64,000 bases of DNA from Microthyrium microscopicum (GCA_010405405.1 MU004232.1:1383481-1447480); one strand, 5' to 3'; positions 1 through 64,000 are shown, numbered from the stretch's first letter. Translations and numbers: made by a program. Notes: a model not told the origin generated them from the sequence alone.

Positions 1-3000
1 CAACGCCGGGATAGATCGTATGGATAATCGTGATAAAGCCGGTGGGTCCAAGGTTTGGTGAGATAGTAAACAAACAGCTGTCGTCAAAGAAACAATCTAT
101 ACACAGTGGATTCGAAAGGAATCGAAGCTGAAGGATAGAAAAGAGGAGGCTAGAGAGTGCTCTGATCGTTCATGTAACAGATTAAGATTCCGTATACCGT
201 AAGCTCGCGGGTAAAAGCACCCTAGTGGAGTAGCAGAAAGAATTGGTGGGGAAAAGAAAAGTGTCGTAGGGTGGACGACGGCCGGTAGTTGAGTTGGAAT
301 AGTTCGTGAACGCTGAAAGAGAGTCGTAAGGCGTGGGAAAGGGTCGTGGCAATGGTAGGCGAGCAAAAGACAAAGAGTTGGAGACGAATGACCGCTGGAA
401 CTTGGAAAATGGACAGTGAACAAAGACAAAGTAGCTGATTGAGTGAGGTCAGACTACATCAAATGAGCTTGTAGTGATGTAGTGGCAGGTGACAGCTTTT
501 GAAGGATGTCTGGTTTGAGGCTATGGCATTCGAGGGCAAATGACGCAAGAACAGGCAGCAGAGTAGTGCTTAAGAGCAAGACTGTATTCTGAAGCTGTTG
601 GCCGGGTTGAATGGAGTATTCGAAGCTCAATTGATGAGAGGCACAAGGAGCAGCAAATCGAGGATTAGCTGATGTAGGAGTAGTGGAAATAGGCTGGCGG
701 ATAGTAGGTGGACTGATGATGAATGGTGGAGGATAGGCGGCAGCGGAGGAGAAGAGTTGAGGGAGGACGTGGAGTGGATCAAGCCTGCCTTGCTGTGCTC
801 AAGAATTGAAAGTTGAGGGACTGATTGCTCTGGTAACAGCGAGAGGGTGAGTGAGGAATGTTGAGTCGTAGGCTTGGTAAGAAAGCTGGACTGATTGGGG
901 AAGGGAACGTGAGAGAGCAACAATGACAACAACAAGGACACAGCAACAAAGAGCGAGAAGTATGGGGGGTGAGTGAGAAAGGTTGAAGGCGTGTATGTAT
1001 TATAGGAACATGACAAGTGTAGGCGGTGAAGAGTATGAAGCAAAAGTACAGAGTAGGAAGGTTGGGGATGTATGGATGATATGAACTAGTAAAGCAGAGT
1101 AGATGCAGGTGGGAGCGAAGGTGGTGGAGTAAGTAGTCGGGATTGGGGCCTTTGGGGGGGAACAGATGGGAAAGAATGGAGGGATAGGATGACAAGAGAC
1201 GAAAGCAAGAGCAAGGTCATTATTCAGAGCCTGGTCCAAGCGTCGAAAGCAGCAGAAAGATCTGGCAGCTCTCAGCAGGTTCAACAACAATAATGAACAG
1301 CAGCAGCAGAAGCAGCAGACACAGTCCACACCACCCACAAGGCAGCGGAGAAGAAGGCCCAGACGCCAAAAGAGCCACCCTAGCCAATTCTCTTCTGCAG
1401 GGCCACTAGTCTTTCATTGCCTCTTATTATTGCTCATGTATGACCCCCCTCCAGTACACTTGAATCCTGGCAGTAAAGCCCAGTAAAGCCCAGCTTGAAC
1501 CTGGCAAACCTAGCACCAAATCCTGGCACAAGACTCTTTCGAAGCACCTGCCCCCCCAAGCGCTTGCCCCAGCACTTCCCAGTCTTTCCAAAGATTGAAA
1601 GGTCAAAACAAGCTTGAGCAAGCAGGCCCAGCAGCAGCGGCACAAAGCAGCAAAGATCTCACCCAAAGAGCCTGCCAGACCTATGTCTCAAACAAGCTAG
1701 CCTCCTCATTAGCGTTGGCGCCAGTGGGGCTGCGCTTTCCTCTTGCTGGGTGCTGCAAAGTGCTCCTCCCCTGTCTTCCTTTGCCCAAACTCATGCAGCC
1801 ACCCAGGCTTGCCCTGGTCCTCCCAAATCCAGTAAGCTGTCCATTGTCCCACGTGTGCCAATCAGATGCATCTTCTGCTCTGACATGCCCGTAAGTTTAC
1901 ACGTAGCCCATTCGTTCGCTTCCTACTCTAGACTAGTCTGCCGCTGTCGTAAGCTGTTTAATGTTTTTGTTTACACAGCCAAAGCAGGACGCGGCAGAAG
2001 ACAAGCCCAAAACCAAAAGAACCTTGGAAATTCTTTGGCACTGCTTGCTGCACCTTGCAGTCTTGCAGAACTGGAAACTCCTCCAAGGGTCAAGTTCGTT
2101 GGTGGTGCCGGTGGCAATCTTCCTGAATTGCACACTCGCTGGATCGTCTGCGGGCAACATTGGTGCTTGCTTTGCTGCACGCTGCACTGCTGGTGCAATT
2201 CTAATTATCTTGACGGGCTTTTGACGGGCTTCCAAGTCTCATCCACCACTCAATGTCTAGGCCATCTGGCCTTCTTGGTCCATTGACATAAATCAAAGTC
2301 TATCTCAGCTCTACAACCTTGCTCAATCCAATTTTGGACACGCTGCTTTAACTTTACTGAATACAGGCTCAGCGCTACCTCGTCCAATTTGCTCCCACCT
2401 ACGTCGTGCGTAAAAGAGTAGGCGGTGAACTGCACAGTCCTCCCTCCTCTGTTCATAATTAGCAACCTTCAGTCTTCATCAAACCACACAAAAAAACGCC
2501 CGGTCCTGCTTTGATTGGTTAAGCAGCCAAGATTTCTTGTTGCGGTTGATGTGGCCCTAGCCGCTGAGAAAAAAGCACCGACACTCCCCTTGTCTCGAGA
2601 AAGCTAGACCAAAAACTGAAAAGATTAGCAAAGAACGGTTTCGTCTTCCCGCTGTTCAATGCCCGCCGTCTGATCCGAGCTTTTCTTGACACATTATCCT
2701 CTTTGATGCTTAAGGGTACCACGTATGCAAAACTCGACATGTACAGTCAATGTACCTCTTATTTCCCTTCCCTTCTGTTGTGATTGTTTATAAGTTTGTT
2801 GTCCTACTAAATAAACCTCTAATCGGCCTATGTTGCTAATATAAACAATGACTTGCGTACCAAGACGTCGCATCTTTCTGCAATTCAAGAAATTACCAAG
2901 CGGCATCTCCGGCTTGTGGCAACAATCATGTGTACTTGGTAAACTTCAGCTTGCGTAAAATTACCGCGCCTCGTGCTTATATGGCGGATAATGGCGCCAT

Positions 3001-6000
3001 ACTATTCATCCTTTGACAAGCGGCTTGCTTCGTCATCCCCATGCTTTTGCCGTAGTTTCTACCACGAAGTTGCAAAGTGTGGCATCAATTTCTGGGGCTC
3101 TTTACCGAGACGTGGAGTCTGGCCACATCACAACTCCTGACCGATAACTACGACGAACCAGACTTGATGAGGATTATCACAATACTCTCAAGCTTTTGAC
3201 TTTGTATAGATTGTTCAGTGGGCGAAATCGGAAGGTCAAAGATTTCGAGTCAACCCTCTTGTCCTTTGCCATGTGTTTCCAGTCCCAGCCGGGAAATTGC
3301 AGTTATTCTAATCGTAAATAACCTCTTCACGTGACTATCACAAGCAACCCAAATAGGAAGCTATATCCTCGCGCTTTCTACAACTTCCTAAGAATACATT
3401 TACTATCAGTCATCTGTTCCAAGCCATTCTACTCCCTTGATATTGCTCAGAGAATGGTTTCATTTGAACACATGTCTTATTCTGTGTGACTCACAAAAGC
3501 ACCAGCCATCATCAAAAGAATATGGTATTCATCAACAAAGAATTGCAACCCATACACGTACACGTGGAACCCAGCCGTTGACATATTTTCAGCAAGGAGG
3601 TACATCTGGAGTTCAAAGCAGGTACACAACAGTACATGAAAAGCTCGTTACACACCTCTTCTTTCACCAACATTCCCTATACACACACCCATGGTGAAAC
3701 TCCCTTCTTAGGAAGATCCTTATATTACTCTACTGCCTTGTAGTGGCGAGATCGGAAATTGAATTATATGCCCATCATGACGTGACAGGATTTTTTATTT
3801 TATCGTGAACCATAGCGATATCTGGCCTCTTGTCTATAATTGCATCCAAGTATTGCGCACAAGCAAACTTGTTGAGGCATTGCTATCTTGCCCAAGCCCT
3901 GCGGTAATAGCACGTTCATAATAGCACATCTTATTATCAGAGGCCAAGCGTCCCAGGCAACTGCCAAAATACTCGAAACATTTCCGCACCGTCATGGAAA
4001 TGAAAGCATGATGTTGCTCTGTATTAGGCTGCCATATTCTCGTGAAGCAAGCCAATTTCCTCGGCAACTCTTACTGTGACTTTCAAGGCACGTTGCAGTA
4101 ACATATACCTCATAATTGCCAGCGACGATACTCATCCACCCTGAAACACCCTTCTCCCCCAGCAGGCCCTCAATATGCGGATCCCGCTTCCCCAACAGCC
4201 GTTTGAAGACCTTCCCAGTTCGCTGGGCCGTTAGAGTGTTAAGATGAGCATGATATTGGGCCCTTGCGGGTAGTGGTTAATTTGCACCATACTCTTGAGT
4301 CTTGGTCCATAACAGTACAATTTTCCTTATCGCGGTTTTCGCGCGTGAAAGATTCTGGAGACTGGGGGGCCTGTCTGTTTGATATCAATCGCTGCTATCT
4401 TTGCACGTTTTGCACGCTTTGCTCGTCACCGCTACATGCTATTGCAACCTTCATGAACTCAAGTATCGCATGGGTTTATCAGAGGTAAATATGTGCGTTC
4501 CATTCGAAAAATTAAAAATATCTAGGTGTGAATTGTTAGTGCTATGCAGGTGTTCTCACAACCTGCAGCAGCGCAAAAACGGACAGCGGGCTACGGGCCG
4601 CCCTTTCTAACACTCATCACATCCAATCGTATTTCAAGATGGCTGGCGTGTCACCTCTGGGCACTTTCAACACGCACATCCATTTATCAAAGAAAAAATT
4701 CTCGTTGGCTGGTCAAGTTGCGCAAGGCGAAACTGTCATCGGTGGTTGGCGCGTTATATCTTTTGCCTTGCAGGGCCTGGAATTCCTACAAATTGGCGGT
4801 CAGAAGGCGGTGAGCGCGCTGTTCAATTTCACGTCTCGCATTACTGGTCGCGCGTTCAATGAAGAAAATTTTCTGCGTTCGTTTGAGATGGGTGTTTCGC
4901 GGCGTGGGATGGATAAACACCCTGCCTCTTTTGGGAATTTTTGATTGTGGGCGATGGATGGATTGGTGTGGGAGGGGGCGATGGGTTTTGTCCCAAGAGA
5001 GAGGTTATCGTTGTGAGCCGTTGCTTCAGTTTGAGAGGTGATTTTATATTGGCGGTGTGAGCTCAGCGTTGCGTTCATGGTGAGCTTTGGGATGGGATTG
5101 AGCATACCATCATTACCATGCCACACTCTTCCGTGGAGGGATGTGTTTAGAGGGGCCTTGTGTTGATTGTTATGCTTGGGATAGTATTTGTTGGGGAAAA
5201 GAGGAGATGTCCCAATTGCCCAGCAGCGGGGGTTGGTTGATATCTCTCAGTGAGTTAAGGTCATGGTAGCGAAAGTGTTCATACTCGCCATACACACTGG
5301 CGTTTTGCGTTCGGTAGGTTTCATCTAATTTTCGAAAATCCTACATCATACCAGACGATCGCATGAAATATTCCCAGAGGGACATCATTCTCCACCCTCG
5401 TCCTTCCAGAATATTCGCCACTGAAACTTTTTTGATATCAGACATGAGCTATATGGTGTTATGGCATGTAAATCCTATGTAGGAGCCGCTATACCATGAA
5501 AGCATACGACTGCCGCTGCAGCTTCTTCCTGGATGTATATCAGACTTGATATGCTTCCAAGACCAATTGGCAGTCCAGAAATAGGCTGGCAATTGACCAG
5601 CGTTAGTTGGGGCCGTGGGTTGAGTTTGAGATTCTGCAGTACGTTGCGGATAGACCATCTGCAAGGTAAGATTGTTTGGTACGCTATCTATATTCCCATC
5701 CCATTCCCGCTGTGTAGAATAGCTTACCACGACTTCATCCGACAGCCCTACGGCATACCTGAAGAGGGGAACCGTGTGTATTCGTATTCATATTCCTTAA
5801 AAGAATGGATTATGATGTCAAGTGGTTTTAAGACTTATGAAGCCGCAACAGCTTACATGTGAGGGCTTTGATAAGAGGCTTGTTTGGATAGAGTGGTTGC
5901 TATAATTGTGGTATAATAAAAATATTCTATCGTGAGTTTAATATCCATCCCGTTCCTTAGAACCATTGATCGGATATTTCGTAATGGAGAGGTTAAATCT

Positions 6001-7735
6001 AACATGCTTTAGAATGGACAATATAGAGGTCATGTCCACGGAATACTATGTAGTAACAAACTCTGATTTCAATGCTTGGAATCATATTCCCTCATAATCC
6101 CTCGTGATTCGTGAAGCCCGGCTTAATACGAGGAATATAGATGTATATTTGAACTATCTCCTCTATCATTGATACATAATGAAGGTGCTTATGATATATC
6201 AAGAACTATATCATGATCGTTCATATCATCGAGGAATCTATCTTGCGTTTGAGCTGGGTGTACGATAGAATTCAATATATGTCAAGTTTCAAAATTTGGG
6301 GTCGTAAGTTCAACTCGCTTTTGAGGTAGTCTTTCTATCAAAATCGCTTACAAAAGTGACCTCAAGACGTGGTACCACAGCTTGCTCAGATGGCGTTACT
6401 CGCTCCTTCTCTGAGCAACTCCGTTGTCGGCTCTATGTTTTTACAACTTCATGCCCAGTTGTTTCAATCTATCGTCTTCACTGGCCAATATCGACCGATC
6501 CAACTCCTAATCAATCTCTTGTTGCGAAGGATTGCAAACTCTAAACTTCATCGACGTTGTGTTACCCCACACCAGCCTTGGTGAACGACCCACCATCATG
6601 CCACCCATTGATGGCATCACACACGTCCTCTTGGACATTGGTACGTTTTGAATTCTTCCTTTTCTTTCCAAGCAAACTCTTTACCACCGTTCCCCTGGTC
6701 TGTCTTACAATGGCGCTTCTTCAATTCCTGGTACATCCAACCCCGGACCGCACTTCACCTTCTCCACCAAAGAGTACTTTCAAGATCCAAACAACCCCTC
6801 CATCATCCAACGCAACTTGCACATCTCACTTTACTCCTGGGGGCTCAGCAAGCCCATTACAGGAGACGAAGCAAAAAGATCCCTCGGCAATATGCAACTG
6901 TTGACGATAGACCCCTGGCTGCAAGCGCCCTTTTTTAGCTTTCGCAGACTACCAGACGGGAAATGGGTACGACAGTCCTCGTGAGCACTTCGTGCAGCCT
7001 CGATCTCTCACTTGCCATTAGTCCAAAGCTGCACCCCGGATTTTCGTGCCCGAAATCCAAGCACACTCCCTTTCCCGTCACACAAATCTGGGGAGAAGAT
7101 GGCAAAAGGACCCAAGTCTATGAAATCCAGGCTCTCCCCTCCAAGCTTGCCAACACCCGCAGCAATGCACTTGGTGTATCTATCCGTTGCTGGTGTGGAC
7201 CCATAGCCCCTGAAATTATCCTTCCACTCGTCCAGCAAGAAACTTTCTTTATCGCTGTGTCACTCGGGCCTGACGAAATGTGCAACGCTCAATGGGGACA
7301 CGCGTGGATCGCGATGCTGCAACAGGCCGCGGCAATTATCTGATTCGGTTGTTGGGAGGCCAGCGACTCCCGAATGGTCACTCAGAACTTGTCGCGTTCT
7401 GCGGGACGATCACCAGAACAAGGTCATTGCATGGCATATCGTCTTGATCGCAAAACATGCTGCCAAATTCTTGTTCTTCGTCGTCAAGACTCAAGAGACT
7501 ACTTTTGCGACGTCGGGAGATTGACCTTTGCTGCGTTGCACTGCCGGCCCTCAGTGGCGTTCATCACGCGGGGAGGTTTGCAACGTCTGGTCATGAAACG
7601 AGCTCGAGTTTACCAACAACGTGTATGTGGTTCGCCGGTTTTTACTTTTACCGTTTGTCTCTATTTCGGTTATCGGCTAGAGTTAACTGTTTAAGGTTTG
7701 AGGCTGGCTCCAAATCGTTGCTGGAGCTACTTTTG

Positions 7736-9057
7736 ATAACTGTACTATTTGATATCGTGACGCCTACACTAAGAAGAACACATGGCTAACTACTTGACTC
7801 GGGGTGTGTAGAAGGAACGATATGTCCAATTTCGTTTGTCAAAGAAGTCATGGTAAGCTATGATTGGCACCGTTTTTGATATGCTGTTGCGCTGCCGAGT
7901 ATTCCTGCTGGACCACGCCTATCCGTGCCGCTGGGCTCCAATGTCTTTGAATCCCAGAATTCCTTGGGCTGCCTGCAACTGGTTATGTTCTTGAAAGCTA
8001 CCCATGCCATAAGATTTGCCATCATGATCAACCATATCTGCTCAATTGGGCGCGTAAGCCGGCCACGCGATGCTGCAAAGACCACGAAACCAGGTATCGT
8101 GAGCATTGTATATGCAAGACTCGGAGCATCACTGCCATCTCTAGGACCGTAAGGTACATAGTCTTGCCATTAAGCGCAGACTAGACCTGCAGTGAATCTC
8201 AACTACCACTCGTCCTACCAACCAACACATCCATCTAGACCCCCATTCTCAATGCTCTCCAATGCCCCATAATCTCCTGTAGCACCAACCAACCCCCTTC
8301 TCGTGTCTCCCCAACCAAACATCACACCCCGCAAGAAAGACTAATTCGCCCCTTCACAGTACCCATCCGCACTGTCCACCCTGCAAGATATCCTCGCCGC
8401 CAACACGGCGTCCTTCCCCCCGCCTGCCCTCGCACCCTACCTGCCCGCCTTCCCTGCAGACGCAGCCAGCTCCGCGCCAGCGCTGGAAACGCACATTGCC
8501 CAGCTGACGGCTTCCGACAGCAAGGTACCTGCCCTCAAAGCGCTGCAGGGCTATCTGTGGCGCACGGGTTTCGCAAATGGAAGTCTAAGGGCGCCGCTCT
8601 ATCCGGATGTGGCGCCGCATTTGAGGTCGTGGGTGGAGGGGGGTCGCAAGTTGGCAGTGTTCAGCTCGGGGAGTGTGACTGCGCAGAAGCTGTTTTTGAC
8701 GTATACGGGTGTGGAGGGACAGGAGGGCGGGGATGTGGTGGACTTGACGGGGTTGTTTGGGGCGCTTTTTGATACGATGAATGCTGGGCCGAAGGGCGAG
8801 GGGGATAGTTATGTGAGGATTGCGAAGGAGTTGGGTGTGCTGGAGCGACAGGTGTTGTTTCTGAGTGATAATGTTACTGGTAAGTTGGCGTCTTGAGATA
8901 TGTTGATTGATGCTGATATGGTTTAGAGGTTCGAGCTGCTATATCGACGGGAATGAAGTCTCTTGTTGTTAGTAGGCCAGGCAATGCCCCATTGTCAAAG
9001 GAGGATGAGGCAGAATTTACCATCATCACCACGCTTGATGCTGTTTCTCTTGAGTAG
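7736..9057 (+). CDS. UTR4: Enolase-phosphatase E1 (HAD-family acireductone synthase, methionine salvage); 5' end unresolved
   Basis: Spliced translation ITVLFDI/EGTICPISFVKEVM/YPSAL...KALQGYLWRTGF...LYPDV...VFSSGSVTAQKLF...FDTMNAGPK...LFLSDNV/EVRAA...RPGNAPL matches the E1/MtnC motifs. Introns ~7757-7811, 7853-8359, 8880-8926; stop TAG 9055-9057. No ATG found and the first junction is off by one base. Confidence 0.85.
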
Positions 9058-9218
9058 AGCTGTGGATCTAAGCGTCTTGTTAATAGTAAAGAGAACGACG
9101 CATTGTGGATATAAACAATATCCTTCGATAAAAAGTCAATTGTATTTTCTAGCATGAAAATGCTAGAGGGGTATCATCCAAACCAATCTAATAACGCCGC
9201 GACCCAATTTTGCTCGCA

Positions 9219-10706
9219 CTACGATGCACCATCTAGAGCCATGGGATCTCCTGTCGTTTCTCCATTCGAAGCTGGAACTTGAGCTGGCGGTCCACTTTGG
9301 CAGCCTGGGCAGTTGTATAGAGTTTGATGACAAAACACATCACAGTCCACACAGAAATGGTGATGGCAACTAGGACATTCGTAGCGCGAGCTTTCACTCG
9401 ATCCCTCCAGCGTTCGATCTTTCGTCTTGCCTTGGCTGTTCGCTTGTCCATTCGTGGCGGCCTGATTGGTGTCCACATCCATTTTGTCTGCTCCATCATC
9501 CTCGGTTGGTATTCCAGGGAACTTTTTTAGACAACCTTTGCATTGCGTTGTACGCATCTCTCGCACTCTATCCCATGATACTTCGAGCCAGTTGCGCAGC
9601 GGGAAGAGATGATGATAAGACCGGGCCAAATGTGTTGACAGAATGAGCGTCAACTGGCAGGATGGACATGTTTGTGGCAAGGAACAAACTTTCGTCTTGC
9701 AGCGTGGACAGATATATCCACCTCGCGTAAGCTCGCCATGGCAAGCGCAGAGGCTAGGATGTTCTTCTTCCGTGCGCGAAGGAAAGCCCATGACCAGGAG
9801 ATTAGCAGCCGCATCCTCTTGTTCAGTAGCACGCATGGCAGGTGGTGAGGTAGATGCCATGAGAAGATCACGAAGGTCGACGTCGTCCGTTGCTACACCG
9901 TAACCAGATTCGTCACCGCCGTTGGTCCGCGAGACGATTTCAGTGCAGATTTTCATGCGGGCAAAGATGCCTATTATACTGACTCGAAGTTTGTCTTTGA
10001 CACATGAAGCGATTGTTTTGTGTATGTCACCAGGATCATTTGTGAGCAAAGCGCCCAAGATGATGAGTACTTCTCTGGTCCCGTGCTTGGGGGTGTGATA
10101 AAGCATGGCGCGACTCATTTCCAACGCATTCTGAAGCGAGGGACTGCCTTTCGGCTCTTTGGGTAACTCGTCCTTGCCGTCTCCATCTCGAAGCTTTTGT
10201 ATCGCATTGATATGGTCATTCGGATTGCCAGAGAGTTCGCTTAGCTGGATGCATCGTCCATCGTACATCATGAGTACAGTAATCTGCGATATAGGGTTCT
10301 GTTCAAAGAATTCCAGAATGTACTCCTCCAAATACCGCAGCATGACTCTATAGCGATTAGGCCGCATGTCTTTCTCCAGCATCATCTCACTGACATCAAG
10401 CACAAGCACCATGTGTCGAATGATACCTCTCTGAAATGGCTTTGTATCCTTGCGTATGCGCGCTCTTTTTTGTGCCTCTGCTCGTCGCGATATGTTTTCA
10501 GCCAATCTGCTGTCATCTGCAACCACGTTTGGCTCATTGTTTGTATCACGGAGTGCGCGTTCCCAACGTGCTCGAGTGCCAGGCTTGCTTGTGGCGTTTC
10601 GACCTGATCCTTTCTGTCGTTGTGCGCGTCCAGAGCCACCAACATTGAGATTGTGGTCATCTCCAGAGGAATGATCCTCGATATATTCATTATCTGAGTC
10701 CGACAT
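9219..10706 (-). CDS. SSL1: TFIIH p44 subunit (vWA domain plus C-terminal zinc fingers)
   Basis: 495-aa single-exon ORF with RGIIRHMVLVLD, EFFEQNPISQ, PSLQNALE, CACH..GYICPRC..CPSC.LTLILSTHLARSYHHLFPL and C-terminal YECPSC..FCVDCDVFCH..LYNCPGC. Confidence 0.97.
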   Translation of the reverse strand: MSDSDNEYIEDHSSGDDHNLNVGGSGRAQRQKGSGRNATSKPGTRARWERALRDTNNEPNVVADDSRLAENISRRAEAQKRARIRKDTKPFQRGIIRHMVLVLDVSEMMLEKDMRPNRYRVMLRYLEEYILEFFEQNPISQITVLMMYDGRCIQLSELSGNPNDHINAIQKLRDGDGKDELPKEPKGSPSLQNALEMSRAMLYHTPKHGTREVLIILGALLTNDPGDIHKTIASCVKDKLRVSIIGIFARMKICTEIVSRTNGGDESGYGVATDDVDLRDLLMASTSPPAMRATEQEDAAANLLVMGFPSRTEEEHPSLCACHGELTRGGYICPRCKTKVCSLPQTCPSCQLTLILSTHLARSYHHLFPLRNWLEVSWDRVREMRTTQCKGCLKKFPGIPTEDDGADKMDVDTNQAATNGQANSQGKTKDRTLEGSSESSRYECPSCHHHFCVDCDVFCHQTLYNCPGCQSGPPAQVPASNGETTGDPMALDGAS

Positions 10707-11209
10707 GATAATAAGAAAGCCGCGAGGGAGGTAAGAACTGGCTCGAAGGAAGTGGATGGATTCGAGGTTTTGGCCACCAAGGGAGCGGAAACGTCGTTAA
10801 TTAAGCCGCGCCCATTTATTATGCAGTCGCACTAAGCCGCCTAAAACTTTCCGCAATAAGCTGGCCCAAACAAGTAGGTGAAATGAAGGTTGTGAAGATT
10901 GCAGGTTGGTCACATAAAGGTTTATGAGGTCGCGGTTCACGCGTGGAGACTCTAGACCAATCCGGGTTAGCTCAAAATCAGCCTTGCTCTCAGCCTTGTC
11001 GCACTTGATGACGATGCTTCACGGCCTATGTCATTATTGAACGTAATATAAATAGCAATTACATGTGTTATTGACTAGTTCAACAGGTCAATCTTGATGA
11101 TAGGGATAAATCAAAGTCTCGAACACCATATCCGCGGCATGAACAATTCGTCATGAATTAGGTTGTCAAACTCCACCAAATTGCCACATTTCTGCCATAA
11201 GTATCTTCT

Positions 11210-13105
11210 TCATAGAATTGAATCTGCACTTGTAGCCCAAGTGCGGTGAGGACGTCTCAGTAGCGACAGCTCCATACTTTCATCGCCGTCTTGCGGATCA
11301 TTTTCGTCTCGGAAGGTGCTATTTCCATCATCCATGCCATGGTCTGTAACACTAACGTTGTGATATAGGGACTCTTCCTCAGTATGTGCTTTAGGGTATG
11401 TCTGCACCCGGCGAGCAGGCTCATACGGACTACTCGACCTCGCATTGGTTCCCGGTGGATATTTTGAATCCCTCGTATTTTTCCTGAGAGTACCTGCTCG
11501 TCGAATATCTGGTTGAGCTTTCATAGGAGTGATGATGTTACCTAAATAGTCGTTAGCTGGTTTCACCAGTTCGCGGTAAGTAGCGACACATATGTCAGAA
11601 TCAGACTTGGCTAGCTTGCAAAAGTTGATCATCGTAAAGAGAAACCGGGTAAACTCACTGATAGCATAGTATCCGCATCGAAAAATGAGTGGAGCCCAGG
11701 TAGTCACCGCGACAATTTGACCAATACCCCAAGTATCAAAGTCGATGGAACCCATTTTCGCGATTCGTACAAGTGAGTAAAGGCAGATACCTAATACTGT
11801 AGCGAACCAAAGACAAAGAAGAGCAGAGACGATCCAAAAGATCTTGTAAAGGTCATATCTCCCAAATAGCACTTTGCTGATCGGCTCAAGACGCCGGCGG
11901 AGAGGCATGCCAAAATTTACCAAGAGATTGATGATTAGGAATATTTCTGCGCTGAAGTACGTGAATAGTAGCGTGGTTGTTAAGCCACCTTCTAGTACTT
12001 TGCTCTCTGGGAGTGGCTGAAGGAGGTCAGCTCCACAGAATATACTTGGAGGAGGATTGTTGCCACAAGCTGGGCGAATTGAAGAGGAAGATAGCCTTGG
12101 CTTGGATGGGAGACCATGATCGTTGCCTGTAGTCGAGAAGATACCCAAAGCCATGGAAACCAAAATGGAGAGAAGTGATAATATTGTATGGTAGGTAGAC
12201 AATGTGTCGCAATTCGCTATCATTCCAGCGACAAATGTTACCACAGTTGACCCAACCACACTAATAGTTTGCAGGAATTGGTGGTTTGCTTGTGCCTGGA
12301 GTCCATTTGTTGATCCCAGTAGTTGTCCTTTGTTCGCACAAGCAGCTATGGCGACTAATTGAGTGATGATAACGAAGAAACACTGGCCCTCTTGGAAGTC
12401 GCGCAATATAGACTTGAGGGTGTCTACCTCTCGTACAGTAACGGAGCACTCTTTTGACACTTTGGTTCCTTGTTTTATCCATCTAAAGACTTCGTACTTC
12501 AAGAGAAGCAACGCAACGCAGAAGAAAAGCGCCAGGCCAAGCTGAACAATGTAAGACACGAAAATCTAGCACGTCACAATTAGTAAAGCTCATGATACTA
12601 TCTTTTTCAGGAGGATGAGACGAACACCAGAGCCACCAAGGTCAGCATTCACAATTTTGTTAACCTCGCATGCACCAGATGAAGAAAACTGTTCTGTGAG
12701 TCCAGTGAAGCGAATGAGGCTTGGAAACAACTCTGATTTTTGAACGACTGCAGCCTGAGACAATTCAATCCTGGGAGCTGCGCCATTTTTCAGACAACCC
12801 TCAAGCGTGGAATCTGGAGAATGACAATAGTCGCTCATGCAATTGTTGATGAGATTGATCATACTAGAGAAAGAATTGCTGAAAGATTGGGAACGAAGCA
12901 AAGCTGCAACCGAATCGCCGCTAGGAGCATAAAACGTTATACATCCGAGGAAAGTACTGTTGGAGGAAAAAAGACGGTGTGGATCGGTACAAATCTCTGT
13001 ACAATTCGTATAGATGGTTCCACCTCCAAGGTCCAAGCCGTTGGCAGTATTGTAACAATATGTTGTCGGGGCAGTAGATACATTGAACCAGCTGCTGGTT
13101 GACAT
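11210..13105 (-). CDS. Uncharacterised fungal multi-pass membrane protein with Cys-rich N-terminal domain and polar C-terminal tail
   Basis: ORFs 12590-13105 and 11210-12559 join in frame via intron 12566-12625 (GTTCGT..CTAG), giving NADLGGSG/IFVSY. Probable second in-frame intron 11542-11658. Several hydrophobic segments and a WGIGQIVAVTTWAP motif. Confidence 0.75.
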
Positions 13106-14042
13106 GTTAACTACTTGGTATGCCGGTTTTTCTTCTTCAAATATGACGAAAGAGAATCATGTAAGATTGCTCCAGAGTGGAAATTTGGAATCAGACGACA
13201 TACCGAGATCAGATCCAGCAATGTTGAGAATTTATAGTATCACAGTAGGCTGATCTGTTTCAATTCCTGACTGTGAACCAGATGTAACATGCTGCATATG
13301 AATACGGGCACACCAATCAGTCCCTCATATGCTCTAGCTCTTGTTGGTTCCATTCAGAGCCCGGAGTGGTAACACTGCGGATCTGTGCCAAATGAGAGTT
13401 TTCAAGTCAACTTCTTTTCATGCCATACAAAGCGAGATGAGTGTGAAGCTATTATCTTGGCTAGCGAAGTTGGTATATCGACTTAAGACTGACCTATCTT
13501 TCAACTTGCTCACAAACACTGACGGGTAGTAAATGTATTGGAAAACACCATGATAGAGCATTGGGCATGAGCTTCATCAGGCTGAGATTCATTTTACCTT
13601 TTCCGTCTACACTGTCGCATATAGTAATATATGTAAGAGATTGATGCATCAAGCCGCCACCGTCGGAGTGATTGAATTGATTGGCGGTAGGCAAAATATT
13701 ATGCAAGGCGAACTTGTAAAGGTGCTTGAGCTGAACAAAAAAATGTAACGCCTCAGCCTACCGCAACGCCAAACAGAGTATACAGTAGTAAGCAGTAAGA
13801 GCCTCAATTCTACAGCCTATCTGGCACACGGATAGTTCGTCTCAGTCGGCTTGGTGTGTGCACTTCGAAATAGTACTAGAGAAAAGAAAGACATCAGTCT
13901 TTATGACTTGCGCTTTGGGTTAAGAGATTTTTTCTTCCAAGGTTTTCAAGCGAACAATTCTAAGTAAAAGTAGGTATTTGATCTGATCTTGTCTTCAAGC
14001 CCAACGTCCTCCACGTCGAGAACAGCTTGGCAGTAATCCCAA

Positions 14043-15440
14043 TTAAACACGTCCTCCAGCATCTTCCTGACTGTGGTGCAAGGTGCTTCCATTTAGACTT
14101 TCTCCACTTTCTGTATAGTCATCGGAGTTGAGAGAGACGACTTTGGACTCTTCTTTGCTGGAACTAGCACAGGAGATTGCTCTCCCCAAACTCATCCATT
14201 CTGATCCATTCATGCCAATTTTTCCAGGGGCTTTAGGTTTCCGCTCAGCCGCTATAACGCTTGATTTGATCATCAAACTGGGCCGCGTCAGAGAACCAAA
14301 TGCCTGTGACGAATTAGGAGGACACCCTGCAGCTTTTGTACCTTATAGTGAAAGGAAAGTGTAGGATGGAGTGAATTCGCAATTTACGAAGGACTAAGAC
14401 GCCACATCGTACAACTATTGGGGCCCAGGTTGTTACGGCGATGATCTGAGAAAACGAGTATGGATCCCACGAAAGCACAAAGCCCCAAGCCCATGGGACC
14501 TATGGTCTGCATAAAATGAAATGATGAAGACGTTTGGAGCCCATTGGTAGAGCCAGAGACTCTGGTAACATTTTGCACCACTACAAGAGTCCCTATGATC
14601 TGAATGACGGCAATGAAATAGCACTGCACTTCATAGAACTGGACCAGAATCTCGTTCATTGTTTTGAGTTCGACTGAACTCTCGTTTTGGTCTTCGGCAA
14701 GGCGTCGTTTTTTTGCATGTCTGAGGTCGCGAAGCTGCAATAGCAGCAATGAAAAGCCACAAATTGAACCCAGTCCCAGTAGTATAGAATAGGACACAAG
14801 AACCTCTAGCAGACCACTTCGTTAGCTAATTGCACATTCTGAGTAAAGGGCACACCATGATGGATGAATCCAACATACGCCTGGACCACCAATATCTATG
14901 TTGACGGTTACAACCACATCGCAAGCACTTGAGTTACTGAATTGAGTGACAAGTCCTTGGGAAAGGCGATTGAAATCCAGAACTTCAATGCCTGCAGTCG
15001 ATATGTTTTGGAATGGACAGCCACCTAGTGTTACATCTGCGTCTTGAAAATACTATTGCATGCAGCCATTGATTAGGCTTGCCACTTGAGCTATGTTGCT
15101 TTTGAATGGCTCTGAGTTAACCAAGATCCTGGCAGTATCGTTTTCGGGAGCTTTGAAAGTGATGAATGCCGCCAAGAAGGCAAAAGTTCGCCCTGTGGCA
15201 GTGTATGATGCGGAGTTGATTCGATGCGCAATCATTCCGGACCCTCTCCGCCCATGGCACCTGGACCTTCAGATTATGATCCTCCAGCACGACGAGAAGA
15301 TGCGCGTCTACTGCGATGGGCTCAGAGACCCGTACATATGTGTCCTAGCCCAAATTGCGAAGGATTTCTAGGTATTGTGGTGAGACTGATAACAGGTTGG
15401 GACCGGTCGCAGAGACTGGTTGAACGTGTGGTTTGTTAGT
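14043..15440 (-). pseudogene. Decayed tandem paralogue of the 11210-13105 membrane protein
   Basis: Colinear homology (LINGCMQ*Y..TLGGC vs LINNCMSDY..TLEGC; NIDIGGPG vs NADLGGSG; GSTNGLQ in both; QIIAVTTWAP vs QIVAVTTWAP). In-frame TAG at 15053-15055 and a frameshifting internal deletion near 14449. 5' boundary approximate. Confidence 0.85.
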
Positions 15441-15472
15441 TTATTGTGGATTAGTCTATCGTGTGTATAGAA

Positions 15473-16318
15473 TTAGCTTTTCTTATCTAGTTCTTTGAAC
15501 TCCATATTCGAATCGACCTTCATATGTATACTCGCCATACTGCGAGCGCTGTTCCTTTGGTTGGCTGCTTCCCTCTGCTGTCTACAGGCCTCTATTATTG
15601 TGTTTAGAGTATAAATCTCTACCAGAAGCTTGATCGAAAAGTCCATTGCCTGAAACATGTTAACAATCAGATAATCACACTTATGAAAGGAGAAACATAC
15701 CGAGATCCCACTCGATAGCTCATCGTTCACCGTCCACAGTAGAACCATGAAAAGACTGTCTAGGAGGATAACAACAACATTCATAAATCCTACATGCCGC
15801 AGCATTCTCTTTTTCATAGGGATATCTCCCCAGATATTTTTGACCTGGAAGAAGTACAAAGTACACAGGAAAGTGTCGCACACCGTGTATACCACTGCCT
15901 CAATCTTGGCAGTCAAGTCATAGAGAATTGCCATTTGTGCCGATTCCGGATATACAATTGTCAGAATCTCTCCGACTGCAAGTGGCACTTCGATGAGCCA
16001 CCATTCGACCACGATAAGCGCCAACACCAAGCGGAGAACTTTCTTGGACGCCAGGAATAAATGAAGACGCGAGTAGAGCATTAAAAACTCAAATGGGACG
16101 TATGGTAGGCCGCCAGCAACCATGAAACCGGCAGTGAGTCCTGGTTTGGCGTCTTTTAGGATCCAAATATAAAGATAGACGTAGATGCAGTAACAGATCT
16201 GCGAGACTGTCACGCCGATGATTGACCAGAAGTATAGACCTGAGCGACGGTTGAATTTGGTCGTTGTCAGAAACAATACCTGTAAGCAGCAGAACAGTCC
16301 AACTGATGTCAAGGCCAT
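15473..16318 (-). CDS. Fungal integral membrane protein (multi-TM, RRSGLYFWS-type)
   Basis: ~280-aa hydrophobic ORF with TTKFNRRSGLYFWS, LMLYSRLH and FSIKLLVEIYTLN motifs. Likely in-frame intron ~15650-15700 (GTATGT..TTTCAG). The start may lie further upstream. Confidence 0.75.
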   Translation of the reverse strand: MALTSVGLFCCLQVLFLTTTKFNRRSGLYFWSIIGVTVSQICYCIYVYLYIWILKDAKPGLTAGFMVAGGLPYVPFEFLMLYSRLHLFLASKKVLRLVLALIVVEWWLIEVPLAVGEILTIVYPESAQMAILYDLTAKIEAVVYTVCDTFLCTLYFFQVKNIWGDIPMKKRMLRHVGFMNVVVILLDSLFMVLLWTVNDELSSGISVCFSFHKCDYLIVNMFQAMDFSIKLLVEIYTLNTIIEACRQQREAANQRNSARSMASIHMKVDSNMEFKELDKKS

Positions 16319-17220
16319 CTTCAAAATTTGTTATTAAGACTCATAGTGACGAGGGATGTTGTACTAGTCAACACTTGTCGATATGCCGAAGCCCCATCCT
16401 GTACCTTTTTTGGCAGAATGGCGATCCGGGATATAAGATGGACAGATCGAAAATTTGTCTCTTGACTGAGGAACTTACAATGGTCAGTTCTTGTGCAGAT
16501 GTGCGTTCCATAGAATCGTGGTAACCTGGTCCAGGGAATTGGTTGTTACTTGGAAGCGCGACCGCAGACTGATATGTCCTGCGATACGAAACTGACGCAA
16601 ATATGGGTTTGTCCAGGTTCTGGTCGTGGTGTTGATTTCGAGATCTGCGAGATCGAATCGAGTATGAGCAAACGAAACAATCTCATGAGCATTGAGCAAA
16701 CCATTATTCAGTCCATCTCGGAAGCGGCTCCGAAATAATAGGGGCTCCTCGTGGCCAAGGAGCTTGGAGTTAGCGAGCCAGAGAGCGAAAAGGTCTGGAG
16801 CAATCCCAAAGAGTGATTTAGTTGGGCTAGTGGACCATTGAACAGTAGTGGTACCACGACTGATATGCAGATCTGTTGATATATGTATCAATTGCAAGAC
16901 AATTGAGCGAGGCGGCATATCAACTTGGCGCGTCAACACAATACCAACAACCCCCGACCGAGTTGGACAAATTCATTTTGCTATAACACATAAAACTGCT
17001 AGCTATACACAGCTAAAATGCCAATCATCGCACCAAAGGCCATCGGAGTCATCTCGTCATAAATCCAAACATCAACAGCTCATCATTCTCTTAGAAAACC
17101 TCACTCTCGTACACCATCCCCCAGCCGTGATTCATCATCTCATCGTGCCTCTTTTGCCGTGCCTCATCTTGCCTCGATGCCAGGAAACGTCATGAGATAC
17201 CGCATATTCAATTTAAACTC

Positions 17221-17885
17221 AAAAATGCCTTCCTCACTACCCGCCTAGATTATCTGCCTATCCAGACTTACTACTAGCCCTGTAGATATGACCCTAGACG
17301 CTCGTACATTATCTTCCTAGTGCTATACTGCAGATAGACGTAGTTAGTGCTAGTCCTAGCTCGTTAGTTAATAACGCTCACGTAGTGTCGCTTCTCTTTC
17401 GCGCGCCTATTAGACATGTTGGCTGTTAGAGAGCCTAAGCTCTGCGTCTTTAATTTGTGTACGTTGTAGGCGCTCGTTCATATCTACTAGAAGTAACTTA
17501 CAGCAGCACAGTACTTCAAAATCAAAGAGGCTGAACGGAAAACTGCTCGTCATGCCCCAAAAGCCATTCCATCTAAACCTCGTCCCCAACAGGTAGTGAA
17601 CAGTCAAGGACCAATATCGTCGCCTAGCAAGTAATCAGAGAGCAAAAGTGTGTCTAATGGCTTCTGTTGCCAATAATCGTACTTGACCTCGGGAAACTAA
17701 TAGAAAGAATCAAGGTTGAGGTGGTGCAAGACATCAGAGCCTGTAACCACTTCGATTTTGGGGGGAGGAGGCTGTTCTATTCGAACTCGCTTCCGCCTAG
17801 CGTAGGTTGTGGACGGTAGTTGCACTGCCGTATTTTCGTTTTGTTCATCTTCTTCCATTTCAAGTCGGCCACGTTTTTCGCCCAT
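17221..17885 (-). pseudogene. RIP-type mutated coding relic, origin unknown
   Basis: TpA-rich stretch. One minus-strand frame has nine stops between 17221 and 17412, all TAA/TAG and none TGA, inside E/R/Q-rich protein-like sequence. Confidence 0.6.
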
Positions 17886-20132
17886 GAGAGCCGGCGCTGT
17901 TTGAAGTTAGCATGGAAATCCAACCCAAGTAAATATCATTATGGGAATACTGTGCATGAATTTCCTTTTTCCTATGATAATTTTAATACTTGATCAGTTC
18001 AAGATCAAATTATCAGACCAAAATGGTAAGAAGCTTTGTATCTAACATTACAAGGTTTATACTAACCCGGTGATAAACGATACAGTTCTTGAAAATTGTC
18101 GAGCTTGAGAATAGCATCCGAGAGTCTGTACAATTCCTCGTACAGCTTGCCTCGCGATCTGAGTGGCTGATCCCCGAAGTACCTTGGATCAACCAGTCGT
18201 CTTCATCGCAGTATTATGAACCTGCCAGTATAAAGTTGAATTCATGCTGCTCTGCCATGGCATGAGTTGAAACTAATGAAACGAAATAATTGAGGACAAA
18301 CTTTCAACTTTCAAACAAGAAGATGGTGCAAGAAAACCTAGGAAGAACCAACTGGGCTTATGGCTAGTGTTTATAAAGGTGTTTAGCCTGATGACAGTAA
18401 TCTAGAAAGCTGAGTCTTTAGTATTAGGGGGTGTTTCTCGTTACATCGTCGCATTGAATATCCAGTTCATGTATGCACGGAAAGCAAATCATTCAGTATT
18501 ACAAACAAAAACTGAGATGGAGGAAAGATCAACTGCGGTCAAATGCAACCAGAACAACATGTGTTATATAGAGGTCGCCAGCCTTGCTTACAATACCAAG
18601 CCATTGTAGTACAGAAACCAGAGACTGGTATACCTGCCCTACCTAACTCAGCCCAGGTATCCATCATACAAGTAGCATACCAGAGAGCAACAAAAATAGC
18701 CCACTCGCCAACCCAACCTCCAAAAACACATCTCCCAACCCATCAATCCCAAATCCCAAAAAGCAAAAGCTCATACCCAGCCCCTAGTTCCGACAAACTA
18801 GAAGGTGGGTACTACGAAAATCCTCGACTTGGATTTTACTAACGAACGACGTATACGATGTTAGGGAGTGGACTTGACGGGGATTGAACGCAGGTCCTTG
18901 CGATGACCTCTAGGGTGGCTTCCCAATTCCTCAGTCCTCAGATTTGATCTTAATGTGCCTTTCACATTCGCCCTCTGAGGGTTATGATTAAATTTGCAGT
19001 AGTTTGGGATATATACAGTATGGGAGGGGGACTGGGTGGGAGCCTGATTGACTCCTGAGGCTTGACTTTAGGTCTGCGCTGTGATGGGAAGGGGCTTTGG
19101 GTTTGGGAGTGCTTATTTACGGAGCGGGTTAAGGTAGGGAGTAGCTAGGTATGTATTTGGTATATTATTTTGATAATGTAGGTATGGTTCTGTTGAAAGA
19201 TATGAAGCGGTTCGTTTCGCGTGTATGATGAGGCTGATGAGTTGTAGTGACAAGAGCCTGGATATCAAACCTTAAATGGCTTTGAACTTGAGTCTCCTAA
19301 TGCAACAGCCGAATCGAAAGCAAATACATCAGTTTGACATGTTCTGTGCAAAAGGATAGCCATGAACTGTTGGAACGCTGCCATAAGGCTGAAGAATGAA
19401 GTTAGAACGAGCAAAAGGTACAAAGCATAGACCAAGCTACTGAGAATGTCCATGATACAGGATAGACAACAAGCTCTGCATTTGTTTTTTGACCGATTGA
19501 ATATTTCTCATTGATACATAACTATATACAGGCCCATGGGGTTATCAATGTATTCTTCACATACCTGCCTTATTGCAGAATATGCGATCGATGCTCCTTT
19601 CATTCATTAAAAAGCTGAACATGTTCATCCGGTTTCCCAAACTGGGGGGTATTGGTACTAGCCGCGGGAACAATTCGACAGTAAAGATATTGTGACGTGT
19701 ACTCGTTAATAGATGCTGGATAAAATGTATCTTTTTCGGTTCGAGGTGTTTTCGATCGGCAAGAATGGATTCGGCGGTCTTTCGTTGTTAGTCTAAAGAT
19801 GCGGTGGAGATGATTATGGTGTGCTGAGTTCTCTTTGCTGTGCCTCGTCTGAATGGTGATATTCCGGACGGTGGATTGGTGCTTCTTTTTCGCCTAATAT
19901 CAAGGGGATCATTCTTTCCCTCTCTTTGGTGCCTCGAGTCCTTCTCTTAATTACGCCGTATTCCTTTCTGGCCTTGGCCCCCAAATTACTGCATGCAAAC
20001 ACCAAAGCCAACCAAATCCCGTCCATGCAAGGGGTATTAGACTCTCAGTCGAATCGCATGATACACCAGTCCCAATTGTTTTTCCCTCGATCAAGAACGC
20101 CGCGCAGCAGCGCTCATACAAACGGCTTTCGA

Positions 20133-21461
20133 CTACGCGTAGCCTGGCGTGGGCCAATCGTCTTCTGTTATACTACTCCAGAAAGCCCAGATAGCGACCA
20201 CAGAGAGAAGGGTGAAAAGAACTTCGAACATGCCGCCATTAATCTTCCCGCCTGTACTGTTACATATGTGTACCGAGATGACGAATTGGAATATTTGGCC
20301 AATGGCGAAGAGTATGGCGGCAGCGGAGAGGTAGACTATTTAGAGATTAGCGATGTGAGATGGAATTATTTTATAGTTGGCAACATACTGAGTGGAGTAA
20401 ACTCTTGGAGAACTCGGAGAACCAAGAAGATTTCAAGGCAGAAGAAGAGGGCGATGAAGACCAAAGGTACCAGCAGGAAGAGCGTATACAACGCGTAAGC
20501 TCTATTCGGATCGTTTAACGTCATATCGTCCGCCCAGTAGCTTGTGAGACTGAAGCCCGTGTCGAGTGCTATGTACCCGGTGCCGATGAATATTATTACT
20601 GACGAGAAAGCGATGAGTCCAAGCGATACTGCAGTGCCGTCTTCAACAATTTGGTAGCCGACTGCACCATTGAGTAATAATATCCATGCTGTTACTGTTA
20701 CGGCTGCGATGTGTATTGCTGAAAACCCCTGTTATGCTCGTTAATATATGCGATGAGTAGGATTTGATAAAACACACTCTTACGACTTTACCATCCAAAG
20801 GAAAGTTGCCGACAGTGAAGATTTCGCATAGCGATATTAGTGCATATCCAAGGAGGAATAATTGTATTTCTCTGGTTCCAAATTATTAGCGCTTGCGCCC
20901 TAATCCTGAAAGTCTGTAGTCGGACTATGTACCTTCGACCAACAGCTGCTCGTTTTCGCTCCGATTTGAAGAGTAGGAATAATGTGACGAGAATGGCGAT
21001 GGCAGAGAATATTATTGAGCCTGTATCAGGGGTTAATACAAAAGCAAGCTGAAACGAATCCTAGTATCGCGCATACCTAAATTGGCAAGGTGTCGGTCGT
21101 CTCCTGACAAGGTAATTCCATTGAGAGGGCAACCACCGTAGCCGTTGCCGTTTCGCGTTGGTGATTCGTTGAAGAGCTACAGATTTGTTAGCTACAAATC
21201 GGTACTGAATTCATGATGTGTATGTTATTAAAGCAACTGGTGATCGCGAGTCTACTTCATGGTATGACACACGCAGCGCGGAGTGATGCGACGAAGGAAC
21301 GTTTAGGAAGAGTGGTCATACATTACACACTGTTAAACAACTGTTAGCATACTATCGCAAGTATCAGAGTGATAGCTGAGCAACTTACCAGGTATTGTCG
21401 GTCTGACGCTTCCCGAATCTCGACAGAAATTATGCCAAAGGCCGTATTGTGAGGTCACCAT
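20133..21461 (-). CDS. Chs7-family chitin synthase export chaperone-like membrane protein
   Basis: Multi-exon model MVTSQYGLWHNFCRDS..P/VCN/LFN..GGCPLNGI..HLANL..SERKRAAVGR..LLNGAVGYQIVEDGT..ICNSTGGKINGGMFE..FWSSITEDDWP; stop TAG 20133-20135. May be the Chs7 paralogue rather than the orthologue. Confidence 0.88.
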
Positions 21462-24301
21462 ATTGAATGGCCTTGCTCAGCGAGCGCAAATTATGATATT
21501 CCAGCCTCACAATGGGTATGAAGGAGGAGCGGTCTGGTCGTGGAGAAGAGGGCGGAGGACGAGAGGAAGAGTTGGCGACCAGCAAACGGCAGGTAGACAG
21601 AGAGTTTGCACGCTGTAGAAAGAAGTTGAGTCGGGAAATTGAAGCGATCAGCACTCTTTGCACGGGGCAGTCAAAGAGGAAGGACGTATGGGGGTGTTTA
21701 TTGGCAAGGGCCAGTGACGTTATGGGGCAGCGATTATTACTCTACTGCAAGTTGGGAGAAGTTGAGAGAGAGCGCGATTTCAGGTACCGAAGCAAGTTTA
21801 GGGTCGCGCGATTTGAATTTGAGAGCGATTGATGAAGTTGGGAAGCTCAAGCTGTGAGAGGAGGAATAGGGACAGGAATAGAGTTGCAAGTGAAAAGAGG
21901 AGGCTGCGCGCTACCAGTGGAGAATTGGAGCGAGTCTTGCTTGCAGCTGGGAGCTTGACACACGGCAGCCAAAAACGCCAACAAGACTCGAACAAGCAAA
22001 AGCCTCACAACCAAGACAACCACACTCCCTCCCACAGCACAGCAACCTGGGGTCCTTGTTTCCCAGCAAGTTTACAGCAAAAAGAGAAGCGCGGCTTGAT
22101 CCTCCGACTCTTGTCAGGCCTTCCTAGCTCTACATCTTTCAATTAGCTTCCTTTGGCTGCCATTGTGAGGCATTCGCGCATCAATGCAAGGCCAGCAAGC
22201 CTGGATTTAGTTAACTCCTGGTAATATTAGCCCGGCCTAGGGTCAATCCCATTGCCAGAGCTACAAGATCCATTTCCAACCAATTGACCATGGGCCAGGC
22301 AGCTCCAAACACCCAAACCACCAGGTGGACAAGTCAGTGCCCAGAACGTTGGGGGCTTGTTAGTTGGTGCTGACAGGGCATCCTCGCCTTGCACATTCAT
22401 TAGCTGGTCGTTCTATTGCCTTTTTAATTTGATATCAGGCTTCTTTCCTTCTGCATTGCCATATATTTCTCTCCCAATATCATAACCACAGCTTCTTACA
22501 AACAACTCACAAGTTCACAGTACATATCCTGTGCTGTGCTCTGACCTGTGAAGAATCTGCTTTATCCAGCACTAAAGATAAGCTTAAGAGGAGACAATAG
22601 TCTTCTTCAAACGATATGCACTTCCAACTTAACCTACCAATTATCGACATTACTTTCAAACCTGATATTACACAGTCCCGCGGCGCCTTGCATCCTTCTA
22701 TTGCCTTCTATTGCTACTCTCCGAGTACTTGTTAGCTCAGATCGTGAACCCGGACTTTGATATTAATGTGTAACCTTGTAGATCCACAGTTAGCCTTTCC
22801 GTAGCACCTTTATCCAACCTCCAACTCCACTTCTCTTTGTCGCCCAGTACTAACAACATTTACTTGGTTAAGCTGGGAGCATCCAAAGACACAGATAGTA
22901 GCGCTGAAGTGGCAGAAGTGCAGCACCACGAGTCTACGATGCACGCCCCTGCATCTATCCGGAGTGACAAAGTCTTTCCAGCACGCATCCTTCATACAAG
23001 TACATGATTTCTGTGCAAGGTTTCCAAGGCCAGTCGCTTTCCCTGCTTCCCGCCTGCATACGCAATAAGTCGCTGCACTGCCCAGGGCCTTGAGAAACAG
23101 GCCTTGGAAACACCAGAACACGCTGGCCAAATCAACCAAATGCCCCTCTATTGGTTTCTTCCAACTTCAAAGCATGCAAGCTGGTCAAAGGATCTGCCTT
23201 GCATGCGCAAAAATAAACCTCGTTCACTAATGAGCTACAGCCAACTTAGGCAGGATCTCTTCTCTTCGCTTTTCTAGACTTTCGGTACGCGAATGCTTGA
23301 CCAATGAAGAACTGCTCAGCCACACAAGATACGATATTTCAAGGTTCTGGGTAAGATGAAGGTTTGCCTCATCTTGAAATCAAGATTGAAAGAATTACCA
23401 TGAACAAACAAGTTGTAACTGGTACGTAAAAAGTCAATATCAGATCCAGACTCCAGTACCATAATTTTACAAAAACCAAGGCAGCATTATCTCCCCACCA
23501 GAACGAGTCATGCGCCAATCCACCTATAATTTCCCAATCGCAATCACTAAATCAAATAGCTCTTTCTCTAGCCCATATAATGCGCGCCAATTAGAAGATT
23601 ACTTTCAAACAACAAATGCGAAATATCCGGTTTCCAAACTTGCCTTACTTCCACGGAATGGTTCAAAACTTCCATATGCCGTTCTTCGATTTGCATCTAT
23701 ATAAACTTCCAACGGATCGTTAGTTCCTGTGAACACAATCCCCGCGCTGAACGACTGGTGTAAAGCAGTGTTTCGTTTCAGAAATCTTTGACACGTCCGT
23801 CGCTCTTGACCCCGCTCGGCTGATATCCGGTACTGTCTCATCCCGCTGCGGGCGCTGCGGAGTTGGAATGAAGGACTTGGTGGCCTTGTTCTGCTGCAGG
23901 AACGCGGTTGGTGCTGCGGCGCGGAATAATCTAGCGCGTGCTAAGGAGAGCACGAGAAGGTATGGCGATACTGGTGATCAGTTGATATCGTGAGGGTTTG
24001 ATGTGATACTTTCCAAACTTAGATAATTTTTAAGTACACTACTATCAGTCTTGTATACTCTACCTAGGTAACTCGTGCAAAATACTTCTCTCTGAAGTTT
24101 GACTGGCAATGTGAAGAGCGCTCAGGTTTAGACTAGGTTGCTGGCATAAATACATGCTTATTCAGCTCGGTACTGTCCATAAATCGCTTAGCTTTTCGCG
24201 CTAAAATTTCCGTCTACATTGTATTTTAAATGGATTTCTGTTATTTATTACTAACTCATGTCTTTGCAACCACAAATTCTGAGCGTCTTTGCTTCACTGA
24301 A

Positions 24302-26317
24302 TTACTCGGCTGGGCTCCCACCAACGTCCCGACTCGGAAGTGATAGGTAAGTATCTGGATCTATCGATCCTTTTCGCCTAGAATTTCTCAGCGATACCTT
24401 TTGATGTGGCTCGAGTTGAGAGGTCATCCAACGACTTGTTGTCGCGCTCGTGAGCAAGAGTTTGAAAGTAGCGCCCATGGATTCACTGTCAATAATCCCA
24501 CTGAAACAGCGCATCATCATGTCATAATCTTCTCGACACTCGTCTCTCTCACAAAATGATATCCCATCAAGAATACAATGCACTGTGACTCCTTCAGGGG
24601 TAAGCTCGACAAGTCGGTAGAAGAGCTGACACACTTGCGCAAACGATGCCCCTTCCATTCCACCTTCAAGAGCTGGGAAAGCAATAGGGCCGCGGTCAGA
24701 AATATGCTGGTTTTGCACTAGACTCAACACCAAAAAGGCGACGAGACTTCTCATCACTCCCTGCGGGCCGATCAAGTCATCTTTGTTGGTGGAATGCTGC
24801 CCGCAGTAGAAGACGAGGACTATGGTGCGAGGCAGGCGGCGGAGTGCCTGCACGAGAGTTGCGCAAACGTATGATATTGGGGAAATTTTTCGTTGCTGTG
24901 TTCGATCGCCGTGGCCATTGACGAGGACGACGTCTGATTCAGGCGAGTGCAAGAGTCGTTGGATCTGATCCGTTCGAAACATGCTTGCTGCGTGTGCGAT
25001 AGTCTCACGGTCTATCGAATGACCTGTCTGGATAACGTGGTGCTCAGCATCGAGGGCTGCGAGGTGTTGGACGTCCATCAAGTTGATCAAATCTACCGGC
25101 GTGATGGCAGGCGCTGAGCTCACGGACTCCTGAACAGACTCGGACCTTGCTGGTGACCCAGATGCTTCGTGTTGCCCAGTTTCTGGCCATGTTAGCTGAC
25201 TGGCTCCTGAGATTAGAGGAACGACTTACTCATAAACTCGATAAGAAAGTTCAGAAGATTGTTCTTGCCCGAGATGGATTCTAGAGTTATCTGAATGTCG
25301 TTTTGTTTGTTGAGAAGCTGTTCAATCTTCCTGTGTAATTGGCCGACTCCTTCCTCCGTCTGCTCAGCCGTGCTCTGCAGATTGCGCGTTGCCACATAGT
25401 TATTGTGAACAGTCTGATGTGTCACAACCCTGATCTCATCCATCATTACTTCAGCGCAGGTTCGCACTTTTTGAGCACTATTGTGGACCATCAAAAGTAG
25501 GTCGTCTACGTCCCAGCCCTTGAAGAAATTGTTCGTTTTGTTTCCTGATCACTAACATCAGCATTGACGTTGTCCAGAGAATAAACACCTACTCATGGTT
25601 CCCGAGCAACTCAATCGATCGATCAAGGCGGGAAGCGTACGGAGGAGTACTTGTTGAAGCTCCTTGATGTTTTCATGGAGTTTCCTTCTCCGCGGATGGT
25701 TTTGCGGAAGCGTGTCAAATTTGCCTGAAGCCATCATCATAACGTCTGGAATATCTTCAAAGGCTTGTAAGATCTTTTGTCGAGACTGCATTCGTTGCCT
25801 AGCCAGCTAATTACCATCAGTATGCTTTCGACTTGGACAAAGGATAGAGGCCGAACTACACTGAAAATAAGCGCCAAACCACCGTGTAGGACGCACAATT
25901 CGTCAGGAATAGCAACCAATGCTGGAGCTACGGTCCCACCCATCGCCCCTAACTTTCGCCAGAGTTTCTGATGTAGTTTCTTTGGTGGTGCTTTGCTGTC
26001 CTGACCGGCCTTTATGGCTCTGTCCATCTCGCGAAGGACATCATCCCAAGTGCATTTAAGCACATCAAAATCCAGTTCAGGTTGATCATGGAATTGCTTG
26101 AGGGTGTCCTCCAGATCACTTGATAGCTGAGATCAGTACTCGTGAGACCAAGACGGAACTTGTAGGGGACTTACACTACTTCTGAAGGTTGATATTGTGC
26201 CATGGCTGGATTGAAGCGTGCTTGTACTCCAAACAAGTCGTGAAAAGTTGCGCCTTGCTCGTCGATAAACCCTCTTGTCGCCGACGAGGCCACTGAAACG
26301 CCATCTCTCGTGCTCAT
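24302..26317 (-). CDS. Degenerate NACHT/STAND-like P-loop protein with helical N-terminal domain and no C-terminal repeats
   Basis: About five exons stitched from ORFs 26171-26404, 25737-26063, 25558-25791, 25213-25494 and 24302-25123. Last exon has FYCGQH, GPQGVMRSLV, Walker-B-like CILDGISFCE and FKLLLTS; the Walker A position reads VLVNGHGD (no GKS/T). Confidence 0.75.
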
Positions 26318-26909
26318 ATTGGTGGTGTTTTCAAAACTGCGAGGAAAGAAAAAGTCTTCGTTATGTCCTGAAACTTCAAGCTCTGCGCGGTAGCAAGGCT
26401 TCAAGCACCCAACGTGCTCAGGCTGATTTAGAGACCCAATTTGGCCAGCCTCACTTGTGCAAATGATTCTCGACTATCGATGAACGACTCAGCCCGTTGA
26501 CGACAGTAAAGAATTCCAAAAGATCGGTTATATGTCGCGTGCTCAGCCTGACGAGCAAAACCGAAGACAGTCCTTTTTGGTTGTTATCCCCGCATAATTG
26601 CACAAACTATCTGACCGGTGAGAGGCCGCTTCGTTTCGTTGCCTCACTTTGTTATCGTGTTCCACCCCTTCCTAAACCGAGATGTTGTAGGCTTAACTCC
26701 AAGTCTGCCTTGATGACCAATGAGTTCACAAGGGACTTGGTCCGATTGCTTCACACTCAAAGGTTATCCCACTCATAAAAACGCATGAACCGTTCCGTAG
26801 TGGTTGCAATCATGTGGGAACTCGTATATATGTACCCTTGGGCTGAATCCTTCCAGCCTTGCGGATTCAGCCTGGTTTTCACATATCCTAGACTCGCTTT
26901 CTGGATAAA

Positions 26910-29900
26910 ATGAGCGCAATGCCTACAGAATCGAAGGCATTCTACGTCAATCATATGTCGAAAGCAGTTGAACAAAAAGACGCTGCAGAACAAGATTTGG
27001 TAGGTGAAAGTTACTCGACAATGGATATGTGGAGAAAGGATGAAAATCCAGGTGAGTTAACTGCTACAATATTTGCCTATCACCCATCGTCATTGCACTT
27101 CCTTACTGGAGGTCATTCGAGTTAGTATGAAGTCAAAAGATTGTCGAGCTCCCTTCTATACTCTTGTACAGAACTTGAATCACTCGAGAAATCGTTAAAT
27201 GTGCACCTTCCTATACTAATTCTTACAAGTAGTTTCGGATCTCAGGGAGCATGTCAAGCGATTGGAAAGTCGCCTTGCAGGCCTCGAAAACGGGCACACC
27301 AGAAACGATTCTTTACACGAAACTGGCTACACTGACGCCGATGATGTTACCTCTGGCATGCACGGTGATGACACTTACCAGCCAAAGAATATGAAGTACT
27401 TACCAATCGTGCGTAAATGCAATTTCACCGAGTTCAAAAATCGGTTTACCAAAGAGGATGCCGCCTGTGCTGTAGACGTGCTCGAGTCTGGGCCACTTTT
27501 TGAGCAGGAGTTCTTGGAAGAACAGAAACTTCGAGACAGGCTATTTGAACATGGCAACAAAAAGGATGCTAAGTTGCAAAAGCAGAAAGCATCAGCCCTT
27601 GTCAAGGAGACAGACCGGAGCAGCAACGCTCTGCGCAACGATCAGTCTGGTCGCACTTGGATTCATCGTATCAGAATCCAGGCACCACCTCTTCTCAAGA
27701 TACTTGCGAGAGTGCAAAACGAGACATGGTCCAATCGCCCGCGCACTTATGATCGACCGTTTTGTACTCTCATGGCATTTCAGCCAAAGGTCAAAGAGGC
27801 GCTTGCCGAGTTGGAGGAGAAGTGGAGTACCCAGAGCGAAGGCCACACGGCTGACAGTCCCAAGAGCACTCTGACAGCCATGACTGGAGTCCATGAACGT
27901 GAAGCTGAGCAGGATAGCGACGACGACGATGAGGACAGCCTGCTCCTCGATGATAGCCAAGCGACTTTAGCTATTCTGCAGGCTTATACCAAATTTATCG
28001 ACACCGAGATCATCACAGAATCGCAAAGATTTGAGACGGTAAATTGCTCAACAGAAGAAAAGGATGACCATAACGTGAACGTTATATTCTCCGATCTTTG
28101 TTACCTTTTCAAGCCTGGAGACTACATTTACAGACCAGTTCAAGGCGATCAAGCCGGCCAGGGTTGTGACTACCGAATGGGGGAGAGACTCTGGAGAGTA
28201 TACTTTGTCAATGATGCAATCAGAAACTACAACTTTCTGCCCCCTGATCACAGGAGGTATTCGAATGAGGAACCCAGCGAGGACGATTCCACTCAGTTTA
28301 CTGTTCACGCATATCATATTGAATATACTGGCGAAGAGTTTTGCGTGGTGAGCAACACTTTTCGAATATCTCCATTTGAAAAGTTCAAGCCCATCAACTC
28401 ACTACCCATCTATCCAATTCGGTTCCTTCCTGGTCATGAGGAGTACATGGACAACGCGGAGAAGATTGGTGATCTGGTCCTTGACTCCATAGAGACGAAG
28501 CATGCCTTATATAATGCCTGGACTGTCATGCGAACGCCCAAAGGCGGCTATGTCACCGACGCTGAAGGTGCCATGATTAAGCACCCCGAATACATAAATA
28601 GCGAGATTATGGTGGATTTTGGAGAAGCCTTCCAAGCTTGTCCTTCCTGGAGACCAAAACGATCAGTCTTGAAGACCGAATTCACCAATAAGATCAACAT
28701 CGTTGACGATTTCCGCATCCGGTGGTGGTCAGGAAAAGATCGGCAAAAGCTGATACGAGAGACTCAGGAAATCATCCCGTACCGCACTGGAGTCCACCAT
28801 CTGAAGCGAAATCAATTTGTCCTGGAAGACCCTTTCCTGGTGGCTGTATCGCAGAATCATCACAGAGGCTTGCCAACTACGAAGAAATATCTCCGCCGCG
28901 AGGAGAAAATGCTTATTCACAATCGTGTCTTTGCTTATGTCTTTCGTGAGCGCAAGTTTGCTCAGCTGGATGTGACAAAATCGACATCATCGGCGCGAAA
29001 ATACGATGCTCTCGAAGCTCTCAAAATCCCTCAAGATGTAAAGGGTCTCATTCAAGGATCTGTTCGAGGACATTTTATGCTTAAAGAATCTGAAGGGGTT
29101 AATGGTGAGGAGCGCATGTCTCTGGATGTCATACAAGGCAAAGGGACTGGCCTCTTCATTCTTCTCCACGGAGTTCCTGGAGTTGGAAAGACAGCAACTG
29201 CAGAGGCAATCGCGCAGGCAAATGGTAAGCCATTGTTCAAGATTACCTGCGGCGATATTGGCCTCACGCCAGAGCAAGTCGAAACAAATCTTCGGGCCAT
29301 CTTCAGGTTGGCAAGTATCTGGGACTGCATTTTGCTGTTGGACGAAGTCGATACATTCTTCTCCCAGCGATCTAGAGGAGATTCTTCAATTACGAAGAAT
29401 GCGCTGGTGTCAGGTCAGTCAAATTACAGGCAAAGCATGTCCAAATGCTAACGTTAGACTTAGTGTTTCTCCGGGTTTTGGATTACTACACCGGCATCCT
29501 GTTTCTGACCACCAATCGACCAGGAGCCCTTGATGAGGCTTTTAAATCCCGAATTCATGCCCAAATTTACTATCCTCCACTGAGCAAGCGTCAAACCCTC
29601 GACATATGGCAGCTCAACATCAAAAGACTCCGTCAAATCGGCGTCCAGATCAAAGACAGCAAGGAACAGCGACCTCTCCTGATTCCCGAAGAAGCGATCC
29701 TAAGCTTTGCTGACATCCAATTCGAAAAGGGAAAGCTCCGCAAAGCCGGCGCCTGGAATGGCCGCCAAATCCGCAACGCTTTCCAAATGGCCCGCAGCCT
29801 CGCCTACTTTGACGCTTCCAAGGACGATCCTTCAGCGCCAGCATCTCTTGACATCCGCTACTTTGAGATGATGCACGAGATTACAGAGTCCTTTGACAGA

Positions 29901-30413
29901 TATATGCTTGAAGTCTACTCTGGCCAGTCTGCTGGCACGCTTGCCCTTGAGATGGAGGATCGCGCGGACCACTTTACACAGCGTACGGTGCGTTTGCGCG
30001 AGACTGATGGTGATGAACACTATCACAGCTACAGTGGTGGCGGCACAGGGTCACCATTTGCGGGTTTGGGAGGGCGACAGGATCATGGAGACCGTAAGCA
30101 GAGTGCTAACTATATGGGAAGGGCGTCCGTTGGCGGTGGGCGCTATGGGATTGGATCATTTGGCCCTTCGGTCACTGCCGGGTATGATGATCAAGTAGTT
30201 GGGGAGAAGAGTCCAGCGCTGGCACAAATGGGTGAGGGACCGCCCGGCGAGTTCAAGACGGGCTCGCCTTTTGAGGTTGAACACTCAGGGGCGAGACGTA
30301 GTTCGAGTTTTGGACGAAATGGAGGATATGGAATGGGCAGAGAGCGCCACTTTGAAGGAGAGTCAAATTACCGAATGGAGAGGAACGACTACGGGAAAAG
30401 GGAACGGACATAG
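26910..30413 (+). CDS. Large fungal AAA+ ATPase with long N-terminal region (DUF7025-type architecture)
   Basis: Walker A LHGVPGVGKT, Walker B LLLDEVD, sensor LFLTTNR, DEAFKSRIH, WNGRQIRNAFQ. Introns ~27052-27229 and 29414-29463. Exact start ATG uncertain (26910-27028). Confidence 0.92.
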
Positions 30414-30488
30414 ATAATTTGCAAGGGCGCAGACGCTGCTCGCTGAGTCAATCGTGCATAGCCCCCGCTCGCAAAGCGTAGTCTGAAA

Positions 30489-31460
30489 TCACCACTGGGA
30501 GCCTCCTTGCTGAAATACTGTCAGTATCACTACAATAGTTCCGTCTCCTTTCAAGAAACTTACCCAGGTACGGTTGCCATTTATGTCGATATCCCAGTGT
30601 CCCATAGATCTTTTATAGATATCCTCGTATTGTTTAGCCTCTGCAACAGCGTTTTGGTATTCTATCTGATCCAGGTTCGAAGGGATATTGCCCGTTTTAC
30701 GTGAAGAGTCCAGCCTGGCATTTGCCTCGTCAATAATGGCGGTACAGCTTGCACCCCATTCCTTGTTACTCTCCTCTCCTATCAACGCAGCGCGAGCACT
30801 TGGTTCTCTGGGAAAGCAGCTGCGAGGTATGATCTTTTCAAAGAACGGCCCAAAGTAAATAGGGTGTACTAAAGCGGGAACATCGCGCAAGACGCAATTC
30901 AAGCGAGACCACATTTCATCCGGATCCTCGCGAATGATGATCTTGAGCCAACTGTGAACGATGTTACGCTGTGTTAGAGGCAGTGAATTTCGATCTTCAC
31001 TGCCTGGTCTGTCAGCCATTGTGACTGGGTAGCTCCACGCCTTGTAGTATGCAGTAAAGATCTTGTCGAAAAAGCCTACGCCAAATTTGTGGATCATTTC
31101 AGGACGTCCCCATCTCAACCCGTCGATTTGTAGCATGTCACCAGCTATCATGGCGAAGGCTTCAGGCATGATATAGGCGTAGGCTCTATCTATATTGTGA
31201 AAGCTGGGTGGCCGAGTGACGGTCATGGCCGTAGCCACGTCGCACATGGCAACAACCAAGGCAGAAAATTGTGGATTGATAGCATTGTCGAGGATTATGG
31301 AAGTACCCTAGTATTCTTTTTCTTTAGTAGCCTCGGAGTAATTCGCAGGCAGCGCTGTACAGGTGTAAAAATCTGTGCTGATCGAGATAAATAGAGACTC
31401 ACTGAAGGTATCTACTGCAGGATTGGGGTGGGATGCAACGTTATCGGCATTGTGTGCCAT
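30489..31460 (-). CDS. Hypothetical protein; possible premature stop near the 5' end
   Basis: 256-codon ORF 30489-31259 with probable in-frame intron ~30510-30563. Upstream exon (ATG 31460, intron 31355-31402) joins the same frame but meets TAG at 31308-31310. Confidence 0.55.
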
Positions 31461-32182
31461 ACCTATTACTATTGCAATTTCGGCTTTAGAGGCACTGGAA
31501 CTGGGTCAATCAGTATTCTGATGTTGAGGAGCTCGGAGAGGATCCGCTGATGTTCGATGGAGCCAACACGCGAGAAGTCAGCCCCTAACCCAACGGCGCT
31601 AGGCTTATTTAGGACTTCGCGATAATTGGCATGGTGGCGCGAATGCACCTGCCTTACAAGTCAATATGCTTTTCTGTTGGACACAATTTCCCAAGAAGCT
31701 TGATTGTTCATCAAGATAGGCAATGTAAGCATCTTTTGAGCAAATCATATGAAGGCAAAGAGAATAAACTCATTCTGGCCGCTTATTCGATGGTTTCTAA
31801 GCTACCTGACTGAATCTACGAAGTACAACTCTGGAGGAAGAGAATATCAGAATTTGGATTCTTTTGATAATGCCTACCATTCACCGTGACTGCTAAATTG
31901 GATTTTAGAACTGGAACAGTATTTACTGACTAGGTATAAGGCTTCAGCCTTACGAGGCGATGAACCAATGATAGATGAATCCAAAAGGGTGGGAAATGTG
32001 GGGCACACTAGGCAACTAGGATGACATCGTCTACATTCTTGGGCTCAACTTCTTAGGTACTCCCATGCTTCACTCTTCACTCACTCACAACTTACAACGC
32101 CTAGATAACTTCTTACTTTCAAAACTCTACATCGACTGCCACATCATCCGCCACACACTCCATTACACCGAACGTTCCCATC

Positions 32183-33338
32183 ATGTCTCCAAATCCTCTC
32201 AGCGCCGAGGCCATTACGCCAGCCATGGCATCAAGCCTGCCCAAAGGCTCACAGATCAAATCATCCTACGAGGCGATCGCTCTGGCTGTTCATGCCTGCA
32301 TGCTAGCCGTTGGCTTTAGACTCGTCGGTCTCGGCGAAGACGATAATCTAGGTAAGCTCTCCAGGCCTACGTTCTCAACCCAAGCTAATCATCACAGAAT
32401 CATCATCTTCAGAATCCCCCGAGCTCCCAGCCAACTGGAACAGCAACAGCACCATCGCCTTCCGCTACGCCCACGACCAATCAGCCATGCAATTCATCGT
32501 CAAAATCGGCCGCCTCGGATCCTCCGCCACAATCGACGCCGTCGCACTAGGCGACAACCGCCGCACAACCTTCGACATCCCCGTACAAGACTACATATCC
32601 CAATCCGCTCTCCCATTCACCCTCACCAACGCCGACGACACATCCGCCCTACGCGACGTCTTTATCTCGCCCGCACGCCTCTCCGACCTAGCAGCCCTCG
32701 TCAAAACCCACATCCTCCAAAAGATCGCACCAGGAATCCACAAACCCGGCTACGAAGAATCACCCTCCACATCCAACCAACCGGCCTCAAACCGCGATCC
32801 ACCCACCCAGTCCACAAACCCACCACAAGCCCAACCACACCCCTACGGCTCGCCTTTCCCAAACTACCCCTCTGAACCTTCACGCCCACCACGCGTGCCG
32901 GCCGCCGGCGAAATCCCACCAGGTTTCGATGACGAACTCGACATTTTGCGCGCACCGGGCCGCGGGAACCACGGACCGCCATCGTTCGGCAACATTGGGC
33001 GGGATGATTTATACCCACCAGGTCTAGGACCCAACGATCCATTGAGGCCATCCTTTTCACCACCGAGTTTGGGAGGCCCGGGTGGCTCGGGACATGCGGG
33101 CATGTTTCCGAGTCCGGACGATATTCTGTATGGACCGGGGCATGGTGGACAGGGACAGATGGATCCAAGAGCACCGCCCGGTGCGCGGTATGATCCGACG
33201 TTTCCTGGAGATCCTACGGGGCGGGGACGGGGACCTGGTGAGTTCGGTGGGCCTGGTGGGTTTGGTGGACCGGGTGGACCGCCTGGATTTGGCGGGTCGG
33301 GAGGGTTTGGTGGTTTTGGGGGAGGAGATTTCATTTGA
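32183..33338 (+). CDS. PI31 proteasome regulator (PSMF1/Fub1 family)
   Basis: N-terminal [24 protein letters not shown]; intron 32352-32397; Pro/Gly-rich tail with [26 protein letters not shown] and HbYX-like end DFI. Confidence 0.93.
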
Positions 33339-33364
33339 AGAGGCGGAGAGGTGGAGAGCATAGC

Positions 33365-33448
33365 GAATGAGAATGAGAATGAGAATGAGAATGAGAATGA
33401 GAATGAGAATGAGAATGAGAATGAGAATGAGAATGAGAATGAGAATGA
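33365..33448 (+). repeat. (GAATGA)14 hexanucleotide microsatellite just downstream of the PI31 stop
   Basis: 14 perfect tandem copies read directly. Confidence 0.98.
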
Positions 33449-34028
33449 GCGATGATAGGTGCAATAATGGGTGGTTATATCACATAATGTACGATATCAG
33501 GAAGTTATGAACAAGAGATTGTAACAAAGATTCTTTGGTGTACCAGTAAATGCGCCGACTGAATGGATAGCTTTCATGAACTACAACAAATGCTATGACA
33601 ATGATTCCGTAATTGAGGCTCTAAACTCCCTGGAGAACGTTAAATTTCGGCTAGAATTCCAGATACGACGGAAACGAAGCAGTCACTCTGCAAGAAGTAT
33701 ATAGTAAACATCATTGATGATGGGAAACTTTACTCAGACGGGAGAAAGTGAATTATCATGACAAATCTAAGCATTTTAGACTTCAAAACCACCTAACCAT
33801 AGCTAAATAGCATTAATGCCCCGAGAAAATGCATTTATCAGGCAAATAACGAGATTAAAGATATTATTGTACAACAACTGACCGAGTTTGGCATCATAAG
33901 TGATACTCAGGACGCCACTGCCCGTCTTGGGAGTTATGCTGGTCCTCGAAATTATGACCATAATGGACATTCGCGTGCTCGTAAGATGGTTGGAGCTGCT
34001 GATCTGGGTAGTGACCGATTGCCTGTTG

Positions 34029-35556
34029 CTAACCGGCAGTCGTGTCCATCCCTAATTCAGCATCAATCGCTTGCAGTTGCGCTATCAGGCGCTCGCGCTC
34101 GAGGAGTCGAGCTTGCCGCCGGGCACGCTCGTCTGCTTCGCTGCGTAGACTTGGATCGAGTGCTGGGTCTACTGCATTGCGCGCATTCTCGACGGCTGCT
34201 TCGGCTGCTTCAGCGGTAGCGGGAGATGGGCGACGCTCGTGGCCATTTGTTTGAGCGCCGGAGGTTGTGCCGTTGGCTTCAGAATGGGTGCGCTTGCGAC
34301 CAGGTTGGAGAGAAGGTGAGGCGTCGAAGCGTGTGGGAGAAGAGCGGAAGTTGGTAAAGTCTACTGGTGGTGGTGGGAGGGTTCGGGATTGTGGGATGGA
34401 TCCAGGTGAGCTTAGACCGTTGAGTCCTTCTTGGTGGGCTAGTTGTTGTTGGAGAGCGCCTGGATTTGGTGAATGAGAGGCTGGAATGACCCGTTTGCGG
34501 CGTTTTATTTCGCCCTTTTTCATGTCCAATGGTCGATGTCGTCCATGGAGTTTGAAGTATAGACCTGAATACATTAGTACAGTCACATCTTAGGTGATTT
34601 GAATATTACTTACCACATGCATTGCATATGGTGTGACCCTCATCATCTCTTCGCCATAATGGAGTGATCATGGTCCCACAGTTCTGACATGCTGGCATAC
34701 CGGCACCATGCGGAGTTACTGGATAATGCATCTGACTTGTAGGTTGTTGCATGACAGCACTAGCCTCTTGCGCAGCAGCAGCAGCGGCTTGTTGTGTTTT
34801 TGCCATACGATTATTGTATGCCGGGCAGCCATCGCAACCTGCATGCCCACCAGTACCATTACATCGACCATCACCGGGACAGCTTCCCGAGTTTGTAATC
34901 TCTGGAGCAGTGTATCCAGGTGATGGATTATTTGTCGGGGAGTTTTCATCCCCATTTGCGCCAGTTGTTCCTCGCTTTAAGTTTGTTGGTCGAGCTTGAT
35001 TCCGTGCTTTTTGATATAGACCGCATGCATTGCAGATGGTTTCTCCTAGAGGCGAACGACGCCATAACGGTGTACGATTAGTTCCACAATTTGTGCAGGT
35101 CTGCCCAGCTGCTGACGGGGCTCGAGGAGAAGGATTTGTTAAGCGAGGTGATGGATCGGGTTGTTGAGCTAAAGATGGAGAGGCGGCCATTATTTGTTGG
35201 AGCGCATTATGATGTGATGATGCAGAAGATGCGGGGGAATGTGGTGCTGGCGCAGGCTGTACAGCTGTGTCGAGGTTGGAAGTTGTATTTATGCTTGGGG
35301 TAACAGTAGTGGTATGATACGGGTGAGGTTGCTCTGTCGCAGTACTCGTTGACAAAGGGTAGGCCGAGGAATCGGGATTAGATGCAGCAGCAGACGCGCT
35401 GGATGAGGATCGCTTGGCATCGGAAAGCATCTTCAAGTTGGCAGCAGACTCTAGATCTTCTTTGCTATGTTGTGTCATGGGCGACATTTGTGGCGGTTCA
35501 GCATGTCGAAGAGGAAGCTTGCCTTCAGATGGCGAATATGTGGCTGAAGTGGTCAT
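34029..35556 (-). CDS. sreA: GATA-type iron/siderophore repressor (SreA/SRE/Urbs1 family)
   Basis: Two C-x2-C-x17-C-x2-C fingers (CTNC..TPLWRR..CNAC; CQNC..TPLWRR..CNAC/GLYFKLHG) flanking the Cys-rich CPGDGRCNGTGG..CDGCPAYNNR motif. Intron ~34566-34612; C-terminal coiled coil. Confidence 0.95.
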
Positions 35557-35794
35557 GATGATGGCAGCGACAGCTTAGTGTTATAGAACCATGCGGGGCG
35601 AGGATATAAGGTGAGCGAGGAGTATGGGGAGGATGCGATGTAGCGATGCAAAGCTGCGGTGTGTGGTGGTTGATAGCGAAGTAGGCGAGGTAGTAGGCAA
35701 CAGGGGTGTGATGGGAGGGGGTCGTTTTGCAGGACTTTAGCACCAGACAAGTCCAAAGACGCGGGAAAGATGGAGGCGCTGATTAAAGTTGATT

Positions 35795-36174
35795 GATCTG
35801 ATAAGTGAGGAATGGGTTGTTGATGGATAATGCGGCGAGATATAGAGAGAGCTGGAAGGTGGTGGATGGAGAGACAGTAAGAGTCAAGCAGGTGGAAGGG
35901 TGCAGTCGCAGTGCAGGTGAATGGTGGAGGCTGTCGAGGTGGCTGTTCTGGAAATGCTGACATAAAGATTAACTCTGATTGGCTAAGTCGGAGCTGGCGG
36001 TTGATGCGGAGAGCTGGCTGTTAGCTTGAACTAGCCGTTAACAACACAAGAGCTGCAGTAGTTTGACGTCGAATTGGTGGATATATCTCAGGTGCATATT
36101 CATCGAGAACTACTCTGAGCTTTTGGTGTTTTGGCCAACTTGGTGTGGTATATCTTAAGCCCTCAATCAGATAA
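35795..36174. promoter_or_regulatory. Two RATCWGATAA SreA-type GATA sites upstream of sreA
   Basis: GATCTGATAA at 35795-35804 and AATCAGATAA at 36165-36174. Confidence 0.6.
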
Positions 36175-37352
36175 GAATCTATGAATGAGCGTCTGCAAAT
36201 GTCAACCACCACCCAGTCCAGCGAGTTGCTCCTTCTAGTATGAACGGATATCTATAAAAGAAAGTCACCACCATAGCGCATACCCCATATCCGTTCCTGA
36301 ATAGATCTAACCATCCAATATCAACTCCGACCAATGCGTCCAAGCTTCCTCCAAAAGCCTACGTCCACCAGGTACAAAATATATATTCTCCCCGCCGCTT
36401 ATTTTGGAGAGATCTGGGTCAATGTCCCAGAGATAATCATTATAGCCCTATCAGATCAACAACCTGGTTGACCGCCAAAGTGCTACCATAGATCCCACTA
36501 TCAATCAGAAATCTATCTACATCAGTTACTCCACGAACGCGTCATCCCGTTAATCCAGACTCGTCACCTCTAATTCCGCGCAAGTAGCAACCATATCAAT
36601 GTTAAATTGACTATTCGTGGCCCAAATCACGCAAATTACATGTGTCTTGCAACTTCGCTGTATGGGTACATACCGCTACTACAGGACGTGTTTGGAGAAG
36701 CATAATGATAATTCTATGTCTCTATGCAAATCATAATTCAACCTATAACATTTGTAGTCGAATCATATAGGTTCGCCGTAGCCATACAACTATTGAAGTA
36801 TCCCATACCATAGGCAGATAAATGTCAAATGCGCAGAACCCAGATTGTTCCTCATAAATTCCTCTAGCATTCGCGGCTCCAAGACCGAATAAATTGGAAA
36901 ACATCCTGCCAAGACCTTCACTCCCATGGCCCTACGTCTTCATCAAGATTGCGTGGCCTCCTCAAAACCACCAACACCAGCCCGACACCGCGTAAACATT
37001 GAATTGCAGTAACAAGAGCGGCAGCTCATTGCCCAAAGAGAGTAGAAAGCCAATCACGTCAACTGATATTGAAACGGTTCGCTGTCCCTAAAAGCCATAT
37101 GACTTTACACAAAAAATATAATCGTCTCTACAAAGACATACTGAACCAGACCCGAAAGTTCCCTTCCCAAGTCTATTTACCTCCCAAAAACACCACCCAG
37201 CTTCAGTGCGATCGAACCTAGGCCCGTGATTATCAAAAAAGAACTGTGCTATACAATCTCCCGCCCTGGCCTATGCGCTTTCTGCACTACTACCCCATGT
37301 ACTCGAACACTCTTTTCTGCTACTGATGATATTCGGCGATGAAGGTAACTGC

Positions 37353-38163
37353 TTATACCTGCTCTTGTCCCCATCCTGCGTCCGCATCCCTACATGTCAT
37401 TAGCTTTTGTCATATTGACCCATTTTTGTGTAAGTATGTATTTACCGCATGTTGGCTGGTGGTTCAATGGACGGCACGAATTCGAGAACTATGTATGCGA
37501 TGCCGACGAACATGACGAGACTGCCTGGTACCCATCGATACCAGTGTTCTTCGACGATCAATGCGCCTACGAAGAAATAGACTATGTGTTTGTTAGTAAA
37601 TGCTTCGGGGATTGCGTTTATGGCTGTGAGTTTATGGGGCTATATGGGTGACGTACAGAGACCGCGGCCGAGGAAGGAGAACATGAAGGACGCATAGCGC
37701 GAGACTTGTGGTGGAATCTGGAACTCGAGAAGACCGGTAGCTGGAGACTTGTTAGCTGGCTTGTTATAAGGGATGGAGATTCATGGTACGAACCAGCTCC
37801 GAAGATGATTAAGTAGACGCCGATGGTGATGTTATGTCTGTTGTTGCGCATTAGTATCGAGTTGTCAAAACTTGCGCATCGAGTCTCGAGTGCCTGCTCG
37901 CATAGCCTTCTCTGCCAAATTCAACCAGCTGTACTTGGAGTAGCTGATAGATACCAGCAGAAAAGGCGCGCGATACAGCATCTCAAAGCTCGATGCGCCC
38001 AGCCGTGAGCAACTTACGGTCCAAAACCGCCAATAAACTGCGTTATACCACCCAACAGCATAAACACACCCGTCACCAAATTAACAATCCGACTAAATAC
38101 ACCATTAGCACTACCCTCTACTCAAACTGCCAAACCAACGTACAAGATCTCCGTAAAGTCCAT
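37353..38163 (-). CDS. TVP15: Golgi membrane protein, COPI-associated (Tvp15 family)
   Basis: Multi-exon model MDFTEIF/RIVNLVTGVFMLLGGITQF..NITIGVYLIIFG..EFQIPPQVSRYASFMFSFLGRG..LEFVPSIEPPANM/RDADAGWGQEQV*. Confidence 0.92.
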
Positions 38164-38184
38164 GATTTCTGTCGAGCTCCGATA

Positions 38185-38226
38185 GCTTGCCTTGCTTGCC
38201 TTGCTTGCCTTGCTTGTCTAGCTTGT
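38185..38226 (+). repeat. 9-bp tandem repeat (GCTTGCCTT), about 4 copies, just upstream of the TVP15 ATG
   Basis: Read directly; the last copies are degenerate. Confidence 0.85.
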
Positions 38227-39103
38227 ATGGTCCCGATGACGTGTATTCTAAACCGACGAGTTGCAAAACCACAAACTGTAGCGCGATGACGAGGTACGAT
38301 GAAGAACGGTTCGATGTTGGAGAAAGGTTGATGGATGCCTGAAAATGTCGAAATGTTGTTGGGATTTAGCAAAAGGGGATGCCTACGGGAAAGCAGGCAA
38401 GCTTGTGATGTCGTTTTGGCTGGGATTGGTGAGAGGAAAAGTGGCCAATTGGATGGGGAGGTTGGAGCTTGGGATTTCGAGAAAGCTTGGCTGGACGGCG
38501 CCTGGTCAGTGTGGCTCCAAGGGTTAGGTCTTGTCCGTTTTTTGGATGCTTGATGTTGGTTTGGTATAGCTTGGGTATCAGGTCTCCGTACATGGAACTT
38601 GATATTGAATTTTTCTGTTGCGATTTTGCGTATTGGAGCCTACTTCCGGCTTTGAAGCACTTTGAAAACCATTAACTTGTGTGGTTGGTGGACAAAGAAA
38701 GCTATGGCTTGTACTCCTTGCTTCGTGCCTTTGTACACAAAGGTATTCACAACAACAAAGGACAATAGTGGTAACTTTGAAATGATCTCGACAAAGATAT
38801 TCACTATATGATATGTAAGTTAGAATGATAGAAATGCTGCTATTATATCTATTTGGAAATCCATCCTTCACGGGGCTTCCCATTAAAATTACATCTAGTA
38901 TGTACACAAAAAACCCGTCATGCCCGTCGTGCTTTTTACTTTCGCTTGCTGTATGCTTTTGAGATGACAAACAAAAAAAACAAAAAGTTAAACGCCGTCA
39001 ACTTTTCTAATATATGAATGAGTATTATATCGTCCTAAAATGGTGTCCTTGCGCGTTTAGTCAATGCTTGTTTTGCCAGTATGCTGATATGCTGGTGAAT
39101 GCT

Positions 39104-42100
39104 TTATTTCATGCGTTGGTCCAGTGATACGCGCACCATGTCCATAACAAATGGCTGTGGTGCGCTTGCGAACATGTAGCCTGTGTTTGTGTGGCGGAGT
39201 TCTGATATGAGGCGTGATGAGCCCGTGAGATATCCACCGGAGAGTCCGAAAGTGTGGTAGAATGAGCCATATGCGAGGACCTCGGTGTGAGGGAGTTTAT
39301 TGAGATGGGAGTAGTTGGAGGCGACGGGAATGATGGATGGCGAGTGGAGGAAGATGGTCATGGGGGCTTTGGTCATGATTTTCTTGGAGTCATGGGCGAA
39401 TTGGCGGTGGCTTTCTTGGTCGGGCAGGTCCATGAAGACGGTGATATAAGTCTTCTTGTGCGATTGAAGCTCTTGAATGATTTGTACTAAGTGAGTGTTG
39501 TCTCTGTAGCGGATGACACTCTTGTCGGCGAGATTGAGACCATCGTGGAGAGCGTAGGGAAGCGATTTTCCTATCAGCATGCAGTGATTCTCGTAGTTCA
39601 AGAATGGTCGGCATAGAGCGGCAACTGTGGAGGATACTCCAATAGATGCATCTGCGAATGTCATGGCACTTTGCATTCCCAAGCATTTTGCCAGTAAGGC
39701 TTCTGTTGCGAGATGTGGTGGGAATGTTCCAGCCATACCACGACTGCTACCAGAGGCGAGACCGTATATTTTCCTTGATGCCTGGCCAGCTTCGATTACG
39801 GCGTAATGGTTAAGTTGATGTTTGGAAGATGCTACGTTCTGCTGGATCAGGTCTTCAATGTGCTGATATGTCATCACAGCTTCTTCTCCCTCGTCGTCTC
39901 CAAGATCGGATGGGGAGCGATATTTGAAAGCACGAAGCGTCAAGTTGACTGTCAAGTTGCTCTTCTTTGCGAGTCCGAGTCGACGCGTTGAACGAATAAT
40001 AATCTTCAAGAGTTCATCAATCTCGCGATCGCTAAAGTCTGCCGTGAGATACACCACAACTCGGCTTTCCCAAAACTCGACGGCTGGACTTGTCACAGGC
40101 GTCGCAATAACTCCCCATTGACGTAGCACGTAAGAGAGCTTGGCTGCAACAGTTGGTCGACCACAATGAATTGGCATGATCGGTGAGCCAGTTTCGCCAT
40201 ACGTAAAGATGCCAAATCGAGTAAGTTCTCGTCGGAAGTATCGAGAGATCTCTGACAGTCGATGGAGCTTCTTGTATGTGCGTGTAGGTTGACCGAGGAC
40301 CCACAGGGTTTGCACCATAGCTGGCAAAGATAGAGGCTCTTCACCTTGAATTCGAAGCTTTTGTAGGTGTGCGCGAATTCGCTCACCATACTCTGTTTTA
40401 CCGCATATGAGACCTCCAGCCGCTCCTAATGAATTAGCAAGAGACGCTGTTCGAATGTCGATAAGATCCCAAGGCACTGGAATTTCGGTTGGCTCATAGT
40501 TCCACCGTTCTAGACAGCCTCGCCCACTTTGTCCAAGAGATAGGAAAGAGTGCGACTCGTTGCAGAAGAGTGTATAGTGAAACTCCTTCTTTAGGCGATG
40601 AAGGTCGTCCAGAGGAGGTAGTGTACCGTGAAAACTGTTAAGGAGGTCAGTATATCACTCAGCGGTCGCATATTTTGCTTGATTCTTACCTGTACATGCC
40701 CTCAATGGCAACGACTGTGTGACCCCATTTCGCGCTGGCGCTTTTCAAAATTCGCTCCAAATCTTCCATATCATTGTGCTTAAACGTGTGAACTGCGCCA
40801 GCCTGTCCGCGAGCAATGCCAGCAAACATTGATGAATGGCACTTTTCGTCCACGAGAAACATGGTAGAGGTATCCGCAAGAGCAGCGAGAGCCGCAAAAT
40901 TGGCTCCATATCCCGAACTCATGGTATAGCAGAAGTTTGCGCCAAAAAATCGACCAATTACCGCGTTGGTCGCGTTCTCCATAACCTCTACGCCTTGAGC
41001 AGCGGAGAAGGGTAGCTTGTCCATGACCAATTGTTGCAACTCTTCAGCTTTGGGTATCGTCTTATAAAGTCCGGCATAGTTGTAAGAGGAGGCATTGAGC
41101 ACCGTGGAAGCGGGCCCATCTGAGTTCTTCACACGAACTCTTCCCAAGCTTTGAGTCTGAAGCACGCGCTCATTCTTTCCCCACCAAGTGAAGAGTGGCT
41201 CCACGTGCGCCAATGCAAATTCGCCCTTTTTGCTTGTAGGTTTGTAAAGTTCGCGCTTCTCTTTGTTTGACACTCGAGCTTTGATAGACTGCAGTCTTGC
41301 CATTTCACGGATTCGATCGTAAGCGGATGGACGTTGAGGGGGCTTGAGATCTACTTCTCCTTCATCGTACGGTATCGGATCTGGGGACGAACTTCGTGCA
41401 GAGTGCGAATGCTTCGGTGAATGTCGTGCGCTTGCAGGTGCCGAGCCGCGATTTGGAGTCATGATACCCATGGACATTCTATCTGAAGTCGTTCCAATGC
41501 TAAAGTTTGCTACAGATCCATTTCGAGATGCAAAGCCAGACGCGATTCTCGATTTTTTCTTGAATGCGCTAAGATCTGTCATAGAACCGTTCTTAGAGGC
41601 AAAGCCAGACGCAACCCTTGATTTATGTCGAAGATCCCCTGTGGAGCCATTTCGTGACGCCAGTCCAGAGGCTATCCTGGGATTCTTGGGCGCATGAAGA
41701 TTCTCCCAGGAGCCGTTTCTAGAGCCAAATACCGACATAATTCGACTTTTCGGCTTGAAGCTGAGATCTTCTTGTGATCCTCTCCGAGAATGGAATCCAG
41801 AGGCAGCCCCAGAGTGTATTCTGGCGTTGAATTTGAATCCCAAGTCGGTTTGGGACCCATTTTTCGGCGTCATGAAACCAGAAGCAATCTGCCTTTTAGT
41901 TTTGGGTCGAGTATCGCGAATTGAGCCATTCCTGGAGATGAGACCCTTTGGTATTCTGTGGACGTGATTTGCTGAAAGATCTGTTGAGGAAGCTGTGGCG
42001 GTCCATGGCGCAGCACTAGGACTGATCCCGATCTCCGGTTTTACGCTGAGATCTCCTACCGAGGCTGTAAACTTTGGGGTTGAGCTAGACTGAAAGCTGT

Positions 42101-42963
42101 ACGGAGACTTGAAGTCTTGTATCCCAAGCTGTGGAGGATTCGCGGAGATCGTGGAGACTGCAGAGGCTCTCGAGTTATTTTGCTCCATAGAAGACGCGCC
42201 AAGTGGAAAGTCATAATTGGACACTGCAGAAACGACTCTGGAACCATTATGGTCTGAGGTTGCGCCATATGGAAGATTGTTAGAAGAAACCTGGTATGGT
42301 TGCTGTACGCTGAGTTCGTTGTTAAAAGACGGCGCGTAAGATGCCGTACTAGCGGAGGAGTGATATTGTTGATGTACGCTGAGGTCGGTATTTGATGATG
42401 GCGCGTATGGAGTTGTACTAGTAGAAGAATGATATTGTTGATGTGTGCTAAGATCTGTTGGTGAAGAAGGGGCATAAGGAAGAGTATTCGCTGAGGGTTG
42501 GTAGGCATGGTTCGACGGCGGTCTAATTTCTTGATCAGTTGATGACGCATTATATGGCCCATTGAAGCCTCCGTAGATGTTGGGCTGCTGAAAGTTCAGC
42601 TCTGTGGGTGAAGGAGCATATGGCCCAGAGTTCGTTGGGGGTCGGTACGCGGTATATCTTTGATCGGATTGTTTCTGTTGAGGTTGCGGCAAAGTATATT
42701 CTAACGAAGAACCGTTTGAGGGCGCCTAATCGCGAATATGGATCAGAATGGGCACAAGACATGCTATGTCAGGATCTTACCATTTCATCGTCCATTCCCC
42801 AGCTTACTTCCCGCGGTGATTGCGGCGATGATGGACTCATTGCATGCATGTAAATGCTCTTCTTGTCTCTAGGTGAAGATGAGTAGTCGAGATATGAGTT
42901 GTGATCGAGTCCAAGAGATTCGCCTTCCCAGTCCTGTGGAAGGACAACTTGAGGAATCGACAT
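39104..42963 (-). CDS. Serine palmitoyltransferase-like (alpha-oxoamine synthase fold) protein with two tandem PLP-fold domains and a long low-complexity N-terminus
   Basis: Exons ~42963-42782, 42725-40690, 40636-39104. Domain 1: LNASSYNYAG, SSGYGAN, FKHNDMEDLERIL, IEGMYS, NESHSFLSLGQSGRG, SLANSLGAAGG. Domain 2: YGLASGSSRGMAGTFPPHL and FGLSGGYLTGS..GYMFAS. Confidence 0.85.
41440..41945 (-). repeat. About 8 imperfect coding repeats, consensus SRIASGFASRNGSxxDL
   Basis: Visible in the translation of ORF 40686-42692; ~60-nt period. Confidence 0.85.
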
Positions 42964-45698
42964 TTGATAGAACTACTGGCGTCGGTTTCCAAGGGACTGA
43001 AAAGGTTCGAAAGCTGCGTTCCTAGTCAAATGTGTGGTACAGATGACGAACAGCAACTCACCCGTTCCCAGGGGTTCAGAGGCGATGGAACTTGAAGTGG
43101 AATTGTTCGCGAAGTAAAAATCAAAGCTCCAAAAATCAACACAAGACACGACTAAGTTTAAAGTTTTAACTCGAGAAGAAAAGCCACCAGCAGCTGGGGC
43201 TGAATAGTACACGGAGCGGTCGTCAGTCGCGATATTTTGACGACTACAGAGCATTTTCACGACATGACCGTGCACAGCAAAAACGAAATCATGGGCTAGA
43301 TTTGGTACTCGCCGAGTCGGCGCGCGGTGCAAGGGCGAATCATCGCCAGGGAGGATAAAAAGGAGTCGACTCCACGTGTATTATTGAAGTGGCTTAGGGG
43401 GCGGCCGTCCGCGGTTGGGCCTTGGTCCCCTTGAAGCTCGATAAATACGAATTGGGCGGGAAACTTGTTTGCTGAGAACAGTGCTAAAGTGGAACAGTCT
43501 TCAATCGACCGTGGTCAGTTTGGCCTAGGCAAGAACCCTGATTGAACCATTGGAGCATTGGCCAGCCATAAGGCTTTGAGCTATGCCTAAAAGACGAGTT
43601 GAAATAGCATAAATTTGGTGTGGCTCATGTTAAGGGGTCAACCCAAACCAAGTTGCTTTGGTAATGTAGAGTAGAGTACCAACAAATACCCACTCACCAA
43701 AAAGCTGCAGCAGGCTTGTAACAAGGACTGCGAAGCGATGTATTATGCAGTGATGCACCAACTATTGGGGATTTGAGGCGCGAAATACTGTTGGAACTTG
43801 GTCTTTGGACGCGAAGCCAACGCCGCGAACCTGGAAAGGAGGAAATAAATGGAACACATCCCTGACTTTGCAGTTTGGAGCTGACAGCCAGCAAAAGCCA
43901 ACAAGTGCCAGACCTCCACGTTTGTTCCCCAACCGCTTGTCACGACTCTGCGGCAATGCGCCGGACCCACATGGGCGTCTCAATAAAGGTCTCATCATCC
44001 AGCTGCCAACCAGTAAATCAGGGAAGGATATGTTGGTCTTCGACTCTACAGTGTACACCGTAGCTTGGCTGCGTTCAACCTGTTTGATGGCAGGTACTAC
44101 TAAGGAATATACCGTACTTGCCACTTGGTCTGCGCAGCGCCGTTGCAGCTTGTAACATCCGAAAGCAAAAAACAAGCTTGGTATGAGCCCATCAAGTCCT
44201 AATTTGAGGAACGCCGCATTCACAAAGTACACCTTTAGAGTATGGAAAAGTCCGGATAGCACGGAGTTGAAGTAGGAGGTAGCATCTTTGCTGACCATCG
44301 CTACAGCTTAAGGGGCCCGCCCGTACCCGTATTTTTACCCGCTCAAGATGCGGCTCTTCGCTCACCAGAATTAACCTCCACCAGTTAATGCTACAAGCGA
44401 CCCATGGATTTCCTGGGATTTTCTGGGGCGGATCTGCGGATCGAATGAATTGAGATTGCGCACCCTTGTCCTGCGTCAGCAGCTTCTCTCCAACTCTATT
44501 CTTACACCTTGCAGCGATCGCTAATGCAGTCTTCCACTACAGTAAGTTATTGAAAGGAGTAGGCATATGTCAAGACAACGTAGAGAATTGCCATCTGATA
44601 GAATTCGGAAATAAACCTCCAAAGTTCTCAGAGAGCACGATCAAAATTGGGTCTGTCTTGATCCTTCGAAAAAACGAATTATTGCCATTTCCACGCTCTC
44701 GGGGCTTGCGCCTTTCTCCAATGTTGACGCCGCTGGCCGTAGGGCCGCTCCCTCCGACTTCTACCGTACTACGGCAGATCTTCTGGAAGAAAAAGCTTAG
44801 CGCACGCGGTTCAAAGATGAAGTGTGGTTGGAAAAGACATGACATCTGGAGCTTACTCGGAAGAACAAAGATCGACATGTTTTACGATGTCAAAATCCCA
44901 AAATAGTTCCGTTTCATTTCAGCCAAGCAGCTAACGATTGTGGCACAAATATTAAATTTAACATTTTTTGGAAAAAGTGTACAAATGGTCATAAGTTTTA
45001 CGCCACCGTTGACGGTCGAGTACAACTCTACGGTAAAATGACACTTCGTTTATTCATACTTTTATATGTCCCCATATAAGTAAACAGTTTACTTCATTTC
45101 GTGCGACTAAGTCCAAGGAATATTAGGTATACGGATACTAGAAGCACAACTTCACACAGCTGTGTGTTCTTTATTGATCCTTCTCTTCGGTACTTCGCTC
45201 CAGAATTTGAGTTGGTCTCAAGGACCGACACGACAATCCAATACGCATTTCACGCTGTGCTTATTCATCGCTTCAGCTGTGGGGGAGGTTCTTCTGGATA
45301 TACTTCTTTTCTTGTAATTACTGCAGTTTGCGACCGGAGATGTCTTCATCGCATTCAGAAGGCCTCACCTGGGTTGGCGTGCTGAATCTCGAAGCTGGGG
45401 TGCTTGATACAACGACAGGAGAGTCGGGAGATGCGTAACGAATGAAAGATCAATTTGAGCTTGAGTAAAGAGAAGTACTCTGTAGGAGGTGATGGATCGA
45501 AATCCTTTCGAGCTCAAAAAGGATATTTTTATCTAGAGCGCGCCTTGGGACGAGTATCACAGTCTGGTGTTTGCTATTTCTCAAAGTCGCATGGCATGCC
45601 AATGAGTCTTACAATCAGTTTGACCGTACTGTAGCTTCGAGGGGAGTACAAGGCCGTTAAGAACATTGCTTGACCAGCGCACGGCTTCCCGTCTCAAC

Positions 45699-47504
45699 TC
45701 AGCTAACTTTGCGTTTGGATAAGCGGCCTGGCATACCACCTTTAGGCTTCGCTGCAGCCCGTAGAATCTGATAGCATCGATGACCCTCAATAGTCTGTCT
45801 CTCTGTGCCAGGTCTTCCATCTTCAAACTCACTCACAGTATCTATTGGTGTCCAAGTCTCAGTCTTGACTCCATCAATCTCGGACACAAAGTCGAAGCCT
45901 CTGACTGCAAGCGCTAGAATCACACGGCTTTCGATCATGGCAAGCTCTTGGCCAATACAGTTTCTTGGTCCTCGCTCAAATGGTCTCCAGGCCTCCTTTC
46001 CTGCTGGTGTGAATAACTTTGCTTCTGGGAAGGGCGTTTCGGCTTGGATGAAGCGTTCTGGTATGAAGTGATGTGGATCTGGGAAGAATTCTTCATTGCG
46101 TGACACAAAGTGCACTGCGGGCCAGACATGCCAGCCACTTATGGGGAATTTGCGACCGCTTTTGGGGTCTGTGATGAATACAATCTTTGATGGATCAGAA
46201 GCTGCGGGTATGTGACGCAGAGTGGAAGCTGGTGGAAACATTCGGAGTGCTTCCTTTATGATAGCATTTCCATATTCAAGTTTGTTGACGATGTGGTGGT
46301 CTTTCTTGATCATCTCTGCTATCGCGGCTGGACTCGTCCCAACGCCGAAGACGGTGTCGAGTTCTTTGCAAAACTTGTTGTAAACCGATGGCAGCAAGTG
46401 GAGCATATAATAGATATATGACAGCGTGGAGGCGGTGGTGTCGTGACCAGCAAAGATGAACGTTTTCATGCTGTCCACGATATCTGCTCGAGTTCGAGCA
46501 TCAACCATGACCTTTGCACCTCCAGCCTTCCCCGATTCGCTCAGCTCTTTCTCATAGCCGTCCAGTGCAAGATCAACAACCGACTTCTTACGATTCTTTG
46601 CACTGCCCGAGCTTGCAGTCTTACTGGCTTCCCGAGCTTGGATCTTTCTTTCTAGCTCTTTAGCAATCAAACCGTTCAATTTGCGTTCATTCTTCCAAAG
46701 CCGATAAGGGCGAAAAAGATCTAAGCCAGCCCATGGATAAATAGATGTAACATCTGGCATCAAACCGATTCTTGTGCGGAAGGTATCAACGATTGGATGT
46801 GTTGCCTTTTGACTGTTAAAGTCCGAGTCCAAGACGACTTTGCCAATAATATCGATTGTCAATTTTGTGCAAACGTCCTCCAATTCAAAAAGCTCTCCAG
46901 TTTCTGCCTTCTTGTTCAGAATGTCGAGGAACACCATGCTTGAGTCGACAATGTACGGGACCATGGTCATCAGATGACTTGCACTAAAGCCAGGATTGAA
47001 CATGGATCGTAGCCTCTTCCAGTGACTTCCTTCTGAGCTCACCATATTGAGCTTCCCGAGGAATCTATCAAGGAAGTCTGTCTCGAGCGACGATTTGGGC
47101 AAAGACTGCGTTGTGGTGATATATTGGCTGATAAGTTCGGGGTCGGACATGAACAGAAACCGCGGGCCCAATGGCCACATATCGAGATAGAACAGTGGCC
47201 CTGTCTTCCATCTTTTGGCGATGTAGTGAGGCCAATTGTGCATATGAGTGGTAGGCGGGAAAAGCTTCATGCATTCACCAGCGACGGGCATGTTTCCCCA
47301 GATGAAAGAGCGGCCATCTGGTCCTCGCGGTTGAGGCTTTGAGCGATAGTTAGTACATTGGGTATAACAAGTAGACAATCTAGCAGAAGGAGCACTTCAG
47401 CGACTTACCAGATCTTTACTTTCATTGCGTCTTTTGGTAAAGTAAGCGAGGCCATAAATGACTGCAGCAATACCCACGAGCCAGATCGAAGAGTATGGTA
47501 GCAT
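45699..47504 (-). CDS. Cytochrome P450 monooxygenase
   Basis: Membrane-anchor exon 47504-47409, intron 47337-47408; AGHDTT, EALR, PERF and heme motif FERGPRNCIG. Confidence 0.96.
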
Positions 47505-48799
47505 TATGATGAGTGATGTTGTCGCAACGATAAGCTGGGTGTGGGAGGACAGCCTGATTTATAGAGATGCAGCATGCCGCTGGGCGGAAGACAAGCAAGG
47601 ATCAAGACGAGCCTTGGGAGCTTACATGTTTCTTAGAGTTTCCAAGTTTAGCATTGTAATTGGTGGCGTTGTAACAGCTTAGCTTATGGGATTTGTATGG
47701 TGCAGTGGGCCTTTCTAGGGATTGGAGCAGACGTTGAATTAAAGCATGATGCAGCGCAGCGGTAATTGTCTCCTTATCGGGATGTGCAGCAGTTTTACGC
47801 CTTCTCTGAATGCTCTTCGAATGTATAATGTCGTGAACCATGTGTAGAAATTGGCGAGTGATGAAGTGGCTGAACGCCCTCTTCAGGGACAAAATAAGTG
47901 AGCTGTTTCGACGACTATTCCTCTTAAAGAGTGACTGCTTAATTGCCATCTTATTTGATGAACTAATGTATTTCTGCCGACGCTGATTGAAATTAAAGCA
48001 GTCCCTCTCCAAGAAGTGTTATGGTAGCCGTCGTAATTATTGATGCGAAGGAGCTCCTTCCAACCGGCTCACTTATTTTGTCCCTGAAGAGACGCCTTTC
48101 CAATTTGCGATTGGCCCCCGTCCGCGCGGAATATCTCACTTGCTTGAATGGGAAATATTGTGCGACTATCTGCAGTCCACTCGTGGCCATACCTAAGATA
48201 GTGATATCCATAGATGGTGCTCGATAAGGCTGAATGATTCCTAATACTGACCTGATCCTTGCAACCTGAGAATTATAAGTTACAAGGTTCAGCCTTATCC
48301 TTTAAATTGGTGTTTCAAGCTCGGGGCCATGATTTGCTATATCGGAAAGGAGAGGCATCATCAAGTATATCTCAAAAGAGATGTAAAATCCATTTCATTG
48401 TTTTCGATATTTTCAATAAGATTTTGATATGTCATTGATGATAATTTGATGTCTTACGTGCACCGCACTTGGAAGTCGCGATCTCCTAGCGACAGCGGGC
48501 CTTGCCGTTGCTGGCACCTGCCACTCCAATATGAGTTGCTCTTTCCCACGATTATATACTTGCAAACATCAAGATGATGATGAGACCTTAGCTTTGGACT
48601 ATTCAAGTAAGTGCATTGCAAAGCAGTTAGCTTTGTCATTTGCGCCAGATTTGGCATTGTGTGCAAGCTCCAGGCTCCAGCCTGATCACTAGCCTCACCA
48701 CCATCATCTTTTGCATTAAGATGTTGACGAAACTCGTACATTATCTTCCCCACGGTCATCCATGGCCAAATCTTCGAATCGACCGGTCTCCACTCAACG

Positions 48800-50425
48800 A
48801 TGCCTAGATATTCAAAGGAAGCCTCCCGCTCAGCGACACCGAAACGTCCAAGAATCCCTCGGGAGCAGTGGGAAAGCCTAGGACGCAGAATGGCCAACAT
48901 ACCACAGGAGATATGGGACGCTGTCTATGAAGCTGTCGTCTTGGTACATGCTCCAAAGCCCGAAAACCGAGACTTCGCAGTACCAACTCCGATCAGCCTC
49001 GACACACTGAGTCATCCGGACTATGTAGTCCCAATGGAGATTCTGAATTTTCGACTTGTATGCAAGTCTTGGAAAGCAGCAGCAAACAAGCATTTTTATG
49101 CCACCTTCTTCCATTCTCGTACTGTTCAGATACACCGGACAAGTATAAACAATCTTGTCAGTGTCGGCAAGCGCGGGCATCTGGCTACCCAGGTCAGTTC
49201 CTTGACCTTCAATGTTGACCCATTATGGGAAAAGGTCGAAGCAAAGGATAATCCAGGCAAGATCTTGACAGTTACTGAGAAGATATGGTTCAATTTGCTC
49301 CTGGACGATAGTTTGCACACTGCCTTGGCTCAAGTGGTCAGAGCGATCAAAGCATTCCCCAAATTGTCCATCATACGACTTCGATCCCATGTCGCTCGCA
49401 AAACCGGAGGTCAAAATCTCGTAGGATGGCGCAAACAGACATGGCCTAAACACTTGCCGGCAATGAGACCTTTGGCCATGGAAGAGGTCATCAAATTGCT
49501 CCGCCAAGTGGTTCAGCCTGGAATGACAAAACAACCATTAACACTACATTTTGACCGAGCGCACGAGAAAAAATGGGCAGCAGTCTTGAATGTTTTACGG
49601 CCAGGTTCGGTCCAGGCAATCAACAATCCACTCACTCAACACCTCAGACAGCTCGCTGTCATCAGAGTTGACCAGGCATCCAGTGTGACTGGCTTAACTC
49701 TATGGCTGAGAATGCTCTGCCCTTACGCCGTCAATCTTCAACTTACTTTCTCGCACAACAAACCGGCGGACGCTGCAATCAATAACGGCAGACCGTTTCC
49801 TGTCCACTTTCCTTCTCGATTCCCTTTACAGGCTTTGAGACATCTCATGCTCAAGGACGTATGTGCAAATGACAGGCAATTGATTGAAATACTACATCAT
49901 CTTGCCGAGACGCTAAATACTCGTATGTCAAACCGTCGATTGGAGAGCGTCACCTTTCAAGATTGTTGCCTGGGAAGTATTAAGCATACTGACCAGGAAA
50001 TTTGGAAGGGGCTGTTTCAAGGATGGATATCCTGTCCAGTCATCAAATTACGAGGTAAGAAATATCCATTACAGAGAGATGGCAGTCGATCATGCATGAT
50101 GCCCTCTGGGCCCTTACGGGACGGAGAAGTCATTCATCAAACGCTTGTCATTAGACCAAGCAACCATTCGACCGTGTGAGTACATTGAACCGTACAGCCA
50201 TTCTAACTTGTTCCAGGCAGTTTAAGATATGCTGTGAATCCAGAATCGTGGGCTGGAACTGGCGATGTTGACATCGCGCCACTGATTGACTGGGCGAAGT
50301 CAACTTCCCCTGAGCTCCAATCCATCACTTGGGAGCCTTCGACTATAGACGAGGTCAATAGCCAGTCCAGAACTCAGATCATCGACTTCGAAGGCTCTGA
50401 CTTTGACCGATTGACCAATAGCTAG
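48800..50425 (+). CDS. F-box-like protein
   Basis: 459-codon ORF with split F-box-like motif NIPQEIWDAV...ILNFRLVCKSWKAAA; intron 50176-50220 leads in frame to a terminal exon ending 50425. Confidence 0.65.
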
Positions 50426-50979
50426 ACATTGTACATTATTACTATAACTGTCCAAATACAACAACTCCTCTTTTCCATTTATTGAGCCGGCCGAAATATG
50501 TGGCAACGTGAGATCTCGGAAGGACTTGCATATGTTGTTGTGGGAGGCAGAATATTGCCAATCTTGATGCGCACAACCGTTGTGCTACTCAAGCAATCCG
50601 ATCTAACAATTATTAGAAGAAGCGGGAGGGTAGTAATGGAAAGATACAGTGACAGAAAGACATACAACCCAATGCCTGACTTACATACGTGGCTCTGGCT
50701 ACTTACATGATATTCTCAGACTGGCCATTGCAAGATGTTTGTTGCCTACATGGACATGCACTCCACCGACGGCTATCAAACGGGAACATACACTATCGAG
50801 CATGACAGTCTATACAAGCCGTTGCAGTGATCCGTTGCCATGAGTGCACTGTGAGCAGGCGCGCCGTTTAGTGCGCCAATTAATCAACGCAGATCTCTCA
50901 ATTTCAAATCTTCATCAGACTCTGTGCAAGAAAACCAATCCGACTTTCTAACTACATTCAGTGCGTTATACCACTGACA

Positions 50980-52981
50980 ATGCAGCCCTTAGGAAACCCC
51001 AATGTGTCCGATCCGGTTGATCAGTCCAACGAGTCGGATCAAGTCAATCAGCCCAACGAGTCCAGTCAAGTCGATCAGCCCAACGAGTCCAGTCAAGTCG
51101 ATCAACCTGATAAGCCCGACAAAGCCGGTCAGCCCGATGAGCCCGACTTCCCTGTCGGCGATACTGGCAGAGGTCTGAGCAAGATATTGCGGAAGCTCAA
51201 AGAAGACATCAACTGCGGCTGGGACGAAGCCACCTATGCCATCGGCGGAAGCGTCAAAGTCAAAGCTGAGCCAGGTCCAAAAGTCTGTCCTCCGATTGTT
51301 ATTCGATGGGACACCTCAAATCCTACCAGACTGGGGCCTCCCAAAGTCTCTCTCCCACTTGATGCTTCCTTGTCTGAGAGCTTTCAGAAGCTGGTTCACG
51401 AGTGTCAGCCGGCTACCTTTGCGAAAGAAGGCGAGGAGGTGTATAATGAAGAGTATCGTAAGGCTGGAAAGCTAGATGAGACTGCTTTCTCTACGAACTT
51501 TTGCCCGTATTCGCTGGGTATCGTTGATACAATTGCTCAGGCGCTGCTGCCAACGATGCTCGACGCGGGTCTTGTGAAGGAGAAGGCGCGTGGAGTCAGA
51601 GCGGAGCTGTACAAACTCAATGTAAGAACTCCATTCGCAGTTGTCCAGTAGTCTTAGAGCACGCTCACTGAATGACCAGATCTATTCTGGTCCATCCGGA
51701 AAGTTCAAGGCCCATGTTGATACTCCACGAGCTCAGAGCCAATTCGGATCTCTGGTAGTTTGCTTGCCGTATGGCCACGAAGGTAGGATACTCCATCGCA
51801 TTCATCACTTTGAATAAATCAGAGCTTATAACATTACAGGTGGCGCCTTGGTTGTGCGTAACAAGAAAGGAAGCGCAACGACCTTCGACTGGGGATCTTT
51901 GCCAACCGACTCCATTCAGTGGGCTGCGTTCTACAGCGACTGTGAACACGAGGTACTGGAGGTCAATTCTGGCCATCGTGTGACCCTCACGTACAATCTC
52001 TATGTTGCGGCCGGACTTGGAATGCTCGCCGGGCAGAGCTTTGCCTTCGATGCGAAGCAAGTTCCGCTATATCACACTCTCCTGAAGATCACGCAGAAGC
52101 GGAACTTTTGGCAGAAGGGCAAGTAGCTAATACCGCCTGGATCTTCCATTGCTAACGTACTGGATATTTTAGGTGTTTGGATTGGAGTCAATTGCACTCA
52201 CTCTTATGCCCACACGGCCAACCCCAAGGATCATCTCCTGCCCTTCTCCCTCAAAGGCTTTGACTTCATCCTCTATGAAGTCTTCCGTGCTCTCGGTCTC
52301 AAGCCCAAGGCCGTCCCTCTTCTGCATGATAGTCGCTATGACTACGATGACGACGACGAAGACGAATACTGCGACGATTTTGACTGGCCCCGGTATGACG
52401 CATGGCCTCAAGATACTCTGGGAGAGCGTTTCCAGAGCACCGTAGTCGATCGTGAGGGAGTTTACGAGGGCGGCGATTTGGACGAGCGCGACATGTGGGG
52501 ACAAACCTGGATGCGTCGTGTTGCTTGGCTGGATGGAAATCCGAAGCGATACAAGGAGAAAGCTTTGATGTTCATGGCGGTAAGTTTAATGCTTGACAAA
52601 GCTTTGGGCTGAATACTGAAGCACAAACAGTATGGAAATGATGTTGGCTCGCTTGAGATTATGTACTCCAGTGCTGCAATTGTTGCTTGGCTGCCTCCAA
52701 CACAGCTAGATTCCGATTCCGAGAATACGGAAGTGTCGTCAGAGGAAGCATATTACGATGAGGACGAGGAGGACCAGTACGACGAAGAAGAAGAATCAGA
52801 TGAGAACGTGAATGGATCTGACGAGGAAGATGTCAAGGGTGAAGCGCTGGAGAAGGCACCAAATGGAGCAAGTGACGAAGGTCCCGAGACTGAAGTCAAG
52901 GCCAACGAACAGACAACGCCAGTCCTTGACAGCGGCCACAATAAGATCCAGGGTGTGAAGAACGAATTTGACGCAAAATGA
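50980..52981 (+). CDS. 2-oxoglutarate/Fe(II)-dependent dioxygenase (P4H-like fungal family) with acidic tail
   Basis: YKLN/IYSGPSGKFKAHVDTPR (HxD), FGSLVVCLP, WAAFYSDCEHEV, GHRVTLTYNL. Introns ~51622-51680, ~51784-51839, 52119-52172 (GC-AG), 52580-52630. Confidence 0.92.
51016..51147 (+). repeat. 27-bp coding tandem repeat (VDQPNESSQ-like), about 4-5 copies
   Basis: GTCGATCAGCCCAACGAGTCCAGTCAA and variants in tandem. Confidence 0.85.
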
Positions 52982-53109
52982 TTGGGGAGAGCGGATCGAC
53001 CAGTGGACGGGGTTTTAATGAAAAGGAAGCAGTAGAACTGATAGTGTAACTTCTTTGTCGCCCGAGAATACTAAAAAGGCTTCGCAAGTACAAACACCGA
53101 TCTCGATCC

Positions 53110-54708
53110 CTATTCAATCTTATAATTCTTGAACTCCCTGGTCTTCAAGTTCCTTGAGAACATGAGATCAAGCTCTTCATATGTCCTTCCCTTCGTCTCC
53201 GGTACCCTGAGAAAGCTCCATATCAAACTCAGCGCTGACAGGCCTCCGAAAAAGAAGCCGATTTTTCCTCTCATGTTGGCCTCATCCGGATTGATCATAT
53301 AAGGTATGGCAACTGAAGTCGCAATAGCCGCTAGAGCCTGAATCGCAGTCGCAACAGCGATAGTTTTGGCTCTGACTGTGGTTGCGCTGATCTCGGAGAT
53401 GTACACGTAGCAGACTGGACCAATACTGAAATCGAAGCAAAAGTTCCAAGCCATAAGAAGACCTGCTTGCGACCAAGCCAAACTCGGCCGGTTGACATAG
53501 TTAGGTAGACAGTCAATGATGCCAACGAGTATCATAATGACGGCCATCATCGCGAGCCCAATGTTGTATATCCTTCGTCGACCGAAGTTGTTGAGTAGAA
53601 CCCAGGAGAAGCATGTACCAATAAAACCGACAGCAAGAAATGCCACGGACATATCAAATGCTTTCTCTGTCGAAAGACCAACTATTTCATAAAAGAGAGT
53701 GGTGTAGCCAAGCATGTATATTCCACTCAAGTTTTGGATAGTGTAGACGCCCACTGCAATCTCGGTTCGTCGTATATTCACTTTCCGGAAACAATCCCAG
53801 TATGTCGAACCAGATTCGAGCTCGTGTTCAAAACGATCTGTTTCGATAATCATCGCCAAGGTAGGTTTGACATCTGTTCCGGGAGCCGCAAGACTTTCCA
53901 GCGAACGCTCCGCCTCGTCAAAGCGGCCTTTTCGCACGAGCCACCAGGGACTTTCAGGGGCGAAAGGGAGGCCAATCAATATGACTAAGACCCACACCCA
54001 TTGGGCCGCAAAAGGCGCGCTATATGCCCAATGTGTATCGAGTTTGGATGCTCCGGCACTGACTCCGTTTGCGATGAGTTGTCCAGTGACAAAAGATAGA
54101 TTGACATAAGATGTTAGAACTCCTCGAAGCGCAACAGGACAGACTTCCGACGCGTAGGCAGGAGCAATGACAGGGAAGGCTCCAAGTACAAGTCCGCCGA
54201 GCAACTCTCCAGCCAGTAAGGTAGAGAGGGACCGCGCAAAGAATTGTATGAAGATGAACGCTCCAGTCAAAGCTACACATCCTGCGAAAGTGCGCTTTCT
54301 TCCGTACCAGTCAAGCATGTATGCTGAAAAGAACGCGCCGACCACTGAATGAGGAGCTTAGCCATGGAAATCGTTATTATGATAAGATGAAGACTAACCC
54401 TGACCGACGGGATTGCCCATACCCAGGCCCGTTTGCCATGGAGCAGATATGATCCAGTTCCCTTCGTACATGTATCCGAAATCTCGTTGGAAAGCGGGAG
54501 TGGCATATAAATTTCCCAAGAGCTGCGGGTCGAAAGCAGTCATAATCGTGCCCAAACTGAAGAACATGGACCACCCAACCGCTGTAGGATGCTTCCTGAT
54601 GCTCTCCCAAAGCGTTTCCTGATGCTCCGCTTCAGTGGCTAGCCGAGCTTCTGCACCGGTGCCAATGATGGCCTTTGCAGCCTTGTTGTCGGAATCGTCG
54701 TGCCCCAT
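53110..54708 (-). CDS. MFS sugar porter, maltose/alpha-glucoside permease type
   Basis: PAFQRDFG, ISAPWQ, YASEVCPVALRG, PESPWWLVRKG, RRTEI, PETKGRTYEELD; intron 54346-54398. Confidence 0.95.
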
Positions 54709-55815
54709 GATTGTATCGTCGAGAAGAGACAATTGAGAGCTGCTTCGATCAATAGTATCTTGAGCCAGGACGTGCTGCGGTAGCTCGCAGTTGCATTCCA
54801 CCGCGTCTGCGGGGCCCATCATCTTTTAAATCCTCACAATCATATCTGTGTGAACCCACACACATCTGCTGACAGGGACAATCGCGATTTGTACGAGGAA
54901 GCGGGGGAGAGGCCTGAAAGACAAGGTAGCAGTGAAGATAAGCTGTCGAATTGTAGATATTCTGGAAGGTTGTTATAGAGATGCGGCCAATCAAGATCTA
55001 CTTTGATATCGAGTCGTTTCCCGCTTCAGAATGATTTGCAGCTGGGGTTACTCTTGGAGAATGTTACATTGCTCCTCAAGCCATGGACCCAGTTTGTGCA
55101 AGGCCAAAACCTTGGTGAGTCAGTACTTACCAACAATCTTGTCCTCATTGACTCGCGAGATGGAAATCTTGATATCGGTACTAGCACATTTTACCTTACA
55201 ATTCAAGCGATAGTAGAGCTTGATTTTGTGGATAGAGAGATAAGGATGGACGATGGTAGCATCAGATACTCCTTTCAACAAACTTGAGAGACTTTCAGAC
55301 GCTCCAGGCTCTAGAGACGGTCGATTGCGCAGAGATTTGAAATGCTTTTCTTTCATGTTCAAAGTTTTGGAGAGATCGTTGGCAGGTTGGGAATCCCAAG
55401 ATGAAGTTGAGTTAGACTTGACCCAATTCGGCCATCAAAAACGTGGCAAGGTAGTTAAGGCCTGTGCACGCTAAGTACCAATTTTGCTCACTTCCAACCA
55501 ACGACTCCAAATTTTACATCTTCCGCCTTGTTTTCAACTTCGGCTTGTGGTCATCCTTCATAATTTTACTTAATCTCTCTGGCTCAACATGATAGGTAGG
55601 TTTGCACCGTATTTTTGCGTTCACTGAATGATTAAAACCTTTGTTACAATCTGTCAATCCCCTGAAAAGACAATGTTGACTCATAACTATCAAAAAATAG
55701 CATGACATCTCCTCTTCCCCTCATTAGGATAAACTAATTTGTCAGACCATCTGCTAATAGATTGCCAGGTCAAATTAAGTGGAATCTTATGTATCTGGTC
55801 GAAAACGGATAGATC

Positions 55816-56718
55816 ATGGCGGACATCACGGTCACCGAGCCGTTTCCAATTTTCTTCATCAAAGACAGATATTTACTCTTTGATGCCAACACAGTTGCCC
55901 ATATCCGACGCGAACATAGAATTGCGGGTATCCTCACTGGAAATATACCCTGGGCAGCACAACAAAATGTGTTCAACAGTCTACCACTACGCTTGTTGCC
56001 AGAAGAGGCACGCATATTAGTGGACGGGGGCCACGCCATCGTCATCGACGATGTTGCTCAACATCATGATCCTTTACACGCGCTGAGCTCAGCGGAGCGA
56101 GAACGTTATCGGGAATCATTGAGGCTGCGTGGTCTTGCAGCAGGTAAAACCTTACAAATAGCTACGGAAGAAAGGAAATCCAAGCATTTTGCAAAGAGCA
56201 AAAATATTCTGCAAAAGAAGATTATTGGCTCTGAGGAAGGACCACAGACTGAGGCACGTTTACCGGAGGAGGAAGATACGCTGTTTGGAGAGACTCCTTC
56301 AGAAGGGATTAAGTTCTCGGGATCGGTAACTCCAGACGAATCACATGCTCTGTTGGTCACGCCCAACTCTTCCTATCCGCCGTCTGATACACCGACAATA
56401 ATCCCGGATGTTCCAAGCTCTTACCCTCTCTATGCTCACCTCCACTCCAAGGGGTACTTCCTCTCACCCGGTCTACGATTCGGCTGTCAATACACGGTGT
56501 ATCCAGGGGATCTACTCCGGTTCCATAGCCACTTCCTAGCTGTGAGCAAAGAGTGGGATGAGCCCATTGACCTCATCGACATTGTTGGAGGAGGTCGCCT
56601 GGGAACGGGCGTGAAGAAAGGATATCTCCTCGGAGGCGTAGAGAAGTCGGAAGATCCAGATATCTCAAGTGATAGTAGCACAGTTCGTACATTCAGCTTT
56701 GAATGGGCGGCAATGTAA
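55816..56718 (+). CDS. SEN34: tRNA-splicing endonuclease catalytic subunit
   Basis: RREHRIAGILTG..QQNVF..LPLRLLPEEA; GYFLSPGLRFGCQYTVYPGDLLRFHSHF; GRLGTGVKK. Confidence 0.96.
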   Translation: MADITVTEPFPIFFIKDRYLLFDANTVAHIRREHRIAGILTGNIPWAAQQNVFNSLPLRLLPEEARILVDGGHAIVIDDVAQHHDPLHALSSAERERYRESLRLRGLAAGKTLQIATEERKSKHFAKSKNILQKKIIGSEEGPQTEARLPEEEDTLFGETPSEGIKFSGSVTPDESHALLVTPNSSYPPSDTPTIIPDVPSSYPLYAHLHSKGYFLSPGLRFGCQYTVYPGDLLRFHSHFLAVSKEWDEPIDLIDIVGGGRLGTGVKKGYLLGGVEKSEDPDISSDSSTVRTFSFEWAAM

Positions 56719-56779
56719 GGAGTGTAAAACAACTCGCAAATCCGATTTTTGGGTATATTGGTAAAACCGTGAAATGTGC

Positions 56780-57415
56780 CTACGCCCCAGTCTCTCGTTC
56801 CAGAAACGTTGGGTCCATCTCAACCTTGCGTTCAAATTTTCTCCACCAATCCTCGAATGCCTTCAGTGGTATCACATCGCTCCCAAAGCTTGCAAGGAAG
56901 TTGAATGCGTTTGATATGATTCTCTGTGCCAGCACTTTGGTAGTCACGACAGGGATTTGCGACTGATTGACCCTCACGAGTGCCGTGGCATTATCTGCTG
57001 TAGCTGCAGCCTTTGCCTGAGCCAGCATCTGTTCCACTTGCGCAGCTGGCTCTGCCGAGATGCCTATATTTATCACTCCATCTGTACTGCCAGCCGCCAC
57101 CTGATCTGCGTCCATCATCGCATCCTCATCAACTGCTCCTACATTTGCGCCTGACGTTGCGCCAACGTTCCGTGTTCGGAAGATGGCGCTTGGTTTGGTT
57201 GCGGTCAAGGCGCCCAGCAGCCTGAATTCTGCGCCAGATGACGTCTGTATGTATACGGCAGCGGCCTGGTCTGGCGGTAGGGAGGCACCGGGAAGGAGAA
57301 ACACGACGAGGTGGTTGAAGGGCGGCGAGGAAGGGATGCTAAACGCGACTTGAGTGGGTGAGACGGTCGTTGACTCCGTAATCACAGGTCGCCCAGATAC
57401 GACCAGTCCAAACAT
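56780..57415 (-). CDS. OPI10: Hikeshi/Opi10-family Hsp70 nuclear import factor
   Basis: MFGLVVSGRP, HLVVFLLPG, KPSAIF, AFNFLASF, FEDWWRKFERKVEMDPTFL. Confidence 0.94.
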   Translation of the reverse strand: MFGLVVSGRPVITESTTVSPTQVAFSIPSSPPFNHLVVFLLPGASLPPDQAAAVYIQTSSGAEFRLLGALTATKPSAIFRTRNVGATSGANVGAVDEDAMMDADQVAAGSTDGVINIGISAEPAAQVEQMLAQAKAAATADNATALVRVNQSQIPVVTTKVLAQRIISNAFNFLASFGSDVIPLKAFEDWWRKFERKVEMDPTFLERETGA

Positions 57416-58059
57416 GATAGCTTTAGGCTTTCGTTACTCCAAACCGAGAAACAATTGCAGACAAGGGAGGACAAAGTTGACCGGGATATGGATGGTGGAC
57501 ATCGATTAGGTTCAACTTCCAAAGCTCAACACCAAATCTGGTGCACGGACCTTCAATATCTGATGGATATCGCTGCTTCTCTCCAACTTCACACGTCTAA
57601 CCGTATGACATTTACATCCCAAAGTCTTCTTACGAACTGCTGTCCGCTTGAATGGATCTATCAGCCATAATCTCTGTTCTTTCTTTAGCACAGTTGTCTA
57701 ATATCTCCAACGGATCAGGCTCCAAGGGATTACTATTTGGGCGAACTCTCCTTGATTGCGCGTCTCAGCTCGTAGCCATGGGTTCATTTAACAACGGATT
57801 TCGATCATATATGCCAGCAGCACGAGGTGAGAGTTTCAGTATGATCAGGAAACCTCAACGGCTATTCAGGCCATTTTGCCATGACAGTGATAGTCTCCAG
57901 TTTCTTAGTACTAAAGCACTGATATATAGCGGCCCTCCCAAGTATCTTTACAGAATAGAATCATACAATCGCCATCAATTTAGTGCTTTGCTTCAATTCC
58001 TTGTATCTGCTTCCAAGCTTCTTTCTTCTTTACCCATCCTTGCTATCTAGCGATTCCTC

Positions 58060-61000
58060 ATGGCTTCATCAATTCGACAAACCCTACTGCTTTTAGCAGC
58101 CTATGTTGCTACCGTTCGCGCAGCTGGCTCTGGTATAAAATCTAAGGTTCTATCTGATACAAACGATTTGCCTTTGGCAGAACTTGCCTCCCCGAATCGA
58201 TTTGCGAGGAATGTCGCCCTTGATCGTCGACATGAAGCAACTGTTCCAGAGTCGACCGTATATGCATTGACAACTGAATTGCCTGTGACAGTGACCACTA
58301 TCAACAGCCTCGGATTTTCAAGAGTTTACGTCACCAGTACTCAAATCATCACAACCATCACCAGCGCACTTGCGGTCCCAATCGCTACCGATGGCGCGTT
58401 CCATGCAGTGCATCAAAATGCGCGACGAGAAGCAGTGGAGGGTCACCATCCTGGAAGTTCGGAACCTTATATGGGCGGCAATGGATTCCCCGATGCTCCA
58501 GGTTATGGTGAACCAGGCAATTGGCCTAATTCTGGGCCTTGGTATGGCCCACCAGGCCATCCTCCAGCTTACGGACCACCTTCGCCCGAGGACTGCGATA
58601 CTTCCATGATCGCGAGTTCTGCGCAATCTTTGTCTACATTGTTTCCAACTTTGTCATCATCGCTGAATGTCGAATCCACGTCAAGCGCGGAATCAACGAC
58701 TTCAATCATCAAGCCAATCTCGAGTACTGTCTCAATTGTGAGTATCAAAAGCAGTTCATCCGAGCCACCAACCGAACTGCCTACTACAACCGCAAGTTCG
58801 ACAACATTATCTGTTTCGGCATCCTTTTCGGAGACACAAAGCTCTTCTACATCATCTACTACAACATCATCAAACCCAGAGACCATTATAAGCTCGTCCT
58901 CATCTGATAGCTCATCTTCAACTACTACAAGTGCCTCGTCAACAAACTCTGTTCCCAGTTCAATTAGTACTACGGATCTCTCATCATCGTCAACAAGCTC
59001 AGAGCTCAGTACTTCGATAAGATCATCCCAAGCTAGTACAATCCCTACTACAACCTTGTCAAACTCATCCTCCGTTGTGTTCTCCACAAGCTCCTCCAGT
59101 TCTACAATTTCAGTGTCTGAACTACCACCCACTACCCTTTCACCGACGATTTCAACTACTAGCAGCAGCAGCGGGTCTAGCTCCTCGACAGTATCTTCTC
59201 AGAATAGCTCTTCTACGCTGGAGTCATCGTCTACAGCAAACGCAATTGGTAATACTTCTTCAACCTCCATCACCCCTTCCCTTTCCCCGTCGCCCAGCCC
59301 ATCACCATCCTCAACTACATCTTTTTCCATATTACCATCGATCTCATCAGCAGATGAATCATCCACAAACTCTTCCGTTGCATCTTCTGCGACGTCTTTC
59401 CAATCGTCATCTACACTCTTCCCAATCCCTACCTCCTCTGCTTCCCCCTCTACATCTTTTTTTACATCATCGTCGACATCATCAACAGAGGAATCATCGA
59501 CGCTTTCTTCCTTTGTATCTTCTGCGTCGGCTTTTCAGTCATCATCTACACTCTTCCCAATCCCTACCTCTTCTGCTTCCTCATCCACATCATCTTCTAT
59601 GTCATCGTCGATCTCATCAACAGAAGAATCATCGACGCTTTCTTCCGTTGCATCTTCGGCGTCGTCTCTTCAATCTTCATCCACACTCTTCCCAATCCCT
59701 ACCTCCTCTGGTTCCTCATCTACATCTTCCATATCATCGTCGATCTCATCAACAGAGGAATCATCCACACTCTCTTCCGTTGTATCTTCTGCGTCGTCTC
59801 TTCAATCGTCATCCACACTCTTCCCAATTCCTACCTCCACTGCTTCACTATTGGACCCATCTAACACTACTTCATCTATCCCATTCTCAACCTTCTCTGC
59901 CGACCCTTCACAGTCTTCATCCCTCTTGTTATCATCAGCCAGCTCCTCTACCATTACCTTTGCATCGTCTTCCACACTTTTCCCAATTTTGTCATCAAGC
60001 TCTACCTTTTCAGGGTTTGCAATCACTTCGACTCCCTCAACGGCTGGCTCTTTCGATTCCTCCTCGACGAAATTCCCAATACCTTCCCCTAGTCTTTCTT
60101 TCAATTCGTCTTCCACCTTGTTCCCTATTCCCTCTTCCTCTACAGACACATCTACACTTTCCACAACTTCAACTACCAATTCGATATTCCAGTCTTCTGA
60201 GACTACTTTCCCCATTTCAACAGCGAATTCCAGCGCTTCTCTCAATTCATCCTTGACTCAATCTCCCTTTGTCTCATCTAGCACCATATTTGACGTGTCT
60301 TCAAGCCGCCTTCCCAATTCTTCTTCGGTTTCCAGTAGCAGCCTTTCCTTCGAATCCTCCAGCACAGTCTTCCCTATAATCACATCTACTTCATTCCACA
60401 GCACTTCATTCCAATCTTCTTCCACAGAGTTTTCTAACCTGCCAATAGCATCTAGTTCGTCATCTGTCGGGCCAGTTTCAACAACAGCTTCATCGTTCCC
60501 GGAAACCTCGCAATCCTCCTCTGTCACAACATCCAGCTCAACGTCAAGCGAGCAAACCTTTGGCTCATCATCTACATTGTTTGATACGACTACCTCTACA
60601 GCCTCGGCAGTATCATCATCTTCGTTGTCTTCCACAATCTCGACTACTTTTGTCACGGAGACATCTAGTACCATTTCTTTTGTTTCCTCGGACACTATAT
60701 TTCCAAATCCAACAACGACGCTTTATTCATCTCTAGAATCGATTACAATTCCTACTTCAACAACTGAATCATTCGACTCTTCCTCGACCATGTTTCAGCC
60801 CAATTCAACTTCTTCCTTCAACTCATCTTCGACTACTTTCCCTACGACATTAGTGCTGTCGTTCAACTCATCGTCAACGATTTTCGAAACAAGTTCGCCA
60901 GCTTCAGTACAAGTCTTGACCGTAGAAGTCATTCCTGCAGGAACTGCTTACCGAAGCATTCCACCAGACGACACCGTCTCAGCTGCGACCCCTGTGTACA

Positions 61001-61092
61001 CTGGGCCTGCTTCTAACAATTCAGCCCGTACTATGAGCCTCAATAAAGGGCTCGCAGGATTATTTTTGGTGGCCTTCATGCTGATTCTTTGA
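58060..61092 (+). CDS. Secreted Ser/Thr-rich mucin-like protein, probably GPI-anchored in the cell wall
   Basis: 1010-aa ORF with signal-peptide-like N-terminus, very S/T-rich body and a hydrophobic C-terminus (GLAGLFLVAFMLIL) preceded by small residues. Confidence 0.88.
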   Translation: MASSIRQTLLLLAAYVATVRAAGSGIKSKVLSDTNDLPLAELASPNRFARNVALDRRHEATVPESTVYALTTELPVTVTTINSLGFSRVYVTSTQIITTITSALAVPIATDGAFHAVHQNARREAVEGHHPGSSEPYMGGNGFPDAPGYGEPGNWPNSGPWYGPPGHPPAYGPPSPEDCDTSMIASSAQSLSTLFPTLSSSLNVESTSSAESTTSIIKPISSTVSIVSIKSSSSEPPTELPTTTASSTTLSVSASFSETQSSSTSSTTTSSNPETIISSSSSDSSSSTTTSASSTNSVPSSISTTDLSSSSTSSELSTSIRSSQASTIPTTTLSNSSSVVFSTSSSSSTISVSELPPTTLSPTISTTSSSSGSSSSTVSSQNSSSTLESSSTANAIGNTSSTSITPSLSPSPSPSPSSTTSFSILPSISSADESSTNSSVASSATSFQSSSTLFPIPTSSASPSTSFFTSSSTSSTEESSTLSSFVSSASAFQSSSTLFPIPTSSASSSTSSSMSSSISSTEESSTLSSVASSASSLQSSSTLFPIPTSSGSSSTSSISSSISSTEESSTLSSVVSSASSLQSSSTLFPIPTSTASLLDPSNTTSSIPFSTFSADPSQSSSLLLSSASSSTITFASSSTLFPILSSSSTFSGFAITSTPSTAGSFDSSSTKFPIPSPSLSFNSSSTLFPIPSSSTDTSTLSTTSTTNSIFQSSETTFPISTANSSASLNSSLTQSPFVSSSTIFDVSSSRLPNSSSVSSSSLSFESSSTVFPIITSTSFHSTSFQSSSTEFSNLPIASSSSSVGPVSTTASSFPETSQSSSVTTSSSTSSEQTFGSSSTLFDTTTSTASAVSSSSLSSTISTTFVTETSSTISFVSSDTIFPNPTTTLYSSLESITIPTSTTESFDSSSTMFQPNSTSSFNSSSTTFPTTLVLSFNSSSTIFETSSPASVQVLTVEVIPAGTAYRSIPPDDTVSAATPVYTGPASNNSARTMSLNKGLAGLFLVAFMLIL
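59338..59840 (+). repeat. Four ~117-nt coding tandem repeats (ISSTEESSTLSSVASSASSLQSSSTLFPIPTS)
   Basis: ACACTCTTCCCAATCCCTACCTCC-like unit recurs at ~59413, 59548, 59683 and 59815 (period about 132-135 nt including spacers). Confidence 0.85.
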
Positions 61093-62088
61093 GTCAATAT
61101 TCAATTCGCAATATCGATACTATCACACATTGAATACGATCGTGAGTTTTGATAACAATATTTTGTATTGCCACGGTACACACATGTAATAGTAATCCTA
61201 AATGTCCAGGCTAAAGCTGAACTGTTAAATCGAGGACAGCAATGCACACAATATCACTTAAATCTGATTTTTAAATATGCTCAGACTTACTCCCATCACT
61301 GCTGTCTACCCGTCTCGCCGCCGTCTCCTACTCCATGCTGACTGACTTCCTAGATCACTCGCCAAGAAAACTCTTTCCAATCAAATATATAAAGAGGTAG
61401 GCAATTTATCAGCATCATTTCTAATGTTCCCGCAGAAATGTGCAATGCGTTAGACTTAGTGGACTGAATGAGACTTGCCATGCTTATTGTCCAGGGACAG
61501 ATTCACGCATTCTCTCACTCATCTCCCTTCAGTTGGATTGTACAAGAGACAGTTAGGTCGTAACAAGACCGAATTTCCTGCCCCTGTACAGCGATATAGG
61601 GTTGGCCAGATTCAGACATCATAAGCTACTAAGACCCAATCAGATAGCATTTCTTTAGGGCCAGGTCTCGCTCTCTGTGCAGATGTACTATAGAGCAATG
61701 ACGCCCATGGACCTATTTGCACATCTTTATAGGTTAAGCCTTTATTCCGATCGAATCTACCATGGTAGCGTGGCACACTCGACGGCGAACATAGGTAAAT
61801 ACGTTGTTTGTAGCGATTTATAACATGTATTTGCACTCAATTTCTTTGAGTATTGCACTAGCTTCAGGTACCAGGAACTATGGACTGGCTTGACTGGCAT
61901 TAGAGATGGGCGATTCTCAGTTGATTTAGTATATAGGTCAGGTAAGTTGATAAAATCGATCCAGGAGCTAGAGTCAACGTTGTAATTTTGTTGCTCCTTC
62001 AGGAAAGCTTCTTCAGTCTTTCTTAGTCCAACAAATATCCTGCGATTTCAGTCCCATCTATCTAAAAAGACCTCCGAATCCGATCAAT

Positions 62089-63307
62089 ATGTTGCTCAAA
62101 AACATCATTGTACTCAGCTCTGCAAGCTACGCGCTCGCAGCACCTCAGTCTGGAAGCGGTGGAGCCATGGCCAGTTTGGCTAAGGCAATGGGGCTTGATC
62201 CTTCTAAGGGTATTACCTCAATGGTTTGCCAATCATTCGCCGAAGGATCACTGAATGGTAAAGTCATGTAAGTTGATACTCAAGCATTCCTTGTAGATGC
62301 CTTGAATATTTTCTCTTCATATTACCTGAATGGGAATATCAGACCTCAGAACATCTTTACTGGCGCATTGAAGGCTTGGGAGAATCTAAGCTGACTAGTT
62401 CTAGTGGAGCCGCTTTTGGCTCGCCAAATGGCAATGGCCCGGATGAGAAGTGTATGGTAGATGAGAGCGGCGGTTCAGGACCATATAAAGCGAACTACAC
62501 CGAAGATTCTACCCTTCCCAACCATACGATCTATGCACCGCTTAAGCCTCCCGCAGGCAAGAAAATGCCAGTCATTGTATGGGGAAATGGTTTCTGCATG
62601 GTACCAAATTTGAGCCCTCTTGACACTAGCAGTAACTGACTGAGCTTTCCAGGCTGCCGGAACCATGTTCACCAACTTCCTGAATGAGATCGCCAGTCAT
62701 GGTTTCTTCATCGTCGCCAATGGTCCATCAAGTGGCAACCAACTTGGAGGCCAGACCACTTACAACGATCTCATCAAATCTATTGACTGGTTGGAGAAGA
62801 CTGGTGCTGCTAAGTACAACCTGGATATGAGCAAGATGGCCGTTTCTGGTCAATCTTGTGGTGGCTTAGAAGCATATCAAGCATCTGTCAAGGACTCTCG
62901 CATCAAGCTTACTGCTCTTTTCAATAGTGGCAACCTCGGCATTGGTAATGTCGATGTAACCAAATTGAAGAGTCCGGTTGCGTACTTCTTGGGCGGAGCT
63001 AAGGATATCGCTCAGAAGAATGTAAGTGACGATTGTCTTTTTGTTAGGGAAGAACAGTGCTGATAAAGGACAGGGCGATTCAGACTATCTCAAGCTCCAG
63101 GTTCCAGCTCTCAAGACGACTATAGATATTGGACACATCGGAACTTATTATCAAAAATATGGGGGAAAGATGGGAAAAGCTGCTGTTTCATTCTTCAAGT
63201 GGCAGCAAATGGGCGACACTCAGGAGAAGGCCAAATGGTGCGGGACTGGTGCTACTGAATTCTCCAAGCTTGGCTTCACAACAGTTAGCAAGAACGGAAT
63301 GTGTTAA
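62089..63307 (+). CDS. Secreted alpha/beta hydrolase (esterase/cutinase/chlorophyllase-like)
   Basis: Signal peptide; PVIVWGNG, EIASHG, nucleophile elbow GQSCGG, candidate Asp (GGAKDIA) and His (GHIGTY). Introns 62268-62404, 62601-62652, 63022-63073. Confidence 0.9.
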
Positions 63308-64000
63308 AATTCTTTGCGCTTCAGTTAGCCGATTTAGCAGTCGTCAGTTTATGTTTACTTTTCTTAATATGTTTTCTGCGAATAGTCATGCATATCTCCA
63401 GTTGAAGAGCGTGTCACGGTATAATTGGAGTTCATAAAGACCACTCGCTAATCTAATACTACTACATCCAGAGAGATCTTCAAAACCTAAGGATGTGTTT
63501 ATCCCTGCTCGTTTAAGACTCTGCCTCCTCTCGGCTTGGAGAGATATCCAAGTGTTTGAGATGTGAAAGCTGACTGGAATCTCGCAGCAGACAATTACCA
63601 TAACGCATATCCAATGCTTCAAGGCGAAAAAGCCCCTTTCAATAATGATGGTCTCCTATACTCACCAGAATATCTAAGGCTGTAAGCATCGAATTTACGC
63701 TAAAAGACTGATCTGGGCCTTTCAAATGGGACTGTATGCCAAGTTTGTGGCTCTTCCTGCCTTCCGTAGACTTCCGGTCCCTGTTGTGTACTTTAAGTTT
63801 GCCTATCGCAGCCCACATAAAGCAGTGTCTGACATACTATTGAGCCGGATTTTTAAGCTGAGACAACTGACAAGCATAATTGGCTATTGAGTCATCTCCA
63901 TTGCCAGGGTACCTTTTACTATTTGAGCTCTCTGTTCCTGAAATGATCTTACAGGTCTGTGATGGTTATGCCGGTGCTTCCCGCCCAACCATGTTTGGTT

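What the first reader, a model, noticed from the sequence alone, without database searches (positions are those of the whole stretch)
39104..41160. Single-chain double-domain SPT-like protein lacking both key PLP residues: candidate pseudoenzyme or regulator
Seen: one gene encodes an Lcb2-like domain followed by a second, more degenerate domain of the same fold (YGLASGSSRGMAGTFPPHL resembles the YGxGxCGxRGFYGTxDxH segment of Lcb1/Lcb2). In domain 1 the DEAH motif reads NESH and the T[FL]xKS[FL]G motif reads SLANSLG (AAT at 40433-40435); domain 2 reads SFYHTFG, also without Lys. Known: eukaryotic SPT is an Lcb1/Lcb2 heterodimer with the Schiff-base Lys in Lcb2, and a natural fusion is known from coccolithovirus. 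Inference: this is a fused SPT paralogue that cannot form the PLP aldimine, yet the ~1,240-codon frame is intact, which suggests a retained non-catalytic role or a different chemistry.
Basis: partly seen in the sequence, partly recalled or inferred. Interest (0 to 1): 0.7.

Follow-up and report, generated by a model that had tools for sequence, protein, structure and literature searches.

The report
Catalytically dead Fum8-type fungal protein
This fungal gene encodes a relative of the enzyme that joins an amino acid to a fatty chain in fumonisin-type compounds; it keeps the enzyme's shape and is transcribed, but has lost three residues the reaction needs and gained a long tail of likely phosphorylation sites, so it is probably a dead enzyme reused for another, untested job.

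Summary
The three-exon gene (42963-39104, minus strand) encodes 1,249 aa, and a spliced contig matches it with no differences. The two-domain layout is not new: it is the known Fum8/ALT4-type fusion of Lcb2- and Lcb1-like halves, and a Lys-free second half is normal there. The dead first half is what is unusual. It changes 6 of 15 conserved active-site columns but 1 of 60 others, and models at pLDDT 92.5. No PKS was found on its contig; the genome has normal LCB1, LCB2 and ORM. A unique 520-aa Ser/Pro-rich tail carries five RxxS repeats whose differences are mostly silent. Best reading: an orphaned pseudoenzyme kept for its fold, probably as a lipid-binding or scaffold module. Limits: one sequence only, no dN/dS, no tree, function untested.

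The parts
39065..43004 (-). Span of the spliced transcript contig (3,831 nt, both introns skipped)
   Evidence: run X5 record 3, 0 other letters; the run's RNA label is a guess, the two skipped GT..AG introns support it
42781..42963 (-). Exon 1, codons 1-61; in-frame stop four codons upstream of the ATG
42726..42780 (-). Intron 1, 55 nt, GT..AG
40690..42725 (-). Exon 2: most of the N-terminal tail and the first half of domain 1, in one open frame
40635..40689 (-). Intron 2, 55 nt, inside the EGMYS motif; many relatives' fragments begin at the matching place
39104..40634 (-). Exon 3: second half of domain 1, linker, domain 2, stop
41346..42963 (-). N-terminal low-complexity tail, residues 1-521 (97 Ser and 47 Pro in the first 520; 17 RxxS/T motifs); no relative found
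42292..42498 (-). Three in-frame 69-nt repeats, 61-72% identical to the reference copy
41511..41897 (-). Five basic Ser-rich units of the RIASGFASRNGS type (residues 338-466); differences between copies mostly silent
   Evidence: codons counted by hand
39959..41345 (-). Domain 1, complete Lcb2-like alpha-oxoamine synthase fold, residues 522-965
40836..40838 (-). His691, PLP-stacking His, kept (30 of 30 relatives)
40550..40561 (-). NESH: Asp lost (N765; Asp in 39 of 40), Ala lost (S767; Ala in 36 of 40), His768 kept
40433..40438 (-). A806 (Ser in 39 of 43) and N807 (Schiff-base Lys in 43 of 43)
40055..40057 (-). V933, at the carboxylate-binding Arg column (Arg in 41 of 42; ThAOS Arg366, human SPTLC2 position 509)
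39107..39886 (-). Domain 2, shortened Lcb1-like half, residues 990-1249
39713..39766 (-). Loop that the second half lends to the first half's pocket (YGLASGSSRGMAGTFPPH); R1038 kept, family Trp lost (G1039; Trp in 35 of 41)
   Evidence: role from the homodimer geometry described in PMC6148460
39245..39265 (-). SFYHTFG, vestigial second site without Lys, as in the family

Best explanation
An orphaned Fum8/ALT4-type fused alpha-oxoamine synthase that has become a pseudoenzyme. Shown: the gene is whole, transcribed and spliced; the two halves keep the fold; the Lys, Asp and Arg needed for aldimine formation, electron withdrawal and substrate positioning are gone, while structural positions are kept; no PKS was found on its contig; a long basic Ser-rich tail has been added in frame. 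Inferred: the halves still pack as an internal pseudo-dimer, selection now acts on the fold and the tail, and the protein does not condense amino acids with acyl chains. Most likely working mode (about one in three, given a pseudoenzyme): the interface pocket binds an acyl-CoA or long-chain amine without turnover, and the tail is phosphorylated by AGC-type kinases, so the protein buffers or reports sphingoid or acyl-CoA levels. A plain scaffold or anchor for the tail is about as likely.
For: Of 37 columns at least 95% conserved among 44 relatives (under 70% identical to each other), only D765, K807 and R933 are changed. Their roles: Lys265, Asp231 and Arg390 of S. paucimobilis SPT (PMC6148460, passages); the Arg column maps to ThAOS Arg366 (counted by hand). 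6 of 15 conserved active-site columns are changed against 1 of 60 others, Fisher p 1.5e-4; 3 of 12 against 0 of 25 at the stricter cut, p 0.028. Relatives change 0-3 of the active-site set and 0-9 of the others. V933, F741 and G1039 each need two base changes from the family residue, so the site has been free for some time. AF2 pLDDT 92.5, pTM 0.93 over both halves. Spliced contig with 0 differences. Tail repeats: 21 silent against 8 amino-acid-changing codon differences in 42 codons over three pairs (by hand). 0 of 17 ketosynthase matches and 0 of 5 PKS dehydratase matches lie on contig C3. Normal LCB2 (with Lys), LCB1 and ORM lie elsewhere.
Against: It is a singleton: cluster of 1 member, nearest relatives 41-46% identical, none with the Lys loss or the tail. 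No dN/dS and no tree could be made (timed out, script machine lost). The active-site set was written from recalled SPT roles after I had seen the loss list, so the p-values are indicative only; the relatives were scored against columns that included themselves, which lowers their counts a little. The repeat windows were picked for their conserved motif, and selection on the tail may predate its joining to this gene. No evidence that protein is made or binds anything. The added losses A806, S767 and A1229 may weaken PLP binding enough to leave the pocket empty.
Confidence: 0.65

Rival explanations
1. Early decay. The gene lost its PKS cluster, is now useless, and is drifting towards a pseudogene while still transcribed.
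For: All relatives that cover the column keep the Lys (43 of 43). Decay of such cluster genes, including the aminotransferase, is reported in Fusarium (PMC7376913, passages). An open frame is not rare under short neutral change: 0.5-18% of 3,000 runs per setting. No PKS on the contig.
Against: Neutral change would hit conserved columns evenly; 40% of active-site columns but 1 of 60 others changed, and that one is Phe to Tyr. Correct splicing of both introns.
Confidence: 0.13
2. Lys-free PLP chemistry. PLP sits non-covalently, forms an aldimine directly with an amine, and supports a slow decarboxylation, exchange or breakdown that needs no base.
For: H691, H768, N670, G666-Y667, S693, S740 and R1038 are kept. 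SPT K265A was crystallised with a PLP-myriocin adduct in decarboxylated form (PMC6148460, passages; 4bmk). The Asp-to-Asn change alone occurs, with the Lys kept, in two Colletotrichum species.
Against: Asp, Arg, the Ser before the Lys and the Thr/Ser at 1229 are lost as well. No new Lys appears in the active-site loops among the 39 Lys of the core (by alignment only; K689 is shared with 9 relatives). No paper on a Lys-free member was seen in the listings.
Confidence: 0.1
3. Dominant-negative regulator of the host SPT: one half swaps onto Lcb1 or Lcb2, or it titrates Orm.
For: Precedent: a truncated plant LCB2b (FBR41) binds LCB1 and disrupts the LCB1-LCB2a pair (PMC6920163, section 8). The model aligns with human SPTLC2 from residue 62 on, including its N-terminal part (7k0n_B). 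The genome has LCB1, LCB2 and ORM.
Against: The dimer face is probably filled by its own second half (pTM 0.93; inferred, coordinates not seen). It is only about 24-28% identical to the genome's own AOS genes in local matches, and descends from the Fum8 branch.
Confidence: 0.08
4. Artefact of assembly or gene model (wrong codons, or two genes merged).
For: The tail has no relative, and merged models do occur among the hits (P0002, P0003).
Against: Tail and domain 1 share one 679-codon open frame; one spliced contig covers the whole CDS with 0 differences, and a DNA contig covers it in one piece (that run may be the genome's source).
Confidence: 0.02

Closest known systems
Fum8 (fumonisin) and ALT4 (AAL-toxin) alpha-oxoamine synthases
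   Same: Two AOS halves in one chain, second half shortened and without Lys; 26% identity over 697 columns to an Aspergillus protein named fum8 and 27% over 697 to Alternaria ALT4. PMC7376913 (passages) calls Fum8 a fusion of Lcb1- and Lcb2-like subunits.
   Different: They keep Asp, Lys and Arg; Fum8 works with a clustered PKS (PMC11796371 and PMC13612406, passages). This copy lacks the three residues, has no PKS on its contig and carries a 520-aa tail.
Uncharacterised Fum8-like clade (Colletotrichum, Thozetella, Cladophialophora, Setomelanomma, Friedmanniomyces, Mollisia and unnamed records)
   Same: Nearest relatives, 35-46% identity over the core, with the same motifs and domain ends.
   Different: Lys in 43 of 43, Asp in 39 of 40, Arg in 41 of 42; about 720-850 aa with no long tail. 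Their gene neighbourhoods could not be fetched.
Eukaryotic SPT (Lcb1/Lcb2) and the coccolithovirus single-chain SPT
   Same: Same fold; Lcb2-like half first, Lcb1-like half second, one site at the interface (PMC6148460, passages and section 8). Best PDB sequence hit is yeast Lcb2, E 1.2e-25.
   Different: The viral chain keeps the Lys in its first half and complements yeast. Here neither half has it, the second half lacks the small domain, and the genome has separate normal LCB1 and LCB2.
S. paucimobilis SPT K265A (PDB 4bmk)
   Same: Inactive Lys-less AOS fold that holds a PLP-amine adduct.
   Different: An engineered single change with Asp and Arg intact; this protein has lost those too.

Membership tests
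Active alpha-oxoamine synthases | PLP fold type I, AOS subfamily | tested here: met
   Domain 1 Z 40.7, rmsd 2.9, 389 aligned to 7v58_B; domain 2 TM-score about 0.72; PF00155
Active alpha-oxoamine synthases | Schiff-base Lys | tested here: not met
   N807; Lys in 43 of 43 relatives; domain 2 has His1200 at that column
Active alpha-oxoamine synthases | Asp at the pyridine nitrogen | tested here: not met
   N765; Asp in 39 of 40
Active alpha-oxoamine synthases | Carboxylate-binding Arg (SpSPT Arg390, ThAOS Arg366) | tested here: not met
   V933; Arg in 41 of 42
Active alpha-oxoamine synthases | Stacking His and 3'-O His | tested here: met
   H691 and H768 kept
Active alpha-oxoamine synthases | A substitute Lys in the pocket | tested here: inconclusive
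   None in the active-site loops by alignment; model coordinates could not be inspected
Active alpha-oxoamine synthases | PLP binding and condensation activity | not testable with these tools
   needs purified protein
Fum8/ALT4-type fused synthases | Lcb2-like half followed by a shortened Lys-free half, similar along both | tested here: met
Fum8/ALT4-type fused synthases | Catalytic first half | tested here: not met
Fum8/ALT4-type fused synthases | Clustered with a reducing PKS | tested here: not met
   0 of 17 KS and 0 of 5 DH matches on contig C3 (counts are lower bounds); no PKS among 33 window ORFs or proteins scanned
Fum8/ALT4-type fused synthases | Short-chain reductase in the cluster | tested here: inconclusive
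   none among the ORFs scanned, but short exons were not all scanned
Fum8/ALT4-type fused synthases | Placement inside the clade on a tree | not tested
   timed out and one search failed; placement rests on identities only
Housekeeping SPT (Lcb1/Lcb2) | Being the genome's SPT | tested here: not met
   separate LCB2 with TFTKSFG and an LCB1-like gene on contig C9
Pseudoenzymes | Catalytic residues lost, fold kept, gene expressed | tested here: met
   expression shown at RNA level only
Pseudoenzymes | No activity and a shown non-catalytic function | not testable with these tools
   needs assay and knockout

The most novel reading that the evidence does not exclude
A secondary-metabolite synthase recycled as a kinase-controlled sphingolipid sensor or trap: a single-chain SPT fold, dead in both halves, that still binds acyl-CoA or long-chain amines (own sphingoid bases or competitors' sphinganine-analogue compounds), possibly through PLP held without a lysine, and signals through a tail of repeated RxxS sites. 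It would be a natural fully dead alpha-oxoamine synthase with a function, which I did not find described.
Probability: 0.2. Interest if true: 0.75.

Novelty: new variant of a known kind. Interest (0 to 1): 0.45.

Why it matters
The fused architecture is known, but a natural member dead in both halves was not seen among 44 relatives or in the paper listings searched. It shows a clean pseudoenzyme signature in a PLP family whose only familiar dead partner, Lcb1, works by completing an active site. If the protein is made and has a phenotype, it offers a test of what an SPT fold does without chemistry, and an example of an orphaned cluster gene being reused rather than lost. Databases label it a PLP-dependent transferase, which is probably wrong. 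Interest is held down because it is one sequence, with no function and no clade.

Tried and rejected
Tree: IQ-TREE on 50 sequences timed out and the script machine was then lost, so there is no tree or branch-length test. dN/dS: no relative close enough and no fungal DNA collection available. Complex of the core with the genome's Orm (main exon only, no N-terminus; my alignment was not used): score 0.00, 'no answer'; it is no evidence either way. Runs: no RNA holder on record among 7 listed; X6 and X7 gave only short identical pieces at depth 2-5 and are not used; contig depths are not used to rank expression. Tail relatives: only itself among 2,994 candidates of 686-2,186 aa (shorter proteins not searched), only itself in the own genome, no usable Atlas hit. 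A weak zf-C2H2_3 hit in the tail is below its cut-off with 0 stretches and was dropped. Search of proteins of 894-2,550 aa found 5 hits among 7,999 scored, none with a similar tail. The residue-to-coordinate table was off by one base and is replaced. Literature: no description of this protein or of a Lys-less Fum8 relative in the listings (titles and abstract starts only; most subscription papers are not held); one search found nothing relevant. Supplements of PMC7376913: 6 of 8 files could not be searched, among them the table of clusters in other genera, which may list relatives and their neighbours. Earlier scan notes: none by sequence or words; 2 by place on other pieces. The intact-frame argument was tested and found weak.

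Full report
Gene. The window is fungal DNA with introns. The feature is a minus-strand gene of three exons, 42963-42781, 42725-40690 and 40634-39104, which translate exactly to database protein P0001, 1,249 aa; its source names it a PLP-dependent transferase of Microthyrium microscopicum. One 3,831-nt contig of run X5 spans 39065-43004, skips both 55-nt GT..AG introns and has no other letters. The run's RNA label is a guess, but the skipped introns support it.

Anatomy. Residues 1-521 are low in complexity (97 Ser, 47 Pro in the first 520). Residues 522-965 form a complete alpha-oxoamine synthase (AOS) domain: the 728-aa core models at pLDDT 92.5 and pTM 0.93 and aligns with KBL, SPT and AONS chains at Z 33-41 in the 50 rows shown. 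Residues 990-1249, folded alone (pLDDT 93.4), match the same family at TM-score 0.68-0.74 but end before the small C-terminal domain. That the halves pack as an internal pseudo-dimer is inferred from the pTM and from the motifs: domain 2 keeps the loop and the YMF segment that a partner subunit lends to the site, and domain 1 has lost its own copies of them. I could not inspect coordinates.

Family. Twenty other proteins at E below 1e-20 among 7,999 scored are 35-46% identical over the core, mostly from Colletotrichum, two named FUM8. The representative search gave 2,271 hits at E up to 0.001, of which 150 were listed; they include Alternaria ALT4 and a cluster with an Aspergillus protein named fum8, 27% and 26% identical over 697 columns. 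PMC7376913 (passages) states that Fum8 is probably a fusion of Lcb1- and Lcb2-like subunits; PMC11796371 and PMC13612406 (passages) describe Fum8 as condensing the polyketide with alanine. So the fusion is known, and a second half without Lys is the family norm.

What is lost. I aligned the core with 53 relatives chosen by hand from the 171 other proteins then held (two-domain Fum8-type proteins and longer fragments; canonical SPT fusions, bacterial AOS and short fragments were left out) and reduced them to 44 under 70% identity. Of 37 columns at least 95% conserved, P0001 changes three: D765N (Asp 39 of 40), K807N (Lys 43 of 43), R933V (Arg 41 of 42). Of 75 columns at least 85% conserved it changes seven: those three, A767S, S806A, W1039G and F760Y. 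PMC6148460 (passages) gives Lys265 as the aldimine Lys, Asp231 as the pyridine partner and Arg390 as needed after aldimine formation. The V933 column is ThAOS Arg366 (PMC10230504, one passage; numbering counted by hand). H691, H768, N670, G666-Y667 and R1038 are kept. No new Lys appears in the active-site loops (alignment only).

Decay or selection. Overall retention is 68 of 75, within the relatives' range of 0.85-1.00 but below most close ones. The losses are concentrated: 6 of 15 active-site columns against 1 of 60 others (p 1.5e-4), and 3 of 12 against 0 of 25 at the stricter cut (p 0.028). I wrote the active-site list from recalled SPT roles after seeing the losses, so these values are indicative. 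Relatives lose 0-3 active-site columns, never the Lys, and 0-9 others. Single partial losses occur elsewhere: Asp to Asn with Lys kept in Colletotrichum sublineola and C. eremochloae, Arg to Cys in P0120. No sequence shares the Lys loss, and P0001 is alone in its 90% cluster. No tree or dN/dS was obtained.

The tail. It lies in the same open frame as domain 1 and has no relative. It holds 17 RxxS/T motifs for 27 Arg (about 6.5 expected from composition, by hand; the repeats are not independent) and five units of the RIASGFASRNGS type. Three units compared with the last differ at 21 silent and 8 amino-acid-changing codons out of 42 (by hand), the reverse of neutral expectation, though the windows were chosen for the motif. 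PMC7124472 (passages) gives RRxS/T for PKA and Sch9 and RxRxxS/T for Ypk1; the tail has one RRGS and several KxRxxS, a loose fit. That Ypk1 controls SPT through Orm phosphorylation is recalled and comes from no call.

Context. None of 17 ketosynthase and 5 PKS dehydratase matches lies on this contig (lower bounds). Neighbours are a GATA factor, a P450, an F-box protein, PI31, an AAA ATPase and a sugar transporter. The genome has LCB2 with its Lys motif, an LCB1-like gene, two other AOS genes and one ORM, and no second Fum8-type gene. The gene is therefore neither the cell's SPT nor a clustered synthase. Whether its closest relatives sit in PKS clusters is unknown.

Verdict. Most likely (0.65) an orphaned Fum8-type synthase turned pseudoenzyme, kept for its fold and joined to a phosphorylatable tail; ligand binding or scaffolding is inferred, not shown. 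Rivals: early decay 0.13, Lys-free PLP chemistry 0.10 (SPT K265A holds a PLP-myriocin adduct), dominant-negative SPT regulator 0.08 (precedent in PMC6920163, abstract and section 8), artefact 0.02. It descends from the Fum8 family but fails membership as an active synthase. New variant of a known kind; interest 0.45. The claim that it is undescribed rests on the listings; six supplements of PMC7376913 could not be read.

Noticed in passing
P0039: A chytrid, Cladochytrium replicatum, has a member 38% identical to the core; the other named members seen are filamentous ascomycetes. Possible horizontal transfer or contamination.
   Followed up: no
P0015, P0209, P0210: Colletotrichum sublineola and C. 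eremochloae share the Asp-to-Asn change with the Lys and Arg kept: a separate, fixed change that may alter or weaken the chemistry.
   Followed up: partly
P0059, P0120: Other partly degenerate members: P0059, an unnamed fragment with changed motifs but the Lys kept; P0120 with Cys at the Arg column.
   Followed up: no
P0070, P0072, P0075, P0080, P0088, P0100, P0102, P0110, P0112; longer P0083, P0093, P0103, P0149: Many natural single-chain Lcb2-Lcb1 fusions with canonical motifs, some 1,300-1,400 aa with extra parts; such fusions seem commoner than the one viral example. Sources mostly not looked up.
   Followed up: no
P0002, P0003: Two relatives end in unrelated sequence (P0003 with PF13671); probably merged gene models.
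   Followed up: no
window 38600-38717: A separate 1,119-nt contig of run X5 ends at 38717, 350 nt past the stop of the gene studied; ORFs at 38118-38671 have no Pfam match. A short CTTGC-type tandem array lies at 38185-38225.
   Followed up: no
window 37150-38130: Exon pieces on the minus strand resemble a TVP15/COPI-associated membrane protein (recalled; no call confirms it).
   Followed up: no
window 34029-35574: GATA factor with two zinc fingers and a Cys-rich spacer; looks like the iron regulator SreA (recalled).
   Followed up: no
window 45699-47396: Cytochrome P450, 2.7 kb upstream of the gene; the only neighbour that could be a cluster remnant. Subfamily not determined.
   Followed up: no
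window 58051-61092: 1,013-codon ORF without any Pfam match, in a region of strong negative GC skew.
   Followed up: no
window 50884-52981: Multi-exon gene with a weak 2OG-Fe(II) oxygenase match below cut-off and a QVDQPNES-type repeat near its start.
   Followed up: no
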